A DNA stretch of 64,000 bases, taken from Arcobacteraceae bacterium (GTDB lineage Bacteria; Campylobacterota; Campylobacteria; Campylobacterales; Arcobacteraceae). The DNA is taken from NCBI GenBank assembly GCA_963662945.1, contig OY759974.1, forward strand, positions 352,001-416,000. The letters are read 5' to 3'. A program made the position numbers and the translations under genes. Below are positions 1 to 64,000 of this stretch, piece by piece; position 1 is the stretch's first letter, and every line of letters starts with the position of its first letter. Below the pieces are notes generated by a model. It saw only the letters and a program-made list of their open reading frames with translations, was not told where the DNA came from and did not search any database.

Positions 1-1
1 C

Positions 2-919
2 TTTATCAACTGTAGTTATTTTATAAAAATAGATTTCTCCATCTTCTTGAATCATATCATCGAATCTATTATGATCTTCAGCTGCTTTTGCAATTTTACT
101 AAAAAAACCATTTGCACTTGATGCTCTATAAATATTGTAGTAAACAACATCAGGTGTTTTTGATTTTCCCCAAGCAAGTTGTATTTTCTTTGGTAAATCT
201 CTTGTTGCTTCTAATTTTGAAATTTGAAGAGGAAGTGGTTTTGTTGTTGCACTTACTATTGCACTTGGATTTGATACAATTCCATCAAATGTTTCTACCA
301 TCACTCGATACATATAAATCTCATTATCTCCTAAACCATCATCAATATACTCAACATTAAATCTATCTTCGATAACTTTAAGTTGTTCCCATTTTGATTT
401 AACTGGTGTAGTTTTTTCTATAATATATTTTTTAACTCTAGGATTTGTATGAGGTCGCCATAAAATTTTAATTTGTCTTGGAAGTTCACTAATCGCTTGA
501 ACAAAACTTACTGAATCTAAATTTGGTAAAGTTAAAACTTCTACACTTCCACTTGCTCTTGATTCCATATCATTTTTTGTAAACATAGATATTTTATAGG
601 CATATTTACTATTTGCCATTAAATCTTTATCTAAATAATGTGTTGCATATTTATTTTTTACAGTTGCTACTCTTTGAAATTTTCCACCTTTTTGCACATC
701 AGCTCTAATGATATAATACCCTTCTGCTTGTGCTATATCAATAGCTTTCCATTCTAATGCCACCGCATTAATATCCGGTATAGTTTTGATACTTGTAGCT
801 TCTACTACAGGTAAGCTCTCATCAATTTTTGGTTTTATTGGTGTAGTTAATTGGTCTTGACAACCACTAATGAATAGTATCAAACCTACTGATAACAAAC
901 TCTTGGCTAATTTTCCCAT
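2..919 (-). CDS. flpA: Fibronectin type III domain lipoprotein (FlpA-like), runs off the window start
   Basis: Not in the ORF track. Manual translation from ATG at 919 gives MGKLAKSLLSVGLILFISGCQDQ (lipobox ISGC), then FN3-like segments (VALEW, GYYIIR, HYLDKDL..YAYKI). Lies directly downstream of rluD as in other Campylobacterota. Confidence 0.8.
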   Translation of the reverse strand, partial: MGKLAKSLLSVGLILFISGCQDQLTTPIKPKIDESLPVVEATSIKTIPDINAVALEWKAIDIAQAEGYYIIRADVQKGGKFQRVATVKNKYATHYLDKDLMANSKYAYKISMFTKNDMESRASGSVEVLTLPNLDSVSFVQAISELPRQIKILWRPHTNPRVKKYIIEKTTPVKSKWEQLKVIEDRFNVEYIDDGLGDNEIYMYRVMVETFDGIVSNPSAIVSATTKPLPLQISKLEATRDLPKKIQLAWGKSKTPDVVYYNIYRASSANGFFSKIAKAAEDHNRFDDMIQEDGEIYFYKITTVDK

Positions 920-1832
920 TATTCTCTTCCTTGTTAAAGTGTTTATTATAAAATTCTTGCATATCTTCTGGCATACCTATAGTAAAGTTCATATCAACTC
1001 CAGTAATTGGATGTTTAAGATATAAACAAAAGGCATGCAAATAAACTCTTTTAAGCTTATCTAAATTTCCCTTAAAACCATATAATGCATCACCTAAAAT
1101 ATGCCTTTGAAGTGATTCAAGATGAACCCTAATTTGATGAGTTCTTCCAGTATAAAGTTTTGCTGCGATAATTTCATAATTTCCATCACTGCTAGTTGCT
1201 AATTTAGCAAAAGAAGTTTTCGCATTTTTCCCACCTTCAACTATCCCCATTTTTAATCTATTGTGTGGATTTCTTGCCATTGGTTTATCTACAGTTATAT
1301 CATCTTTTAAAGGTAAATCTATCATAGCTAAATAGTATCGTCCCATCGTTTTTGTTTCCAGTTGCCGAGAAAGCTTTTCGTGAGCTTCGTTAGTTTTTGC
1401 AATTACAAGTAAGCCACTTGTTCCTTTGTCTATTCGATGAACAATACCATGTCTCTCTTCACCGCTAATTGTGGAAAGTGAAATATTTTTTTTCTTTAGC
1501 CAATCTACAAGTGTAGCTTCATTGACACTTGGTGCACCATGAACTATTACACCAGAGGGTTTATTTATCACCATAAAATAGTCATCTTCAAAAACAACAT
1601 CTATATCAAACTCAACTTCTAATGCTTCCTCTTTTACAACTTCAGGAAGTTCTACAGTTACTTTTTGTCCAACTTGAAGTTTAAGCCCACTTTTGGCTTT
1701 TTGTTTATTTTCAACAGTAACAAAACCTTTTTTGATAAGTTGTTCTATTTGATTTCTTGATTCGTTTAATTGTTCAGATAAAAAAAGATCAAGTCTGATC
1801 TCTTGTGTAGGGATAAATTGTTTGCTGTTCAT
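867..1832 (-). CDS. rluD: RluA/RluD-family 23S rRNA pseudouridine synthase
   Basis: S4-like N-terminus (RLDLFL), GIVHRIDKGTSG catalytic motif, TGRTHQIRVH. ATG at 1832 preferred over the upstream TTG at 1883. Confidence 0.92.
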   Translation of the reverse strand: MNSKQFIPTQEIRLDLFLSEQLNESRNQIEQLIKKGFVTVENKQKAKSGLKLQVGQKVTVELPEVVKEEALEVEFDIDVVFEDDYFMVINKPSGVIVHGAPSVNEATLVDWLKKKNISLSTISGEERHGIVHRIDKGTSGLLVIAKTNEAHEKLSRQLETKTMGRYYLAMIDLPLKDDITVDKPMARNPHNRLKMGIVEGGKNAKTSFAKLATSSDGNYEIIAAKLYTGRTHQIRVHLESLQRHILGDALYGFKGNLDKLKRVYLHAFCLYLKHPITGVDMNFTIGMPEDMQEFYNKHFNKEENNGKISQEFVISRFDTIH

Positions 1833-1917
1833 GATATTGATTTGACCTTTGAAATTATTTTGTATTGTACAGTATAATAACAAAAAATCAAATCAATAGT
1901 ATTATCAAAAGTATAAG

Positions 1918-3369
1918 TTAATGTTTCACTTTGATATTATTAATTTTTAGTTTTTTTATAAACTCCATTATTTTTGCAATTTTAGACTCTTCTTCTTTTA
2001 TCGACTTTTCTCCACCTAATTTAAAAATATCAAGTTTTTTATCTAAATATCCTGTATTTAAGTTTCCAGCCATAAAATCTACATCTCTTACAATTTGTCT
2101 ATGAAGTGCAATATTTGTTGGAAAACCTTCTATATAAAACTCATCTAATGCTCTTTTGGCTTTTTTAACTGCACCTTCCCAATCTAAAGACCATACTATA
2201 AGTTTTCCTATCATAGAATCATAGTTTGCTGGAATTTTGTATCCTGCATACAATGCCGAATCAAGTCTTACTCCAGGACCTCCTGGAGTTAAGTATGTTG
2301 ATACAGTTCCAACTGATGGCATAAAGTTTTTTTGTGGATTTTCTGCATTTATTCTAAACTCTATTGCATATCCTCTAAAACTTATCTCTTCTTGTAAAAA
2401 TTTAAGTTTATCACCCTCTGCAATTTCTATCATTCGCTGAATAATATCAACACCACTAATGATTTCAGTCACAGGATGTTCAACTTGTACTCTTGTATTC
2501 ATCTCTATAAAATAAATAGTATCATGTTCATCAACTAAAAACTCAACTGTTCCAACACTTTCATATCCTAATTTAAACATAGCTTTTGTAGCTATTCTAT
2601 AGAGTTCTTTTCTTGTTTCTTGATTTAATCTAGGTGATGGTGCAATCTCAATAACTTTTTGATGTCTTCTTTGGATTGAACAATCTCGTTCACCTAAATG
2701 AACAACATTTCCATATTTATCTGCCATAACTTGTACTTCAATATGTCTTGGATTTTCAACATATTTTTCAATAAATACTTCCCCTCTTCCAAAGTATTTT
2801 TGAGATTCATTTACAGCACTATCGAACATATCATAAAAATCTTTTGGATTTTTTACAATTCTCATACCTCTTCCACCACCACCAAAAGCAGCTTTGATAA
2901 TAACTGGAAATCCAATCTCTGTAGCAATTTTTGCTCCAAGTTTTTTATCCTCTATTGGTTCATCAGTACCTTCTAAAACTGGAACTCCTACAGCTTTCAT
3001 AGCAACTTTTGAAGCCATTTTATCTCCAAAAAGATCAATATGTTCAGGTTTTGGGCCTATAAATATTATTCCATTCTCAGCACAAGCTCTTGCAAAATCA
3101 GCATTTTCACTTAAAAATCCATATCCAGGATGAATCGCATCACAAGAAGCTTTTTTTGCAATAGATATAATTACATTATAATCTAAATAAGCCTGTACAG
3201 GATCACCCATAATTGGATAACATTCATCTGCTTTTCTTACCCAAACACCTTCAACATCAACTTCTGAAAATATTGCAACACTTTTCATTTCAAGCTCTTG
3301 ACAAGCTCTGATAATTCTTAGTGCTATTTCACCTCTATTTGCTATTAAAACTTTAGTTATTTTTTTCAT
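1918..3369 (-). CDS. Biotin carboxylase subunit (pyruvate carboxylase subunit A / AccC-like)
   Basis: KVLIANRGEIA, AIHPGYGFLSEN, GGGGRGMR, RDCSIQRRHQK, EMNTRVQVEH, YDSMIGKL motifs. Confidence 0.9.
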   Translation of the reverse strand: MKKITKVLIANRGEIALRIIRACQELEMKSVAIFSEVDVEGVWVRKADECYPIMGDPVQAYLDYNVIISIAKKASCDAIHPGYGFLSENADFARACAENGIIFIGPKPEHIDLFGDKMASKVAMKAVGVPVLEGTDEPIEDKKLGAKIATEIGFPVIIKAAFGGGGRGMRIVKNPKDFYDMFDSAVNESQKYFGRGEVFIEKYVENPRHIEVQVMADKYGNVVHLGERDCSIQRRHQKVIEIAPSPRLNQETRKELYRIATKAMFKLGYESVGTVEFLVDEHDTIYFIEMNTRVQVEHPVTEIISGVDIIQRMIEIAEGDKLKFLQEEISFRGYAIEFRINAENPQKNFMPSVGTVSTYLTPGGPGVRLDSALYAGYKIPANYDSMIGKLIVWSLDWEGAVKKAKRALDEFYIEGFPTNIALHRQIVRDVDFMAGNLNTGYLDKKLDIFKLGGEKSIKEEESKIAKIMEFIKKLKINNIKVKH

Positions 3370-3382
3370 TCTTATCCTTTTT

Positions 3383-3682
3383 TTATGAAATTCTTAATTG
3401 CCTATTATTTAAAAATGTAAGTATAGTGTGATTTGATTTTGATATAATTTTTGTGATAATTTCAACTTTAATATCTCTAAAATCTTTAAAAAACTCTTTA
3501 AAATTATTATACGCTTGATTAATGTTTGATTTATCTAAAAACTCTATAAGAAGAGATTCTTCACAAAATATAATTTTTTGATTTGAAACTTGAAACTCTT
3601 TTGATTTATTAATAAAATTCAAAAAAATTTGTTTTTGACTTTGTGCTATTTTGAGATAATTCTCAATATAAATATATTCCAT
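3383..3682 (-). CDS. Hypothetical protein (99 aa), probably co-transcribed with the biotin carboxylase
   Basis: AAGGA Shine-Dalgarno before the ATG, a promoter upstream, 13-nt gap to the next gene. Confidence 0.6.
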   Translation of the reverse strand: MEYIYIENYLKIAQSQKQIFLNFINKSKEFQVSNQKIIFCEESLLIEFLDKSNINQAYNNFKEFFKDFRDIKVEIITKIISKSNHTILTFLNNRQLRIS

Positions 3683-3714
3683 ATTTTATCCTTTTTTTAA
3701 AACTAAATTACAAA

Positions 3715-3747
3715 ATTGTAATTGAATTTTATGAATAGAATATGAAT
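3715..3747 (-). promoter_or_regulatory. Promoter with tandem ATTCAT boxes (OmpR-type site)
   Basis: Minus strand reads ATTCAT-attct-ATTCAT-N10-TACAAT; same geometry as at 6025-6057 and 6073-6105. Confidence 0.7.
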
Positions 3748-3836
3748 AAATTTATTTATAAGAAGGTATTGTTATTGATGCATAAAAATAGATATATATT
3801 GAAACAATTACGAGTGCATAAAGAATAATCATTTTA

Positions 3837-5177
3837 TTATTTTTCAAAATTTTCTCCTTTAAAGTTAATAGTAAATAACGTATATTCTTCATATTTACTT
3901 TGTACATTTAAAGTAAATTTATGAATATTTGCAATTGATTTTACTATTGATAATCCAAGACCATTTCCTGTGCCACTTCTTGCATCATCAACCCTATAAA
4001 ATCTATCAAAAATATTTTTTAAATCTTCCTCTTTTATCCCTATCCCATAATCTTTGATTTTGATTTTTTCTTTATTTAAAGATATTTCTACAATAGAGTT
4101 TTTATGAGAATATTTTAAAGAATTTTGAATAATATTTCCTATCAATATTTTTAGTAATAAAGGATGTCCTTGAACAATAATATTTTCAAAATGATGAAAA
4201 TAAAACTTAATATTTTTTGTTTCTATGAGTTGCTTATTTTGTGCTATCACTTCAGTGATAATTTCATCAAGCTCCACATCCACAAATTGCTGTTCAATCT
4301 CTTTATTATTTGATTTCGATAAAAAAAGTAAGCTATTAATAAGTTCTTGTAAAGATTTTGTTTCTTCTAATGTACTAGATAAAATATTTTTGTATTCTTG
4401 ATTTGTTCTTTCTTTTCGTAAGCCTAGTTCTATTTCTCCTCGTATGATTGTAAGGGGAGTTTTAAGTTCATGGGAAACATCGTTTGAAAATCTTTTTATT
4501 TTTGAAAATGAATCATCAAGTTTATCAAGTAAAAAATTAAATGTAGTAATCAACTCTTCTATCTCATCATTACTACTAAGTGTTGAAATCCTTTTATTTA
4601 GGTTATGTGATTCTATATCTTTTACTTCATCAATAGCTTTTTTTACAGGATGTAAAGAACTTTTAATGATAAAATAACCAGAAATGATAGAAAGAACTAA
4701 TAATATAGGAATCAATACCATTAAAATATCTTTTAAATGCACCATAGCTGGTTCTATTTTATCTTTTAAAGTTGTTGCAACTTCTATATAAATATTATTA
4801 TCTTTATCACTTCTATACCGTATTACTCTTATTGTATTTTTACTGGTAAATGTTTGAAATTCACCTTTTTCTAAAAGTTTAAAATTTTGAATATCGATTG
4901 GTGATTTGTTTGAAGATATTTTATTAAATTTTCCATTTTTATATTGATAAATTACTATAGAGAAATTTTGTATTAAAAACTCTTCATTGTCAAAAGGGGT
5001 ATAAAAATGTTGACTATAATTAATTTCATTAATAATTGTTAAGAGTTGATTATCTATAGTTTTCATATTTTGTTTATAAAACTGCATTATTAATACACTT
5101 GAAAAAATCGATAATATAATAGTAATTACTATTGAATAATAAAAAAGAAGTCTTGTTTTTATATTTTTAAGATTCAT
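3837..5177 (-). CDS. Sensor histidine kinase (HAMP-HisKA-HATPase)
   Basis: Two TM segments, FSNDVSHELKTPLT H-box, N-box (NIIQNSLKYS), DYGIGI, FDRFYR, GNGLGLSIV. Confidence 0.93.
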   Translation of the reverse strand: MNLKNIKTRLLFYYSIVITIILSIFSSVLIMQFYKQNMKTIDNQLLTIINEINYSQHFYTPFDNEEFLIQNFSIVIYQYKNGKFNKISSNKSPIDIQNFKLLEKGEFQTFTSKNTIRVIRYRSDKDNNIYIEVATTLKDKIEPAMVHLKDILMVLIPILLVLSIISGYFIIKSSLHPVKKAIDEVKDIESHNLNKRISTLSSNDEIEELITTFNFLLDKLDDSFSKIKRFSNDVSHELKTPLTIIRGEIELGLRKERTNQEYKNILSSTLEETKSLQELINSLLFLSKSNNKEIEQQFVDVELDEIITEVIAQNKQLIETKNIKFYFHHFENIIVQGHPLLLKILIGNIIQNSLKYSHKNSIVEISLNKEKIKIKDYGIGIKEEDLKNIFDRFYRVDDARSGTGNGLGLSIVKSIANIHKFTLNVQSKYEEYTLFTINFKGENFEK

Positions 5178-5844
5178 TATTTTGGCTTACTTTATATCCC
5201 ATTCCTCGAATAGTATGGATAAGTTTTATATCATTTTCTTTATCTATTTTTTTTCTCAATCTATAAATATATACATTTATAATATTACTTGCTGTATCTT
5301 TATCCATATTCCATAAAGAGTTATTAATCATATCTTCTGTTACTACTTTTTCTTGATTCATTAAAAGATACTCTAAAAGAATATATTCTTTTGAACTAAG
5401 AGTAATATTTCTATCTCCTCTTGTGACAATTTTTCTATCACAATCAAGTCTTAAATCAGCTATTTTAAGTATATTTGTCAGAGACTTTCCCTCTCTAAGT
5501 TGTACTTTTATACGTGCAATCAACTCATCAAATGAAAAAGGTTTTGACATATAATCATTTGCACCACTATTTAAACCCAATACTTTTTCATCTATGGAAC
5601 TTTTGGCAGTTAACATTATAATAGGTATTTTAATATTTTTTTCTCTTATAATTTTACATAAACTTACACCATCAATAGCAGGTATCATAAGATCTAAAAT
5701 AATAAGATCATAACTATTGGTTTCAATTAAATATAAAGCTTCTTCACCATCAAAACAACAATCTACTATATAGTTCTCTTCTACTAAACCTTTCGATAAA
5801 AATGAGGAGATTTTAACATCATCTTCCACCACCAATATTTTCAT
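5167..5844 (-). CDS. OmpR/PhoB-family response regulator
   Basis: VVEDD, LDLMIP, MLTAK, GANDYMSKPFS, winged-helix C-terminus (VYIYRLRKK, TIRGMGY). Confidence 0.95.
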   Translation of the reverse strand: MKILVVEDDVKISSFLSKGLVEENYIVDCCFDGEEALYLIETNSYDLIILDLMIPAIDGVSLCKIIREKNIKIPIIMLTAKSSIDEKVLGLNSGANDYMSKPFSFDELIARIKVQLREGKSLTNILKIADLRLDCDRKIVTRGDRNITLSSKEYILLEYLLMNQEKVVTEDMINNSLWNMDKDTASNIINVYIYRLRKKIDKENDIKLIHTIRGMGYKVSQNNES

Positions 5845-5887
5845 AGATTGTATCCTTTACTTTTCTATTGTAAGTATAACTTATTTG

Positions 5888-6020
5888 TCATAACACTTAC
5901 AAGGCTATATTGGTTTTGTAATTTTTTAGTTAGTGTAATTAATGTGCAAGAGGAAAGGAGTGTATTGATTTTAGTTAATATTTCTCTACTTACCCGAATA
6001 TAGCCCTTGTATGTGTATGA
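5888..6020 (-). ncRNA. Candidate structured sRNA or long 5' leader with a C/U-rich anti-SD segment
   Basis: Arms 5888-5913 and 5994-6020 are complementary (about 24 bp, 1 mismatch, 3 single-nt bulges). A leftward promoter (6025-6057) places the start near 6018, at the stem edge. The interior contains CACUCCUUUCCUCUU. Confidence 0.5.
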
Positions 6021-6024
6021 TGAA

Positions 6025-6057
6025 ATTATAATATTCAAATATGAACAGAATATGAAT
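6025..6057 (-). promoter_or_regulatory. Leftward promoter with tandem (A/G)TTCAT boxes
   Basis: Minus strand reads ATTCAT-attct-GTTCAT-N10-TATAAT; 6040-6057 matches 3730-3747 at 17 of 18 positions. Confidence 0.7.
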
Positions 6058-6061
6058 TTTT

Positions 6062-6105
6062 TTTCATATTATATTCATTTGGAATTCATATCTATAATTT
6101 ATAAT
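6062..6105 (+). promoter_or_regulatory. Rightward promoter of the ABC/oxidase-like operon with 11-bp-periodic TTCAT boxes
   Basis: TTCAT at 6063, 6074 and 6085; ATTCAT-N5-ATTCAT-N10-TATAAT (6100-6105); SD AAAGGAG at 6119-6125. Confidence 0.7.
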
Positions 6106-6129
6106 TTTTAACAAATAAAAAGGAGTGAT

Positions 6130-7212
6130 ATGTTTTCAAATGCCCTCAAAGCTTTAATTGCCAATAGATTAAAAACTTTTTTAATATTCCTAAGCTTTAC
6201 ATTTTCTATTACTGCTATATTTCTCATCTCTTCTATTGCCACAGGAATTATCACTATGTACTCTTCTATGCTTAAAAGTGATGGAGATATTATAGTAACA
6301 CAAAAAAATATTTCTGATACTTTTTTTAGTAATGTTGATACAAAACTTATTCCTAAAATTGAAACAATCAAAGATGTTACAAAAGTATCAGCGCTTATCT
6401 TTGGTGCAAGTCCAGTAGAAAACTTACCTATCATTGCTGTCTATGGAAGTAGTCAAAATAGATTTTCAAACTACAAACTTATAAAAGGTAATTATCCACA
6501 AAAAGATGAAGTAATTGTTGGTAACTCAATATATAAGCAACTTCAAAATCAAAGAACAATCACAATTGGGACAAAAAATTTTATAGTAAGTGGTATCTAT
6601 GAAAGTGAAATTGGATTTGAAAATGGTGGGGTTGTTTTAAATTTAGAAGATGCTAGTAAAATTTTTAATAAATCAGCTTCTTTATTTCTTATAAATACAA
6701 CAATGAAGAGCAATAAAGATACCATCTTAAAAACTATCAATAATTTAAGTGATACTATTGAAGCAAAAAAAACAACACAATTTATAGAAAATTACAATCA
6801 ATTCAATATCATAAAAACCTCATCAAATGTTATCTCATTTATCGCTTTTTCTATGGGACTTTTAGCCATAGCTTCTATTATGAGTATCACAGTCAATGAT
6901 AGAAAAGATGAGTTTGGGATTAAAAGAGCTTTAGGGATAAGTAGTTTTAGGATTACTATATCTTTAATCATTGAAAGTTTTATAGTAGGTATTATCTCTT
7001 TTATTACAGCTTTTGTAGTATCAAATATCATTTTAATAGCCATCAAACACTCAACTACTCTACAAGGATATGTAAATGGAGAGATTACCCTAGAGTTATC
7101 ACTGTATATTTTTATCACTTCAATTATGATGAGTGCTTTAGGTGTCTTAGTACCATCTTTAAGTGCTTCAAAGATTGACCCGATTATTTTAATACAAAAG
7201 GGGAATAGATGA
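6130..7212 (+). CDS. MacB/FtsX-family ABC transporter permease
   Basis: N-terminal TM, large periplasmic domain, RKDEFGIKRALG motif, three C-terminal TMs ending ASKIDPI. Confidence 0.88.
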   Translation: MFSNALKALIANRLKTFLIFLSFTFSITAIFLISSIATGIITMYSSMLKSDGDIIVTQKNISDTFFSNVDTKLIPKIETIKDVTKVSALIFGASPVENLPIIAVYGSSQNRFSNYKLIKGNYPQKDEVIVGNSIYKQLQNQRTITIGTKNFIVSGIYESEIGFENGGVVLNLEDASKIFNKSASLFLINTTMKSNKDTILKTINNLSDTIEAKKTTQFIENYNQFNIIKTSSNVISFIAFSMGLLAIASIMSITVNDRKDEFGIKRALGISSFRITISLIIESFIVGIISFITAFVVSNIILIAIKHSTTLQGYVNGEITLELSLYIFITSIMMSALGVLVPSLSASKIDPIILIQKGNR

Positions 7213-7841
7213 TACAAGTACAAAATCTTACCCATTATTACAATAATGAGATTGCCCTTGATAATATTAATCTTTCTGTAGAAAGTGGAAAATTTATAGC
7301 AATAGTTGGAGAAAGTGGTAGTGGTAAATCAACTCTACTTTCAATTCTTTCAACTCTTTTAAAACCAACAAGTGGAGATATAACACTTCTAAAGACCAAT
7401 ACAAAAGAGATAAAGAATATTAATGATTTTAGAAAATCCAATATTGGATTTGTATTTCAATTTCATTATCTCATCAATTATCTTACAGTAAAAGAAAATA
7501 TTGAATTAGCATTAGAGACAAAAGAGGATAAAAAAACTCTAGATAATTTACAACTTTTAGGAATTGAAGAATTACAAAACAGATACCCAAATGAGATCTC
7601 AGGAGGTCAAAGACAACGGGTCTCAATAGCTCGTGCTTTAGCAAATCAACCCAAAATCATCTTTGCAGATGAACCAACAGGAAACTTAGATTCTAAAAAC
7701 TCTTTAAAAGTTTTTGAACTTTTAAAACAATTGTGTGAAAATGGAACTACAATACTTGTAGCAACTCACGACAAAGAACTAGCAAAACTAGCAGATACTA
7801 TTTACGAGATGAACGATGGAAAAATTTCAAATATTTATTAA
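7209..7841 (+). CDS. LolD/MacB-type ABC ATPase
   Basis: GESGSGKST, ISGGQRQRV, FADEPTGNLD, VATHD. Confidence 0.93.
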   Translation: MIQVQNLTHYYNNEIALDNINLSVESGKFIAIVGESGSGKSTLLSILSTLLKPTSGDITLLKTNTKEIKNINDFRKSNIGFVFQFHYLINYLTVKENIELALETKEDKKTLDNLQLLGIEELQNRYPNEISGGQRQRVSIARALANQPKIIFADEPTGNLDSKNSLKVFELLKQLCENGTTILVATHDKELAKLADTIYEMNDGKISNIY

Positions 7842-9378
7842 AAAACAATTTTACTTTTCACTAATGTTTTTTGCATTAGGATTATTCTTTGGGTTATTAT
7901 ACTCATTTAACTTACTTGGATTTGATTTTCATTCAGACATATTAAATCCTATCAATACAAGGTCTATTCATATCTCTTTGATGCTATATGGCTTTATCCC
8001 TTTGATGCTTTCTTATTTGCCTTTTTTAATTATCTCAAAAGATAAAATATATGATGAAAAAGCTTTAAGATATCTGGAACTTTATACACTCTTTTGGTAT
8101 ATCTTTTTAATCTTTATGGTTATCTCTTTACTTTTAGGGATTAATAGAGGATTAGCTTTTTATGATTTTCATTATAGTTTAAATTTTATCTTAGCCTTTG
8201 CAGGATTGTTCTATGGGTTAAGCCTTTATAGATATATCAAATTGTATGAAACTATCCCTTTATGGATAAGAGTGTGTTTATATGTAGTGATTGCTGCACC
8301 TTTTGTTTTAATTATACTTATGAACCCAACTATTGGACAAGTGGAAGCAACTATTAGTGGACCACATGGGGATAATACTTTAGGGATGAGTTTAGCTTTG
8401 ATTCCTATTTATTACCTCATCATCAAATATCTAAGTACTAGTGATTTTAAAGCAAGATGGAATATCTTTTGGATAATCCCATTTTTCTTTTATATTCTTT
8501 CAGTATTACATAGAGTATTTATAGGGGAACTTTCATACAACCAAGAGTGGTTTTTCCAATGGCTCAGTTTTCTCTATGTTCCACTACTATACAGATGGTA
8601 CAAAGATGCAAACATACCAAGTAGTTCAAAAAAACTTTTACTTATCTCGCTTGTTGGATTTTTATTTGTAGATATTGAGGGAAATATCCTTTTTATAGAA
8701 TCTATTAGATGGCTTTTCCATAGAAACGACCTTATAGTTGCACACGCACATATCGCTATGGGTGTTGGGGTATTGTTTATGGCTTTAAGTTTATATGGAG
8801 AAGTTATCAAAGAGTTACAAAAAAAGATATTCTGGCAACTTTATATTCTAGCTATGTTAATTATACTTATCGCTCTTTCTATCTCTGGTTTTGTCCAAGC
8901 TGGAATAATAAGTCTTGATATTCAAACTCTTTGGAGTATACGAACTATTGGCGGGATTGTTGGTATAGGTTCTTTAATAGTATTTATAAAACTTCAAACA
9001 AACTATACAAAACTAGAACTCTATAATATTTTTGGTATTTTTAGTGATGGAGTTGGAGGGATAATTCTTTTTCTCTTTGCATCATCTTTATATCCACTTG
9101 TTGGCTTTAAGTTTAGTGGCGTATATGAGTATGTTGTATTTGGTTTTGTAAGTATGACAGGGATTATTCACTATATGGCATTTAAATACAAAGAACACTC
9201 ACAAATACTGACACAACTTACTGCAATAATAAGAGTTTTTGTTAGTGGGATATTTTTAACTCTTTTTTTAAGTCATAGATTAGGACTAGAAGCTTTAGGA
9301 ATATTCTTCTTTGACTTTACTTATGTAGTTATTTATTTACTATTTTTCTATAAGTCTATAGAAAAAAAGGAGGTATAA
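7816..9378 (+). CDS. Polytopic membrane protein related to heme-copper oxidase subunit I (CcoN/NorB-like), active site degenerate
   Basis: RSIH in an early helix; IEGNILFIESIRWLFHRNDLIVAHAHIAMG parallels the CcoN EG...H...H-x-H segment; no HH pair. Confidence 0.6.
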   Translation: MEKFQIFIKKQFYFSLMFFALGLFFGLLYSFNLLGFDFHSDILNPINTRSIHISLMLYGFIPLMLSYLPFLIISKDKIYDEKALRYLELYTLFWYIFLIFMVISLLLGINRGLAFYDFHYSLNFILAFAGLFYGLSLYRYIKLYETIPLWIRVCLYVVIAAPFVLIILMNPTIGQVEATISGPHGDNTLGMSLALIPIYYLIIKYLSTSDFKARWNIFWIIPFFFYILSVLHRVFIGELSYNQEWFFQWLSFLYVPLLYRWYKDANIPSSSKKLLLISLVGFLFVDIEGNILFIESIRWLFHRNDLIVAHAHIAMGVGVLFMALSLYGEVIKELQKKIFWQLYILAMLIILIALSISGFVQAGIISLDIQTLWSIRTIGGIVGIGSLIVFIKLQTNYTKLELYNIFGIFSDGVGGIILFLFASSLYPLVGFKFSGVYEYVVFGFVSMTGIIHYMAFKYKEHSQILTQLTAIIRVFVSGIFLTLFLSHRLGLEALGIFFFDFTYVVIYLLFFYKSIEKKEV

Positions 9379-9379
9379 A

Positions 9380-10369
9380 ATGTTCAATCTAGCTTTAATT
9401 TTATTTGTTGCATTTGAACTATGTTACTATCTTCTTATAGCACAAACAGGTATTGTAGAATATTTTGGTTCAGATTTAACACTTATTATCTATATGCCTA
9501 TTGGTGGAATGATTGGTTCAATTTTGAGTACTTATATAAAATATCATCTCAAAAGAAAACTACAATTTCTCCTTTTAGGACAGTTATTAGTAACATTTTT
9601 TTATCCAAACCTTAATTTTATAATGTTATTTATCTTAGGACTAAGTGTTGGGGGAATTGCACCTTTGATTATAGAGTCTTTAAAAAAAGCAACTGCCAAT
9701 GACTTTATAGCAATCTTAAGTATCTCTTATGTTCTAGGAACAAGTTTATTTAATACCCCTGTGGAGGATAGAATTTTTTATGGTATTGTTTTTACAATTA
9801 TTAGTTTAGCAAGTATTTTTTGGTTAAATACGCATGAGGTTCAAAAAATAAAAAATAAAAATAAAACTATCAACTATCCAATCATTATGATGATGTTATG
9901 GGTATTTTTAGATTCAGCACTTTTTGAAACACTTTCAAGAGATATTCAAATACCTATATGGAGAGGAGGATTTAGTTATGAGATTATGCTATTTCATATT
10001 GTTGGTGTAGTTTTTGCTATTAAGTTACAACTACAATATAAACACAAAGAGATGGTTATTGGCTCTTTCTTTGCTCTTTCTTATCTTTTTTATTTTATAA
10101 GAGAACCACTATTGTTAAGTATTGTTTATCCTTTTGTGATATCATACTACAATACAATAATTTTACAAGAGTTAATAAAAATAAAAAATATAAAACAAAT
10201 AGGAATATCTATGTTACTCATAGGTTGGGTTGCAAGCGGTGCTGGACTATTTTTTGCATTAGAAGATTTAATGATGTTTATCCCTATAATTTTTCTTGCT
10301 TTTATAATAACTAGCGAACTTTTTCTTAATAAAAAAACAAATTCACAACAAGGAGTATATTATGTTTAA
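9380..10369 (+). CDS. Polytopic membrane protein, possibly MFS-like
   Basis: About 10-12 hydrophobic segments; strong SD (AAGGAGG); operonic. Confidence 0.6.
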   Translation: MFNLALILFVAFELCYYLLIAQTGIVEYFGSDLTLIIYMPIGGMIGSILSTYIKYHLKRKLQFLLLGQLLVTFFYPNLNFIMLFILGLSVGGIAPLIIESLKKATANDFIAILSISYVLGTSLFNTPVEDRIFYGIVFTIISLASIFWLNTHEVQKIKNKNKTINYPIIMMMLWVFLDSALFETLSRDIQIPIWRGGFSYEIMLFHIVGVVFAIKLQLQYKHKEMVIGSFFALSYLFYFIREPLLLSIVYPFVISYYNTIILQELIKIKNIKQIGISMLLIGWVASGAGLFFALEDLMMFIPIIFLAFIITSELFLNKKTNSQQGVYYV

Positions 10370-10889
10370 AATTTTAATCACAACAGCGATACTGGCTATT
10401 TGCAGCTTTGCAAATGTTTTACAAGTACAAGAGGGGTATATCAAAGCACATACAGAAGTTTTTGGGGATTCTACAATTGACCCACAAACACCCCATATAG
10501 GAACATCTCTTACAATAAACGAAACTATAGAGTCAATAAAAGGTGTGATATTTATCTCAGCAGTTGATCTTATCTCAGATAATAGTAAAAGAGATGAACA
10601 TATGTATGAAGTACTTAATGTTAAGAATTTTTCAACAATAAGTTTTACTATAAACAGTATTACAAAAGAGAAAGAGAATTATATCTTAAATGGTATATTG
10701 GCTCTTCATGGTGTACAAAAAGAGATGAATATCAAAGCAAAGATTTTAAAAGAAAATGGTACTGTACAAATTCATTCACTTTTTAGTATAAAAATGACTG
10801 ACTTTGGTATAGAACCACCGGTTATGATATTTTTAACTGTAAGAGACCAAGTGGATATAGATGTAAATTTAAACCTAAAGGAGAAATAG
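10362..10889 (+). CDS. YceI-family periplasmic lipid/polyisoprenoid-binding protein
   Basis: Signal peptide; NSKRDEHM, GILALHGVQK, IKMTDFGI motifs typical of YceI. Confidence 0.85.
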   Translation: MFKILITTAILAICSFANVLQVQEGYIKAHTEVFGDSTIDPQTPHIGTSLTINETIESIKGVIFISAVDLISDNSKRDEHMYEVLNVKNFSTISFTINSITKEKENYILNGILALHGVQKEMNIKAKILKENGTVQIHSLFSIKMTDFGIEPPVMIFLTVRDQVDIDVNLNLKEK

Positions 10890-11345
10890 ATGTTAAAAAC
10901 ATTTTTAATCTTAATTTTCGTAAGTATAGTAAGTTTTGCAGACTTTTTAAAAATTGGAGATACACTTACACCATTTAATCTTCCTGATCAATTTGATAAA
11001 GTACATACTATTAGTAGTGATAAGTATGAGATATTCTTAGTATCGTTTGCCAAAGAAACTTCAGGAAAAGTAAATGAATTTTTAAAACAACAAGAAGATG
11101 GATTTTTAGATAAAAACAAGATTGTATATATCTCAGATATTCATACAATGCCCTCTTTTGTAACTTCACTTTTTGCATTACCTAAAATGAGAAAATATAA
11201 ATATACTCTTATGCTTATGTATGAAGAGAATAAAATATTTCCACAACAAGGTGAAGCATTAACTGTTATTAGATTTAAAGATAACAAAATAAATTCTATT
11301 GAATTTATACAAGAAGATGAAAGTATTGACTCGATTTTTAACTAA
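10890..11345 (+). CDS. Exported thioredoxin-like-fold protein without CxxC
   Basis: Signal peptide; IGDTLTPFNLPDQFDKVH resembles a redoxin N-terminus; no cysteines. Confidence 0.55.
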   Translation: MLKTFLILIFVSIVSFADFLKIGDTLTPFNLPDQFDKVHTISSDKYEIFLVSFAKETSGKVNEFLKQQEDGFLDKNKIVYISDIHTMPSFVTSLFALPKMRKYKYTLMLMYEENKIFPQQGEALTVIRFKDNKINSIEFIQEDESIDSIFN

Positions 11346-12096
11346 ATTTCAAAAAACAACTTTAGATATAAATCCCTCTATTGTATCTATACCAATAGAG
11401 GGAGAGTTTGAACATTTTATTGATATGGAAATCCTTCATTTAAGTGATCTGCATATCAATAAAAAAACTACACTCAATGAATTTCAAAATCTCATTCATA
11501 CTATAAATGCAACCAAAGTAGATTTTGTAGTATTAACAGGAGATTTAATAGATACAAAAATCTCAAATATTATAGAGATACTTTTAGAACTAAAGAATAT
11601 ACAACACAAAACTTACTTTGTCAGTGGCAATCATGATATTTTTTATGGATACCATGAACTTCTAAAGATACTAGAAACTTGTAATATTCAAATTTTAGAC
11701 AACAAATATCTCACTTTAGAATATAACAAAAAAGATTTTATTCTAGCAGGTCTTAGTGATAGATTTTCAAAATATTTTAAAATTCAAAGAGATGAACAAA
11801 CACTTATAAATCAACTTCAAGATACAAATAATTTTAAAATATTTTTAGCACACCAACCCAAAGACTACCTATATGCTTTAAAGTCACATGCACAACTTTT
11901 CCTTTGTGGACATACACATGGAGGACAAATTTATCCCTTTCATTATCTAGTACGTTTAGTACAACCATTTTTAAGTGGTCTTCATTTTGTAAAGAACCTT
12001 GCAATATATGTAAACAAAGGGATTGGAACTTGGGGAATTGGGTATAGATTGTATGCACAAAGTGAACTCACTATTATAAAATTAACAAAAAAGTAG
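11317..12096 (+). CDS. Calcineurin-like metallophosphoesterase (YkuE-like)
   Basis: LSDLH, TGDLID, SGNHD, LAHQP, CGHTHGGQ motifs. ATG at 11317 preferred. Confidence 0.9.
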   Translation: MKVLTRFLTKFQKTTLDINPSIVSIPIEGEFEHFIDMEILHLSDLHINKKTTLNEFQNLIHTINATKVDFVVLTGDLIDTKISNIIEILLELKNIQHKTYFVSGNHDIFYGYHELLKILETCNIQILDNKYLTLEYNKKDFILAGLSDRFSKYFKIQRDEQTLINQLQDTNNFKIFLAHQPKDYLYALKSHAQLFLCGHTHGGQIYPFHYLVRLVQPFLSGLHFVKNLAIYVNKGIGTWGIGYRLYAQSELTIIKLTKK

Positions 12097-12107
12097 TATA
12101 ATAATTT

Positions 12108-12785
12108 ATGAAAATATTACTAATCGAAGATGATATCAGAATAATTAACTTTTTAAAAAAAGGGCTTACTGAAGAGGGATACACTGTTGATGTAGCCCAA
12201 AATGGAGAAGATGGACTTTATCTTGTGAGTGTTAATCCTTATGATATAATTTTATTAGATATTATGCTCCCTGTCATTGATGGATTTGAAGTTTGCCAAA
12301 AATTACGAACTATAAATAGTGATATACCTATTATTATACTCACAGCACGTGATAGCTTAGATGATAAAATCAATGGACTTGATATAGGTGCAAATGATTA
12401 TATTTCAAAACCATTTTCATTTTCTGAACTTTTAGCAAGAATCAGAGTACAACTTCGAACAAAAGATATCACTACAACAAAACTAACTCTTGATAGTTTA
12501 GAATTAGACTTATTACATAAAAAAGCCTCAAGAGAGGGAAAGTTTATAAAACTTACAGCCAAAGAGTTTGCACTTTTAGAATTTCTTTTACGAAATAAAG
12601 AAAAAATAGTCTCAGAAACAATGATTAGTGATAATTTAACAGAACTAAATGAAGCCAATATGAGTAATATAATCAATGTATATATCTATAGACTCCGAAA
12701 TAAAATAGATAAAAACTATGATAAAAAACTTATCAAAACAGTTCGAGGAATGGGTTATGTTATAACCTCTCATGATGAATACTAA
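12108..12785 (+). CDS. OmpR/PhoB-family response regulator (second copy)
   Basis: LIEDD, LDIMLP, ILTAR, GANDYISKPFS, VYIYRLRNK, TVRGMGY. Confidence 0.95.
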   Translation: MKILLIEDDIRIINFLKKGLTEEGYTVDVAQNGEDGLYLVSVNPYDIILLDIMLPVIDGFEVCQKLRTINSDIPIIILTARDSLDDKINGLDIGANDYISKPFSFSELLARIRVQLRTKDITTTKLTLDSLELDLLHKKASREGKFIKLTAKEFALLEFLLRNKEKIVSETMISDNLTELNEANMSNIINVYIYRLRNKIDKNYDKKLIKTVRGMGYVITSHDEY

Positions 12786-14142
12786 AGTTTCTATAAAAAA
12801 ACAACTTTTACAATACTACCTAATAGTTCAGGTAGTTATACTTATGCTTTTTGGATATATTTTATATAATTCTCTTAAACAAACAACAATAAATGAACTC
12901 AAATCAACTTTAAAAATTATTATCCTTGATATAAAAGATGATATTTCTGAACACAATAAAATTGAAGACGTGGAATTAGATGAAAACAAAGAATTTGATT
13001 TTGAAGCTTTATATATAAAAGTTATCAAAATAAACTCAGCTAACAACTCCATAGAAGAAATTAAATCAACCAAATTTCCACAGGAACTAATAAATAAAAA
13101 AGAATATTTGCTAAACTTGGAACTTGATAATATCTCATTTGAATCTAAAGCTGATTATCTTATTGCTTATCTCAAAATAGAATATAAAAATGATTTATAT
13201 GTTATAGAAGTAACTACAAAACAAGAAAAACTTAATAGTATAGTTACAAACTTTATCTATATTTTACTTTTAGCTACACCTTTGGTTCTTATTATTTCGA
13301 TTATTCTAGGAAACTATATCATTACTAAAAGTTTTTATCCTATAGATAATCTTCTTTATCAAATAAAACAAATTAAAGGCGATAATATTTCTAAAAGAAT
13401 TAATATTAAAAATAGCAAAGATGAAATAGACCTTATCTCTATTGAGATAAATAAACTACTCCAAAGAATGGATGACTATTTTCATAAAATTGAACAATTT
13501 AACTATGACGTTTCTCATGAACTAAAAACACCTCTTACAATTATCAGAGGTGAATTAGAAGTCCTTTTAAGAAAAGAGAGACCTATAGATGAATATAAAC
13601 ACAGTATCAATGAATCATTACAAGAAATACTCTCTTTACAAAAACTCATTGATGATTTACTCTTTTTGGCAAAAGTTGATACAACTGATACTATTTTTGA
13701 AGAGATTTATCTTGATGAACTTCTTCTTACTAGTATCAAAGATATGGAAAAAACAGCACTACTAAAACACTGTACTTTAAACTATAACATAAAAGATGCA
13801 ATCACAGTTAGTGGAAATGAAACTCTTCTGAAAATACTTCTTAAAAATATTATTGAAAATGCTATTTTTTATTCAAAAGAAAATTCTGATATAAATATCA
13901 CCCTTTCTCGAAAAAACAATGATAAACTTATAGAAATTGAAGATTTTGGTTTAGGGATGACACAAGAAGAAATAGATAAGATTTATGATAAATTTTACAA
14001 AAGTGATAAAAGTCGTTCTCAAAATCCACAAAGCAGTGGTTTAGGGATGTCAATAGTAAAAAATATAGCCCAAATTCATCATATAAAAACAGATATTCAG
14101 AGCCAAAAAAATAAAGGAACTAAAATCACTCTAACTTTTTAA
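12772..14142 (+). CDS. Sensor histidine kinase (second copy)
   Basis: Two TMs, HAMP, DVSHELKTPLT, NIIENAIFYS, DFGLGM, SGLGMSIV. Confidence 0.93.
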   Translation: MMNTKVSIKKQLLQYYLIVQVVILMLFGYILYNSLKQTTINELKSTLKIIILDIKDDISEHNKIEDVELDENKEFDFEALYIKVIKINSANNSIEEIKSTKFPQELINKKEYLLNLELDNISFESKADYLIAYLKIEYKNDLYVIEVTTKQEKLNSIVTNFIYILLLATPLVLIISIILGNYIITKSFYPIDNLLYQIKQIKGDNISKRINIKNSKDEIDLISIEINKLLQRMDDYFHKIEQFNYDVSHELKTPLTIIRGELEVLLRKERPIDEYKHSINESLQEILSLQKLIDDLLFLAKVDTTDTIFEEIYLDELLLTSIKDMEKTALLKHCTLNYNIKDAITVSGNETLLKILLKNIIENAIFYSKENSDINITLSRKNNDKLIEIEDFGLGMTQEEIDKIYDKFYKSDKSRSQNPQSSGLGMSIVKNIAQIHHIKTDIQSQKNKGTKITLTF

Positions 14143-14194
14143 AAATCTAAAGTAATTTATCAAATTATTACTAATTTTTAGATAGCATTTCTCC

Positions 14195-15304
14195 ATGGTA
14201 TACTTTTTTGATAAGCGGATAATTTCCCATTTTAACTTTGAACTTATTTTACTCATAGTGCCTTTAGCATTTTTATCACATTATCTTATTCTAGAAACAA
14301 ATGAAGTACTCGCACAAAAACAACTCATATATTATTCTCTCTCTATTGCTGCATTTATAGGAGTATTTATAATTCCGTTTAGAAATCTTACTAGATTTAT
14401 ACCGTTTATTTATTGGTTTGGAATATTTTTACTACTTTTAGTTGAAGTTGCAGGAGTAACAAAACTTGGTGCTACAAGATGGGTTGAGATACCTATAATT
14501 CATATGACTATTCAACCATCAGAATTGTTTAAACCTGCCTTTTTACTTATGATTGGATTTTTAGTAGCAAATAGACCTCCTCCAAAAGAAGGATATGGAC
14601 TTAAAGATTTTTCATATTTTAGTTTTTATATTTTATTACCATTTATTCTTATAGCAAAAGAACCTGACTTAGGAACAGCGCTTGTGCTTCTTTTTGTTGG
14701 GTATGGTGTATTATTTTTACTTGGTATTCATTGGAAAATTATAGCAGCTATTGTACTTATACTAGGTATTAGTTCTCCTATAATTTATACCTATTTAATC
14801 AAAGATTATCAAAAAAAGAGAATCCATGATTTTATTAGTGAAGAACCTAGTTATCATGTAAAACAGTCTTTAATCGCCATTGGTTCAGGTGGACTCATTG
14901 GAAAAGATAAAGATGAAGCTACCCAAACACAACTGAAGTTTTTACCTATTGCTACAAGCGATTTTATTTTTGCCTCATTTGTTGAAAGATATGGTTTTAT
15001 GGGTTCTGTTGGATTAGTTTTTTTGTATCTCTTGATTATTATTCATCTCTTGCTATTGCATAAGCATTTTCAAAAAGATTTTCTCATTAGTGTTTTCTCC
15101 AGTGGCTTAGCGATGCTTCTGTTTTTAAATATGAGTATCAATATACTAATGGTGATAGGATTTGCACCAGTTGTTGGATTGCCATTACCTTTATTTAGCT
15201 ATGGTGGAAGTTCTTTTATCAACTTTGTTGTTCTTTTTGCTATTTTAGAAAATCTTATTGCATTTAGATTTATGGATGGCTATAGCTTTAATAGAAAAAT
15301 GTAA
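14195..15304 (+). CDS. rodA: SEDS-family peptidoglycan polymerase RodA
   Basis: GATRW, IQPSELFK, EPDLGTA, SLIAIGSGG, TSDFIF, GLPLPLFSYGGSS. Confidence 0.92.
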   Translation: MVYFFDKRIISHFNFELILLIVPLAFLSHYLILETNEVLAQKQLIYYSLSIAAFIGVFIIPFRNLTRFIPFIYWFGIFLLLLVEVAGVTKLGATRWVEIPIIHMTIQPSELFKPAFLLMIGFLVANRPPPKEGYGLKDFSYFSFYILLPFILIAKEPDLGTALVLLFVGYGVLFLLGIHWKIIAAIVLILGISSPIIYTYLIKDYQKKRIHDFISEEPSYHVKQSLIAIGSGGLIGKDKDEATQTQLKFLPIATSDFIFASFVERYGFMGSVGLVFLYLLIIIHLLLLHKHFQKDFLISVFSSGLAMLLFLNMSINILMVIGFAPVVGLPLPLFSYGGSSFINFVVLFAILENLIAFRFMDGYSFNRKM

Positions 15305-15362
15305 GCAACTCCACAGTATGAAAAGATGCGTTAATTCAAGTTTTTTTAGATAAAATAACCAA

Positions 15363-15560
15363 ATGAATACAATTGATATATTAAAAAATAAAGTTTTACA
15401 AGTTACAAAAGAGTTTAACTTTCTTCTACAAGAGAATAAACAACTTAAATATAAGTTAGAACAACTCCAAGAAAAAAATGATATATTAACAAGAAAAAGT
15501 GAGGATTTAATCCTTACAATCAACAGTAGACTAAGACAAGAAGAGGATGAGCCAAAGTGA
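15363..15560 (+). CDS. Small coiled-coil protein, ZapB-like
   Basis: 65-aa continuous heptad pattern (LLQENKQLKYKLEQL); overlaps the next gene by GTGA. Confidence 0.55.
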   Translation: MNTIDILKNKVLQVTKEFNFLLQENKQLKYKLEQLQEKNDILTRKSEDLILTINSRLRQEEDEPK

Positions 15561-15793
15561 AAAACATCACATTTCATATCAACAACGAAGCTTATACTGT
15601 AGATATAGGGGAAGACCCAGAAGATAAACTTCAAAATGGACTTAAAAAGTTTCTTACAACTGAAAAAAACCTAAGCACTGCTGAATTACTTTTAGCTTAC
15701 TTACGAAAGTCTCAAGAACTTATTAATTTTGAAGAAGAAGTAAATCAACAAATAACACAACTTCCTAGTTTAGAAGACTTAAGAGTACTCTAA
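15557..15793 (+). CDS. Small protein, ZapA-like
   Basis: N-terminal ITFHINNEAYTV beta-hairpin-like pattern followed by helices; SD GAGGA; follows the ZapB-like gene. Confidence 0.5.
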   Translation: MKNITFHINNEAYTVDIGEDPEDKLQNGLKKFLTTEKNLSTAELLLAYLRKSQELINFEEEVNQQITQLPSLEDLRVL

Positions 15794-15796
15794 TCA

Positions 15797-16489
15797 TTAA
15801 AATAATTTAGACTTTAAAGTCTTCTCCACCTCTTTATAATCAGGCATATACAAACTCACCAGATTCCAAAATCTTTGAGAATGGTTTTTTTCCTCAATAT
15901 GACATAATTCATGTAAAACAACATATTCTATCGCTTTTTTATCAAACTGTAAAAGCTTATAATTTATAGAAATATTATTCTCAAAACTACAACTTCCCCA
16001 TCGGCCTTTATTAAATCTATAGCTAATATTTTGAGGATAGAGTTTTGTTTTAAAACACCACTCATCAAAGATTGGGTCTATAATTTTTATAGCATTGTAT
16101 TGATAAAACTTTTTGAGTCCTTCAACGAAGTCATCATAAGCTTGTTTTTGTTGATTGTACTGCACTAAAAAGGTATCTTTTTCAAAAGTATATTTCACAT
16201 TTTTAATGTTTTCATCTTCTACTAATTCTATAGGATAATTTTTCCCTAAAAACGGAACAACTCCACCTGAAACAAAATCAAAACTATTTTTTGGAGGTAC
16301 TTTATTTATAGTTCTTAGAATCCAATCTTTATGCTCGTATACAATCTCTTTTATCATATGCGATTTAAACTTCAATGGAGTTTTAACTACTATCTCATTT
16401 TGATTTTCTAATGCAAGACTTACACGCTTTATCTTTTTATTTGTTCTATGGATGAGTTCAAAACTCTGATTATCTAAAATAACTGTCAC
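15797..16489 (-). CDS. YgjP/DUF45-like (M48/SprT clan) metal-dependent hydrolase
   Basis: RWGSCS, EYVVLHELCH, NHSQRFW, MPDY. Confidence 0.88.
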   Translation of the reverse strand: MTVILDNQSFELIHRTNKKIKRVSLALENQNEIVVKTPLKFKSHMIKEIVYEHKDWILRTINKVPPKNSFDFVSGGVVPFLGKNYPIELVEDENIKNVKYTFEKDTFLVQYNQQKQAYDDFVEGLKKFYQYNAIKIIDPIFDEWCFKTKLYPQNISYRFNKGRWGSCSFENNISINYKLLQFDKKAIEYVVLHELCHIEEKNHSQRFWNLVSLYMPDYKEVEKTLKSKLF

Positions 16490-16967
16490 TGTTCTCTTTT
16501 AACTTTTTATATATTTCATTTATATCAGAGCTATATACTCTCGTCTCACCAACTGTTGTCATAAAATTTGTATCACCAAACCATCTAGGAACCAAATGCA
16601 TATGAATATGTTCAGCAATCCCAGCGCCTCCAGCACTCCCTAAATTCATTCCTATATTTACACCTTTTGCATTCATTACATCTTTTAAAAGTTTTACACC
16701 TTTTTGTGCATATAAAGACATCTTAGCAAAAACTTTTTCGTCTAAATCTTCCAAATTTGCTGTGTGTAAATTTGGTATTATCATAAAATGACCTGGAGAA
16801 TATGGATATTTATTCATTACTATGAAAAACTCCTCATCTCTATACAAAACACCTAGATTTTCATCATCATCAAGAGTTTTAACAATGTGACAAAATACAC
16901 ATCCTTCGATACATTTTTCTTCTTTTGATACATATTGTGTTCTCCAAGGAGCATAGAGTCTATCCAT
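16470..16967 (-). CDS. HIT-family hydrolase
   Basis: LYAPWR, CVFC, MNKYPYSPGH, HIHMHLVPRW. ATG at 16967 follows an AAAGG SD. Confidence 0.92.
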   Translation of the reverse strand: MDRLYAPWRTQYVSKEEKCIEGCVFCHIVKTLDDDENLGVLYRDEEFFIVMNKYPYSPGHFMIIPNLHTANLEDLDEKVFAKMSLYAQKGVKLLKDVMNAKGVNIGMNLGSAGGAGIAEHIHMHLVPRWFGDTNFMTTVGETRVYSSDINEIYKKLKENSDSYFR

Positions 16968-16992
16968 TGTGTTGCCTTTTTCTAAATTCATA

Positions 16993-17325
16993 TTATTTTA
17001 TAATTTTATCGCTTAATCTTATTGGCGTATCATCTTTTGTTGCAATAGCAATATAATAAACCATTGTTCCATTTTCATCTTTTGAGACAATAGAAACATT
17101 AAATCTCTCATCATTTAAGATAAAAGTATCAATTTGTGTTTGTGTATGTGAAGCTATGTACTCTTTTACAAAATCAAGATGAATCTTTGCTTGTAGATGT
17201 AAATATTTGAGTTTATTCAAGTTTGATGAAAAAGTATTACTTTGTACAATACTATAAGAAAAATAACTAATCACTACAACCAACATAATAGTAATCAACA
17301 GTGCAAAAGCTTTTTTCTCTTTCAT
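16993..17325 (-). CDS. Pilin/pseudopilin-like small protein
   Basis: MKEKKA-FALLITIMLVVVIS: basic leader plus hydrophobic helix; ATGA overlap with the upstream gene. Confidence 0.55.
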   Translation of the reverse strand: MKEKKAFALLITIMLVVVISYFSYSIVQSNTFSSNLNKLKYLHLQAKIHLDFVKEYIASHTQTQIDTFILNDERFNVSIVSKDENGTMVYYIAIATKDDTPIRLSDKIIK

Positions 17326-17660
17326 TCTCTTATTTTCCATTGTTGGCAAATACTATTTTTATCTATACAAATATCTATAGTAGTTAGTGTACCATTGGTT
17401 AAAACTTGATACGAAGATATATTATCAAATAGTATATTTGTACCAAAATACAAACTATTATCTTGATATTGTATATTTTCAAGACCATTTTTAACTAAAA
17501 ACAATCTTGTGGTTTCAAGTTTGAGATTTGTAAAAGTTTGATACACTTTTGTAGTGTTTTTTCTATAAAGGTTAAAACTAATATCTGTAACCATTAAACC
17601 TATAATTGAAAACAATACGATACTAAATATCAACTCCAAAAGTACCATAGAGTTTTTCAA
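17322..17660 (-). CDS. Prepilin-type N-terminal motif protein
   Basis: MKNS-MVLLELIFSIVLFSIIG with Glu at +5, as in class III signal peptides. Confidence 0.6.
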   Translation of the reverse strand: MKNSMVLLELIFSIVLFSIIGLMVTDISFNLYRKNTTKVYQTFTNLKLETTRLFLVKNGLENIQYQDNSLYFGTNILFDNISSYQVLTNGTLTTIDICIDKNSICQQWKIRE

Positions 17661-17672
17661 ACTAAAAGCTTC

Positions 17673-18518
17673 TTATAAAATATCGTGCAGTGTGTTTGCT
17701 TTTTCCATCCACTTATGGATAGAGTCATAATCCTCATCTTGAAGCATCTGTTTTATATTTTTCATATGATTTTCATATATATCTAAAGCTTCAATCATAT
17801 TGTCTCTATTTTGTCTAAAAACATCTGTCCACATATTTGGGCTTGATTTTGCAATTCGACTCATATCTTTAAAACCACCAGCAGCTAAGGTAATAATATT
17901 TTGTGGATCTTCGTGACTCATAACAGTATTTGCTAACCCAAAAGAGATAGCATGAGGCAAATGTGAGATATAACACGCATGGATATCATGTGTTGATGAA
18001 TCCATATGCACAATTCTCATAGCTATAGCATTAAAGATATCTAACACTCTAGTTCTATGAATCTCATCACAACTATCTAAATCACATAGCACTATAGTTT
18101 TCCCCTCATAGAGTCCATCTATAGCTGCACTTGGTCCAAACTTCTCAGTTCCTGTCATAGGGTGAGCTGGTACAAAGTTTTTCTTAATAGACTCAGGGAT
18201 ATTATCCACAATAAGCTTTTTTGTACTACCAAAATCTATTATTGTAGTATTTGAAGATGCTTTTTCCAAAGTAGGCATAAAAGAAACTATAGCATCCACA
18301 GGGATACACAACACTATCATATCACACTCTAGTAATTCATCTATTTCTACAATTTTATCAACAAGTCCTAACTCTAAAGCTTGTTTTTGATGTTCAGGGT
18401 TATGATCATACCCAACAACTTGAGATGATAGATTATATTTTTTTACAACTTTTGCAAATGACCCACCCATAAGTCCAAGACCCACTATACCAAATTTAAG
18501 TTTTTTAAATTGTTCCAT
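17673..18518 (-). CDS. tyrA: Prephenate dehydrogenase
   Basis: GIVGLGLMGGS, DFGSTK, HPMTGTE, SHLPH, AGGFKDMSRIA. Confidence 0.93.
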   Translation of the reverse strand: MEQFKKLKFGIVGLGLMGGSFAKVVKKYNLSSQVVGYDHNPEHQKQALELGLVDKIVEIDELLECDMIVLCIPVDAIVSFMPTLEKASSNTTIIDFGSTKKLIVDNIPESIKKNFVPAHPMTGTEKFGPSAAIDGLYEGKTIVLCDLDSCDEIHRTRVLDIFNAIAMRIVHMDSSTHDIHACYISHLPHAISFGLANTVMSHEDPQNIITLAAGGFKDMSRIAKSSPNMWTDVFRQNRDNMIEALDIYENHMKNIKQMLQDEDYDSIHKWMEKANTLHDIL

Positions 18519-19000
18519 TATCTATTCCAAGCCTTTAAAATTCTATCTGTATTTCGTTTCATATCTTTCTCTTTTAAATCTTGTCGCTTATCGTGAAGCT
18601 TTTTCCCTTTTCCAATACCAATATTGAGTTTAACCATATTTTTATCATTGAAATACATCTTTGTTACAACAATAGTATAGCCATCTTTGGTTACTTTTTC
18701 AAAAAATTTATTCAACTGTTTTCTATGAAGTAAAATCTTTCTATCTCTATCTTCAGCTGGTCTAAAAGTAGTATGTGTAGTTTCTAAAGCTCCAATATGC
18801 ATATTTAAAATATACATCTCATTTTTAATAATTCGTACAAAACTATCTTTTAAGTTTACCCTACCCTCACGGATAGACTTCACTTCACTTCCTTGAAGCA
18901 CAAGCCCTACTTCTATCACATCACTAACTTCATAGTCATGAAATACTTTTTTATTTAAAAATTCTCGTGGTTTACTTTTTGTTTTATCTTTTTTTGCCAA
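18518..19000 (-). CDS. smpB: SsrA-binding protein
   Basis: [37 protein letters not shown]. Own -10 TATAAT at 19026-19031. Confidence 0.95.
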
Positions 19001-19031
19001 TGGGTTCTTTCCTTACTATTGTGGAATTATA

Positions 19032-20375
19032 TCAAATATCATCTTTTTTTCCATAAGTTTCACTAGGTTCTGCTACCATTAAAGTGTCATCTATGTTATT
19101 TATATATTGATTATCTGTTACTCTCACTTGTCCATTCATAAGCATTGGAAGAAGCCAATCTCTAAGTTTTGCTAGTTCTTGGTTTTGTTTCTTACTCTGT
19201 ATCATTTGATTAAAAATTGGCTTTATAATTTTTTGAAATTTCAAATAAGATTCTTCTTTAAATACTATTTTTAAATGCTCAATAGAACTACTTGCATGAA
19301 GTAGTATTGAACCTGTGGCATATCTATGAATTGTTTTTATTATTTCATTATCACAAAATATACAATATATTAGACTATTATCAAATTTTCCAGATTTATC
19401 ATATATTTTTCTTAGTCCTCCAGAGATTGCACCTTTTAAGCCAAAACCTAACTTTCCAACTGAACCATCAAAAGTTACAATAACATCCCTTTCATTTACT
19501 ATTTTATAATTTTTATTTGTAGAATCTATATATACTGAACTTTCACTTTGTATGTCCCCAACTCTAAAAAATTTTACACACTTTTCATTCATTTTTAAAT
19601 TTAAATATTCAGAAGCCCCTGGTTCTATACCTTTTTCAAATTCTAAAAATTCTTGCAACTTTTTAACTTCCCAAGCCTCAGGAATCTCTCTTTTTAACTC
19701 TTGATTATAAACCATCTTCCCACCTGATGATTTATAAGGTTTTCCATTCTCATCGGGGAAATCAAATTGTACAAACCAATAATCATAAAGAATTTTTGCC
19801 ATAGCTTCTAGTTCTTTATTGATTTTATTATTTAGTTCTATTTTTGAATCTATATTTTTTAAAATAACAACAATATTATCTTGAATAGTTATATTTGGTA
19901 AATCAAATTCTAATTCTTTTATTACACTTATTGGTGGGAAATTAGGTATTGTTGAATCACCTTTTTTTCCAACTATTAAATTAACTAAGTAAAAATTAAA
20001 ATAATAATAAAAGAAATCATCATTTATCACTTTATTATTTAGTCTAATTCTTAATAATGCTTGATTTATTACACCAGATTCAGCATTTTCCCTTAATTGA
20101 TAAATAGCACCATAATTCACGCCAGAACAAGATACTAAAAAATCTTTCGGTTTCACTTCAAATTTATACATTTTTTTATCATAATACTCTTTTGAAATAT
20201 AATATCTACCAATAGATTCATCTTTTTGTAAAACAACACCTTGTTCATAAACTTTATATGTTGTATGGTCTTTTGGAACAAAAATTTCTTTTTTTAAATC
20301 TCCTCCAAATGGACCTCGTAAAAACCCTTTGTCTTTTAATACAACATCTTTAAATTTAAATTTATTTGTTTCCAA
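19032..20375 (-). CDS. hsdS: Type I restriction-modification specificity subunit
   Basis: Two target recognition domains separated by LEAMAKILYDYWFVQFDFP...YKSSGGKM...IPEAW; ends with LRDWLLPMLMNGQV. Confidence 0.93.
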   Translation of the reverse strand: METNKFKFKDVVLKDKGFLRGPFGGDLKKEIFVPKDHTTYKVYEQGVVLQKDESIGRYYISKEYYDKKMYKFEVKPKDFLVSCSGVNYGAIYQLRENAESGVINQALLRIRLNNKVINDDFFYYYFNFYLVNLIVGKKGDSTIPNFPPISVIKELEFDLPNITIQDNIVVILKNIDSKIELNNKINKELEAMAKILYDYWFVQFDFPDENGKPYKSSGGKMVYNQELKREIPEAWEVKKLQEFLEFEKGIEPGASEYLNLKMNEKCVKFFRVGDIQSESSVYIDSTNKNYKIVNERDVIVTFDGSVGKLGFGLKGAISGGLRKIYDKSGKFDNSLIYCIFCDNEIIKTIHRYATGSILLHASSSIEHLKIVFKEESYLKFQKIIKPIFNQMIQSKKQNQELAKLRDWLLPMLMNGQVRVTDNQYINNIDDTLMVAEPSETYGKKDDI

Positions 20376-21990
20376 GAGTTAACCCCATTAACTGCTTCTT
20401 TATCTCATCTTCCAAGACTTTTGATTCACTAAACATAGCTTTTAAATTATCACTAAATCTTTTCATCTTAGTATCGAACTCATCTTTAGTTATATCCACA
20501 TATTCTATTTTCACATCAAAATATTGCCCTGCAGAAAAAGAGTAATTTTTAGCTTTTATATCATTATAAGAAACAACTACAGAAAAATCATCAACTACTT
20601 TTTTATCATTAAAAGTATCTATGATTTGTTGTTCTTCTTTTTCATCTAAAACTGTTTTTTGGTTTTTACCCTCTTTTACAGTTTTCCCTAAATTTGAAGC
20701 ATCTATTAAAACTACGCCTTCTTTGTTTGTATCATCTATAAATATGATTGATACATTTGTTCCTGTTGTAGCAAAAATATTACTAGGCATTGATACAACA
20801 CCACCTAACATTTTGTTTTCAATTAGATGTTGTCTTATCTTTTTATCTATTCCACTTTGAGCAGTTATAAATCCAGTTGGTACTACAACGGCTGCTTTTC
20901 CACCTTTTTTTAGTGCATAAATAATATGCTGTAAAAACATACTATAAATAGACATAGACTCTTTTTTCTTTGCTGGTATTTTTGGAATACCTGCAAAAAA
21001 CCTATCGTGGTTTTCTTTAGAGTCTAAATCATCTCTATAATCACTAAAATCAGTTTTAAAAGGTGGATTTGATACGATATAATCAAACTTTTGTAAACTA
21101 TCTCCCTCTTTATGATATGGGCTTAAAAGAGTATTTCCTTTAATCACATTTGATATAGAATGAACAAGATTATTTAGAATCAAATTTAGTCGTAAAAGAC
21201 TTGATGACTTTTGAGATATATCTTGTGAGTAGAGACTACATCTATCTTCACCTATAGCGTGGGCGATGTTCATCAGAAGTGTTCCACTTCCTGCACTTGG
21301 GTCATAACAAGTTACGCTTTTAAGCTCTTCATTTTCTTTTACTAAAATAGCCGCCATAATTTTTGCAACCGCATGAGGTGTATAATATTCTGCATACTTT
21401 CCACCACTATCACTGTTATAATCTTTGATTAAGTATTCAAAAATAGTTGCATAGAAATCATACTTTTGATTAAAAATATTTTCAAAACTAAAAGCTACAA
21501 GTTTATTGACAATCGCTTTAAAAAAAGCATCTTTATCATCAATAATATATTTACTCAAAGTATCAAAAAGCTCTATTTTTGCTCCACCTTCTGTTTTTAC
21601 GGAAAAGATATCATTGTTTTCTATAGATATTTGATGTAAAGTATCATCAAAAGTTTGTGCAAAATCAGGACTGTCTTGTATATTAAATAAATGTGTTATA
21701 AGATACTCTGGTTTGAGCTTTGCAGCTTTTGCTCCTATTCGTCTTAGTATTTTATTTCTTTGTTCTTCACTTAAGTTTGTATAGTACTCTTCCCAACTTG
21801 GAGCATTTTTGATATTTTCATCTATCTTTTTTATCTCATAGGCAAATTTATCATTTAAAAATTTGTATAAAAATACTTGAGTGATGATTTTAAACTCATT
21901 TCCATCGTTTCCAAGTCCAAAGTTTGCACATACTGCTTTTAAATTATCTATTAACTTTTTTGTTTCTCTTTCAAACTCTACTATTACCAA
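20362..21990 (-). CDS. hsdM: Type I restriction-modification N6-adenine methyltransferase
   Basis: EYYTP, YDPSAGSGTLL (motif I), VSNPPF (motif IV). Confidence 0.95.
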   Translation of the reverse strand: MVIVEFERETKKLIDNLKAVCANFGLGNDGNEFKIITQVFLYKFLNDKFAYEIKKIDENIKNAPSWEEYYTNLSEEQRNKILRRIGAKAAKLKPEYLITHLFNIQDSPDFAQTFDDTLHQISIENNDIFSVKTEGGAKIELFDTLSKYIIDDKDAFFKAIVNKLVAFSFENIFNQKYDFYATIFEYLIKDYNSDSGGKYAEYYTPHAVAKIMAAILVKENEELKSVTCYDPSAGSGTLLMNIAHAIGEDRCSLYSQDISQKSSSLLRLNLILNNLVHSISNVIKGNTLLSPYHKEGDSLQKFDYIVSNPPFKTDFSDYRDDLDSKENHDRFFAGIPKIPAKKKESMSIYSMFLQHIIYALKKGGKAAVVVPTGFITAQSGIDKKIRQHLIENKMLGGVVSMPSNIFATTGTNVSIIFIDDTNKEGVVLIDASNLGKTVKEGKNQKTVLDEKEEQQIIDTFNDKKVVDDFSVVVSYNDIKAKNYSFSAGQYFDVKIEYVDITKDEFDTKMKRFSDNLKAMFSESKVLEDEIKKQLMGLTLGNK

Positions 21991-24900
21991 TTATATACTC
22001 CATTGTATTCATTTAAATATTCTGTTGCTATCATAGTATTGATGTATCTAAAAGATTCATCATTTAATTTTATTTTATTGTTATCTTCAAACTCTACATC
22101 TACAATAGGCTGTGTTTCTGCTATAAAAAAGTTTTCATGTTTTAATATGGCACTGTTATTTAAAACTTTTTCATCAAGTTGCATTTTTATCTTCTCTAAA
22201 GCACTAAAAATCTTACTTTGTTTATCTGTTATATTGTTTTGTTTGATTCTTTTGTGCATTCTTGCATATTTTCTATCACCTTTGTATTTATCTTTTAAAA
22301 GATCATTTTGTCTATTTAATTCTCGAATTTTATTATCTATTTTTTTAAGTTCCCCAATATTCTCATTCATCTCGTCTTGGGTTATTTCACTTAGATTTTT
22401 ATTTTTAAATAATCTTTCAAGCTCCTCTTTTAAAGTGATATAAAGAGGGTCTTTTTTATCAAAATTATTTTGAAAAGCTTCTCTTGTTTTTCTCAATGTA
22501 TTTTTTAATTTATCCGCTAAAATAAGCTCCTCTTCACTTATCTTTGTAAATTTAAAAATAATATCTTCTAGGGCTAGATTTATGATATTTGTATTTTCAT
22601 CACCCTTTTCTAAAGCTTGTTTTTGATTTAAAAGATTTAAATGATTTGAAGCTTCTCTGTAAAGTAGATTTAACTTTCTAAAATCTAATTTTTCTAGTAA
22701 TTCAAAATGTCCAAATAGCCTTATGAGATTATATAGACTTTTTGCATTTTCAAGTGCTTTTTTTATCTCTTGCATCTTTTTAATATCTTGAATTTTGTTT
22801 ATTTGTTGTGAAAATAGTTCAGCATTTAAAGTGTCATATTCAAATAAAACATCTTTTATATTTTCTATTTCATCCGCTATCTCTTCTTTTGATTTAAAAA
22901 GTGAAGAGTAATATTCCATCTCATCACCAAGTTCATTTTGTAACTCTTCAAAATATGCTTTATTTGTAGCATCAAACTCTTTACTTATATCTGCAAAATC
23001 TACTACATAACCATATTTAAACTTTTTGTATGTACGATTTACTCTTGTAAGGGCTTGTAATAAGCCATGTTGTCTTATGATTCTACCTAGATAGAGCTTT
23101 TTAAGTCGTGGAGCATCAAAGCCCGTAAGAAGCATATTATAAACAAAAAGAAAATCTACCTTTCCATCTTTGAACTCTTCTACCCAATCTTTTCTATCCT
23201 GTTTTGTTCCTATATCGTGTAAAATGATTTTGGCTGTTAAATCTCCTTTTACTTTAATATCATCTGTTCCATAAGTTGTTTGAGGTTGGGCTACAAGTTG
23301 TGCAGAAAAGTTTACATTGTTACTAGCTTCTAGCTTTGTATATTTTGACTGAAATATCTCATACATTTTTTTAGCTTGTGCAGAACTATCACAAATAACC
23401 ATAGCTCCAATAGAATCATCATCAAATCTTACTTTGCTATTTTTAAAATCATTTACAATATAAGCTAACATTGGTTCTACAAATTTTTTATGAGAATAAA
23501 CTTCTTCTGTTTTTAAGTTACCTTGTAAAACTTCTATATCTTCAATTGCTTTTTGTAATTGTAACTTATAGTTTGTCTCTATCTCTTCCCTTATAAGCCT
23601 CAATGTATAACCATCAGCAATAGAAGAATTATAATAATACTTATGAATATAATTACCAAACAATGATTTTGAACTTGTATCTTCTCCTAGCAAAGGAGTT
23701 CCTGTTAGTCCAATTTTTATTGCATTTTTATCAGATGTTTCTAGGTTTGCTAAAAAACTTCCTTTTGGGTTATAACTTCGATGTACTTCATCTAGGAAAT
23801 AGACTCTTTGAATGTTAATATCATAATCTTGTATAGAGATAACATCTGGATCATCTTTAAACCTTTGGATATTTACTACTGTGATTTCATATTCACCTCT
23901 ATCATTATGAATAGCAGTAGTTTTTTTAATATCTTTTGCAAAATCATCACGAGTAGCAATAGTGTGAACTTTTAAACCTCTTGCTGTAAACTCTTTTTTT
24001 GCTTGTGTTAATAAGTCTAATCTATCAACAATAAAATAAAATTTTGGAATAACCCTTTTAGTTTGAAAATAGTTTGTCAGATATCTAACATTGTAAAAAG
24101 CAAGTGCTGTTTTACCACTTCCTTGGGTATGCCAAATGATACCTTTTTTTATACCATCATCAAGTTTACTTTCAATTGCTTTTGTTGCAAATATTTGAGG
24201 ATATCTCATAATATGTTTTTGTACACCATCTTTTGATTTGACATAAGCAATTCCAAACTCTAATAAAAACTTTAATCTATCTTTTGAAAACAACGAAGTA
24301 CTTAATCGGTTTGTTGAAGTTTCAGGTGATTTATTTGTAATAAATTCCGCATTGTTTTTTATCACTTCAAGATTATTATCTTTTAGTATATCATTTTCTG
24401 TTTCATCATCTAAATCTTTTAAAATATTTGCTAAATTTAGTTTTTCTTCTTCTCTAAAATAGTTAAAAATAGGATTTTTTGAAGGTGTAGCATAAAATGC
24501 TCCCTCTATTGGTTCAATAGAATTATCATCATATTCCATATTGTTAGAAAAAACCATAAGTTGTGTTATATTGATAAATTTTCTAAACCTATCATTTGAA
24601 AATCTAACATTTATTCTATCTCTCTCAGCTAATACACCATCTTTATTATTTGGTTTTTTAACCTCTATAAAAACCAATGGCATACCATTGATTAAAAGTA
24701 TAATATCAGGTCTAAACTCTTCATCACTATTTTTATATGGAAGTTCAGTAAGCACATGAAAAGAGTTATTTTCAAAATTTTCAAAATCAAGAAGTTTTAT
24801 ACCTGACTTTTCTATAATCCTCTGATAAAATGCTTTTCCTAAATCTTCATAGTCAAGTAGTAAAGAAACCTCTTCAAAAACTTTATTTGAATCTAAATCA

Positions 24901-25064
24901 TCTGTTTTGTTATTTATTCTCTCAATACTAGATTTAAAAATATCAACAAAAATATTTGTATTTATATCCCAGTTTGAGTCTTTTAAAGATAAATATTTAT
25001 AACCTAATCTCGTAAGGTGTAGTATGGATGGTATTTTTACTCTGCTGTCTTCATTGTATTTCAT
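21984..25064 (-). CDS. hsdR: Type I restriction endonuclease subunit R
   Basis: RPDIILLINGMPLVFIEVK nuclease motif, HTQGSGKT, DEVHR, LTGTP, MLLTGFDAP, QALTRVNR. Confidence 0.95.
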   Translation of the reverse strand: MKYNEDSRVKIPSILHLTRLGYKYLSLKDSNWDINTNIFVDIFKSSIERINNKTDDLDSNKVFEEVSLLLDYEDLGKAFYQRIIEKSGIKLLDFENFENNSFHVLTELPYKNSDEEFRPDIILLINGMPLVFIEVKKPNNKDGVLAERDRINVRFSNDRFRKFINITQLMVFSNNMEYDDNSIEPIEGAFYATPSKNPIFNYFREEEKLNLANILKDLDDETENDILKDNNLEVIKNNAEFITNKSPETSTNRLSTSLFSKDRLKFLLEFGIAYVKSKDGVQKHIMRYPQIFATKAIESKLDDGIKKGIIWHTQGSGKTALAFYNVRYLTNYFQTKRVIPKFYFIVDRLDLLTQAKKEFTARGLKVHTIATRDDFAKDIKKTTAIHNDRGEYEITVVNIQRFKDDPDVISIQDYDINIQRVYFLDEVHRSYNPKGSFLANLETSDKNAIKIGLTGTPLLGEDTSSKSLFGNYIHKYYYNSSIADGYTLRLIREEIETNYKLQLQKAIEDIEVLQGNLKTEEVYSHKKFVEPMLAYIVNDFKNSKVRFDDDSIGAMVICDSSAQAKKMYEIFQSKYTKLEASNNVNFSAQLVAQPQTTYGTDDIKVKGDLTAKIILHDIGTKQDRKDWVEEFKDGKVDFLFVYNMLLTGFDAPRLKKLYLGRIIRQHGLLQALTRVNRTYKKFKYGYVVDFADISKEFDATNKAYFEELQNELGDEMEYYSSLFKSKEEIADEIENIKDVLFEYDTLNAELFSQQINKIQDIKKMQEIKKALENAKSLYNLIRLFGHFELLEKLDFRKLNLLYREASNHLNLLNQKQALEKGDENTNIINLALEDIIFKFTKISEEELILADKLKNTLRKTREAFQNNFDKKDPLYITLKEELERLFKNKNLSEITQDEMNENIGELKKIDNKIRELNRQNDLLKDKYKGDRKYARMHKRIKQNNITDKQSKIFSALEKIKMQLDEKVLNNSAILKHENFFIAETQPIVDVEFEDNNKIKLNDESFRYINTMIATEYLNEYNGVYNW

Positions 25065-25123
25065 TAATTATCCAAATTGTTTACATTATTAAAACATTTA
25101 TTTTACAACAACTATCCAACTAT

Positions 25124-25152
25124 TTGACTTAAAAATCATTATCTGCTATAAT
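25124..25152 (+). promoter_or_regulatory. Near-consensus sigma70 promoter pointing into a non-coding region
   Basis: TTGACT (25124-25129), 17-nt spacer, extended -10 TGcTATAAT (25144-25152). Confidence 0.8.
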
Positions 25153-25158
25153 ACACTT

Positions 25159-25293
25159 ACAATTCGCCTACGGGCACACCCACTTTTTTAAGTGGGGTCA
25201 ATAAATTACTTCATTTAGGTGAAGCTACCGCTAAAAAGATTTTCTTTTTAGGTCAGGCTAAATTAAAGGGAACTATTAAAGTTCCCTTTTTTT
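25159..25293 (+). ncRNA. Candidate ~135-nt multi-hairpin small RNA convergent on the PemK/MazF-like gene
   Basis: Promoter upstream; four consecutive hairpins including GCC-UACG-GGC; terminator with U7; 39 G+C in 25161-25260 versus 17 of 80 in 25081-25160; no ATG or SD-led ORF. Confidence 0.7.
25265..25293 (+). terminator. Intrinsic terminator, possibly bidirectional
   Basis: AAAGGGAACT-ATTAA-AGTTCCCTTT with T7 at 25287-25293; abuts the stop codon of the convergent toxin gene. Confidence 0.85.
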
Positions 25294-25816
25294 ATATCCC
25301 TAAATATTTTTTAATAAACTCTTTTATTTTCTGAATATCTTCTACTTTAAGTTCAGGATATATCAAACTTTCCAATCTTTTTGTATCGATTGTTTTGATT
25401 TCATTACATATTACTAAGGAATCTTTTTCCAACCCTAAATACTTTAGCCTTTTTTGTTTATCAAAAAAACTTTTAGAAACTTCAGATTTTAATTCATAAT
25501 GAAAATGTTTTATTTTTGTCTTCTCTTTTTTAGAAGTAAGCGGCATCACTATAACTTTTTTATTGTAAGTAGCATGATTAAAATTATTGCTTGATATTAC
25601 GATACAAGGTCTTATTGTAGTCAGTTTTTCTTTAGAAAAGTGGCAACTAGTCTCACTACCAATATTTTCTCCGACTTCAAACCACCACAAACTCCAAGGC
25701 TGTATTCTAAACTTAACACTTCCATCTTTTTTATGATTTATATTTATTTTTCCATTAATGTGTTTTTTCTTATCGTTCCAGCTGTCCAGTCTATTATTTT
25801 TATCATCATACATCAC
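25292..25816 (-). CDS. PemK/MazF-fold endoribonuclease toxin-like protein, no adjacent protein antitoxin
   Basis: LWWFEVGENIGSE, RPCIVISSNNFN, VIVMPLTS, SLVICNEIKTIDTKRL follow the PemK/MazF pattern; 4-nt overlap with the radC stop. Confidence 0.82.
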   Translation of the reverse strand: MMYDDKNNRLDSWNDKKKHINGKININHKKDGSVKFRIQPWSLWWFEVGENIGSETSCHFSKEKLTTIRPCIVISSNNFNHATYNKKVIVMPLTSKKEKTKIKHFHYELKSEVSKSFFDKQKRLKYLGLEKDSLVICNEIKTIDTKRLESLIYPELKVEDIQKIKEFIKKYLGI

Positions 25817-26472
25817 AACATCTCCCTATCACGAAAACTCAAAAAACCTTCCCTCGTAAATATCACATGATCTAGTAGTTCTATTCCTAAAATTTTTCCA
25901 GACTCTTGAAGTCTTTTTGTTACTTGCATATCTTCATGACTAGCTTCCAAAATGCCACTTGGATGATTGTGTGCTACTATGATACTCGCACATCTATTCT
26001 CAACAGCAGGGGCGAATACTTCTCTTGGATGTACTAAGCTTTGGTTGAGTGTACCTATGGTTATCACTCTTGTTTCACACAGATGATTCGCACCATCAAG
26101 ATACAAACACAAGAAATACTCTTGTCTTTTATCTTTGTAGCTTTTTAGCTCCTCATATACATCACTTGCATTTGTGATTTTTTTATTTTGTTTGATTAAG
26201 TATCTGCGAGAAAGTTCAAGGGCTGAGATGATTTGACTCGCTTTTGCAACTCCTAATCCATGTATAGTAAGAAGTTTTTCAAGATTTAAAGTATCAAAAT
26301 CATCTTCAAAGAGTTTGACTATCTCTCGTGAAAGTGCAAATACATCTTTCCCTTTGATACCACTTCCTAAAAGTATAGCTACTAGTTCATAATCTTTTAG
26401 AACTTTGACACCTTTTTGGAGTAGCTTTTCTCTTGGTTTATCGAAATTGTTTAGTTCTGTTATAGTTTTCAT
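25813..26472 (-). CDS. radC: RadC/UPF0758 JAB-domain protein (full length)
   Basis: KPREKLL, ELVAILLGSG, GLGVAKA, GTLNQSLVHPREVF, AHNHPSG, LLDHVI. Confidence 0.93.
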   Translation of the reverse strand: MKTITELNNFDKPREKLLQKGVKVLKDYELVAILLGSGIKGKDVFALSREIVKLFEDDFDTLNLEKLLTIHGLGVAKASQIISALELSRRYLIKQNKKITNASDVYEELKSYKDKRQEYFLCLYLDGANHLCETRVITIGTLNQSLVHPREVFAPAVENRCASIIVAHNHPSGILEASHEDMQVTKRLQESGKILGIELLDHVIFTREGFLSFRDREML

Positions 26473-26530
26473 ATCTAACTATAACTAAATATAAAACAGT
26501 GTTTTAAAAATATTGCAGTTTGTTAAGTTT

Positions 26531-27292
26531 TTATTTTAGTTGAAAAAAGCTACTTCCACTTCCACTAAAAAAGTTTTTCCCATTTTCATAGATTTTTAGT
26601 TCTGGATAGACGCTTAATGCTGGTGCATATAAATCATTTGCTTCTTCTATAGATAAAGTTTCTAAAATATCTTTGCTTTTCATTGAAAGTAATTTTTGAG
26701 CCTCTTCTTTAGAAATCTCTTTATAAAACTTATCTCGAAATTTTGTAAAGATAGCACCTGTATTACACTCTATTTTAGGAGTAAAAGTTTGTATCTCCAA
26801 AACCTCTTCATCAAACTTTTCTACAATCTCTCCAATCCCTGTTACATTTGCACTATCATACTCATAGATGAAAAAAGGAACATCCGCACCAATCTTTGCT
26901 CCAATCTTAGCTAACTCATCACGACTAAGTTTCAAATCTGCCAGTATATTTACCATCAACATAAAAGTAGCACAGTTACTACTTCCACCACCTAGTCCTG
27001 CAAATTCTGGAATATTCTTCTCTACAACTACTTTATAGTTCTTGAATATTTCTTCTAAATTCTTAAACATACTGTATAGTTCTAAGTATGCTTTATAAAT
27101 AGTGTTTTTTTGGGTTTCACAACCAAAATCACCCTCTAAAGTAAACTCTTCAAACTCACCTTGTTCAAATCTTATTACATCATAAAGAGTATGTACTCGA
27201 ACAAATCGTGATACTATTTCGTGATAATTGTCTCGTTTACCAGCTATTTTTAAAAAGATATTTACTTTAGCATAAGATTTTTTTTCTATCAT
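26531..27292 (-). CDS. ispE: 4-diphosphocytidyl-2-C-methyl-D-erythritol kinase
   Basis: AKVNIFLKI, KNIPEFAGLGGGSSN, GADVPFF, SGSGSS. Confidence 0.93.
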   Translation of the reverse strand: MIEKKSYAKVNIFLKIAGKRDNYHEIVSRFVRVHTLYDVIRFEQGEFEEFTLEGDFGCETQKNTIYKAYLELYSMFKNLEEIFKNYKVVVEKNIPEFAGLGGGSSNCATFMLMVNILADLKLSRDELAKIGAKIGADVPFFIYEYDSANVTGIGEIVEKFDEEVLEIQTFTPKIECNTGAIFTKFRDKFYKEISKEEAQKLLSMKSKDILETLSIEEANDLYAPALSVYPELKIYENGKNFFSGSGSSFFQLK

Positions 27293-28110
27293 AAAAGCAC
27301 CTTATTTAAGATATATTTTGGTTCTAAATCTCGTATCTCTACTACTGCAAAAAAAGTATCAAATATTATTAAATATTCTCCATCTTCTTTCGTTTCAAAA
27401 TACTCAATACTAAGTTTTTTACCCAAATCAAACCACTCTTTTGTCCCTGTATAATTATTCAAAGGCAAGTCTAAATACTCTAAAGGATTTAAAGCTTTTT
27501 CATCATCAAAATAAAACTCTCCCTCATGAAGTCTTTCAAGATAAGATAATGTTCCAACTTCCCCTAATCTTTCAAGTAATATCTGAGCCATACTTCGTAT
27601 ATAACTCCCTTCACTTACAGTTATATCAAATGTTATAAAAGGATGACAGTAGTTTATAAACTTCACACCATATACTTCTGATGTGATTTTTTTCATATCA
27701 AACTCGACACCTTCACGAGCAAGACTATACGCTCTTTGCCCAGCTATCTTTTTTGCACTATATTTTGGTGGCAAGTATTCTAAAGTACCTTTTAAACTCT
27801 CTAATTTTTCTATAATTGTATCGTGAGTAAAGACCTTTGGATTTGGATTTGTAACTTCAACATTTTCTATATCTAAAGAGTTACTTTGAGCTCCAAGAAA
27901 AATAGTAGCACGATAAGATTTAGGTGTTTTTTTCAAATATCTGAAAAGCTTAGAGTATTGCCCAAAAGCAACTATCAAACATCCACAAGCAAAAGGATCT
28001 AAAGTTCCACTAAAGCCAGCTTTTTTTGTTTTATATTTTCGTTTTATTCTATTGAGATAAAAATTTGAACTAATAAATACAGGCTTTTTTACTACAAAAA
28101 GTCTATTCAA
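27289..28110 (-). CDS. truB: tRNA pseudouridine(55) synthase
   Basis: KAGFSGTLDPFACG, PPKYSAKK, SEGSYIRS. Confidence 0.93.
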   Translation of the reverse strand: MNRLFVVKKPVFISSNFYLNRIKRKYKTKKAGFSGTLDPFACGCLIVAFGQYSKLFRYLKKTPKSYRATIFLGAQSNSLDIENVEVTNPNPKVFTHDTIIEKLESLKGTLEYLPPKYSAKKIAGQRAYSLAREGVEFDMKKITSEVYGVKFINYCHPFITFDITVSEGSYIRSMAQILLERLGEVGTLSYLERLHEGEFYFDDEKALNPLEYLDLPLNNYTGTKEWFDLGKKLSIEYFETKEDGEYLIIFDTFFAVVEIRDLEPKYILNKVLL

Positions 28111-30147
28111 CTATATCTTCTCCACAAAGGATGATAATATATCTCGTCTGTTTCCACCAAAATTAATCTTCAGTTTCAAATCTTTTCCAGCTTTTTGAAC
28201 ACTTTCAACTCTACCCATCCCAAAAATTTTGTGTTTAACTAAATCATCTTTTTTATATGCACTATTTTTCTCAATTGTAAGACTACCTTTGATGAGATCT
28301 GATTCTGTAAGAAATCTACTTTTTGTCAGCTGTGTTCTTCTTCCCTTATAAAATCTGCTATGAACAAAACTCATAGTTAAATTATCTTTTGCACGAGTAA
28401 TAGCAACATATCCAAGTCGCCTTTCCTCTTCAATATCACTTCCATCTCCAACAATTGGAAAGAATCCCTCTTCCATACCAACAATAAAAAGATGTTTGAA
28501 CTCTAATCCCTTACTTGCATGTATACTCATTAACGAGATATACTCCTCATTGATAGTATCAGCTGCACTTTCGAGTGAAATTTCATTTAAAAAGTCTTCT
28601 AAATTTAAGTCCATATTTTGAATAAAAAAGTCTCGTAAATATCCATAGAACTCATCTATATTTGCAAGTCTATCATCTGCATCTATAACTTTTGCATAGG
28701 TTGATTTAAAATCAAAAGTATCTTCAAAAAGATCGATAAATCTCATCTTTGCTTCAGCTAAAGTATCTTGTAAGTCTTCAACAGAAGCCATAAATACTTT
28801 GAGAGTTCTACTGTTTTTCTTTCCTACAATTGCACCTAATTCATCAGGTGTATATTCTTTAATAATACTAAACATTGATTTAGCTTTACTATGTGATTCT
28901 AATTCAAGTTTATCAATGGTTGTTTTCCCTATACCACGCTTAGGTTTATTGATAATTCGTTTTATGGAAAAGTTGTCATTAGAGTTTGTGATAATTCTAA
29001 AATAAGCAATAAGATCTTTTATCTCTGCTCTTTCATAGAACTTCACTCCACCTACAAGTTTATAGTTAATATTTGAACGAATTAATCCCTCTTCCAAAGC
29101 TCTACTGAGTGCATTTACACGAAATAATACAGCTATATCTTTTGGAGATTCTCCACTTTCAATAAGTTTTTTTATATCATCTACTATTTTTCTAGTTTCA
29201 TCATTTTCATCATTTGATTCATAAATTCGTATAGAACTACCTTCACCTCTTGTTCCTACAAGTTTTTTACCAAGTCTATCTCGGTTATGTTCAATTAAGG
29301 CATTTGCATGAAAAAGTATTTTATTTGTTGAACGATAGTTTTCTTCTAGTTTGATTACAACTGTATCATTAAAAGTATCACTAAATGTAAGGATATTTTT
29401 AATTGTTGCACCTCTCCATCCATAAATTGATTGGTCATCATCTCCTACAACACAAATATTGTTATGTTCACTACAGAGTTTTTTTAAGAGTTTATATTGA
29501 AGTTCATTTGTATCTTGATACTCATCAACCATAATATATCTATATCGTTCACTTGTTTCTTTTGCTAATTGAGGGTTTTTTTGAAGTATTTTGTATGTTA
29601 AAAGTAATAAATCATCAAAATCCACAAGATTATTTTGCTCAAGATAGTTTTCATATTTTTCATATACATCTGCAATTTGTTTATAATTTCTATCTTGTGC
29701 TGCAGCTTTTGCCTCATCAACACTTACCACTGAGTTTTTAAACTTTGATATTTCTGCTGCTAAAACTGCTGTGGTTGTTTCTTTATCTATTGTTTTAAGT
29801 ATTCGTTTTTTATCATCACTATCTATAATCACAAAATTGTTTTTTCTATTTAATTGTGTAATATTAAACTTTAAAAACAATAATCCAAATTTATGGAAAG
29901 TACAAAGTAACGGGGGATAAGAAACATTATCAATAAGTGAAAATGCTCTCTCTCGCATTTCTGTTGCTGCTTTGTTGGTAAAAGTAAGTGTAAGAATTGA
30001 AGCTGGGTCTATACCTATAGAGATAAGGTAAGCAAGTCTTGTGGTGATGGTTTTTGTCTTACCACTACCAGCTCCTGCTAGTATAAGTAAAGGACCATCT
30101 ATATGCTGGGCCGCAATCTTCTGCGATTCATTTAACGTCGATAACAT
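28111..30147 (-). CDS. uvrD: UvrD/PcrA-family DNA helicase
   Basis: AGAGSGKT, TFTNKAA, VDEYQDTN, GDDDQSIYGWRGA, EENYRS, SIHASKGLEF, EERRLGYVAITRA. Confidence 0.95.
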   Translation of the reverse strand: MLSTLNESQKIAAQHIDGPLLILAGAGSGKTKTITTRLAYLISIGIDPASILTLTFTNKAATEMRERAFSLIDNVSYPPLLCTFHKFGLLFLKFNITQLNRKNNFVIIDSDDKKRILKTIDKETTTAVLAAEISKFKNSVVSVDEAKAAAQDRNYKQIADVYEKYENYLEQNNLVDFDDLLLLTYKILQKNPQLAKETSERYRYIMVDEYQDTNELQYKLLKKLCSEHNNICVVGDDDQSIYGWRGATIKNILTFSDTFNDTVVIKLEENYRSTNKILFHANALIEHNRDRLGKKLVGTRGEGSSIRIYESNDENDETRKIVDDIKKLIESGESPKDIAVLFRVNALSRALEEGLIRSNINYKLVGGVKFYERAEIKDLIAYFRIITNSNDNFSIKRIINKPKRGIGKTTIDKLELESHSKAKSMFSIIKEYTPDELGAIVGKKNSRTLKVFMASVEDLQDTLAEAKMRFIDLFEDTFDFKSTYAKVIDADDRLANIDEFYGYLRDFFIQNMDLNLEDFLNEISLESAADTINEEYISLMSIHASKGLEFKHLFIVGMEEGFFPIVGDGSDIEEERRLGYVAITRAKDNLTMSFVHSRFYKGRRTQLTKSRFLTESDLIKGSLTIEKNSAYKKDDLVKHKIFGMGRVESVQKAGKDLKLKINFGGNRRDILSSFVEKI

Positions 30148-30311
30148 AATACTTCTTTCATCTAATATACTATAATTATATCATAAAAAGATAAAAACCA
30201 TCTCCATACAAACTATTTTATATATTTTATATTAGTTTTAGTAATAATTAATTTTTATTTATATTATTTTATGTTATCATTGTTATTATAAAAACTTAAA
30301 AGGTATATTTT

Positions 30312-31211
30312 ATGTTATCTGATTTTACGAAATTAAATACATTTTTAACTGTAGTTAAAGAGAAGTCATTCTCAAAAGCTTCAGCAAAACTTGGTATTTC
30401 ACAGCCGGCTGTTACTCAGCAAATGAGGTTTCTTGAAAATTATTTGGATGCACCAATTGTTGATAGAAAGAAAAATGGAATAAGACTTACTAAAGAAGGT
30501 GAGAAGCTTTACCAAATAGCACAAAAGATAGAAAAAGTAATTATCAATAGTGAAAAAGAACTCTTAAAAATAATCAATAAAGATATTACATTTGTTTTCG
30601 GTGCATCTAATGCTATAGGGAACTATATCCTTCCAACATTTTTAAATGAAATTAAACAAAAAATTAATAATGATGTAAGTGTAACAGTTTCAAATAGTGC
30701 TGAAGCAATTGAAAAATTGAAAGATAAAAAGATTGATATGGCACTAATAGAGTCACCTATTTTTGAAGATGGTATTATCTATAGAGAGTGGCTAGAAGAT
30801 GAGATCGTAATATTTTCAAATCAAAAGCTTCCAAGAAGAGTAAAAAATGAAGATTTACAATCATATAAATGGGTATGTAGAGATCCAAACTCACATACAA
30901 GAGGAGTATTTAAAGAGGCTTTAGAACAATCTGGTTTCCAAGATTGTGATACTTTTAAAATTGTAAGTGAAGCTTCATCACCTACAGCTATAGTACAAAC
31001 TGTACTACATAGTTCAAAAGATGATACACCAACGACATCTATAGTATCTACACATGCTATTTCTGATTTTGTAAAAAATGAGATTTTATTTGAAGCAAGA
31101 TTACCAGATATCAAAATGAAAAGAAAGCTTTATATTGCATATCTAAAAGAGAGAAAACACGATGCATTTGTTGATACTGTTATCAACTATCTTATGACTA
31201 TAAAAAAATAA
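30312..31211 (+). CDS. LysR-family transcriptional regulator (CysL-like)
   Basis: SFSKASAKLGISQPAVTQQM helix-turn-helix; GASNAIGNYILP. Confidence 0.9.
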   Translation: MLSDFTKLNTFLTVVKEKSFSKASAKLGISQPAVTQQMRFLENYLDAPIVDRKKNGIRLTKEGEKLYQIAQKIEKVIINSEKELLKIINKDITFVFGASNAIGNYILPTFLNEIKQKINNDVSVTVSNSAEAIEKLKDKKIDMALIESPIFEDGIIYREWLEDEIVIFSNQKLPRRVKNEDLQSYKWVCRDPNSHTRGVFKEALEQSGFQDCDTFKIVSEASSPTAIVQTVLHSSKDDTPTTSIVSTHAISDFVKNEILFEARLPDIKMKRKLYIAYLKERKHDAFVDTVINYLMTIKK

Positions 31212-31230
31212 TTTATAGAAACTGGCAAAG

Positions 31231-31265
31231 AAAAAGGGGAAGCTTAAATAAGCTTCCCCTTTTTT
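31231..31265. terminator. Bidirectional intrinsic terminator between lysR and rny
   Basis: AAAAAGGGGAAGCTT-AAAT-AAGCTTCCCCTTTTT between convergent genes. Confidence 0.9.
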
Positions 31266-31266
31266 A

Positions 31267-32790
31267 TTACCGTGCGTATCCAACAGAACGAATTTCACGA
31301 ATGACATTAACTTTTATTTCCCCAGGATATTGTACTTTCTCCTCTATCTCTTGTGCAATTTCTGTTGCTAAGAGTACAGATTCATCATCATTTACTAAAG
31401 TAGCATTTACTATAACTCTTAGCTCTCTACCTGCATTTATAGCATAAGTTTTAATAACACCCTCTTTACTATTTGCAATTGCTTCTATCTCTTCAACCCG
31501 TTTTAAAAAGCTTTCTAATACTTCTCTTCTAGCACCTGGTCTTGCAGCACTTAAAGCATCTGCAGCACATACAGCAGCTGCTTCTATACTAGATGCTTCT
31601 TCATGACCATGGTGCGCATAAATAGCATTAATAACCTCTTCTGGTTCACCTAATTTTTTACATAAATCAGCACCAATATCTACATGACTACCTGGCATAT
31701 CATGGGTTAATGCTTTTCCAATATCATGTAATAATCCAGCCCGTCTTGCAAGGATTGTATCTCCTCCAAGCTGAGAAGCAATAAGTCCAGCTAAATTTGC
31801 TACTTCAAGAGTATGAGCTAGTGCATTTTGTCCATAACTTGCTCTGTATCGTAAACGCCCTATAAGATGTATGAGATCTTTATGCATATTTGTGATACCT
31901 AAAGCTAAAACAGTATCTTCACCCTCTTTTGTTATATTACTATCAAATTCATTTTTAACACTGTTGTAAACTTCTTCAATTCTAGCAGGATGGATTCTTC
32001 CATCTCGCAATAACTCTTCAATAGTTCGTGTTGAGATTGCTCTTCTATAAAGATTAAAACTACTTACAGTTATAGTATTTGGAATATCACCTATAATAAT
32101 ATCAACACCTAAACAAAACTCTAAAGCTTTAATGTTTCGTCCCTCTTTACCTATAATTTTACCCTTAGCTTCCTCATCGGGAAGTGGAATATTATTGATA
32201 AGTCGTTCTGCTGCAAATTCTCCTGCATATCTAGTAACTGCATGGGAAAGCATATTGTTTATCTCTTTTACAGACTCATCTTTAGCTAGTTTATACTCTT
32301 TTCTAAACATAGAAGCAATTGTTGCTCTATTTTCTTCTTGAACTTGCTCTAGCATAAGAGTTGTTGCCTCTTTTTGTGTCAGTCCACTTGCATTTTCAAG
32401 TATTTTTGTTACTTTTTTTACTTTTTCTTCATAAACTTTTTTCAGATTTTCCAAACCAGTTTGTAATGCTTGAACTTCTGATTTTTTATTATGGGCAATA
32501 TCTCTGTCTTTTTTAATCTTTAAAAGTTCTGTTTCCACTAAACTTTCTAATTCTATCTCTTTATTATCTAACTCTCTTTTCTTTTTATTAAACTCTCTAT
32601 CAAAATCTTGTTTAGCTCTATGTTTTGCTTCTTTTAATAAAGATTGTGCTTCATGTTCAATAACTTTTGCTTTCGCTTTTGCCTTTTCTGTATATATCTC
32701 AAATTTTGCATTATTTAATTTATTTGCTATAAAAAAACTGATAATTGATGCAAATATTGCTACAACAGAAACTATAATAATAATTTCCAT
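31267..32790 (-). CDS. rny: Ribonuclease Y
   Basis: N-terminal TM, coiled coil, KH domain (GKIIGKEGRNI), HD domain (AGLLHDIGK), SAARPGARRE. Confidence 0.95.
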   Translation of the reverse strand: MEIIIIVSVVAIFASIISFFIANKLNNAKFEIYTEKAKAKAKVIEHEAQSLLKEAKHRAKQDFDREFNKKKRELDNKEIELESLVETELLKIKKDRDIAHNKKSEVQALQTGLENLKKVYEEKVKKVTKILENASGLTQKEATTLMLEQVQEENRATIASMFRKEYKLAKDESVKEINNMLSHAVTRYAGEFAAERLINNIPLPDEEAKGKIIGKEGRNIKALEFCLGVDIIIGDIPNTITVSSFNLYRRAISTRTIEELLRDGRIHPARIEEVYNSVKNEFDSNITKEGEDTVLALGITNMHKDLIHLIGRLRYRASYGQNALAHTLEVANLAGLIASQLGGDTILARRAGLLHDIGKALTHDMPGSHVDIGADLCKKLGEPEEVINAIYAHHGHEEASSIEAAAVCAADALSAARPGARREVLESFLKRVEEIEAIANSKEGVIKTYAINAGRELRVIVNATLVNDDESVLLATEIAQEIEEKVQYPGEIKVNVIREIRSVGYAR

Positions 32791-32800
32791 TTTAAAACCT

Positions 32801-33346
32801 TTATGTTGTAATTATAAAATTTGGCTTTATATCATGTTCGGAAGTTACTATCGTCTTAGATTTACAAAGTTTTAGTTGGGTAAAAATAGTTATAGGTTTT
32901 ATTTTTAATTTTTCATAAAACCTATCATACATTCCTGCCCCAAATCCAATTCTCCTATATGTTTCATCTATTCCAACAATTGGTACAATTACCATATCAA
33001 GCTTAATATTGCCATTACGAAATTTCGAAATATTTGGTTGTTTTATACCAAATCTTGCTTTTTTTAATGGTAATCTATACTTTACTGGAACAAATGATTC
33101 TCCTTTCATATATGGAACATAAACTTCTATATTTTTTCGTTTTCTCAAAATCTCTATCAATGGCTGCACATCTACTTCCATCGATAATGGTATATACAAT
33201 AATATAGTTTTAGGATTATAAAAATTTATAATATTTAAAATACTAAAACAAATATTTTTACTTTTTTTTCTTCTTGCATTTTTACTAAAAAATTGTAATC
33301 TATTTAAACAATACTTCCTAAAGTCCTCTTTAGTACTTTTTGACAT
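32801..33346 (-). CDS. 5-formyltetrahydrofolate cyclo-ligase
   Basis: FGIKQP, DMVIVPIVGID, RIGFGAGMYDRF. Confidence 0.9.
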   Translation of the reverse strand: MSKSTKEDFRKYCLNRLQFFSKNARRKKSKNICFSILNIINFYNPKTILLYIPLSMEVDVQPLIEILRKRKNIEVYVPYMKGESFVPVKYRLPLKKARFGIKQPNISKFRNGNIKLDMVIVPIVGIDETYRRIGFGAGMYDRFYEKLKIKPITIFTQLKLCKSKTIVTSEHDIKPNFIITT

Positions 33347-33389
33347 CTCTAAGCCTTTTTAGGATAAAATCCAATTTATATTTTAACCT

Positions 33390-33983
33390 ATGGAGACAAA
33401 AATGAAGATTAAAAAAATCACAATATTAACTATTTTAACATTAGCACTTTTTACAGGTTGTGGTGACAAAGAAAAAATTGATGATAGTGTCGTTGCAAAT
33501 GATAAAGCACAAGAACAATCTATGGTATTTAATTTAAAAACTTCTGATGGTAAAGATTTAAAAGTTATTGCAAAAAAAGAGGGATGGGTTTTTACAGGAT
33601 ATGAGAATAAAGTTGTATTATTAAACTTTTTTGGAACTTGGTGTCCCCCTTGTAAAGCTGAAATACCACATCTATTAAATATTAGAAAACAACTCAAAGA
33701 CAATTTTGAAATTATCGCTATTGATGTTGGAAAACGTGGTGGAGGTTTAAATACTCAAGAAGAGTTAAATAGTTTTATCAAAGAATTTGAAGTAACTTAT
33801 CCAATAGTAACTGGTGCAGACAATGGAAAACTATTTGGGGCCGTAAGTGACTTAAATCCAAGTGGTTCTATCCCATTTATGATTCTTTTTAATAAAAAAG
33901 GGCAATTTATGAAACCATATATTGGTATGAAACCAGAAGAGATGCTTTTTAGTGATATAAGTCAAACTATTGAGATGAAATAA
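33390..33983 (+). CDS. TlpA-family thiol-disulfide oxidoreductase lipoprotein
   Basis: Lipobox FTGC; LLNFFGTWCPPCKAEIP. Confidence 0.9.
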   Translation: METKMKIKKITILTILTLALFTGCGDKEKIDDSVVANDKAQEQSMVFNLKTSDGKDLKVIAKKEGWVFTGYENKVVLLNFFGTWCPPCKAEIPHLLNIRKQLKDNFEIIAIDVGKRGGGLNTQEELNSFIKEFEVTYPIVTGADNGKLFGAVSDLNPSGSIPFMILFNKKGQFMKPYIGMKPEEMLFSDISQTIEMK

Positions 33984-33984
33984 T

Positions 33985-34923
33985 ATGTTCGGAATTTTTC
34001 GAAAAAAAGAAAAAGAAACTCTCCAACAAGAAACACAAGAGGAGACAATAGAAAAGAAAAATTTTCTTGCTCGTGCTTTAAATAAAACTGTTTCAAATAT
34101 CAAATCAATTGTCCCTCAAAAACAAGAAAAAATTGCTTTTGATACTATTGAAGAGATTCTAATTGAAGCTGATATGGAATATGAAATCATAGAAAAAGCG
34201 ATGGATGGTCTTCCGGATATGATTACAAGAGATCAGTTAAGACACAGACTTGTAATGCTTTTTGAACATGCTCCAATTATTGACCAAGAAAATATACCAA
34301 AACCTTTTGTTGAACTTATCATCGGTGTAAATGGTGCAGGGAAAACAACAACTATAGCAAAACTGGCAAATATGTACAAAAAAAATGGCGAAAGTGTTAT
34401 TCTTGGAGCTGGAGATACTTTTCGAGCTGCTGCAATTGAACAACTTTCAACTTGGGCAAATAAACTTGATGTTCCAATTATAAAAACAAAACATGGACAT
34501 GATCCAAGTGCCGTTGCCTATGATACAATACATTCTGCAATTTCGAAAAATATTAACCATGCTATTATTGATACAGCAGGAAGATTACAAACACAAACAA
34601 ATCTTGCAAATGAGTTAAAGAAAATTGTAAAAACCTGTAATAAAGCATACGAAGGTGCACCACATCAAAAAATAATGATACTTGATGGAACACAAGGTAA
34701 TACAGCTATTGCACAAGCCAAAGCATTTAATGAAATGGTTGGAATTGATGGAATCATAGTTACAAAACTAGATGGTACAGCAAAAGGTGGAGCTTTATTT
34801 TCTATATCAAATCAACTGGAACTTCCTATTTTTTACATAGGTATTGGTGAAAAAGCAGATGATTTAATGGAATTTAGTCCTGATAATTTTGTTGATAGTT
34901 TATTAGATGAGATTTATAACTAA
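33985..34923 (+). CDS. ftsY: SRP receptor FtsY
   Basis: GVNGAGKTTT, DTFRAAAIEQL, DTAGRLQ, TKLDGTAKGG. Confidence 0.95.
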   Translation: MFGIFRKKEKETLQQETQEETIEKKNFLARALNKTVSNIKSIVPQKQEKIAFDTIEEILIEADMEYEIIEKAMDGLPDMITRDQLRHRLVMLFEHAPIIDQENIPKPFVELIIGVNGAGKTTTIAKLANMYKKNGESVILGAGDTFRAAAIEQLSTWANKLDVPIIKTKHGHDPSAVAYDTIHSAISKNINHAIIDTAGRLQTQTNLANELKKIVKTCNKAYEGAPHQKIMILDGTQGNTAIAQAKAFNEMVGIDGIIVTKLDGTAKGGALFSISNQLELPIFYIGIGEKADDLMEFSPDNFVDSLLDEIYN

Positions 34924-35099
34924 TGTCAAAAAATAAACTAGAACCTTGCAGAAACTGTAAAAGTGAAATTGAGCTAAAAAGTAGAAGATGTCCTTACTGT
35001 GGAATTTTAAATCCCACAGTAAAAGTACCTGAGATACTCATAACTATTTTTGCTATTCTAATAATTATGGGTTTTGTGAGTTATTTTATTAATAATTAA
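34923..35099 (+). CDS. Unannotated 58-aa zinc-ribbon membrane protein
   Basis: Below the ORF-track cutoff. TAATG overlap with ftsY; MSKNKLEPCRNCKSEIELKSRRCPYCGILNPTVKVPEILITIFAILIIMGFVSYFINN (CxxC-x10-CPxC plus C-terminal TM). Confidence 0.75.
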   Translation: MSKNKLEPCRNCKSEIELKSRRCPYCGILNPTVKVPEILITIFAILIIMGFVSYFINN

Positions 35100-35685
35100 C
35101 AAACATCTTAGCAGTCATACCATTCTCTGTCATTTCAACTTTTAAATCGCTTCCTACTGAATCTCTTCCTTCACTAAGCATACCTTGAATTGTTTGTAAA
35201 ACATGCCAATATTTTTCATAAAAAGGTGTATCAATTTCTTTAATTCTTTCTCTTTTTATTACTGTAGAAATATCTTTAACACAATGAAGATAATAAATCT
35301 TATTTACTGCTCTTTGTATTCTATATTGTTGCATTATATTTAAATTATTTATCCAAATATCTTTTTCTATCTCTTTTAAATCTGTTCTTTGTTTTACTTG
35401 TTCAATCTCTTCTTGTAAATGTTCTTCATATTTTATCTCTTCTTGCATTACTGCTTCTTTGAGATGTGGTTCATACTCATGCATAATATTCAATAATTCA
35501 TCATCGCTAAATCTTTTTGTATTTGTATCATAACTGTATGATTTTTTTTCTTCATAATCTTTATCAATAGCTTTCAATATTTGTACAGCAATAATTAAAT
35601 AAACATATTTATCTTCTTTTCCATCTTTAAACTGAATTCCATGATGAGATATTTCAGGTCTTGGTCCAGCATATTTTATAGTCAT
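35089..35685 (-). CDS. Hypothetical protein (198 aa)
   Basis: Strong SD (AAGGAG), soluble composition; no family recognised. Confidence 0.75.
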   Translation of the reverse strand: MTIKYAGPRPEISHHGIQFKDGKEDKYVYLIIAVQILKAIDKDYEEKKSYSYDTNTKRFSDDELLNIMHEYEPHLKEAVMQEEIKYEEHLQEEIEQVKQRTDLKEIEKDIWINNLNIMQQYRIQRAVNKIYYLHCVKDISTVIKRERIKEIDTPFYEKYWHVLQTIQGMLSEGRDSVGSDLKVEMTENGMTAKMFVNY

Positions 35686-35728
35686 AACAAACTCCTTTTA
35701 TATACTTAAATTATATATCATATTAAAT

Positions 35729-35759
35729 AAAAAAAGGGATTATTTCTAATCCCTTTTTT
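35729..35759 (-). terminator. Intrinsic terminator downstream of acs
   Basis: AAAAAAGGGATTA-TTTC-TAATCCCTTTTTT. Confidence 0.85.
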
Positions 35760-35796
35760 GTTATTGTAATATATTTGTAACTAATTATAAAAAATT

Positions 35797-37758
35797 TTAT
35801 CTATTTACAATCTCTTCTATTTTTCCAACTATACTTGGGTCTTCTAATGTTGAAGTGTCTTGTGTGATTGCTTCACCTTTTACGATACTTCGTAAAATTC
35901 TTCTCATAATTTTACCACTTCTAGTTTTTGGAAGATCAGGAACAAATGCCATATCATCACATAATGCAATCGCACCAATTTCATTTTTAATGATATTGTT
36001 TATCTCTTTCATTAATTCAAACTCATCTGCTGTTTGATCATTTTCATTTGATGGTACTGCTTTTAATACAACATAAGCGAAAATACCTTCACCTTTAATA
36101 TCATGAGGTTTTCCTACAACTGCAACTGCTGCTACATTATCATGTTTTTTGATAGCTGCTTCAACTTCTGCTGTACCCATTCTATGACCTGAAACATTGA
36201 TAACATCGTCAGTTCGTCCAGTAATTGTGATATAACCATCGTCACTCATCATTGCACCATCACCTGTAAAATAAACTGGTTTCCCATCTTTTTTACAATC
36301 ACCAAAATAAGATTTTACAAATCTATCACTATCATTCCAGATGTTTCTTATCATAGATGGCCAAGGTTTTGTTATACACATAAAACCTTTTTCCCCTATT
36401 TCTGTTGGTGTTCCATCTGCTTCAATAATATCAGCAATAATTCCAGGAAGTGGGAAAGTTGCACAAGCTGGTTTAATAGGTGTTGCAGCAGGAAGTGGAG
36501 AGATCATATGACCACCTGTTTCTGTTTGCCAATAAGTATCAACAATTGAACATTGGCTTCCACCTACTTCTTCATAGTACCATTTCCAAGCAGGTGGATC
36601 TATAGGCTCACCAACTGTTCCTAAAATTCTTAAACTACTTAAATCATATTTACTTGGCTCATCTGCACCTGTTTTATGTAAAAGTCTAATTGCTGTTGGT
36701 GCTGTATAGAATTGGTTGATTTTATACTCTTCTACCATTTTCCAACATCTTCCTGCATCTGGGAAAGTAGGAACACCTTCAAACATAACTGTAGTTGCAC
36801 CTGCTGCTAATGGTCCATATACAATATATGTATGACCTGTAATCCATCCAATATCTGCTGTACACCAGTAAGTATCATTGTCTTTTATATCAAATACCCA
36901 CTCCATTGTCATTTGCGCCCATAGAATATATCCTGCACTTGAGTGTTGTACCCCTTTTGGTTTTCCTGTTGAACCAGATGTATATAATAAAAATAATGGA
37001 TCTTCTGATTCCATTGGTTCAGCTTCACAAACTGAAGATTCTGATTTTACAAGTTCATTGTAAGAGTAATCTCTCCCTGCAACCCATTCAATATCTTCAC
37101 CATTTCGCTCAACTATACATACTTTTTTAACACATTCACAACCACTTTTTAAAGCCTCATCAACAACAGGCTTTAACATATAAGGTTTCCCTTTTCTAAA
37201 TGCACCATCAGCAGTAACAACAAGTTTAGCTTCAGCATCTATAATTCTATCTCTTAAAGCTTCAGCAGAAAATCCACCAAATACTATAGAATGAATCGCA
37301 CCAATTTTTGCACATGCTAGCATTGTAACAGCAGCTTCAGGAATCATAGGCATATATACTACAACTCTATCACCTTTTTTGATATCAAATTTGTTTTTAA
37401 ACATATTTGCAGTTTTATTTACTTCATACGCTAATTCTCTATATGTAAGTATTCTTTGGTCTCCATTGTCACCTTCAAAAATAATCGCCGCTTTATTTTT
37501 CTTTGTATTAAGGTGTCTATCAACACATTGGTGTGCAACATTCATTTGTCCACCTACAAACCATTTATAAAATGGTGCATTACTCTCATCTAATATCGTA
37601 TCATACTTTTTAAACCAGTCAATTTTTTCATCAGCAAATGAAGCCCAAGTACCCTCGTAATCAGCCTTAAACTTATCCATTAATTCATTATATTCACACA
37701 TATTTTTTATCAAAGGCTCATTGAACTTTGATTTAATTGGATTAAAAATATTTTCCAC
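35797..37758 (-). CDS. acs: Acetyl-CoA synthetase (AMP-forming)
   Basis: [39 protein letters not shown]. Confidence 0.96.
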
Positions 37759-37788
37759 TGCAATCTCTCCTAAAATTTATATCGTTTT

Positions 37789-37823
37789 ATTATAAATTTA
37801 TTATATAGCATTTTAATAGCATT
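37789..37823 (-). promoter_or_regulatory. acs promoter with tandem AATGCTA boxes
   Basis: Minus strand reads AATGCTA-N4-AATGCTA-N11-TATAAT; same geometry as at 42489-42523. Confidence 0.65.
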
Positions 37824-37921
37824 TTAAAATATAAAGGAATCTAAACTTCAAAAATATTTTTTCGTTACGTAATGTAACAAAAATGTAACTTTCAAATCTT
37901 AAACTAGCCTTTTTTCAAGAA

Positions 37922-38518
37922 TTATTTAAGTTTAAGAAAAATCATTGAAGTCATAATTACATCATTTATTGCATCATGTTTTCCAAGTCTTGGTAGAGAT
38001 AATTTATTCATAATTACATCAAATCTTAAATCGATATTTCCCTCGGGATACTTTTTTATCATGGTATCATAATATAAAGATGAAACTTCAATTTTTTTAT
38101 TTGGAAGTGTTATACCTAACTTTGGTTTGATATATTTATTAATCATAGCACAATCAAATTCTAAAAAATATCCTACAAGTGGACGATTTCCTATAAAGTC
38201 CAAAAATTCTTCAATAACAAGATCAATATCTTGTGCATTTTGTATATCACACTCCCTTATATGATGTATTTTTATACTTTCACTACTTAAAGGTTTTGTT
38301 GTTTTAGCAAATCTTTCAAACTTTTGACTATGAAGTATTTGATTTCCTTTTATTATTATTGCACCTATAGAAATAATCTCATCTACTTTTGGATTTAAAC
38401 CTGTAGTTTCACAGTCAAAACAGACATATTCATCATCTTTATTTACTTCAAAAAGATAGTTATAATCACTATTTTTTAAACGTTTTTTATTGAAGTATTG
38501 TTTTACTTTCTCAAACAT
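37922..38518 (-). CDS. DEDDh 3'-5' exonuclease-like protein (DnaQ-like)
   Basis: CFDCETTGL, LEFD, HDAIND. Confidence 0.88.
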   Translation of the reverse strand: MFEKVKQYFNKKRLKNSDYNYLFEVNKDDEYVCFDCETTGLNPKVDEIISIGAIIIKGNQILHSQKFERFAKTTKPLSSESIKIHHIRECDIQNAQDIDLVIEEFLDFIGNRPLVGYFLEFDCAMINKYIKPKLGITLPNKKIEVSSLYYDTMIKKYPEGNIDLRFDVIMNKLSLPRLGKHDAINDVIMTSMIFLKLK

Positions 38519-38522
38519 TTTA

Positions 38523-40358
38523 TTAACTTACCATATTTAATTTACAGTGATATGTAATAAATTTTTTAAATTTATTCACTATTTTAAAACTATCTTTTAA
38601 TAAATCTTTTTCTAAAACAGTTAGTTTTGATGGATTTATATAATTATCTAACTCTTCTTTTTTATCTATTTTATCTAATCGAAATTTGAGTCTTAGTGTT
38701 AAAAGGAAATTAAATGACTCAATAAGTTCATTTGTAAACTCTCTATCAAGTATACCTAAATCATTTAACTCTTTCAGTCTTTCAACAGTATTTGTCTCCT
38801 TAAGATTTTTTTCTATTGCTAAAGTTCTTACTCCATGTACAATTGGGAAAATACCACCTTTTTTAATGTCTAATTCATCTTTATGATGTGTTTTATCAAC
38901 TACAAAATCACTAAATAATCCCAAAGGTGTTTCAAAAGAAACTATAGGTTTTGCGAAAAATGGATAAAAAGATGGTGCATTTGCACAAACTGTAAAAAGA
39001 TATTCTTTCAATATATTCAATAATTCTTTATCCCCTGTAATAGCAACAGCATCATAAAAAATTGCCAAATACATATAGTTTTCTTCATTTGGTTTATGTA
39101 TCCAATCAAAAATAGTTTCTTGAAAACTTGTAATATTTTGTACCCAAAACGGATTTGAAACCATAATATTACCATCACACAATGGATATCCAAATTCTAC
39201 AAGATGCTCTGTAAATGTTTTTGTATATTTCATAATCTCATTGTAATCCATACTACAATCATCAGAGAGTACCAAAGCATTATCTTGATCGGTTCTAAGG
39301 ATCTGTTCACTTCTTCCCTCACTTCCCATAATAATGAGAGTTGATTTTGATTTTAATTCTTCAGGTGCTGTAAGTTCAAAAAGTTTTTCAAATAATTTTT
39401 CATTCAATTGTGAGATAAGTTTAGATATATATCTTACTTTTACCCCTTTTTCATATAAAACCCTAATGGTTCTTATAAATTTACTACTTGCTTCTTTTAA
39501 CTCTTCTATTGTTTTTGCATCTTCAATTAATCTACTTGTTGAATGTGTATGAGAAGCAAAGAAACTACTTAAACTTACAATATCTAAAATCCCAATAATC
39601 TCTCCTTCTTTTTTTACTACAAGTCTTTTTAGATTGTGTTTAGCCATTTGTAATTGAGCATTAAATAAAAAATCAGAAGCTTCTATATATTTTAATCCAT
39701 AAGTTGTTATCTGACTGACAGGACCATCTAAATCCATTCTTTTAAGTGCAACTTTTTTTACAAAACTTGAATCTGTTACAATCCCTACTTCTCCATCTGC
39801 TCTTCTAACTAAAATAGATTGGATATTATTTGAAGTAAGTTGTACAACTGCACCATATATTGTCTCACGTTCATCGATATAAATTGGCTTTTGTAAATAA
39901 GCATCTTCAACTTTAGACATTGCAAAATCTAAGAGTTTTTTCTTCTCTTCATTTTGCATACTTAAATTTAGTTTTTCAGAGATTGTTGAGAAAAAATAAC
40001 TCTCTAATGCACTATTTTGATACATATATTTCAAAAATATCTCTTTTGGTAATGCATAAAGAATCGATTCTTGAACTGTTACAAAAGTATGTTTAATTTT
40101 ATTTTCGATAAGTGTAATTGGATCAAAATACTCACTTGTAGAGTATACAGAAATCACCTCTTCTTCAAGCTTTTCTTGAACAACACCTTTAATAATAAAA
40201 TAGAGAAATTCAGCATTTTTTGCAGGAGATAAAAGCTGTTCTCCCTCTTTAAAGTATAATATATCTAAGTAACTACAAACCTCTTCAAGCTCATTACTCA
40301 ACAAATTATCAAATGGTTTAATATTTTTAATAAAACTTTTTATCTCTAAAAGACTCAT
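38523..40358 (-). CDS. cNMP-binding/CBS/DUF294 nucleotidyltransferase-domain protein
   Basis: N-terminal cNMP-like domain, CBS pair (GIVTD), MGSEGRSEQILRTDQDNAL NTase motif, DIKKGGIFPIVHGVR. Confidence 0.88.
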   Translation of the reverse strand: MSLLEIKSFIKNIKPFDNLLSNELEEVCSYLDILYFKEGEQLLSPAKNAEFLYFIIKGVVQEKLEEEVISVYSTSEYFDPITLIENKIKHTFVTVQESILYALPKEIFLKYMYQNSALESYFFSTISEKLNLSMQNEEKKKLLDFAMSKVEDAYLQKPIYIDERETIYGAVVQLTSNNIQSILVRRADGEVGIVTDSSFVKKVALKRMDLDGPVSQITTYGLKYIEASDFLFNAQLQMAKHNLKRLVVKKEGEIIGILDIVSLSSFFASHTHSTSRLIEDAKTIEELKEASSKFIRTIRVLYEKGVKVRYISKLISQLNEKLFEKLFELTAPEELKSKSTLIIMGSEGRSEQILRTDQDNALVLSDDCSMDYNEIMKYTKTFTEHLVEFGYPLCDGNIMVSNPFWVQNITSFQETIFDWIHKPNEENYMYLAIFYDAVAITGDKELLNILKEYLFTVCANAPSFYPFFAKPIVSFETPLGLFSDFVVDKTHHKDELDIKKGGIFPIVHGVRTLAIEKNLKETNTVERLKELNDLGILDREFTNELIESFNFLLTLRLKFRLDKIDKKEELDNYINPSKLTVLEKDLLKDSFKIVNKFKKFITYHCKLNMVS

Positions 40359-40403
40359 AGATGTTCCTTTTCTTTTCTTATATAATCGTAATACAAATTA
40401 CAT

Positions 40404-40431
40404 AAAAAAAGCCCCTTATAAAAGGGGCTTT
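40404..40431 (-). terminator. Intrinsic terminator downstream of actP
   Basis: Plus strand AAAAAAAGCCCCTT-ATAA-AAGGGGCTTT, giving a U7 tail on the minus strand. Confidence 0.85.
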
Positions 40432-40474
40432 AACATTGATTTTAAATTCTAACTAAACTTTGTCTCATTTGCTT

Positions 40475-42142
40475 TTAGTGATTTACCGCACTATCAGCAC
40501 CAATACCAGTTTGACATCTGATATCTTGAGCATCAAATTCATCTTTACATCTTTGTGCATCTTCACTATTATCAGTAATAGAGAAGAACCAAATAGCAAT
40601 AAATGCCATAGGTACAGAGAATACAGCTGGGAATTTATATGGAACAATTGCTTGTCCGTATCCTAAAATACTTGTCCATACAACTGGTCCTAAAATAACA
40701 AGAACAAGTGCAGAGATAAGTCCAACATATCCACCAATTACAGCACCTCTAGTTGTTAAACCTTTCCAGAAGATTGACATAAACAATACTGGGAAGTTAG
40801 CAGATGCAGCAATAGTAAATGCTAGTGCAACAACGAACGCAATATTTTGTTTTTCAAATGCAATACCAAAAATAATTGCAGCAACACCAATAGCAAGAGT
40901 AGCATATTTAGAAACTCTCATCTCTTGTAACTCATCAACTTTTTCACCCTCTTTTGCAAACGCATTTGCATAAAGGTCATGTGAAATTGCTGAAGCACCA
41001 GCTAGTGTAAGACCAGATACAACCGCTAAGATTGTAGCAAAAGCAACCGCAGAGATAAATCCTAAGAAGTAATCACCACCAACAGCGTGAGCTAACCAAA
41101 CAGCTGCCATATTATTCATACCTTTTAATGTATTTGTAGCAGTATCCCAGTAAATATTACCTTCAGCACCAAGTACTAATACAATTGCACCAAATCCCAT
41201 AATAAATGTAAGAATATAGAAGTAACCGATTAAACCAGTTGCAACAAATACTGACTTTCTAGCTTCTTTAGCATCAGCAACAGTAAAGAATCTCATAAGA
41301 ATATGAGGAAGACCAGCTGTACCAAACATTAAAGCAATACCAAGTGAAATTGCTGAAATAGGATCAGATACAAGCCCTCCTGGAGTCATAATTGATAAAC
41401 CTTTTGGATGTATTTCAGTTGCAGCTTTAAATAATGCTTCAAAAGAGAATCCAAATTGAGCCATAACCATAATTGACATAAATGTTGTACCAGCTAAAAG
41501 TAAAATAGCTTTAATAATTTGTACCCAAGTAGTTGCAAGCATACCACCGAAAGCCACATATAATACCATCAATGCACCAACTAAAATAACAGCAAATTCG
41601 TACTCTAAACCAAATAAAATTTGGATTAATTTACCAGAACCAACCATTTGTGCAATAAGGTAAAGAATAACAACTGAAATTGAACCAAGAGCAGCTAAAA
41701 TTCTGATAGGTTTTTGTCTTAATCTATATGCAGTAACATCAGCAAATGTATATTTACCAAGATTTCTTAATTGCTCAGAGATCATAAATAAAATTACAGG
41801 CCAACCAACAAGGAAACCAATAGAGAAAATAAGTCCATCATATCCTTTTAAGTATACCATACCAGTAATACCAAGGAAAGATGCAGCAGACATATAATCT
41901 CCAGCTATCGCTGTACCATTTTGAGTTCCTGTGATACCACCACCAGCAGTATAAAAGTCACTTGCACTTTTTGTTCTTTTTGAAGCCCAGTAAGTAATAC
42001 CTAATGTAGCAAATACAAATAAAAAGAACATAACAATTGCCGGCACATTTATATCTTGTTTTGTTCCTGCACCAAGATCAGCACCAGCTGCAAAAGCAAC
42101 TCCAGCAAACACAACTAAAAGAGAAAAAATTCTACTTAACAT
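40475..42142 (-). CDS. actP: Cation/acetate symporter (SSS family)
   Basis: [47 protein letters not shown]. Confidence 0.92.
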
Positions 42143-42459
42143 TATTTCATCTCCTTTGCGATATCTTCTTTAACTTTTTTTGTTAAATCATCAAATTCAC
42201 TATTCGCTCTTTTTACATAAACACCTGTCATTATAAATGAAAATAAAATAAGTGCCATACCTATAGGTATACCTATTGTAGCTACACCTCCACTTATACT
42301 TTGACCCAATGTCTCTGGACTAAATGCAATATATAAAATAAATGCATAATAAACCACTAACATAGTTATAGTTAGTTTCCAAGAAAAAGCACTTCTTTTT
42401 GAAACAAGTTCAATATAAGAAGGATTCGACTTGATTTTTTCTACCATTGTTTTATCCAC
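42142..42459 (-). CDS. DUF485/YjcH-like small membrane protein
   Basis: Two TMs, [10 protein letters not shown] motif, immediately upstream of actP. Confidence 0.88.
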
Positions 42460-42488
42460 AATATTCTCCTTTTTTTAATATCAAAATG

Positions 42489-42523
42489 ATTGTATGGGTA
42501 CTTTGTAGCATTAAAGTAGCATT
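42489..42523 (-). promoter_or_regulatory. yjcH-actP promoter with tandem AATGCTA boxes
   Basis: Minus strand reads AATGCTA-N4-AATGCTA-N11-TACAAT. Confidence 0.65.
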
Positions 42524-42606
42524 TCGTAATATTTGTAACTTTTAGTATATTAAATTTTTTTATATGTTACTATAGTAAACAGTTTTTAGAAATTTTTTGG
42601 AAATTT

Positions 42607-43788
42607 TTATCTATTTTTTTTCTTATCTAGTATTAGAAATACTAATATTACTAACGATATAAATGAAGTAAAAATCATAAGATAAAAGATATTATCCAAT
42701 CCACCATCATGAAATAAACTTGCTATAAAGCCTATAAATGCTGAGATTGTAAAACCCATAACACCATTTAGTGCAGTAGCAGTAGCACTAATTGTTTTAA
42801 AATGCTCAAGAAGTAAAGATAATACATTAGCAAAAATTAATCCCAATGTTGACACATAAAGTACAAAACCTAGTATCATTATTGGTAAAATATTAAATTT
42901 TGATAAAAAGTATAATGCAATAGCAATACCAATTTGAAAAATAATAGCGTATAAAAATAGTTTAATAGAAGAGTGTCTTTCAAGTAAAATAATATTAAGT
43001 TTTGTTGCCAATATCAGTCCAAAAGCATTAAGACCAAACAATAAAGAAAAATAAATCGTATCTAATTTATAATATTCCATATATATAAAAGAGGATTTTG
43101 TAATAAAGATAAATAAAGCGGAAATTCCAAATCCTCCTGCTAACATAAGCAAAATTGCCTGCTTGTTTTTTAATATTGTTATATAGTTTGTAAATAAATT
43201 CTTTGTTTTTGTTTTAGGAGAAGTTTCAGGTAACTTAGTAATAAAATATAAAAGTAACATAGCATAAATTGATAAAAATATAAAAATAAATTGCCAAGAA
43301 AAAAAATGCAAAATAGTAGCTCCTACAACTGGTGCTACCATTGGTGCAATCATCATCACCATTGAAATCATTGAAAATACTTTAGCTCCTTCTTTCCCAT
43401 GAAAAAGGTCTCGTACAATTGCACTTGTATTTACAACAGCAAAGCCACCTCCAATTGCTTGAAAAAATCTAAATACCCATAATTGTTCTAAACTAGAAGC
43501 AATACTAATCATAAATGAAAATAAAATATAGATACTTAACCCAACAAAAATAAATATTTTTCGTCCATATCTATCAGAAAGTGGTCCTCCAACTAACTGT
43601 CCAAGTGCAAAACCTATAAGATAAATACTAAGTGTTACCTCTATTTGATCAATAGAGGTATAAAAATATTTTGATATTTGTGTAAATGAAGGTAAATATA
43701 CATCAATTGCAAGTGGTGATATAGAGGTTAGCATAGCTAATATAACTATAAAACCCTTTGGTAATGTTTGTTTTGTTTGATAATCCAT
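42607..43788 (-). CDS. Bcr/CflA-family MFS efflux transporter
   Basis: AIDVYLPSF, GQLVGGPLSDRYGRK, RFFQAIGG, LPET. Confidence 0.92.
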   Translation of the reverse strand: MDYQTKQTLPKGFIVILAMLTSISPLAIDVYLPSFTQISKYFYTSIDQIEVTLSIYLIGFALGQLVGGPLSDRYGRKIFIFVGLSIYILFSFMISIASSLEQLWVFRFFQAIGGGFAVVNTSAIVRDLFHGKEGAKVFSMISMVMMIAPMVAPVVGATILHFFSWQFIFIFLSIYAMLLLYFITKLPETSPKTKTKNLFTNYITILKNKQAILLMLAGGFGISALFIFITKSSFIYMEYYKLDTIYFSLLFGLNAFGLILATKLNIILLERHSSIKLFLYAIIFQIGIAIALYFLSKFNILPIMILGFVLYVSTLGLIFANVLSLLLEHFKTISATATALNGVMGFTISAFIGFIASLFHDGGLDNIFYLMIFTSFISLVILVFLILDKKKNR

Positions 43789-43834
43789 TTGGGATTATAA
43801 CTTATAATCAATTAATTACAATATGAAAAAACTA

Positions 43835-44317
43835 TTACTCTTTTATAATTGCAATTAATTTATAAGGAGATATTTTATTTGCTTTTGCTAATTGATTTAA
43901 AGAGGCTTCTTCTTTTAATATAATATTTGCATTTTTTAATTTCAATTCAAAAACTTCCATATCTAATCCTAAAACACCAATAGAATCTTCAAGTGGTGCA
44001 TTTAATACTGATTGAATAATTATCCCTTTTGGATTTGGTCCTGTTGGTGCATTAGATGTGAAACCTACAACTACTCCCATTGCGACAATAACTGATAATA
44101 AAAAAACTTTTTTTGAAAAATAATTTTTCATACTTTTCCAATTAAAAAATACATGAAAAAATACGATACCTACAAATACTAAACCAAGAGTCTCATGCAT
44201 CTCTTTTACATAGTTATCGAAAAAGTGAAAAAACATCATAATTCCACTTACACCAACAACAGCAAATCCTAATGTTGTAAGTGATGTTGCCATATCTCTT
44301 GTAATAATTTTCTTCAT
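43835..44317 (-). CDS. DUF4405-like membrane protein with His residues in TM segments
   Basis: SGIMMFFH, MHETLG, FHVFFNW. ATG at 44317 follows an AAAGGA SD. Confidence 0.7.
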   Translation of the reverse strand: MKKIITRDMATSLTTLGFAVVGVSGIMMFFHFFDNYVKEMHETLGLVFVGIVFFHVFFNWKSMKNYFSKKVFLLSVIVAMGVVVGFTSNAPTGPNPKGIIIQSVLNAPLEDSIGVLGLDMEVFELKLKNANIILKEEASLNQLAKANKISPYKLIAIIKE

Positions 44318-44428
44318 TTCTAGTCCTTTAATTTTCAAAATTATAGATAAATTAAATTAATCATTGTTTAACCAAATATAAATGAAAAGTACTTATTTTT
44401 TTGATATAATATTTTGTAATAAAAAAGG

Positions 44429-44731
44429 ATGGAAAATATGAGAATAAAAGCGACATTAAAAAATGGTATTACAACAGTAAAAGTAATGGCAAAACATATT
44501 ATGCTTAGCCAAACAGAAGCTAAAAGATTAGGAAAAACTGCAAATTATATTACCACTATTATTGGTACAGTAAATGATACAATTGTATTTGAAGCAAGTA
44601 CAAGCCAAACTTTATCAAGAGACCCTTATGTAAAATTTAAATTCGCAAATGCTAAAAAAGGTGATACATTAAAAATGTACTGGAAAGATTTATTAGGGAA
44701 TGAAAAAACAGATACGGCTGTAATCAAATAG
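44429..44731 (+). CDS. soxZ: Sulfur-oxidation carrier complex protein SoxZ (orphan)
   Basis: MRIKA..VKVMAKH.M, ANYIT, LSRDPYVKFKF, KGD.L...WKD pattern. Confidence 0.8.
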   Translation: MENMRIKATLKNGITTVKVMAKHIMLSQTEAKRLGKTANYITTIIGTVNDTIVFEASTSQTLSRDPYVKFKFANAKKGDTLKMYWKDLLGNEKTDTAVIK

Positions 44732-44751
44732 ATTTCTATTTGATTACAACA

Positions 44752-44976
44752 TTAATCTTTAATAAATAATGCCACAACTTTTCGAACTTGTGGTACTACT
44801 ATAAAAATCGTTGGAAATGCTACTAAAAATGCTTTCCAATATGCCTCTAGCCAATACCAAAATATCCCTTCAACAAATCCAATGTTTATCAAAGTTACAA
44901 TAAAACTCATAAATCCAGCCATAAAAGCTGCCATAAAAAATGCAAATAATACAAATTCATATTTTTTATTTATCAT
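44752..44976 (-). CDS. DUF2798-like small membrane protein
   Basis: FMAAFMAGFMSFIVT..N.G....W...AF.VAFP; SD GGAGG upstream. Confidence 0.75.
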   Translation of the reverse strand: MINKKYEFVLFAFFMAAFMAGFMSFIVTLINIGFVEGIFWYWLEAYWKAFLVAFPTIFIVVPQVRKVVALFIKD

Positions 44977-45058
44977 ACAATCCTCCTTCATCGGTGCTCT
45001 TTTAATCGCACATCGATTGCGGTTCCAGTTCTTAAAGAGTGAAACTATTCACTGTTTA

Positions 45059-48000
45059 TTAACGAACTTCACCTTTCTCATAAAATTTTCGTAAATATCT
45101 ATCAACAGGATAGATAAACTTATACATTGCAGGTACTACAAGTAATGTCAATATTGTAGAACTTACAAGCCCTCCAATAATCGCCAATGCCATAGGTGAA
45201 TTTGATTCACTTCCCGCACCCGTTCCAAACGCCAGTGGTGCCATAGCCCCAATCATTGCAAATGTTGTCATCAAAATTGGTCGAAGTCTTTTTTCTCCTG
45301 CTTCAAGAAGTGCCTCATCTACAGTTTGTCCCTCTTCGATTGCCTTGTTTGCAAAATCTACAACTAAAATCGCATTTTTCCCAACCATACCTAAAAGTAA
45401 GATTATACCAATCATAACAAATAAACTAAAACTATTTCCACTTAAATATAAAGCTACCATCACACCTGTAAATGATAGAGGCATAGAAACCATAATAATC
45501 AAAGGTTGTAAAAATGATTCATATAATGCTGCTAAAATAAGATAAATTAAAATAACAGCTAAGAGTACAGCACCACCAAATGCAGCTGCTGTATCTGCCA
45601 TATTTTCTATATCTCCTGTATATCTATAGTTATATCCTTGTGGCAACAGTTCTTTTATATTTGTATCGATTGCTGTCACAACATTATTTAAACTATCTCC
45701 AAACAATCCAGCAGTTACGAGAACTTTTCTTTCTCTATCAAATCTATTAATAGAAGCTGTTGTGGTATCTTCTTCAAAAGTTACAAGTCCCTCTAACGAT
45801 ACAAATTCTCCATTTTTTGCTCGCACTTGTAGTTTTTTCATATCTTCAATTGATTTTCTATACTGATCTTCAAATCGAAGTGTTATATCAAACTGTCTCC
45901 CTTTCTCTTCATAAAAAGAGATCGCGCTATCACTACTATATGCACTTGATAATATTCCAGCTATCTCATTTGCACTTACCCCTGCAACTTGTGTATTTTG
46001 TCTTTTTATATTGATTTTGATTTGGGGTTTTCCACTTTCATAATCTCTATCAATATTTACTAAACCTTTTGTATTTTTTAACATCTCCATAACTTTTGCA
46101 GTAGTTTTTTCTAATACATCAAGGTCATCCCCTGTAATAACTATCTGAACTGGTGCATTAGAACTTCCAGTATCAAAAGGTGGTAAATCTTCAACAGTGA
46201 TAGTCATATCTTTAATTGATTTAAACTCATTTGTATATTTGACTACCATATCCTCTTGTGAAATACCCACTCGTTGCTCTTTTGGTTTCATCTTTACATA
46301 TATTTTTGCTTTATGTATCTCTTTTGCACTATTGTACCCTATGGAGATGACACTATATTCAACCGCATTGTCTTTTTCTATTTTATCTACGAGTGGTTGT
46401 AAGTTTTTTTTCATATTTTCTAAGCTTGTACCAACTGGTGCTTTGATAAATACTTGAAACTCGCTATTATCTTCCATTGGCATAAAGTCCATACCAACTG
46501 TAAGTTTTGTAGAAGCTACAAGTAAACCAATTGTTAAAACAATCGTCAATGTTTTAAATCGCAAAAGCTGTTTTAAAATTGAAACATAGGTTTTATCTAG
46601 TTTTACAAAAAATGGCTCTGTAAAATGATAAAACTTACTTTCACTAGCATTTAAAACCCGCGCACCAACAGTAGGTATAAACATAACAGCAACTAAGTAA
46701 GATAGAACAATACCAGCTGCAACAGTCATAGCAAAAGAGTTAAAAAACATCCCAACTATCCCATCCATAAAAGCAACAGGAATAAATACAGCTAAAAGTA
46801 CAGATGATATAGCTAAAATAGAAAATGCAACCTCTTTTATCCCTTCAACTGAAGCTAAAAAAGGTTCCATTCCTTGTTCTAATTTTTTTGTAATATTTTC
46901 AATAACAACAATAGCATCATCAATAAAAATACCAATAGCCAAAGTAAGTCCAATCAAAGTCAAACGATTTAAATCATATCCCAACCAATCAATTATGGCA
47001 AAAGTTCCTATAATAGATGTAGGAATTGCCAAAGCTGAAACGAATGTAGCTGTAAAGTTTCGTAAAAAGAAAAATACAATGATAATCGCCAAAATAGAGC
47101 CATAGATTAAGTCAAAGGTTACATTGTTGATATTTACCATAATTTTGTCACTTTGATCTTGGAGTAGCTGGATATTATAATCTTCACCTGCGATAGCTTC
47201 CAGTCTAGGTAAAATCTTTTTCACCTCTTTAATTATATTTAGTACATTTTCTCCAGAGATTTTTTTTACCTCAAGCATAACACCTTGGTTACCATTAAAC
47301 GAAGAAAAACTACTGCTATCACTTAAGCCATCTTCTATTTTTGCAATATCTCGTAACTTCACTCCTGGTTTAATAAGTATATTTGATAACTCTTCAACAC
47401 TTAATGCATCTGCCTCAACCTTTACAACAATCTCCTGATTGTCATTAATAAGTTTTCCAGCACCTTGTGAGATGTTTTGGCTACTTATAATTTGTTGTAG
47501 TTCATAAGGAGTTAAATTATACTTATTCAGTAAAAAAGGATTAATATAAATTCGTATCTCTCTATCTTGATACCCTACAATATTTACTTCCCCTACCCCT
47601 TGTATTCTTTGAAGTTTAGGTTTAAGTTTTTCATCAGCTAGTCTCATCAATGCTGTTGAATCACCTTTTTTTGTAGATACAAAAAGTGAGATAACAGCTC
47701 CTGTAGCTCCAAGTTTTTTTACCACTGGTTTTTCTGCTTCATCTGGTAGAATAAGTGAGCCAATCTTATCTCTAACATCATTAGTTGCTACATCTAAGTC
47801 CTTAAAAAGTTCAAATTGAACAGTAACAACACTAAAACCATCATAACTGTTTGACATAAGTTTATCAATACCATCTATACCACTCACAACCTCTTCAATT
47901 TTATCTGTGATTTTAGTTTCTACTGTACTTGCATCTGCTCCATTATAAGCTGTTTGTATAGTCACAACGGGAAAATCAACATTTGGAAAAAGATTTATTG

Positions 48001-48091
48001 GCATAGTTTTATAGGAGATAAGTCCAAAAACTATAAATGTTAATACACCCATCAGTGTTGTTATGGGTCTATTGATAGCAAATTTATACAT
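45059..48091 (-). CDS. RND transporter, HefC/CmeF-like
   Basis: MYKFAINRPITTLM, GIFIDDAIVVIENI, GMVGKNAILVVDF, RLRPILMT. Confidence 0.92.
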   Translation of the reverse strand: MYKFAINRPITTLMGVLTFIVFGLISYKTMPINLFPNVDFPVVTIQTAYNGADASTVETKITDKIEEVVSGIDGIDKLMSNSYDGFSVVTVQFELFKDLDVATNDVRDKIGSLILPDEAEKPVVKKLGATGAVISLFVSTKKGDSTALMRLADEKLKPKLQRIQGVGEVNIVGYQDREIRIYINPFLLNKYNLTPYELQQIISSQNISQGAGKLINDNQEIVVKVEADALSVEELSNILIKPGVKLRDIAKIEDGLSDSSSFSSFNGNQGVMLEVKKISGENVLNIIKEVKKILPRLEAIAGEDYNIQLLQDQSDKIMVNINNVTFDLIYGSILAIIIVFFFLRNFTATFVSALAIPTSIIGTFAIIDWLGYDLNRLTLIGLTLAIGIFIDDAIVVIENITKKLEQGMEPFLASVEGIKEVAFSILAISSVLLAVFIPVAFMDGIVGMFFNSFAMTVAAGIVLSYLVAVMFIPTVGARVLNASESKFYHFTEPFFVKLDKTYVSILKQLLRFKTLTIVLTIGLLVASTKLTVGMDFMPMEDNSEFQVFIKAPVGTSLENMKKNLQPLVDKIEKDNAVEYSVISIGYNSAKEIHKAKIYVKMKPKEQRVGISQEDMVVKYTNEFKSIKDMTITVEDLPPFDTGSSNAPVQIVITGDDLDVLEKTTAKVMEMLKNTKGLVNIDRDYESGKPQIKINIKRQNTQVAGVSANEIAGILSSAYSSDSAISFYEEKGRQFDITLRFEDQYRKSIEDMKKLQVRAKNGEFVSLEGLVTFEEDTTTASINRFDRERKVLVTAGLFGDSLNNVVTAIDTNIKELLPQGYNYRYTGDIENMADTAAAFGGAVLLAVILIYLILAALYESFLQPLIIMVSMPLSFTGVMVALYLSGNSFSLFVMIGIILLLGMVGKNAILVVDFANKAIEEGQTVDEALLEAGEKRLRPILMTTFAMIGAMAPLAFGTGAGSESNSPMALAIIGGLVSSTILTLLVVPAMYKFIYPVDRYLRKFYEKGEVR

Positions 48092-48710
48092 TGCTTTCCT
48101 TTTTTTGTTCTTCTTTTTGATCTAATAAATCATCAAAGTTTAATCTTTGATTTTCTATTTCATCTCTATATTTTATATAATCTCCAAAGTCAAAGAAATT
48201 ATCATATCTTGAATGTTTGTCTTTTAGAGGTTTTGAGTGTTTTATAGGACACCAAAACTGTTCAGTCCTTGCCGCAATTTCCCTTACATACGCAACAACT
48301 CCATTAAAATATTCACAATACCAACAATTTATTTTTTGCACTCTATCAAGGTAAAATAAATTATATCTATCCATTATTACATATTCTTTTCTTTTCACTT
48401 TTGGTATTTTATAAATAGGAAAACAAATAGCTTGATAAATAGTTACAAAAATATCTGTGATAACTATAGGAATAATCATACCCCAAATAAAAGGAATAGT
48501 AAGTATTACTCCTAATGGAAAAGATGAAAGATATTGGATAGAACTTATTATTTTAGACTTCCCCTCTTTGATTACCCTTTCTTGAAACTTTGCTTTTTCA
48601 TTTTCAATTGTATAAAAAAATTGCTCTTCTTTTTTCTTAAATTCTTCAAGAAGTTCATCTTCCAGTACTTTAATTTGAGATATTATGTCCTCTATTTTTT
48701 TATTTTCCAT
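48084..48710 (-). CDS. Hypothetical membrane protein with Cys-rich C-terminal domain
   Basis: One hydrophobic region, then ICFP, NCWYCEY, FWCPIKH. Confidence 0.7.
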   Translation of the reverse strand: MENKKIEDIISQIKVLEDELLEEFKKKEEQFFYTIENEKAKFQERVIKEGKSKIISSIQYLSSFPLGVILTIPFIWGMIIPIVITDIFVTIYQAICFPIYKIPKVKRKEYVIMDRYNLFYLDRVQKINCWYCEYFNGVVAYVREIAARTEQFWCPIKHSKPLKDKHSRYDNFFDFGDYIKYRDEIENQRLNFDDLLDQKEEQKKESNV

Positions 48711-49743
48711 TTTTATTTATGTCCTTTTTAATATTTTCTTCTATTATACTATCACTTATAAATATTGATATCCAACGATATTTTTCACTACTATCAAATC
48801 CTATTTTTATAATAATTGTTAAAGGTACAGCTAAAAACATACCAATAGGACCAAAAATCCATCCCCAAACTATCATAGAAATAAAGATGATAAAGGTTGA
48901 TAATCCAACATTTTTACCCATAATCTTAGGTTCAATAAAATTACTAATAACTATATTTATAACCAAATACAAAAACATAATTAAAAGTGTATCTACCATA
49001 TTCAACTGTAATAAGGCAATTAACAATGCTGGAATTGCTGCAATTATTGAACCAATGCTTGGTATAAAGTTTAATAAAAATGCTATTATTCCAAAAAGCA
49101 ATGCATATTCCAGATTAAAAAAAGACAACATTATCCAAATAAGTAATCCTGTAGCAAAAGAAGTAAATGTTTTAGTTATAAAATATGTATTTACATTATT
49201 TAAAAACTCATTTAATCTGTTTTGATTCTCTTCATTAATTAATAATATTAATTTTTTTTCAAATAAAGATAATTCTAAAAAAAGAAACATTACGATCAAA
49301 ATAGTTATAAAACTATTTGTCAAAATATTACCCATATTTTTTAAAAACAATGCCGTATAGTTTATAATTTTAGTAGGTTCAAATAAACTAACTATCTTAC
49401 TCTTTTCCAAAGGGATACCAAGTTGTTCAAACAAACTAGTAATTTTAGGCGTAATTTCATGAAATTTATTTTGATACATTCCTATATTTGAACTTATATC
49501 CTCTACTGAAGATATTAAGAAAGTACTTATAAAAAATAAAATTACAACCATTAAACCAAAAACAATAATAGTGGTTAAAACATCAGGTAATCCTGACAAT
49601 CGTAATCTATTTGCCAAAGGAAGAAATAATACAAATAAAAAAATTGCCATTAAAAATGGTAAAACGATAGTACTCGCCATCTTTAATCCAGCAATTATTA
49701 TAATAAGATAAGCCAATGATTGTAAAATAGTTTTATTACCCAT
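48700..49743 (-). CDS. AI-2E-family transporter
   Basis: LNFIPSIGS, IEPKIMG, WGWIFGPIGMFLAVPLT. Confidence 0.9.
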   Translation of the reverse strand: MGNKTILQSLAYLIIIIAGLKMASTIVLPFLMAIFLFVLFLPLANRLRLSGLPDVLTTIIVFGLMVVILFFISTFLISSVEDISSNIGMYQNKFHEITPKITSLFEQLGIPLEKSKIVSLFEPTKIINYTALFLKNMGNILTNSFITILIVMFLFLELSLFEKKLILLINEENQNRLNEFLNNVNTYFITKTFTSFATGLLIWIMLSFFNLEYALLFGIIAFLLNFIPSIGSIIAAIPALLIALLQLNMVDTLLIMFLYLVINIVISNFIEPKIMGKNVGLSTFIIFISMIVWGWIFGPIGMFLAVPLTIIIKIGFDSSEKYRWISIFISDSIIEENIKKDINKNGK

Positions 49744-50365
49744 TTTTTTTCCTTTTATCTGGTCTTAGATAGCCATATAAGCAAAGTGCAACTATAGCCC
49801 CAATTGTATTTGCCAACATATCTTTTTGAGCATCCCAGTTATCACCTTGTGAACCTAAAAACTCTATTCCTGTATTGCCACCTTCAAACTGGGCATATAT
49901 CCATTCAACTATCTCATAACCACAAGCGATACTCATGATAAAAAAAAGTGCAAAAAAGATTGCTGTTATGTGATTTGTGTCTCTTTTTTTTATCATAAAT
50001 TCTGCTATGGGATACGCATATAAACCAACTAAAAAATGCCCTATTCTATCATAATGATTTCTTTGAAAATCGAAAAGCTGTGTGATAAAATCAAAAGGAA
50101 CATTTGCAAAAGTATAGTGTGCTCCAATTGTATGCCAAATCAAACCAATACTGATTAAAGTATATGACAAGTTTGTAAACCTAAATCTATCAAAAGTAAC
50201 TAATAACAATAAAAAAATACCAACTACTGGTAAAATTTCTACAATCCATACAGCTCTATCTATTGGTTCAATTGCCAATATAATAAAAAATACAAAAAGC
50301 AATAGTGCTAATATATGGGGATAATATTTTTTCTCATAATTTACTGTTTGCAATAGTTTTTCCAA
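49736..50365 (-). CDS. DUF2238 (YjdF-like) membrane protein
   Basis: IGAHYTFANVP, RNHYDRIGH, YEIVEW, FLGSQGDNWDAQKDM. Confidence 0.85.
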   Translation of the reverse strand: MEKLLQTVNYEKKYYPHILALLLFVFFIILAIEPIDRAVWIVEILPVVGIFLLLLVTFDRFRFTNLSYTLISIGLIWHTIGAHYTFANVPFDFITQLFDFQRNHYDRIGHFLVGLYAYPIAEFMIKKRDTNHITAIFFALFFIMSIACGYEIVEWIYAQFEGGNTGIEFLGSQGDNWDAQKDMLANTIGAIVALCLYGYLRPDKRKKNG

Positions 50366-51236
50366 TCTCTATCATTTTATACCCTTGAGTAAATTCATAA
50401 AATTCACAACTACCCCTTGGTATATCAATCATTATATCTGTATTATAGTTCTGAATATAATACTTTGATAAAATAGTTTGTGCTGTATCTAATGTTCTAC
50501 TCAATACAAAAGGTATATTTGGTTCCACAATATTTTCCTCTTTTGTTTTTTTAGAGGGTAAAATATCAAAAAACTGCCTAGGTATATGAGACTTGGCTTC
50601 TTCGAAAAAAGTTTTTACTTTACTGTACAATAATTCTTCTCTTGTTTTTTGTTCATCAGGAACTTTAATAGTATATTTATTCTCTATATTAGCATCAAGA
50701 TTGACTGCAATTATCAAATCTTCATTATTTTCTTCTATTGTATTGATTGGTAAGGGATTTAAAACTCCACCATCAACTAATATCATATCATTTTGAACTA
50801 TAGGAGAAAAAATTGTTGGTATTGATACTGAGGCTCTAATTGCATCAACCAATTTTCCTTTTGTAAATAAAACCTCTTTTTGTGTATTAATATCTGTTGC
50901 AACTGCTATATATTTTATATCTAAATCTTCTATATTAACATCACCAATCATTGTAGCAATCTTATCAAATACTTTTTGAGCATCGACTAAACCTCCACTC
51001 ATTGAAGAAAAACTAATAAGTTTAAAAATATCAAAATAATCTAAAGTTAATATCCATTGTTTAAATTCATCTAGTTTACCAGCGGCATAAAGTCCACCTA
51101 TTAAAGCACCCATAGATGAACCTGAGATAGCATTTATTTCATAACCTTTTTCTTGAAGTATCTCTATTACACCAATGTGAGCATACCCTCTTGCTCCACC
51201 ACTTCCTAATACTAAAGACACTTTTCTATTTAACAT
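50334..51236 (-). CDS. Patatin-like phospholipase (RssA-like)
   Basis: LGSGGARGYAHIGV, GSSMG nucleophile elbow, VDGG. Confidence 0.92.
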   Translation of the reverse strand: MLNRKVSLVLGSGGARGYAHIGVIEILQEKGYEINAISGSSMGALIGGLYAAGKLDEFKQWILTLDYFDIFKLISFSSMSGGLVDAQKVFDKIATMIGDVNIEDLDIKYIAVATDINTQKEVLFTKGKLVDAIRASVSIPTIFSPIVQNDMILVDGGVLNPLPINTIEENNEDLIIAVNLDANIENKYTIKVPDEQKTREELLYSKVKTFFEEAKSHIPRQFFDILPSKKTKEENIVEPNIPFVLSRTLDTAQTILSKYYIQNYNTDIMIDIPRGSCEFYEFTQGYKMIEIGKTIANSKL

Positions 51237-51359
51237 CTTAAAGGCTACCTTTGTTAATATTTATTTATGATTATATACTATAACTATTAAACATAAACGA
51301 CTATTAATAATTTAACAATTTAAGCTGTTAATCAGCAAATTGATACTATCATTCCCGTA

Positions 51360-51376
51360 AATGACTCAGAGTCATT
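51360..51376. promoter_or_regulatory. Perfect palindromic operator upstream of the efflux operon
   Basis: AATGACTC-A-GAGTCATT just downstream of a possible -10 TATCAT (51347-51352). Confidence 0.65.
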
Positions 51377-51423
51377 CATAATTATAACCAACAATAAATA
51401 AAATTAAAGAGTCAAGGAAAACT

Positions 51424-52545
51424 ATGCAAAAGTTCACAAAATCAATTATTGTAACAGTAGCTACACTGCTTGTGATGCCAACTATTAGCTTCTCAGCTGA
51501 ACCAGCAAAAAAAATGCCAGCACCAAAAGCAGATGTATATGTTATACCTCAAGCACAAGATTTACCAATCGTTTTGAAGTATCCAGCCCAAATTAAATCA
51601 TTTCAAAATATTAAAGTTGTTTCGAGAGTTTTAGGTGTTTTAGAGAGTAAACATTTTACAGAAGGACAAAAAGTAAATCAAGGTGATTTATTATATAAAA
51701 TAGAAGATGATGTTTATAAAGCTAGAGTAGATGCAGCTGCAGCTTCTGTTGAAATGAATAAAGCATCAATGAATAATGCTTCAAGAAATTGGGAAAGAAT
51801 TAAAAGACTTTATAAATCAAGATCAGTTAGTGATGAAAAAAGAGATGATGCTTTATCTGCTTTTGAACAAGCAACTGCTTCATATACAATGGCAAAAGCA
51901 CAGTTAGCCCAAGCAAAAATTGACTTTGACTTTACGAGTGTTAAAGCTCCAATCAGTGGGATTGTTGGATTAAAAAAAGTTGATATTGGAGATTTAGTTA
52001 CAAATAATCCTCCACAAGAACTTACTACAATAACACAAAACGAGAAAGTATTTATAGATTTTTCTATGCCTTTAAGTGATTATAAAAATATTAAAAACAA
52101 TTTATGGTCATTACCTGAAGATAATAAAATTAAAGTAAATATAGAAATAAACAATAAACCAACTACATACAATGGTATTATAGACTTTATAGATGTAAAT
52201 ATAAATCAAAATACTTCAACAGTAAAAATGAGAGCTATTGTTGATAATAATGATAATTTTTTAATGCCAGGAAATTTTATAAGAGTAGTTCTTAATGATA
52301 TCGTACAAAAAAACGTTATCACTATACCACAAAAAGCTGTTTTACAAAATCCTATGGGAACTATTGTATTTGTAGAAAATGGTGGAAAAGTTGGAGTTAA
52401 ACCTGTAATGATAGGAAAAGAAACAGGTGATAAATATGTTGTAGCTGGTGGACCACTTCAAAGTGGCGATAGAGTAATTGTAAATAATTTCTTTAGAGTA
52501 AAACCAGGTGCTGATGTTGTTGTAGACAAAATAATTAATAAATAA
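51424..52545 (+). CDS. RND periplasmic adaptor (AcrA/CmeA-like)
   Basis: Signal peptide, EGQKVNQGDLLYKI, VKAPISGIVG, LMPGNF. Confidence 0.92.
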   Translation: MQKFTKSIIVTVATLLVMPTISFSAEPAKKMPAPKADVYVIPQAQDLPIVLKYPAQIKSFQNIKVVSRVLGVLESKHFTEGQKVNQGDLLYKIEDDVYKARVDAAAASVEMNKASMNNASRNWERIKRLYKSRSVSDEKRDDALSAFEQATASYTMAKAQLAQAKIDFDFTSVKAPISGIVGLKKVDIGDLVTNNPPQELTTITQNEKVFIDFSMPLSDYKNIKNNLWSLPEDNKIKVNIEINNKPTTYNGIIDFIDVNINQNTSTVKMRAIVDNNDNFLMPGNFIRVVLNDIVQKNVITIPQKAVLQNPMGTIVFVENGGKVGVKPVMIGKETGDKYVVAGGPLQSGDRVIVNNFFRVKPGADVVVDKIINK

Positions 52546-52554
52546 GGTAACTAG

Positions 52555-55500
52555 ATGTTTTCAAAGTTTTTTATCAATAGACCTATATTTGCAACAGTAA
52601 TATCAATTTTGATAATACTTGCAGGTATAATCTCTATAAATATACTTCCAGTTAAAGAGTATCCAGCTGTTACTCCACCTCAGATAAATGTACAAGCTAC
52701 TTATCCAGGAGCTGATGCAGCAACACTTTCCGCAACAGTAGCAACTACACTAGAAAATGCAATCAATGGTGTAGAAAATATGACATATATGACATCTACT
52801 GCGAGTCCAAGTGGTGTATTATCTGTTAGCATTATTTTTGAAGTTGGAACTGATGTAGCACAAGCAAAAGTTGATGTAAATAACCGTGTACAACTTGCAT
52901 TAAATAAATTACCTGCAGAGGTACAACGACAAGGGATTACAGTAAAAGAAAGATCACCAGATATGTTAAAGGTTCTTGCTTTTAGTTCAAAAAACAATGT
53001 ACATGATACAACATTTATCTCAAACTACCTTACAATCAATGTTATTGATGATTTAAAAAGAATTAAAGGCATTGGTGATGTTATGGTTTTTGGAGCAAAA
53101 GATTATGCTATAAGAATCTGGATTGATCCTGATAAATTAGCATTTTATAATCTTATTCCAAGTGATGTAAATGAATTAATTCAAAGTCAAAATAACCAAT
53201 ATGCAACTGGTACAGTTGGTGCTGAACCAATAAAGCAAGTAACACCATTTACTTATTCAATAGCAACAGAAGGTCGTTTAAAAAATGTTGAAGCGTTTGA
53301 AAATATTATTATCCGTTCAAATGCAGATGGCTCAACACTAAAATTAAAAGATATCGCACAAGTTAAACTTGGTTCTGATGCATTTAATACTTTAGGAAGA
53401 TACAATACAAATCCAATGATGCCTGTTGGTATATTTCTTACACCTGGTGCAAATGCTTTAGAGGTTTCAAAAGCTATAGATGATACTTTGGCAGAATTAA
53501 AAACAAAATTTCCTGAAGATTTAGAATATAAAGTACCTTATGATGCAACATTATTTGTAAATGAATCAATTAAAGAGGTTATTAAAACTTTGCTTGAAGC
53601 AATTGTATTTGTTACAATTCTTATTTATTTGTTTTTAGGAAATTTACGAGCTACAATTATACCTGTTCTTGCAATTCCTGTATCTGTTATAGGTACTTTT
53701 GCTGGACTTTATGCCGCAGGTTTTTCGATTAATTTACTTACTTTATTTGGTATGATTTTGGCTATTGGACTTGTTGTTGATGATGCTATTATCGTTATCG
53801 AAAATGTTGAAAGAATATTACGAACTAAAACTATTAGTGTAAAAGATGCCACAATAGAAGCAATGAAAGAACTTACTACACCTCTTGTAGCTATTATTCT
53901 TGTACTATCTGCTGTATTTATTCCTGCTGCTTTAAGTGGTGGATTTAGTGGGGTTATGTATAAACAATTTGCTATTACTATTGTTATAGCTGTTGTTATC
54001 TCTGGACTTGTGGCATTGACACTTACTCCTGCTTTATGTGCTATATTTTTAAAAGAGCACGAGGAAGAACCAATCTATCCTATTAAAAGATTTAACGATT
54101 TTTTTGATTGGCTTACAATAAAATTTTTAGGTATCACTAAACAAACTATCAAAAAATGGACTTTTTCTCTTTTATTATTTGCTGGTCTTTTAGTTTCTAC
54201 CTATGGTATTATGAAACATACTCCAACAGGACTTGTTCCTACTGAAGATAAAGGTGTATTAATGGTCCTTACATACCTTATGCCATCAACTTCACTTGGT
54301 GAATCATCAAAAATAACAAAAGATATAGAACAACAACTCTTAAAAAATCCAAATGTTATAGGAGTTGGGGCAATTACAGGTATTGATATTGTTACTTTTG
54401 CATATAAAACAGATGCAGCTTTAATGTTTGCAATGCTAAAACCTTGGGATGAAAGACCAGCTGCAAACCAAAGTTCTCAAGTTTTAGCAGGACAACTAAT
54501 GGGACAATTTATGCAAGGAAAAGATGCTTTTGTAATTCCAGTTAATCCACCTCCAATTAGAGGTATGAGTACAACTGGTGGATTTGAGATGTGGATTCAA
54601 GATAGAACAGGTGGAGAACTTGCTACTTTAAATCAATACACACAAGAGATTATAGGTAAGGCTGCTACTGATCCTAGACTTTCAGGAGTAAGAACTACAT
54701 TAAATACAAATGTACCACAATATTTATTGACAGTTGATAGACAAAAAGCAAAAGCAATAAATGTAACAATTGATTCAATTTTTGAGAATATTCAAAATAC
54801 TTTTGGAAAAGGATATATAAATGATTTTAACTTATATGGACGAACTTTCCATGTAAATATTCAATCTGAATCACAATATAGAGCAACCCAAGAGCAATTC
54901 AAAAACATATATGTACGATCTAGTGATGGAGTTCTTGTACCAGTAAGTGAACTTGTAAAACTAGAACGCAAAGTAAATGCAAGTGTAATAGAAAGATTTA
55001 ATATGTTCTCATCTGCAAAAGTTACTGGAAATCCTGGTGCTGGATATGCTTCAAGTGATGCAATCAATGCAATTGAAGAGATAGCTACAAGTGTTCTTCC
55101 AGATGGATATACAATCGCTTGGGCTGGAACATCATACCAAGAGAAAAAACTTTCAAATGAGGGAAGCTATACATCTTTATATGCAGCCATATTTGTATTT
55201 TTAATTCTTGCTGCATTGTATGAAAGCTGGAGTATCCCAATGGCAGTTATCATCTCTATCCCTTTTGCTATTTTTGGAGCTGCTGTTGCAGTATTTTTAA
55301 GAGGCTTAGAATCAGATATATATTTCCAAGTTGGACTTGTCACACTGGTTGGATTAAGTGCTAAAAATGCTATTTTAATAGTTGAGTTCGCAATGGATAA
55401 ACTAAGAAATGGTATGACATTGTTTGATGCGACTATTGAGGCTGCACGATTAAGATTTAGACCTATCGTTATGACTTCATTAGCATTTATTGTAGGAACA

Positions 55501-55677
55501 TTGCCACTTGCTTTAAGTAGTGGTGCTGGAAGTGCAAGTCGTCATATCATTGGTACAACTGTTGTTGGTGGTATGATTTCTGCTATGGTTATTGGAGTAT
55601 TATTTATCCCTCTATTCTTCTATCTTGTAGTAAGAGTAAAACAAAAATTCAGTAAATCAGAAGAGATAGGTAAATAA
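52555..55677 (+). CDS. HAE1 RND efflux transporter (AcrB/CmeB-like)
   Basis: MFSKFFINRPIFA, GLVVDDAIIVIENVER, AKNAILIVEFA, RFRPIVMTS. Confidence 0.94.
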   Translation: MFSKFFINRPIFATVISILIILAGIISINILPVKEYPAVTPPQINVQATYPGADAATLSATVATTLENAINGVENMTYMTSTASPSGVLSVSIIFEVGTDVAQAKVDVNNRVQLALNKLPAEVQRQGITVKERSPDMLKVLAFSSKNNVHDTTFISNYLTINVIDDLKRIKGIGDVMVFGAKDYAIRIWIDPDKLAFYNLIPSDVNELIQSQNNQYATGTVGAEPIKQVTPFTYSIATEGRLKNVEAFENIIIRSNADGSTLKLKDIAQVKLGSDAFNTLGRYNTNPMMPVGIFLTPGANALEVSKAIDDTLAELKTKFPEDLEYKVPYDATLFVNESIKEVIKTLLEAIVFVTILIYLFLGNLRATIIPVLAIPVSVIGTFAGLYAAGFSINLLTLFGMILAIGLVVDDAIIVIENVERILRTKTISVKDATIEAMKELTTPLVAIILVLSAVFIPAALSGGFSGVMYKQFAITIVIAVVISGLVALTLTPALCAIFLKEHEEEPIYPIKRFNDFFDWLTIKFLGITKQTIKKWTFSLLLFAGLLVSTYGIMKHTPTGLVPTEDKGVLMVLTYLMPSTSLGESSKITKDIEQQLLKNPNVIGVGAITGIDIVTFAYKTDAALMFAMLKPWDERPAANQSSQVLAGQLMGQFMQGKDAFVIPVNPPPIRGMSTTGGFEMWIQDRTGGELATLNQYTQEIIGKAATDPRLSGVRTTLNTNVPQYLLTVDRQKAKAINVTIDSIFENIQNTFGKGYINDFNLYGRTFHVNIQSESQYRATQEQFKNIYVRSSDGVLVPVSELVKLERKVNASVIERFNMFSSAKVTGNPGAGYASSDAINAIEEIATSVLPDGYTIAWAGTSYQEKKLSNEGSYTSLYAAIFVFLILAALYESWSIPMAVIISIPFAIFGAAVAVFLRGLESDIYFQVGLVTLVGLSAKNAILIVEFAMDKLRNGMTLFDATIEAARLRFRPIVMTSLAFIVGTLPLALSSGAGSASRHIIGTTVVGGMISAMVIGVLFIPLFFYLVVRVKQKFSKSEEIGK

Positions 55678-55701
55678 CACTACCTCAAAAGAGGTGATTA
55701 T

Positions 55702-56817
55702 ATGAATAATTTATTTTTGAATTATGAGAATGAAAAACTCACCCTTGTTTTCAAGGGTGAATTTATCTTATATAGTATTTCAAAATATCAAAACTTGATT
55801 GATACTATTGATTTTTCAAAATTTACAACAATCACTATAGACTTATCAGAACTTACTTTTATAGATACAGCCTCAGCTATCTATATCACAAACTTATATG
55901 ATAAATACTTATCAAACAAAACAACTGTAATTATAAATACACCAAATCAAAATATACGTAATACATTAGACCTTGTGCAAACAAAAAAAACACCCAATAC
56001 GCTCTTTCTATATACAAAACAAAACAACATCATAAAGTATATAGGAGAAATGGCATCTAAATATTATTATGCTTTCATACAATTTTTAGCTTTTTTAGGA
56101 GAGATGTTTGTTCATTTTCTTTATTTATTAAAATCACCAAAAAGTATAAGATATAAAGAAATTTTATTTGAAATGAATGAAAGTGCTATTAAAGCTTTTT
56201 TTATAATTGCATTAAGCAGCTTTCTCATAGGAATTGTTGTAGCGTATCAATCTGCCAACCAATTAAGCTTATATGGGGCAAATATATTTATCGTTGATAT
56301 GATAGGACTTTCTATGCTGAGAGAATTGTCACCTATTATTACAGCTGTCATCATCGCTGGACGAAGTGGTTCTTCATATACTGCCCAAATTGGTGCTATG
56401 AAAATTACACAAGAATTAGATGCTATGAAAACTATGGGATTTGATCCTTATAGATTTCTAGTTTTACCTCGTGTACTTGCATTGATTATAATGATGCCTA
56501 TTTTAATTTTTATCTCAGATGTCATGGCTGTTTTTGGTGGGATGTTAATCGCAAATATAGATTTGGGACTTAGTTATAATTTATTTTTAGATAGGTTTAG
56601 TAATGTTATTGAGTTGAGACATTTTTTAGTTGGTATTATCAAGGGACCTTTTTTTGCAATAATTATTGCTTCTATATCTATCTATAGAGGGTTAATGGTA
56701 AAAGATGATACTCAAAGTATAGGTTATAATACTACAAAAAGTGTTGTTGAATCAATATTTGCCGTTATTATTTGTGATGCCATTTTTTCTATCATATTTA
56801 CAAATTTGGGTATTTAA
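55702..56817 (+). CDS. mlaE: MlaE-family ABC permease with N-terminal STAS-like domain
   Basis: DLSELTFIDTA STAS motif; LRELSP, AGRSGSSYTAQIGAMKITQELDAM, VGIIKG. Confidence 0.88.
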   Translation: MNNLFLNYENEKLTLVFKGEFILYSISKYQNLIDTIDFSKFTTITIDLSELTFIDTASAIYITNLYDKYLSNKTTVIINTPNQNIRNTLDLVQTKKTPNTLFLYTKQNNIIKYIGEMASKYYYAFIQFLAFLGEMFVHFLYLLKSPKSIRYKEILFEMNESAIKAFFIIALSSFLIGIVVAYQSANQLSLYGANIFIVDMIGLSMLRELSPIITAVIIAGRSGSSYTAQIGAMKITQELDAMKTMGFDPYRFLVLPRVLALIIMMPILIFISDVMAVFGGMLIANIDLGLSYNLFLDRFSNVIELRHFLVGIIKGPFFAIIIASISIYRGLMVKDDTQSIGYNTTKSVVESIFAVIICDAIFSIIFTNLGI

Positions 56818-57557
56818 TGAAAACTATAATAGAAGTAAAAGAACTCAAAACAATTTTTGGAGACAATATTGTCCATAATGGCTTGAATTTAAGTATCAAT
56901 GATGGTGAAATATATGGACTTTTAGGTCCTAGTGGTTGTGGAAAGACTACATTACTTAGAGAAATTGTTATGCTTGAAAAAATACATAGTGGAACTATTA
57001 ATATTTTAGGAAAAAATCTAGCAAATATTAATCCCCAAGAGGCTCAAAACTTAAGACAACAATGGGGAGTTTTATTTCAATTTGGTGCATTATTCTCTTC
57101 TTTGACACTTGCACAAAATATTGCTTTACCTTTACAAGAATATACAGATTTAAATGAAAAAATGATAAAAGAAATTGTAGCTTTTAAGATTCATATCGTA
57201 GGACTTAAACTCTCAGACGCTTCACTTTATCCATCACAAATAAGTGGTGGAATGAAAAAGAAGGCAGCTCTTGCTCGTGCTTTAGCTCTTGATCCAAAAC
57301 TTTTATTTTTAGATGAACCAACAAGTGGCTTAGACCCTATTTCAGCTAGAGAGTTTGATAAACTTATTGTGAATTTAAGAGATTTATTAAAACTCACTAT
57401 AGTAATGGTTTCCCATGATTTAAAATCAATTCATAACACTATGGATAGATTTGCAGTTATTGACGATAAAAAAATTGTTTATGAGGGTGCTTTAGATAAT
57501 ATAAGTTCAATAAACAGTGAATTTATCAATACATTTTTTTTTGGAGGTGATATATAG
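56817..57557 (+). CDS. mlaF: MlaF-family ABC ATPase
   Basis: GPSGCGKTT, GVLFQFGALFSSL, ISGGMKKK, LDEPTSGLDP. Confidence 0.9.
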   Translation: MKTIIEVKELKTIFGDNIVHNGLNLSINDGEIYGLLGPSGCGKTTLLREIVMLEKIHSGTINILGKNLANINPQEAQNLRQQWGVLFQFGALFSSLTLAQNIALPLQEYTDLNEKMIKEIVAFKIHIVGLKLSDASLYPSQISGGMKKKAALARALALDPKLLFLDEPTSGLDPISAREFDKLIVNLRDLLKLTIVMVSHDLKSIHNTMDRFAVIDDKKIVYEGALDNISSINSEFINTFFFGGDI

Positions 57558-57558
57558 T

Positions 57559-58517
57559 ATGAATAATAGAGTCAATTATACTTTTGTTGGATTGTTAGTA
57601 ATTATTGGATTTACCATGATAATGATTTTTTCTTATTGGTTATTGAAACCTGAACAAGAAAAAGAAACAAAAAAATACCTTATTCGTTTTGATGAATCAG
57701 TTTTAGGTTTAAATGTTGATTCCGTTGTGAAGTATAGAGGTATTGATGTAGGAAAAGTAAGTAGCATTAAAATCAGTCCAAAAAATACAGAACAAGTTGA
57801 AGTTCTTATTACTATTTTAAAAACTACACCAATCAAAGAAAAAACTGTAGCAAAATTAACTTCTCAAGGGATAACAGGATTAAGTTATATTAATCTTAAC
57901 CTAGGAGATAATAACGCACCATTTTTAAAAGTTCAAGATGGGGAACAATATCCAGTAATTAAAACTACCCCTTCTTTATTTGAAAATATTGAGAAATCAA
58001 TGGATAGTGTTTCAGATAAAATTTCAAAAGTCTTATCAAACATAGAAAAGTACTTAATGAAGGAAATCAAGAACAATTTGCACTTCTGTTAAAACAAACT
58101 GCTGATTTTATGAATAAAATGGATCAAATGATTGATAAAAAAAGTATCAATCATTTTCATAATATTTTAGAAAACTCAAATAATATAACATATAAAATTG
58201 ATAACTTTATACCAAAACTCGAAACTTTAGTGACAAATACTACTGATTTTGAAAACAATTTAACACAAGATATAAATTCTATTACAAAGAGTTATTTATC
58301 AGTTAGAGCTGCAATGAATGAAATTGAAAAAGCAATGGCAAGTGGTGATTTTAATTTCAAAGATATGACAAAAGATACTATTCCACACCTTAATAATACA
58401 CTTATAGAAATGGAATCACTTATGCTACAACTTAAAGAATCCTTGAAAAGTTATAATAGAAGTCCAGCTGATATTATTTTTAAAACAGAAGAGATTAAAA
58501 AAGGTCCAGGAGAGTAA
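57559..58517 (+). pseudogene. mlaD: MlaD/MCE-family protein split by a 1-nt frameshift (real lesion or sequencing error)
   Basis: MCE motifs (SVLGLNVDSVVKYRGIDVGKV, QGITGLSYINL). One extra A in the run at 58046-58049 joins the two ORFs (57517-58092 and 58110-58517) through IEKVLNEGNQEQFALLLKQTADFMNK. Confidence 0.8.
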
Positions 58518-58520
58518 AGT

Positions 58521-59117
58521 ATGCTAAAAAATATAAGTTTATTTATTGTTATGATAGTTTTTATTGGATGTAGTATCAAACAACCTTATACTACAGAGTA
58601 TAAAATGGAAATAAAAGAATTTCCAAAGAATCAAATTGTAAAAAATTGTAATAAAAAAAGTATAAAAATCATTCAAGCTTTTAGTGATGATACTCTTATG
58701 AGTACTAATATGAATTATGTTTTAGGGAAATATAAAGAATACTCTTTTACTCAATCTCAATGGAGTATTCCAGTAAATCAAATGGTTACATTACATTTAA
58801 CTAATATGTTAAATCAATTAAATATTTTTAAAAGTGTACAAAACTATAAGTCAATCACAACCGATGACTATATACTTCAAAGTAATATAATAGATTTTAA
58901 ACAATATTTTAGTGAAGATTCTAAGTCATCTTATGTAAAAGTCATAATCAATATCTCTTTAATAGATTATAATTCAAATACAACTATCCAGTCCAAAACA
59001 TTTTCATCTACTATAAAGACAGATACATTAGATGCTTATGGTGGAGTAAAAGCTTTAAATAAAGCATTTTCAAATGTGTTAGAAGATATTGCTAAATGGA
59101 TTGTGATTAGTTGTTAA
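58521..59117 (+). CDS. PqiC-like ABC transport auxiliary lipoprotein
   Basis: Lipobox FIGC; SQWSIP, IIDFKQYF, GGVKALN; last gene of the mla-like operon. Confidence 0.75.
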   Translation: MLKNISLFIVMIVFIGCSIKQPYTTEYKMEIKEFPKNQIVKNCNKKSIKIIQAFSDDTLMSTNMNYVLGKYKEYSFTQSQWSIPVNQMVTLHLTNMLNQLNIFKSVQNYKSITTDDYILQSNIIDFKQYFSEDSKSSYVKVIINISLIDYNSNTTIQSKTFSSTIKTDTLDAYGGVKALNKAFSNVLEDIAKWIVISC

Positions 59118-59139
59118 ACACTTCATTTAGCACGTAGTA

Positions 59140-59370
59140 TTATTTCTTTTTATTCTTTTTCTTTGCAGCTTTTGCCAGTTTTGCATTTTTCTTTTTCTTT
59201 GCTTTTTGAGCTTCTAAATTCACACCTTTTCTCGCATTCACTATTTGTTCTTTCTTATCAGCTGCATCTGGTGCAAAGCCTGCCTTTAAATTATTTTTAA
59301 AAACGTTCATTTTTTGTGCTATTCTATCACCTTTTGTTGTATCAACACTTGATGTGTTTGCTCTTCCCAT
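59140..59370 (-). CDS. Small Lys/Ala-rich basic protein
   Basis: 76 aa, SD AAGGTG, KAKKKKNAKLAKAAKKKNKKK tail; fills the gap between flanking genes. Confidence 0.7.
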   Translation of the reverse strand: MGRANTSSVDTTKGDRIAQKMNVFKNNLKAGFAPDAADKKEQIVNARKGVNLEAQKAKKKKNAKLAKAAKKKNKKK

Positions 59371-59437
59371 TATTCACCTTATTGTTTTAGTGATGACAGT
59401 ATAGTAAATTTTCAATTGTGATATGGTTAAATCCTTT

Positions 59438-60067
59438 TTAATCCATTTTAACAATAATATCTTGTAAAGTATTTGCTGCTGTATGAATTTTTTGTGCAAT
59501 ACTTTTTAGTTGAGAAAGTATCTCTTTATATTTAAACATTATTTGAGGATTTTTTTCACTTGATAGTTTTACCATTTGTTGAATATATTCTTCACTAATT
59601 TCATCGGTAAGTTGTCGTACTCTTTGGGATAATCTTGATAATTCTGCATGATTATCATTATCTAAGGCTTCAAAACCACTTTTTAATTTTTTACTTGCTT
59701 TATATATAAGGTGAAATATCTCTTTATATTCTACCAACTCATGAATTTTATATGCTTTCGTTTCTGATACAAAATGCTTGACAGATATACTTATCTCATC
59801 TAATTGTGTAATAGCTCGATAAATAGATTCTCTATCAATAGGTGTAATAAAGGCATTTAAAAGTTGATTCATATTTTTTTCTTTTAATAGCTCTGTTTGA
59901 TGCTGATCTTCTCTAATTGATTCACAACCATCTTCATTTTCTTTAATAAAACAAGCATATAAATCTTCTATCATTTTATGTGTAGCATTTGATTGCTCTT
60001 GAAGCATATCAACAATATTTATTTCATGAGGAACAATATATTTTTTAAATAATGATTTTATATTCAT
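59438..60067 (-). CDS. DUF47/PhoU-like Pit accessory protein
   Basis: AFITPIDRESIY motif; directly downstream of the PiT gene. Confidence 0.88.
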   Translation of the reverse strand: MNIKSLFKKYIVPHEINIVDMLQEQSNATHKMIEDLYACFIKENEDGCESIREDQHQTELLKEKNMNQLLNAFITPIDRESIYRAITQLDEISISVKHFVSETKAYKIHELVEYKEIFHLIYKASKKLKSGFEALDNDNHAELSRLSQRVRQLTDEISEEYIQQMVKLSSEKNPQIMFKYKEILSQLKSIAQKIHTAANTLQDIIVKMD

Positions 60068-60079
60068 CGTTTCTAACCT

Positions 60080-61114
60080 TTAATTTAATATCAGTAAAAA
60101 TACCATACAGTATAATGCTCCAACTAACATAGATACTGGTATATTTACAAACCAACCGCCGATAATGGAAGTAGCAACTTTCCACTTCACATGTCTTGGC
60201 TTCTCCCCTGCTCCAACTCCTATTAGAGTTGCCGTTACCACTTGAGTTGTTGAAGTTGGAGCTCCAATAGAAGTAGCAATAGTATTTATTAAAGCTGAAC
60301 CAATTTGATTTGTAAATGAATGTAATAATTTTACTCTAATTATACCAAACCCTAAAGTCTTAATAATACTCCATCCACCAAATAATGTTCCAAAAGAAAT
60401 AGCACTTGTACAAAGAATGATAACCCAAATAGGAACTGTAAATTCTGATGTGTATCCACTAGCTAATAATACCATAGCAATAATTCCCATCCCTTTTTGT
60501 GCATCATTGGCTCCATGTGAAAAACCAAGCCAAGAGATACTTAAATATTGACTAAAAATAAATATTTTTCTACTTTGAAATGTCAATCTACTAAATAGTT
60601 TCATAAAACACTTCATCAAAAAAAATCCAACTATGAAACCTGCAAAAGGGGAAAACAATAATCCAACTATAATTTTCATAACACCTTCTAAGTGTCCACT
60701 AAAAAGTGCTGTCACTCCCCAATGTACCGAACTATCTCCCAAAGCATATAAAGAAGCCCCAACAAGACCTCCCACTAATGAGTTTGATGAAGAAGATGGT
60801 AAACCTAGTTTCCAAGTAATAAGATTATAAGTTATGGCTGCTAGAATACCTGATATCACAATACTTTGAGCAACTACTATACTCACACCTTCTATATCTA
60901 TAAATGTTCCAATTGTGTCAGCAACTGCTAGTCCTGCTATAAATGGTGCAATAAAAGTAAATGTAGTAACTATTACAATAGCAACTGTTGGCGTCATAGC
61001 CCTTGATGCAATAGCAGTTGCTACCATATCTGCAGCATCATGAAAACCGTTTGTAAAATCAAAAACAGCCACTGCTAATATTGTAATAATTGCTAAAATT
61101 AAAATTAAATCCAT
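60080..61114 (-). CDS. PiT-family inorganic phosphate transporter
   Basis: NGFHDAAD, GLPSSSS, HGANDAQKGMG, PTSTTQ. Confidence 0.92.
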   Translation of the reverse strand: MDLILILAIITILAVAVFDFTNGFHDAADMVATAIASRAMTPTVAIVIVTTFTFIAPFIAGLAVADTIGTFIDIEGVSIVVAQSIVISGILAAITYNLITWKLGLPSSSSNSLVGGLVGASLYALGDSSVHWGVTALFSGHLEGVMKIIVGLLFSPFAGFIVGFFLMKCFMKLFSRLTFQSRKIFIFSQYLSISWLGFSHGANDAQKGMGIIAMVLLASGYTSEFTVPIWVIILCTSAISFGTLFGGWSIIKTLGFGIIRVKLLHSFTNQIGSALINTIATSIGAPTSTTQVVTATLIGVGAGEKPRHVKWKVATSIIGGWFVNIPVSMLVGALYCMVFLLILN

Positions 61115-61120
61115 ATTGTA

Positions 61121-62209
61121 TTATCCAATTTTTTTCCTGAACATCCAAGATGCAAATAGTAGTGAAACAAAACCCAATAAAAACATTGGAGTTACAAGTC
61201 CAATCGCAGTATCTAAAGAAATATCTTTTAGAAATACACCTTTTAAAAGTATTAAAAAATATTTTAATGAAACAAAGTCAGTTAGCGGAATAAGCCAAGA
61301 TGGCATATTTTCTACGGGTGTTGCAAAACCAGACATTAAAATATATGGCACCATTAAAACAAAAGCTCCCAATATCCCTTGTTGTTGCGTTAAGGAGATA
61401 GAAGAGATAAATAATCCTAATCCAACTATAGAAAATAAAAATGCAAACAATCCTAAATACAATATAGCAAAACTTCCTACAAAAGGTATACCAAAAAAAG
61501 CGGTCGCTATCAATAAAATTACACTTGCTTCAATAATACTTATAATCAATGGTGCTATAGTTTTTCCTAAAATCAAAATAGTAGGAGAAAGAGGAGATAC
61601 AAGTATTTGGTCAAATGTACCCATCTCTCGTTCCCTTGCAACAGAGAGAGAAGTTAGAAGTAATGCTATTATCATAGAGAGACTTCCCATAAGATTTGGT
61701 AATATCCACCAAAAATTATCTAAATTTGGATTATACCAATTACGAGCTATAAGAGGTTGTTGTACAACTTTTTGTTCTATATTTAGTTTAGAGATTGCAT
61801 TTTCGATATATCCTTGTGCAATTTGTGCTGTGCTTGATTTTCTTCCATCTGCTATAATTTGGATAAAAACTTGTTCTTTATTTTGTATTTTTTGTGCAAA
61901 GTTTTGAGGTATATACAAAGTTGCTAAAACTTTTTGTTTATCTATAAATTCAGTTAATTCTTTTTCACTTTGAAGTCTATAAATATTTGTGAAAGTTTTA
62001 CTATAAGAGATATTTCGTATAAGTTCTTGACTATAGTTACTATTGTCTCTATCTAGAACTGCTAAATTGATGTTTTTTACCTCTAACGTTACAGCAAAAG
62101 AAAAAAGTAAAAGTTGTATTAGCGGTGGTACTATAATAATAGTTCTTGATTTTTTATCACTCCAAATTGCTAAAAGTTCTTTTTTTATAAGTGCAAGCAG
62201 TTGATACAT
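61121..62209 (-). CDS. ABC-2 permease (YbhR-like)
   Basis: PPLIQLLLFSFA, WYNPNL, AREREMGTFDQILVSP, SGFATPVENMP. Confidence 0.9.
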   Translation of the reverse strand: MYQLLALIKKELLAIWSDKKSRTIIIVPPLIQLLLFSFAVTLEVKNINLAVLDRDNSNYSQELIRNISYSKTFTNIYRLQSEKELTEFIDKQKVLATLYIPQNFAQKIQNKEQVFIQIIADGRKSSTAQIAQGYIENAISKLNIEQKVVQQPLIARNWYNPNLDNFWWILPNLMGSLSMIIALLLTSLSVAREREMGTFDQILVSPLSPTILILGKTIAPLIISIIEASVILLIATAFFGIPFVGSFAILYLGLFAFLFSIVGLGLFISSISLTQQQGILGAFVLMVPYILMSGFATPVENMPSWLIPLTDFVSLKYFLILLKGVFLKDISLDTAIGLVTPMFLLGFVSLLFASWMFRKKIG

Positions 62210-63327
62210 TAATCTAATCTCTTTCTTGTAATTTTAAATATGATGAAAAAAACAATTGAACCTAAAAGTATCATATACAATAGATTTGGAACAATAACTT
62301 CATATATATTTCCTGTTAAAAAAAGTGTTTGTAAAATAGAAATAAAATATTTTGCAGGTATTATATGTGTAATATATTGTAACCACCAAGGCATACTGCT
62401 AATTTGAAAAATAAATCCTGATAAAAGCATCGCAGGTAAAAATCCAGTAATCAGTGCTGCTTGTGCTGCAACAAATTGATTTTTAGCCAATGTTGATATT
62501 AAAAGTCCAATATTCAGTGCCGTAATCAAATAAAAAGATGAAGTTATTCCTAAAAGCCAAAAAGAACCTCTAAATGGTATTTGAAACCACAATAAAGTAA
62601 TCAAAACACAAATCATCATAGATACCATTCCCAAAATAAAATAAGGCAATACTTTTCCTAAAAGAAGCTCAATAATTGTAATTGGTGTTGACATAAGTGC
62701 TTCCATTGTTCCTCGTTCCCACTCTCTTGCAACAACTAAAGCTGTTAAAAGTGTCCCTATAAGAGTTAAAATAATGGCAATAGACCCTGGCAATAAAAAG
62801 TAGCTACTGAGTAATGGAGAATTAAACCAATAGCGTGTTTGAATATCAATTGTAGAAACAGTTTGTAATTTATCTAAACCTTCTTGCCCTAACCAATTTT
62901 TCCAAACACCCATACTGTATTTTTGAATAAATCCTGCAATATTTGGCTCACTTCCATCTGCAAGTATTTGAATTTGAACACTATTTTTCACCAAATCTTT
63001 TTCAAATGTTGAGGGGATAACAACGATAGCTCTTATTTTTCCTTGTTGAATTTCTTGTATAAATTTATGTTTGTTTGTATCAAGTTGTACATCAAAACTT
63101 TCAGACATTCTAAATGAGTTTACTAAACTTTGTGTGTGTTGTGAAGATTTTTCTACCACAATACCTATAGGAATATTTTTTGAATCTAAAGAGATAGCAT
63201 ATCCCATTAAAAAAAGTAAAATAAGTGGTAAAATAACAGCTATTAAAAGTGAACTAGGATCTCTAATAATTTGTAAACTTTCTTTTAGAAATAGTGCTTT
63301 TAATCGTCTTGTACTATTCATTGTCAC
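62209..63327 (-). CDS. ABC-2 permease (YbhS-like)
   Basis: KESLQIIRDPSS, DGSEPN, LTALVVAREWERGTMEAL. Confidence 0.9.
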   Translation of the reverse strand: MTMNSTRRLKALFLKESLQIIRDPSSLLIAVILPLILLFLMGYAISLDSKNIPIGIVVEKSSQHTQSLVNSFRMSESFDVQLDTNKHKFIQEIQQGKIRAIVVIPSTFEKDLVKNSVQIQILADGSEPNIAGFIQKYSMGVWKNWLGQEGLDKLQTVSTIDIQTRYWFNSPLLSSYFLLPGSIAIILTLIGTLLTALVVAREWERGTMEALMSTPITIIELLLGKVLPYFILGMVSMMICVLITLLWFQIPFRGSFWLLGITSSFYLITALNIGLLISTLAKNQFVAAQAALITGFLPAMLLSGFIFQISSMPWWLQYITHIIPAKYFISILQTLFLTGNIYEVIVPNLLYMILLGSIVFFIIFKITRKRLD

Positions 63328-64000
63328 TTCTTTTAATGAGTTCTACAAACGCATCCTCCATTGTAGCTTCCCTAGAAACTTGTGCTATCAATTCATCGGG
63401 AGTTCCTAAGGCTATTGCTTTACCTTTATAAATCAATGCTATTCTATCACAATATTCAGCTTCTTCCATAAAATGAGTTGTCACCATTATAGTCATCCCT
63501 TTTTGCACCATACCATAAATATGAGTCCAAAATTCTCGTCTTGTAATTGGATCAATACCAGAAGTTGGTTCATCTAAAAATAATACAACAGGATCATGCA
63601 TTACAGCACACGCTAAAGCAAGTCTTTGTTTAAATCCTAGTGGTAAATCTCTTGATGCACTTTGTGTATACTTAGCTAAATCAAAAATATCAATCATATC
63701 TTTGATTTTTTTCTCTTTCTTTTTCCCTTTTAGTCCATAAACCCCAGCAAAAAACTTTAAATTTTCTATAACTGAAATATCTCCATATAAGGAAAATTTT
63801 TGGGACATATACCCTATTTTTGCTCGTGCTTTATAGGAACTTTTTTCTAAGCTAAGCCCAAAAACTTTTGCCTCTCCACTTGTAGGCTGCAATAATCCAC
63901 AAAGCATCTTAAATGTTGTAGATTTTCCAGCGCCATTTGGTCCTAAAAAACCAAATATTTCACCCCTTTTAATCTTAAATGTTACATCATTTGTTGCGGT
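63314..64000 (-). CDS. ABC ATPase (YbhF-like), 5' part lies beyond the window end
   Basis: Frame open to 64000 with GEIFGFLGPNGAGKSTT; LPLGFKQRL, LDEPTSGIDP, TTHFMEEAE. Confidence 0.9.
   Translation of the reverse strand, partial: TATNDVTFKIKRGEIFGFLGPNGAGKSTTFKMLCGLLQPTSGEAKVFGLSLEKSSYKARAKIGYMSQKFSLYGDISVIENLKFFAGVYGLKGKKKEKKIKDMIDIFDLAKYTQSASRDLPLGFKQRLALACAVMHDPVVLFLDEPTSGIDPITRREFWTHIYGMVQKGMTIMVTTHFMEEAEYCDRIALIYKGKAIALGTPDELIAQVSREATMEDAFVELIKRSDNE

Follow-up and report, generated by a model that had tools for sequence, protein, structure and literature searches.

A MazF-fold toxin gene met by a convergent small RNA: a candidate toxin/RNA-antitoxin module on an Arcobacteraceae chromosome

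A gene for a MazF-fold protein in the window (the whole 64-kb stretch of Arcobacteraceae DNA that was analysed) is met at its 3′ end by a small RNA gene transcribed towards it, and we read the two as a two-part module of toxin and convergent RNA antitoxin, most likely type I-like in its action (probability roughly 0.7). The pair is a real, if distant and chromosomal, member of an already known kind of toxin/RNA-antitoxin module. An RNA-antitoxin role, proposed in a preliminary description of the locus, is the best reading. The module and its upstream neighbor comprise the following features:

25292..25816, minus strand: toxin gene, MazF/PemK fold, DxWNxxKK subfamily; 174 aa, a divergent form with insertions
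25813..26472, minus strand: radC (RadC and UPF0758_N matches), upstream of the toxin gene and not part of the module proper
25124..25152, plus strand: RNA-gene promoter of sigma-70 type (TTGACT, 17 nt with TG, TATAAT; 11/12)
25159..25203, plus strand: conserved RNA core (leader ACAAUUC, hairpin 1, ACA linker, hairpin 2, 3′ GUCAAUA)
25166-25175, plus strand: hairpin 1, read from the sequence and covariance model R1
25179-25196, plus strand: hairpin 2, read from the sequence and covariance model R1
25209-25224, plus strand: hairpin 3, clade-specific, from the MFE fold
25231-25251, plus strand: hairpin 4, clade-specific, from the MFE fold
25265..25293, plus strand: intrinsic terminator of the RNA (stem 25265-25289, T7 run 25287-25293)

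The MazF-fold protein and its neighborhood

PemK/MazF motifs had been noticed in the 174-aa ORF, and its product matched PF02452 (PemK_toxin) with an E-value of 6.2e-14 and 52.6 bits against a cut-off of 23.1; no other Pfam family was matched. When the AlphaFold2 model of the protein (mean pLDDT 70.2) was compared with the PDB by Foldseek, the best matches were the MazF proteins of S. aureus and B. subtilis (target-normalised TM 0.74-0.81). At least 96 PDB matches were obtained at E ≤ 0.001 and, among the matches listed, all were MazF-type toxins, one of them named MoxT. As modeled, the protein contains the MazF/Kid SH3-like barrel.

Identity between the 174-aa toxin and the 131-141-aa members of its subfamily is 25-30%. 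The family profile matches B. subtilis MazF (4mdx, E 3.1e-10) with coincident R-P and T positions, and the invariant R69-P70 of the toxin, together with its P92-L-T motif, matches the same positions via the family alignments. In subfamily alignments of 23 and 40 sequences every member has R-P, and P-L-T-(S/T) is almost invariant. The catalytic residues of B. subtilis MazF, R25 and T48, have their positions retained in the toxin as judged by alignment. The protein is a putative MazF-fold endoribonuclease of a distinct subfamily, the hallmark of which is an additional N-terminal helix bearing DxWNxxKK; PADLOC returned no match to it, and neither PADLOC nor NCBIfam gave anything informative.

The toxin fold and the catalytic Arg and Thr positions are shared with the type II systems MazEF and PemIK, whereas the N-terminal helix is an addition of the subfamily and there is no MazE/PemI-type gene. 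In type II systems the gene for the small protein antitoxin adjoins that of the toxin, as a rule upstream within one operon. No such antitoxin gene (MazE/PemI, AbrB or RHH type) adjoins the toxin gene: the upstream gene is radC, the stop of which overlaps the toxin start by 4 nt, and the 227-nt gap downstream (25065-25291) contains no ORF of 40 aa or more, in agreement with the preliminary description, which had found room for an antitoxin ORF on neither side. Nor is there a family common to the same-strand ORFs just upstream of the toxin gene at 82 loci; 61 of these ORFs are singletons, the clusters are small (7, 5, 3 and 3 members, and six pairs), and the recognisable upstream neighbors include hsdM, radC, rpoC, ilvD, a relaxase and a terminase, among others.

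RadC itself was considered as the antitoxin and rejected because radC is missing from most related loci. The broader proposal, that RadC or an unlinked protein factor neutralises the toxin while the RNA serves some other end, draws on the recurrence of radC directly upstream of the toxin gene in the window and in L005, L020, L057, L098 and L171, on its position just past the RNA gene in L169, and on L098, where a toxin-RNA module lies on either side of radC. Against it, only three of the 82 surveyed loci have radC upstream (L005 and L171 come from outside that survey), other genes from hsdM to the terminase take that place elsewhere, and the radC of the window is the housekeeping two-domain form beside ispE-truB-pcrA; its recurrence looks like an insertion hot spot. 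We give this proposal hardly any credence.

The preliminary description had also placed the gene in a defence island. That was too generous, as the setting consists of one type I RM operon, the sole defence neighbor, between the housekeeping genes smpB and radC-ispE-truB. The abortive-infection role suggested there is conjectural.

The convergent RNA gene

On the plus strand, the RNA-gene promoter (11/12) is the best of eight promoter-like sites in 24700-26700, a number not above the shuffle mean of 9.9, and the terminator is the sole terminator-like site in the same interval. The T7 run of the terminator shares 2 nt with the toxin stop codon (25292-25294). The RNA predicted between these signals is about 135 nt long and has five stems and its own terminator; the folding energy of 25159-25295 is -43.4 kcal/mol (z -6.10), which none of 200 shuffles equalled. 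The MFE structure draws hairpin 3 in a slightly different way, and the centroid lacks it. No tandem repeats were found within 25065-25300. The promoter with its extended TG, the position of each of the four hairpins, the U7 tail reaching into the toxin stop codon and the non-repetitive nature of the RNA are all as first described.

It had been left open whether the RNA belongs to a catalogued motif. Scanning 24800-25600 against Rfam 15 yielded nothing relevant at E ≤ 10, none of 10 related loci had a match at the RNA position at E ≤ 1, and a tRNA/tmRNA scan of the window found none.

Covariance model R1, which covers the two-hairpin core, has a single match in the window (25159..25203, 70.1 bits), and this is also its single match in the whole source genome. 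In the R1 stems 99.8% of cells are paired, eight of the nine pairs show double changes and 105 cells are compensatory; none of 500 shuffles reached as high a pairing, and slid controls were 35-52% paired. The preliminary description had proposed co-occurrence and covariation with toxin homologs as the check on its idea, and both were found for the core of this independent convergent RNA gene. A micro-ORF within the RNA was considered and rejected: some RNAs of Patescibacteria, but not those of Campylobacterota, have an AUG in ACAAAUGG, and the changes in the stems compensate one another at the RNA level.

The signals around the core recur as well. A promoter of at least 10/12 lies at the equivalent antisense position in 70 of 95 related loci, as against 4/95 on the sense strand and 8/72 control regions, and the first 55 nt past the promoter have a median z of -2.40 (n=72), compared with 0.00 when the antisense strand of mid-CDS sequence is folded. 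Of 53 Campylobacterota loci, 33 have the AYAA(A/U)U leader beginning 6 nt past the -10 box, and each position of the AYAAUU form is 87-93% conserved among 68 distinct Campylobacterota RNAs. Hairpin 1 is closed by stable tetraloops, UUCG, GUAA or UACG.

Regarded as one unit, the four-hairpin RNA stood up in part. The 5′ AYAAUU leader and hairpins 1 and 2 constitute the family-wide RNA, while hairpins 3 and 4 and the separate terminator are limited to the small clade with 174-aa toxins. Within that clade, the three relatives L020, L169 and L171 keep the terminator and, by eye, share the positions of hairpins 3 and 4 with different stem sequences; MAFFT/RNAalifold applied to the four long RNAs misaligned these two hairpins. 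In all four the two-hairpin core lies about 95 nt outside the CDS, yet it is retained.

Distribution of the toxin and the RNA

Across 28 whole genomes of the genus R1 found 12 matches, every one convergent with and adjacent to a toxin-family match, and no R1 match lacked a neighboring toxin. Of 100 loci fetched by the toxin alone (those with a stop codon and 60 nt or more of downstream sequence), R1 matched 59 at E ≤ 0.01, each time on the strand opposite the toxin gene, with a median position 15 nt into the CDS from its end. In most of the other loci a variant RNA is discernible by its promoter and hairpins; L170, with 43% toxin identity, has no recognisable RNA. As a negative control, nine loci of the same genus with canonical-type MazF/PemK matches gave no R1 match, and inspection of eight of them by eye (108-121 aa) revealed neither a convergent promoter nor hairpins; unlike the subfamily studied here, these canonical-type genes are without the RNA.

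The convergent, 3′-abutting geometry is common to every locus examined in Campylobacterota and Patescibacteria, with a variant RNA sequence in the latter. In relatives the RNA overlaps the last toxin codons or sits wholly inside the CDS, and in a C-terminally extended subfamily the entire RNA gene lies within the toxin CDS. The Patescibacteria RNAs carry ACAAAU at the same offset as the Campylobacterota leader, and many conserve a GAGAUU or GAU linker directly 5′ of hairpin 2. With filters off, R1 gave seven weak matches at Patescibacteria loci at E ≤ 10, none below E 0.2 and not all at the RNA site. Hairpin 2 of these RNAs varies in length and could not be aligned by MAFFT. The pairing of toxin and RNA recurs in hundreds of bacteria and appears to be family-wide.

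These data bear on two further readings. According to the first, the RNA is no antitoxin and instead regulates or insulates neighboring genes, for example by blocking read-through from radC and the toxin gene into hsdR or by controlling hsdR. The local arrangement is suggestive of this: the RNA gene lies between the toxin gene and hsdR, both on the same strand, and its promoter is back-to-back with a conserved hsdR upstream block (25067-25131). However, the core accompanies the toxin into unrelated settings without RM genes, among them (L002, L003, L010, plasmids and prophages) and never occurs without the toxin in the 28 whole genomes, and we regard such a role as very unlikely.

According to the second, the protein is a specialised RNase, for example in RNA processing, that does not arrest growth, with the RNA as its substrate or as an antisense regulator of a routine kind. 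Translational coupling of the gene to housekeeping genes is frequent, and a 0.6-Mb Patescibacteria genome holds up to eight copies, both of which would suit this reading. The distribution is nevertheless patchy, with the toxin family in 18 of the 28 genomes of the genus and in 50 of 401 sampled Patescibacteria genomes, and the subfamily is also carried by plasmids of Campylobacter, Helicobacter and Nitratiruptor and by Campylobacter prophages. Broken toxin genes beside an intact RNA gene were found in G008/L007, G007/L015, G130/L171, L090 and L091, and such RNA-keeping pseudogenes, together with multi-copy expansion, are typical of toxin-antitoxin modules. A relative on plasmid pVir is, moreover, probably the toxin of what passages of PMC10470494 and PMC7826846 cite as a plasmid-borne toxin-antitoxin system. 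A specialised RNase is in our judgment unlikely.

The family protein profile retrieves 470 clusters at E ≤ 1e-30 from a 50%-identity library. Genes of the subfamily are annotated as 'type II toxin-antitoxin system PemK/MazF family toxin' despite having no protein antitoxin, and the partner of the toxin is an unannotated RNA absent from Rfam. Were the pairing recognised, many annotations would be corrected and a covariance model for the antitoxin would be at hand. The system is also a tractable one in which to ask if an RNA can control a MazF-fold RNase, and whether by pairing, by binding or by both.

Mode of action and relation to known systems

In the module that we favor, of MazF-fold toxin and convergent RNA antitoxin, the toxin would probably be made by read-through from, and translational coupling with, the upstream gene, and radC is probably the source of toxin transcription here. 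The RNA of about 135 nt, with a strong promoter of its own, would be transcribed in the direction of the toxin gene as far as the terminator over the toxin stop codon, and would keep the toxin silent. Most likely it would pair with the toxin transcript, at the 3′ end or in the read-through part, and the duplex would then be cleaved or decay; interference by convergent transcription may add to this. Since the RNA overlaps the toxin CDS by 2 nt, antisense action requires a toxin transcript that passes through the shared terminator.

Convergent 3′-end layouts are classical among Gram-positive type I systems. In par RNAI/RNAII-Fst, TxpA/RatA and BsrG/SR4 a convergent antitoxin RNA and the toxin transcript overlap at the 3′ end of the latter, in some cases through a shared bidirectional terminator, and the toxins are small hydrophobic peptides. 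The convergent RNA at the toxin 3′ end is common to these systems and the present one, whereas here the toxin is a MazF-fold protein of 131-174 aa and the RNA has a structured core and a conserved unpaired leader.

A closer parallel is provided by pVir of C. jejuni 81-176. According to passages of PMC10470494 and PMC7826846, this plasmid encodes the type I pair CjrA/CjpT, in which CjrA is the antisense RNA antitoxin; the source cited is Shen et al. 2016 (Mol Microbiol 101:909), via these two papers and bioRxiv 10.1101/2020.01.02.893479. The family profile picks up the product of the pVir PemK/MazF gene (WP_011117588.1; NC_008770.1 30634-31038) with an hhalign probability of 99.9 (E 1.7e-31), and this product is 31% identical to the window toxin (blastp, E 2e-9). 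The gene is the sole PemK/MazF gene and the sole annotated toxin-antitoxin toxin on pVir, and we infer that it is CjpT. By sequence comparison it belongs with the window toxin to the DxWNxxKK subfamily. The preliminary description held that the layout fits neither type III nor classical type I systems; with the toxin in the subfamily of a gene whose plasmid carries a pair published as type I, this claim is not supported. Type I-like pairing, as proposed here, has been published for CjrA.

As in the window, the pVir gene faces a convergent strong promoter (TTGATT-17-TATAAT), and its stop codon is abutted by a hairpin RNA (at about 31040-31130), presumably CjrA. Unlike the window RNA, with its five stems and own terminator, the pVir RNA has three hairpins and lacks the AYAAUU leader. 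The overlap with the CDS is a slight 2 nt in the window, the toxins are of 134 aa (pVir) and 174 aa with insertions (window), and the pVir pair is plasmid-borne whereas the window locus is chromosomal. The pVir RNA is not alignable with R1, which gave no meaningful match to it, so homology of the window RNA to CjrA is argued only from position and architecture. Given also the weak matches of R1 in Patescibacteria, relatedness of the RNAs is judged by position, promoter, leader motif and hairpin parses.

In addition, a protein, perhaps the toxin, may recognise the RNA, as the conserved single-stranded leader and the fixed two-hairpin shape suggest. A purely antisense RNA would require neither the conserved unpaired AYAAUU leader nor UNCG/GNRA tetraloops on hairpin 1, and these features count against such an RNA.

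Taken further, the same features lead to a type III-like account, in which the RNA inhibits the toxin by direct binding, the leader or the linker would occupy the RNA groove of MazF like a pseudo-substrate or a processed product, and the convergent position is incidental or a second layer; as such it is compatible with the type I-like module. In its favor, the conserved unpaired leader and linker bases are free of coding constraint, the loops of hairpin 1 are stable tetraloops and not kissing loops, and the core is kept some 95 nt away from the CDS in the window and its three closest relatives. The RNA unit is, furthermore, doubled in tandem in one Saccharibacteria locus, L035 (45-nt copies, 91% identical, 64 nt apart), as revealed by a repeat search; TRF gave no report of it. 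A precedent exists in RCd22 (abiF RNA motif) of Clostridioides difficile, which according to PMC12373285 neutralises AbiF by direct binding and also lowers abiF expression. As is proposed here, a structured non-array RNA neutralises the toxic protein encoded beside it; the toxin family (Abi_2) is unrelated.

The type III systems ToxIN, CptIN and TenpIN resemble the present one in having an endoribonuclease of Kid/MazF-like fold restrained by an RNA, a restraint that is proposed here. They differ in that the window toxin is a PF02452 protein with MazF, not ToxN, as its best structural matches, and in that the window RNA is no tandem array and lies downstream and convergent instead of upstream on the same strand. 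In Pfam, PADLOC and the Foldseek matches listed, no membership of the window toxin in the ToxN/AbiQ, CptN or TenpN families was seen. A purely trans-acting binder would not need the convergent, 3′-abutting geometry found at every examined locus in two phyla; with the RNA gene wholly inside the CDS of the C-terminally extended subfamily, duplex formation is unavoidable there; and the probable published relative is classed as type I in the passages of PMC10470494 and PMC7826846 concerned. We consider the type III-like account possible and do not favor it over the type I-like module.

Our literature search found no description of a MazF/PemK toxin with a convergent RNA. The main texts of Weinberg 2017 and Fremin 2021 contain neither MazF nor PemK, and their supplements could list such a motif; passages of PMC8687705 (eLife, unrelated) mention type I systems only in general terms.

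More speculatively, the convergent RNAs of Campylobacterota and Patescibacteria could form one ancient family of hybrid type I/III character, in which direct sequence-specific binding to a dedicated MazF subfamily is combined with antisense pairing to neutralise the toxin, and the extra N-terminal DxWNxxKK helix would be an adaptation to RNA binding. We hold this to be rather doubtful. Were it true, a bona fide toxin of the MazF family would for the first time have an RNA antitoxin, and the 'type I' label of CjrA/CjpT would be incomplete. Members of such a family would run from a 5′ AYAA(A/U)U leader through a tetraloop hairpin and a short linker to a C-rich/G-rich hairpin.

A MazF-fold toxin gene converging with a structured RNA gene

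The 174-aa minus-strand ORF, described in the preliminary description as an orphan PemK/MazF-fold toxin facing a multi-hairpin RNA, matches PF02452 (E 6.2e-14), and its AlphaFold2 model, built from a 40-sequence alignment (mean pLDDT 70.2), has as closest PDB structures the MazF proteins of S. aureus, B. subtilis and M. tuberculosis (target-normalised TM 0.74-0.81), which together bear out the assigned fold. The features of the locus are as follows.

Features of the toxin locus (window positions)
19032-20375, minus: hsdS, type I RM operon
20362-21990, minus: hsdM, type I RM operon
21984-25064, minus: hsdR, type I RM operon
25065-25291: 227-nt gap between toxin and hsdR, with the RNA gene on the plus strand
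25124-25152, plus: promoter TTGACT-17-TATAAT with extended -10 TG (score 11/12)
25265-25289, plus: terminator, to which T-run 25287-25293 adds a tail
25292-25816, minus: toxin ORF, 174 aa (PF02452 match)
25813-26472, minus: radC (ORF and domain matches)

The toxin start and the radC stop share 4 nt, and an ORF scan of the 227-nt gap found nothing of at least 40 aa, in agreement with the claim that it holds no antitoxin ORF. The promoter with its TG and the four hairpins on the plus strand were recovered as first described, and the T-run shares 2 nt with the toxin stop codon (25292-25294), so the U7 tail does end inside it. The proposed start near 25159 agrees with the modal leader offset of 6 nt after the -10 box in our leader survey (below). 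For the 137-nt RNA the folding z is -6.10, hairpin 3 being the weakest and missing from the centroid. It is non-repetitive, as had been stated, since a tandem-repeat scan of its region was negative; a tRNA/tmRNA scan of the window returned none, and Rfam gave no match for the RNA at this or the related loci scanned.

The locus had also been placed in a defence island. One type I RM operon does adjoin it, but the surroundings are housekeeping genes, with smpB and prephenate dehydrogenase flanking the far side of the operon and, past radC, ispE (GHMP-kinase family) followed by truB and pcrA/uvrD (the last two read from translations); what was called an island thus comes down to the toxin locus and a single RM operon. 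The block 25067-25131, from just upstream of hsdR to the -35 box of the RNA, shows 85-89% identity with three genomes of the genus (loci L004, L006 and L008), in matches that stop short of the RNA core. It probably serves hsdR as promoter or leader and is arranged back-to-back with the promoter of the RNA.

Conservation of the RNA core beside toxin homologues

A DNA search found 25147-25203 (-10 box, leader ACAAUUC, hairpin 1, ACA linker, hairpin 2) in other species of the genus, each copy having its own TTGAC-17-TATAAT promoter and converging with an ORF of 131-141 aa. These ORFs are homologous to the window toxin (25-30% identity) and share with it a DxWNxxKK motif at the N-terminus, absent from canonical MazF; the R-P and P-L-T positions of MazF are retained in DxWNxxKK proteins. 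Protein-profile scanning yielded 22 genome loci (Arcobacteraceae, Sulfurovum, Sulfurimonas, C. concisus and many Patescibacteria), 80 metagenome loci kept from 267 relatives and 3 viral-contig loci.

R1, a covariance model of the core (leader, hairpins 1-2) trained on 12 Campylobacterota RNAs, gave 76 matches in 98 sources at E<=1, and another 7 in an additional 32 sources. At E<=0.01 there were 61 matches in 60 of 105 loci (L020-L124), or in 59 of the 100 whose toxin stop codon is present and followed by 60 nt or more; all were antisense to the toxin, and their 3' ends lay at a median of 15 nt within the CDS. Position outliers were L020, with a long window-type RNA, the second module of L098, and L085, L090, L091 and L098, where the toxin frame is broken or the ORF call ambiguous. 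Within the window, and equally across the complete genome it comes from, R1 matches just once, at 25159-25203. Across 28 whole genomes of the genus, 12 of 12 matches adjoin a toxin-family match, about 7 of the 12 being training sequences or duplicates (8 counting the window's own); those in genomes G043, G024, G019 and G004 (contig 301) were new to R1. At loci of canonical-type MazF/PemK matches in the same genus, R1 matched 0 of 9, and neither convergent promoter nor hairpins appeared in the 8 inspected by eye (108-121 aa).

In the R1 alignment, which is fitted to the model and hence biased toward structure, 99.8% of cells are paired, 8 of 9 pairs have changed on both sides and 105 cells are compensatory, a pairing level reached by 0 of 500 shuffles and falling to 35-52% when the partner is slid by 1-3 columns. 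Compensatory change is also visible in raw sequence, window GCC-UACG-GGC being UCC-UUCG-GGA in L020 (97% identical). The covarying hairpins that the preliminary description proposed to seek beside toxin homologues are thus found in the R1 core.

Promoters were counted by one uniform procedure at every unique locus having 120 nt or more of downstream sequence (search range 160 nt). Scores of at least 10/12 occurred antisense in 70/95, sense in 4/95 and in upstream controls on either strand in 8/72, and scores of at least 11/12 in 35, 0 and 1 of the same sets. The 55 nt after the promoter had a median folding z of -2.40 (n=72), compared with 0.00 for antisense sequence taken from mid-CDS. An AYAA(A/U)U leader lay 3-12 nt past the -10 box in 40/53 Campylobacterota and 18/40 Patescibacteria loci, against a background of ~5% of windows. 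The toxin-RNA locus is real, beyond chance.

Variants of the module and signs of selection

Loci without an R1 match mostly have the same architecture in other sequence. The toxin profile (E<=1e-25) was found in 50 of 401 sampled Patescibacteria genomes, often in multiple copies. Among the 37 Patescibacteria loci listed, 28 have an antisense promoter of at least 10/12 and ~33 show by eye a common RNA pattern. In it TTGAC-17-TAnnnT is followed after ~6 nt by ACAAAU and then by two hairpins, the first of the kind GGC-UUCG-GCC and the second C-rich/G-rich, with UCG, CGA or CCGAGAUU as the short linker between them; in many cases the toxin stop coincides with a U-run or a separate terminator. The ~0.6-Mb Patescibacteria genome G201 (L034, L172, L176, L179) has 8 toxin-family matches at E<=1e-10, and the RNA linkers at its toxin loci are of at least two types. 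In Saccharibacteria locus L035 (406-514) the two-hairpin unit is tandemly duplicated, the 45-nt copies being 91% identical and spaced 64 nt apart, an arrangement that recalls the repeat arrays of type III systems.

Searching 184 family genomes added three relatives to the clade of the 174-aa toxin. Two of them, L169 (69% identity) and L171 (whose toxin is cut short at 57 aa), share the five-stem RNA, hairpins 3 and 4 differing in sequence, and L170 (43% toxin identity) has no recognisable RNA. Toxins of a subfamily with a C-terminal extension (L144, L145, L156-L158) have the RNA gene wholly within their CDS, the extension being the translated complement of the RNA gene including its promoter. 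The tail is basic and ends ...NVK, and in L156 and L157 the ORF forms one frame with a cytidylyltransferase-like (NeuA-type) domain, 394-396 aa in total. The toxin frame of Sulfurovum contig L025 (1562-2776) stays open for 404 codons, past the toxin domain to the contig end, with an R1 match (E 0.0015) inside it, and may reflect a lost stop codon or an assembly issue.

No conserved upstream same-strand partner of the toxin emerged from 82 loci, whose upstream ORFs fell into small clusters (a 244-aa family 7, hsdM 5, radC 3, a 43-aa ORF 3, six pairs) and 61 singletons; recognisable neighbours included rpoC, ilvD, integrase and RM methylases. Broken or truncated toxins with intact promoter and RNA hairpins occur in G008/L007 (also L016), G007/L015, G130/L171, L090 and L091, and the converse, an intact toxin missing its RNA, has one possible case (L170), matching what a toxin/antitoxin relationship predicts. 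The module lies upstream of radC in L169, downstream of it in the window, L005, L020, L057 and L171, and on each side in L098 (198-1800); radC has the look of a hot spot for the insertion of such modules.

Mobile relatives and proposed mode of action

A tblastn search with a typical family member found 15 plasmids (Campylobacter 7, Helicobacter 6, Nitratiruptor 2). On plasmid pVir of C. jejuni 81-176 the match is a PemK/MazF gene (30634-31038; 134 aa, FDEWNEVKK motif; hhalign probability 99.9 against the family profile), the sole TA toxin annotated there. Directly downstream and convergent lie TTGATT-17-TATAAT and a ~95-nt RNA with three hairpins (z -2.55), the last of which, CCCCG...CGGGG followed by AUAAUC, abuts the toxin stop codon. 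We infer that CjpT is this gene, as the abstract of Shen et al. 2016 is reported to indicate. If so, the window locus belongs, as a distant member on a chromosome, to a kind of toxin/RNA-antitoxin pair that has been shown by experiment. CjrA/CjpT of pVir is classed as type I (PMC10470494, PMC7826846) and CjrA is given as an antisense sRNA, citing Shen et al. 2016 (the same two sources and bioRxiv 10.1101/2020.01.02.893479).

Judged from sequence, the RNA is probably the antitoxin of the MazF-fold toxin (roughly 0.7), and antisense pairing, to which we give somewhat less weight, would be at least part of the mechanism, the convergent RNA pairing with the toxin transcript in a type I-like manner. 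The window shows no minus-strand terminator behind the toxin, so that read-through of this transcript into the RNA gene is probable. In both phyla the RNA invariably converges on the toxin and abuts its stop codon, and most members have some overlap between RNA and CDS, a few having the RNA entirely within it. All three points are in favour of antisense action, as is the type I label of CjrA/CjpT. A type III-like layer in which the RNA also binds the toxin directly is compatible with pairing and tentatively suggested by conserved unpaired bases outside coding constraint, the stable tetraloops capping hairpin 1, retention of the core even at loci that place it outside the CDS, and the duplicated unit of L035; we consider it rather unlikely. 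Three points appear undescribed in the literature and Rfam searched, though RNA-motif survey supplements and Shen et al. 2016 may bear on them: a bona fide MazF-family toxin mislabelled type II, a conserved structured RNA family as its probable antitoxin, and the abundance of the pair in Patescibacteria.

The same tblastn search found 7 Campylobacter phage/prophage records. In CJIE4-type prophages the family toxin sits between the terminase large subunit and portal genes; in phage CJIE4-3 (L213) the member at 1186-1620 is annotated 'toxin MazF' and has a convergent promoter, its RNA ending CCCCGC...GCGGGG at the toxin stop codon.
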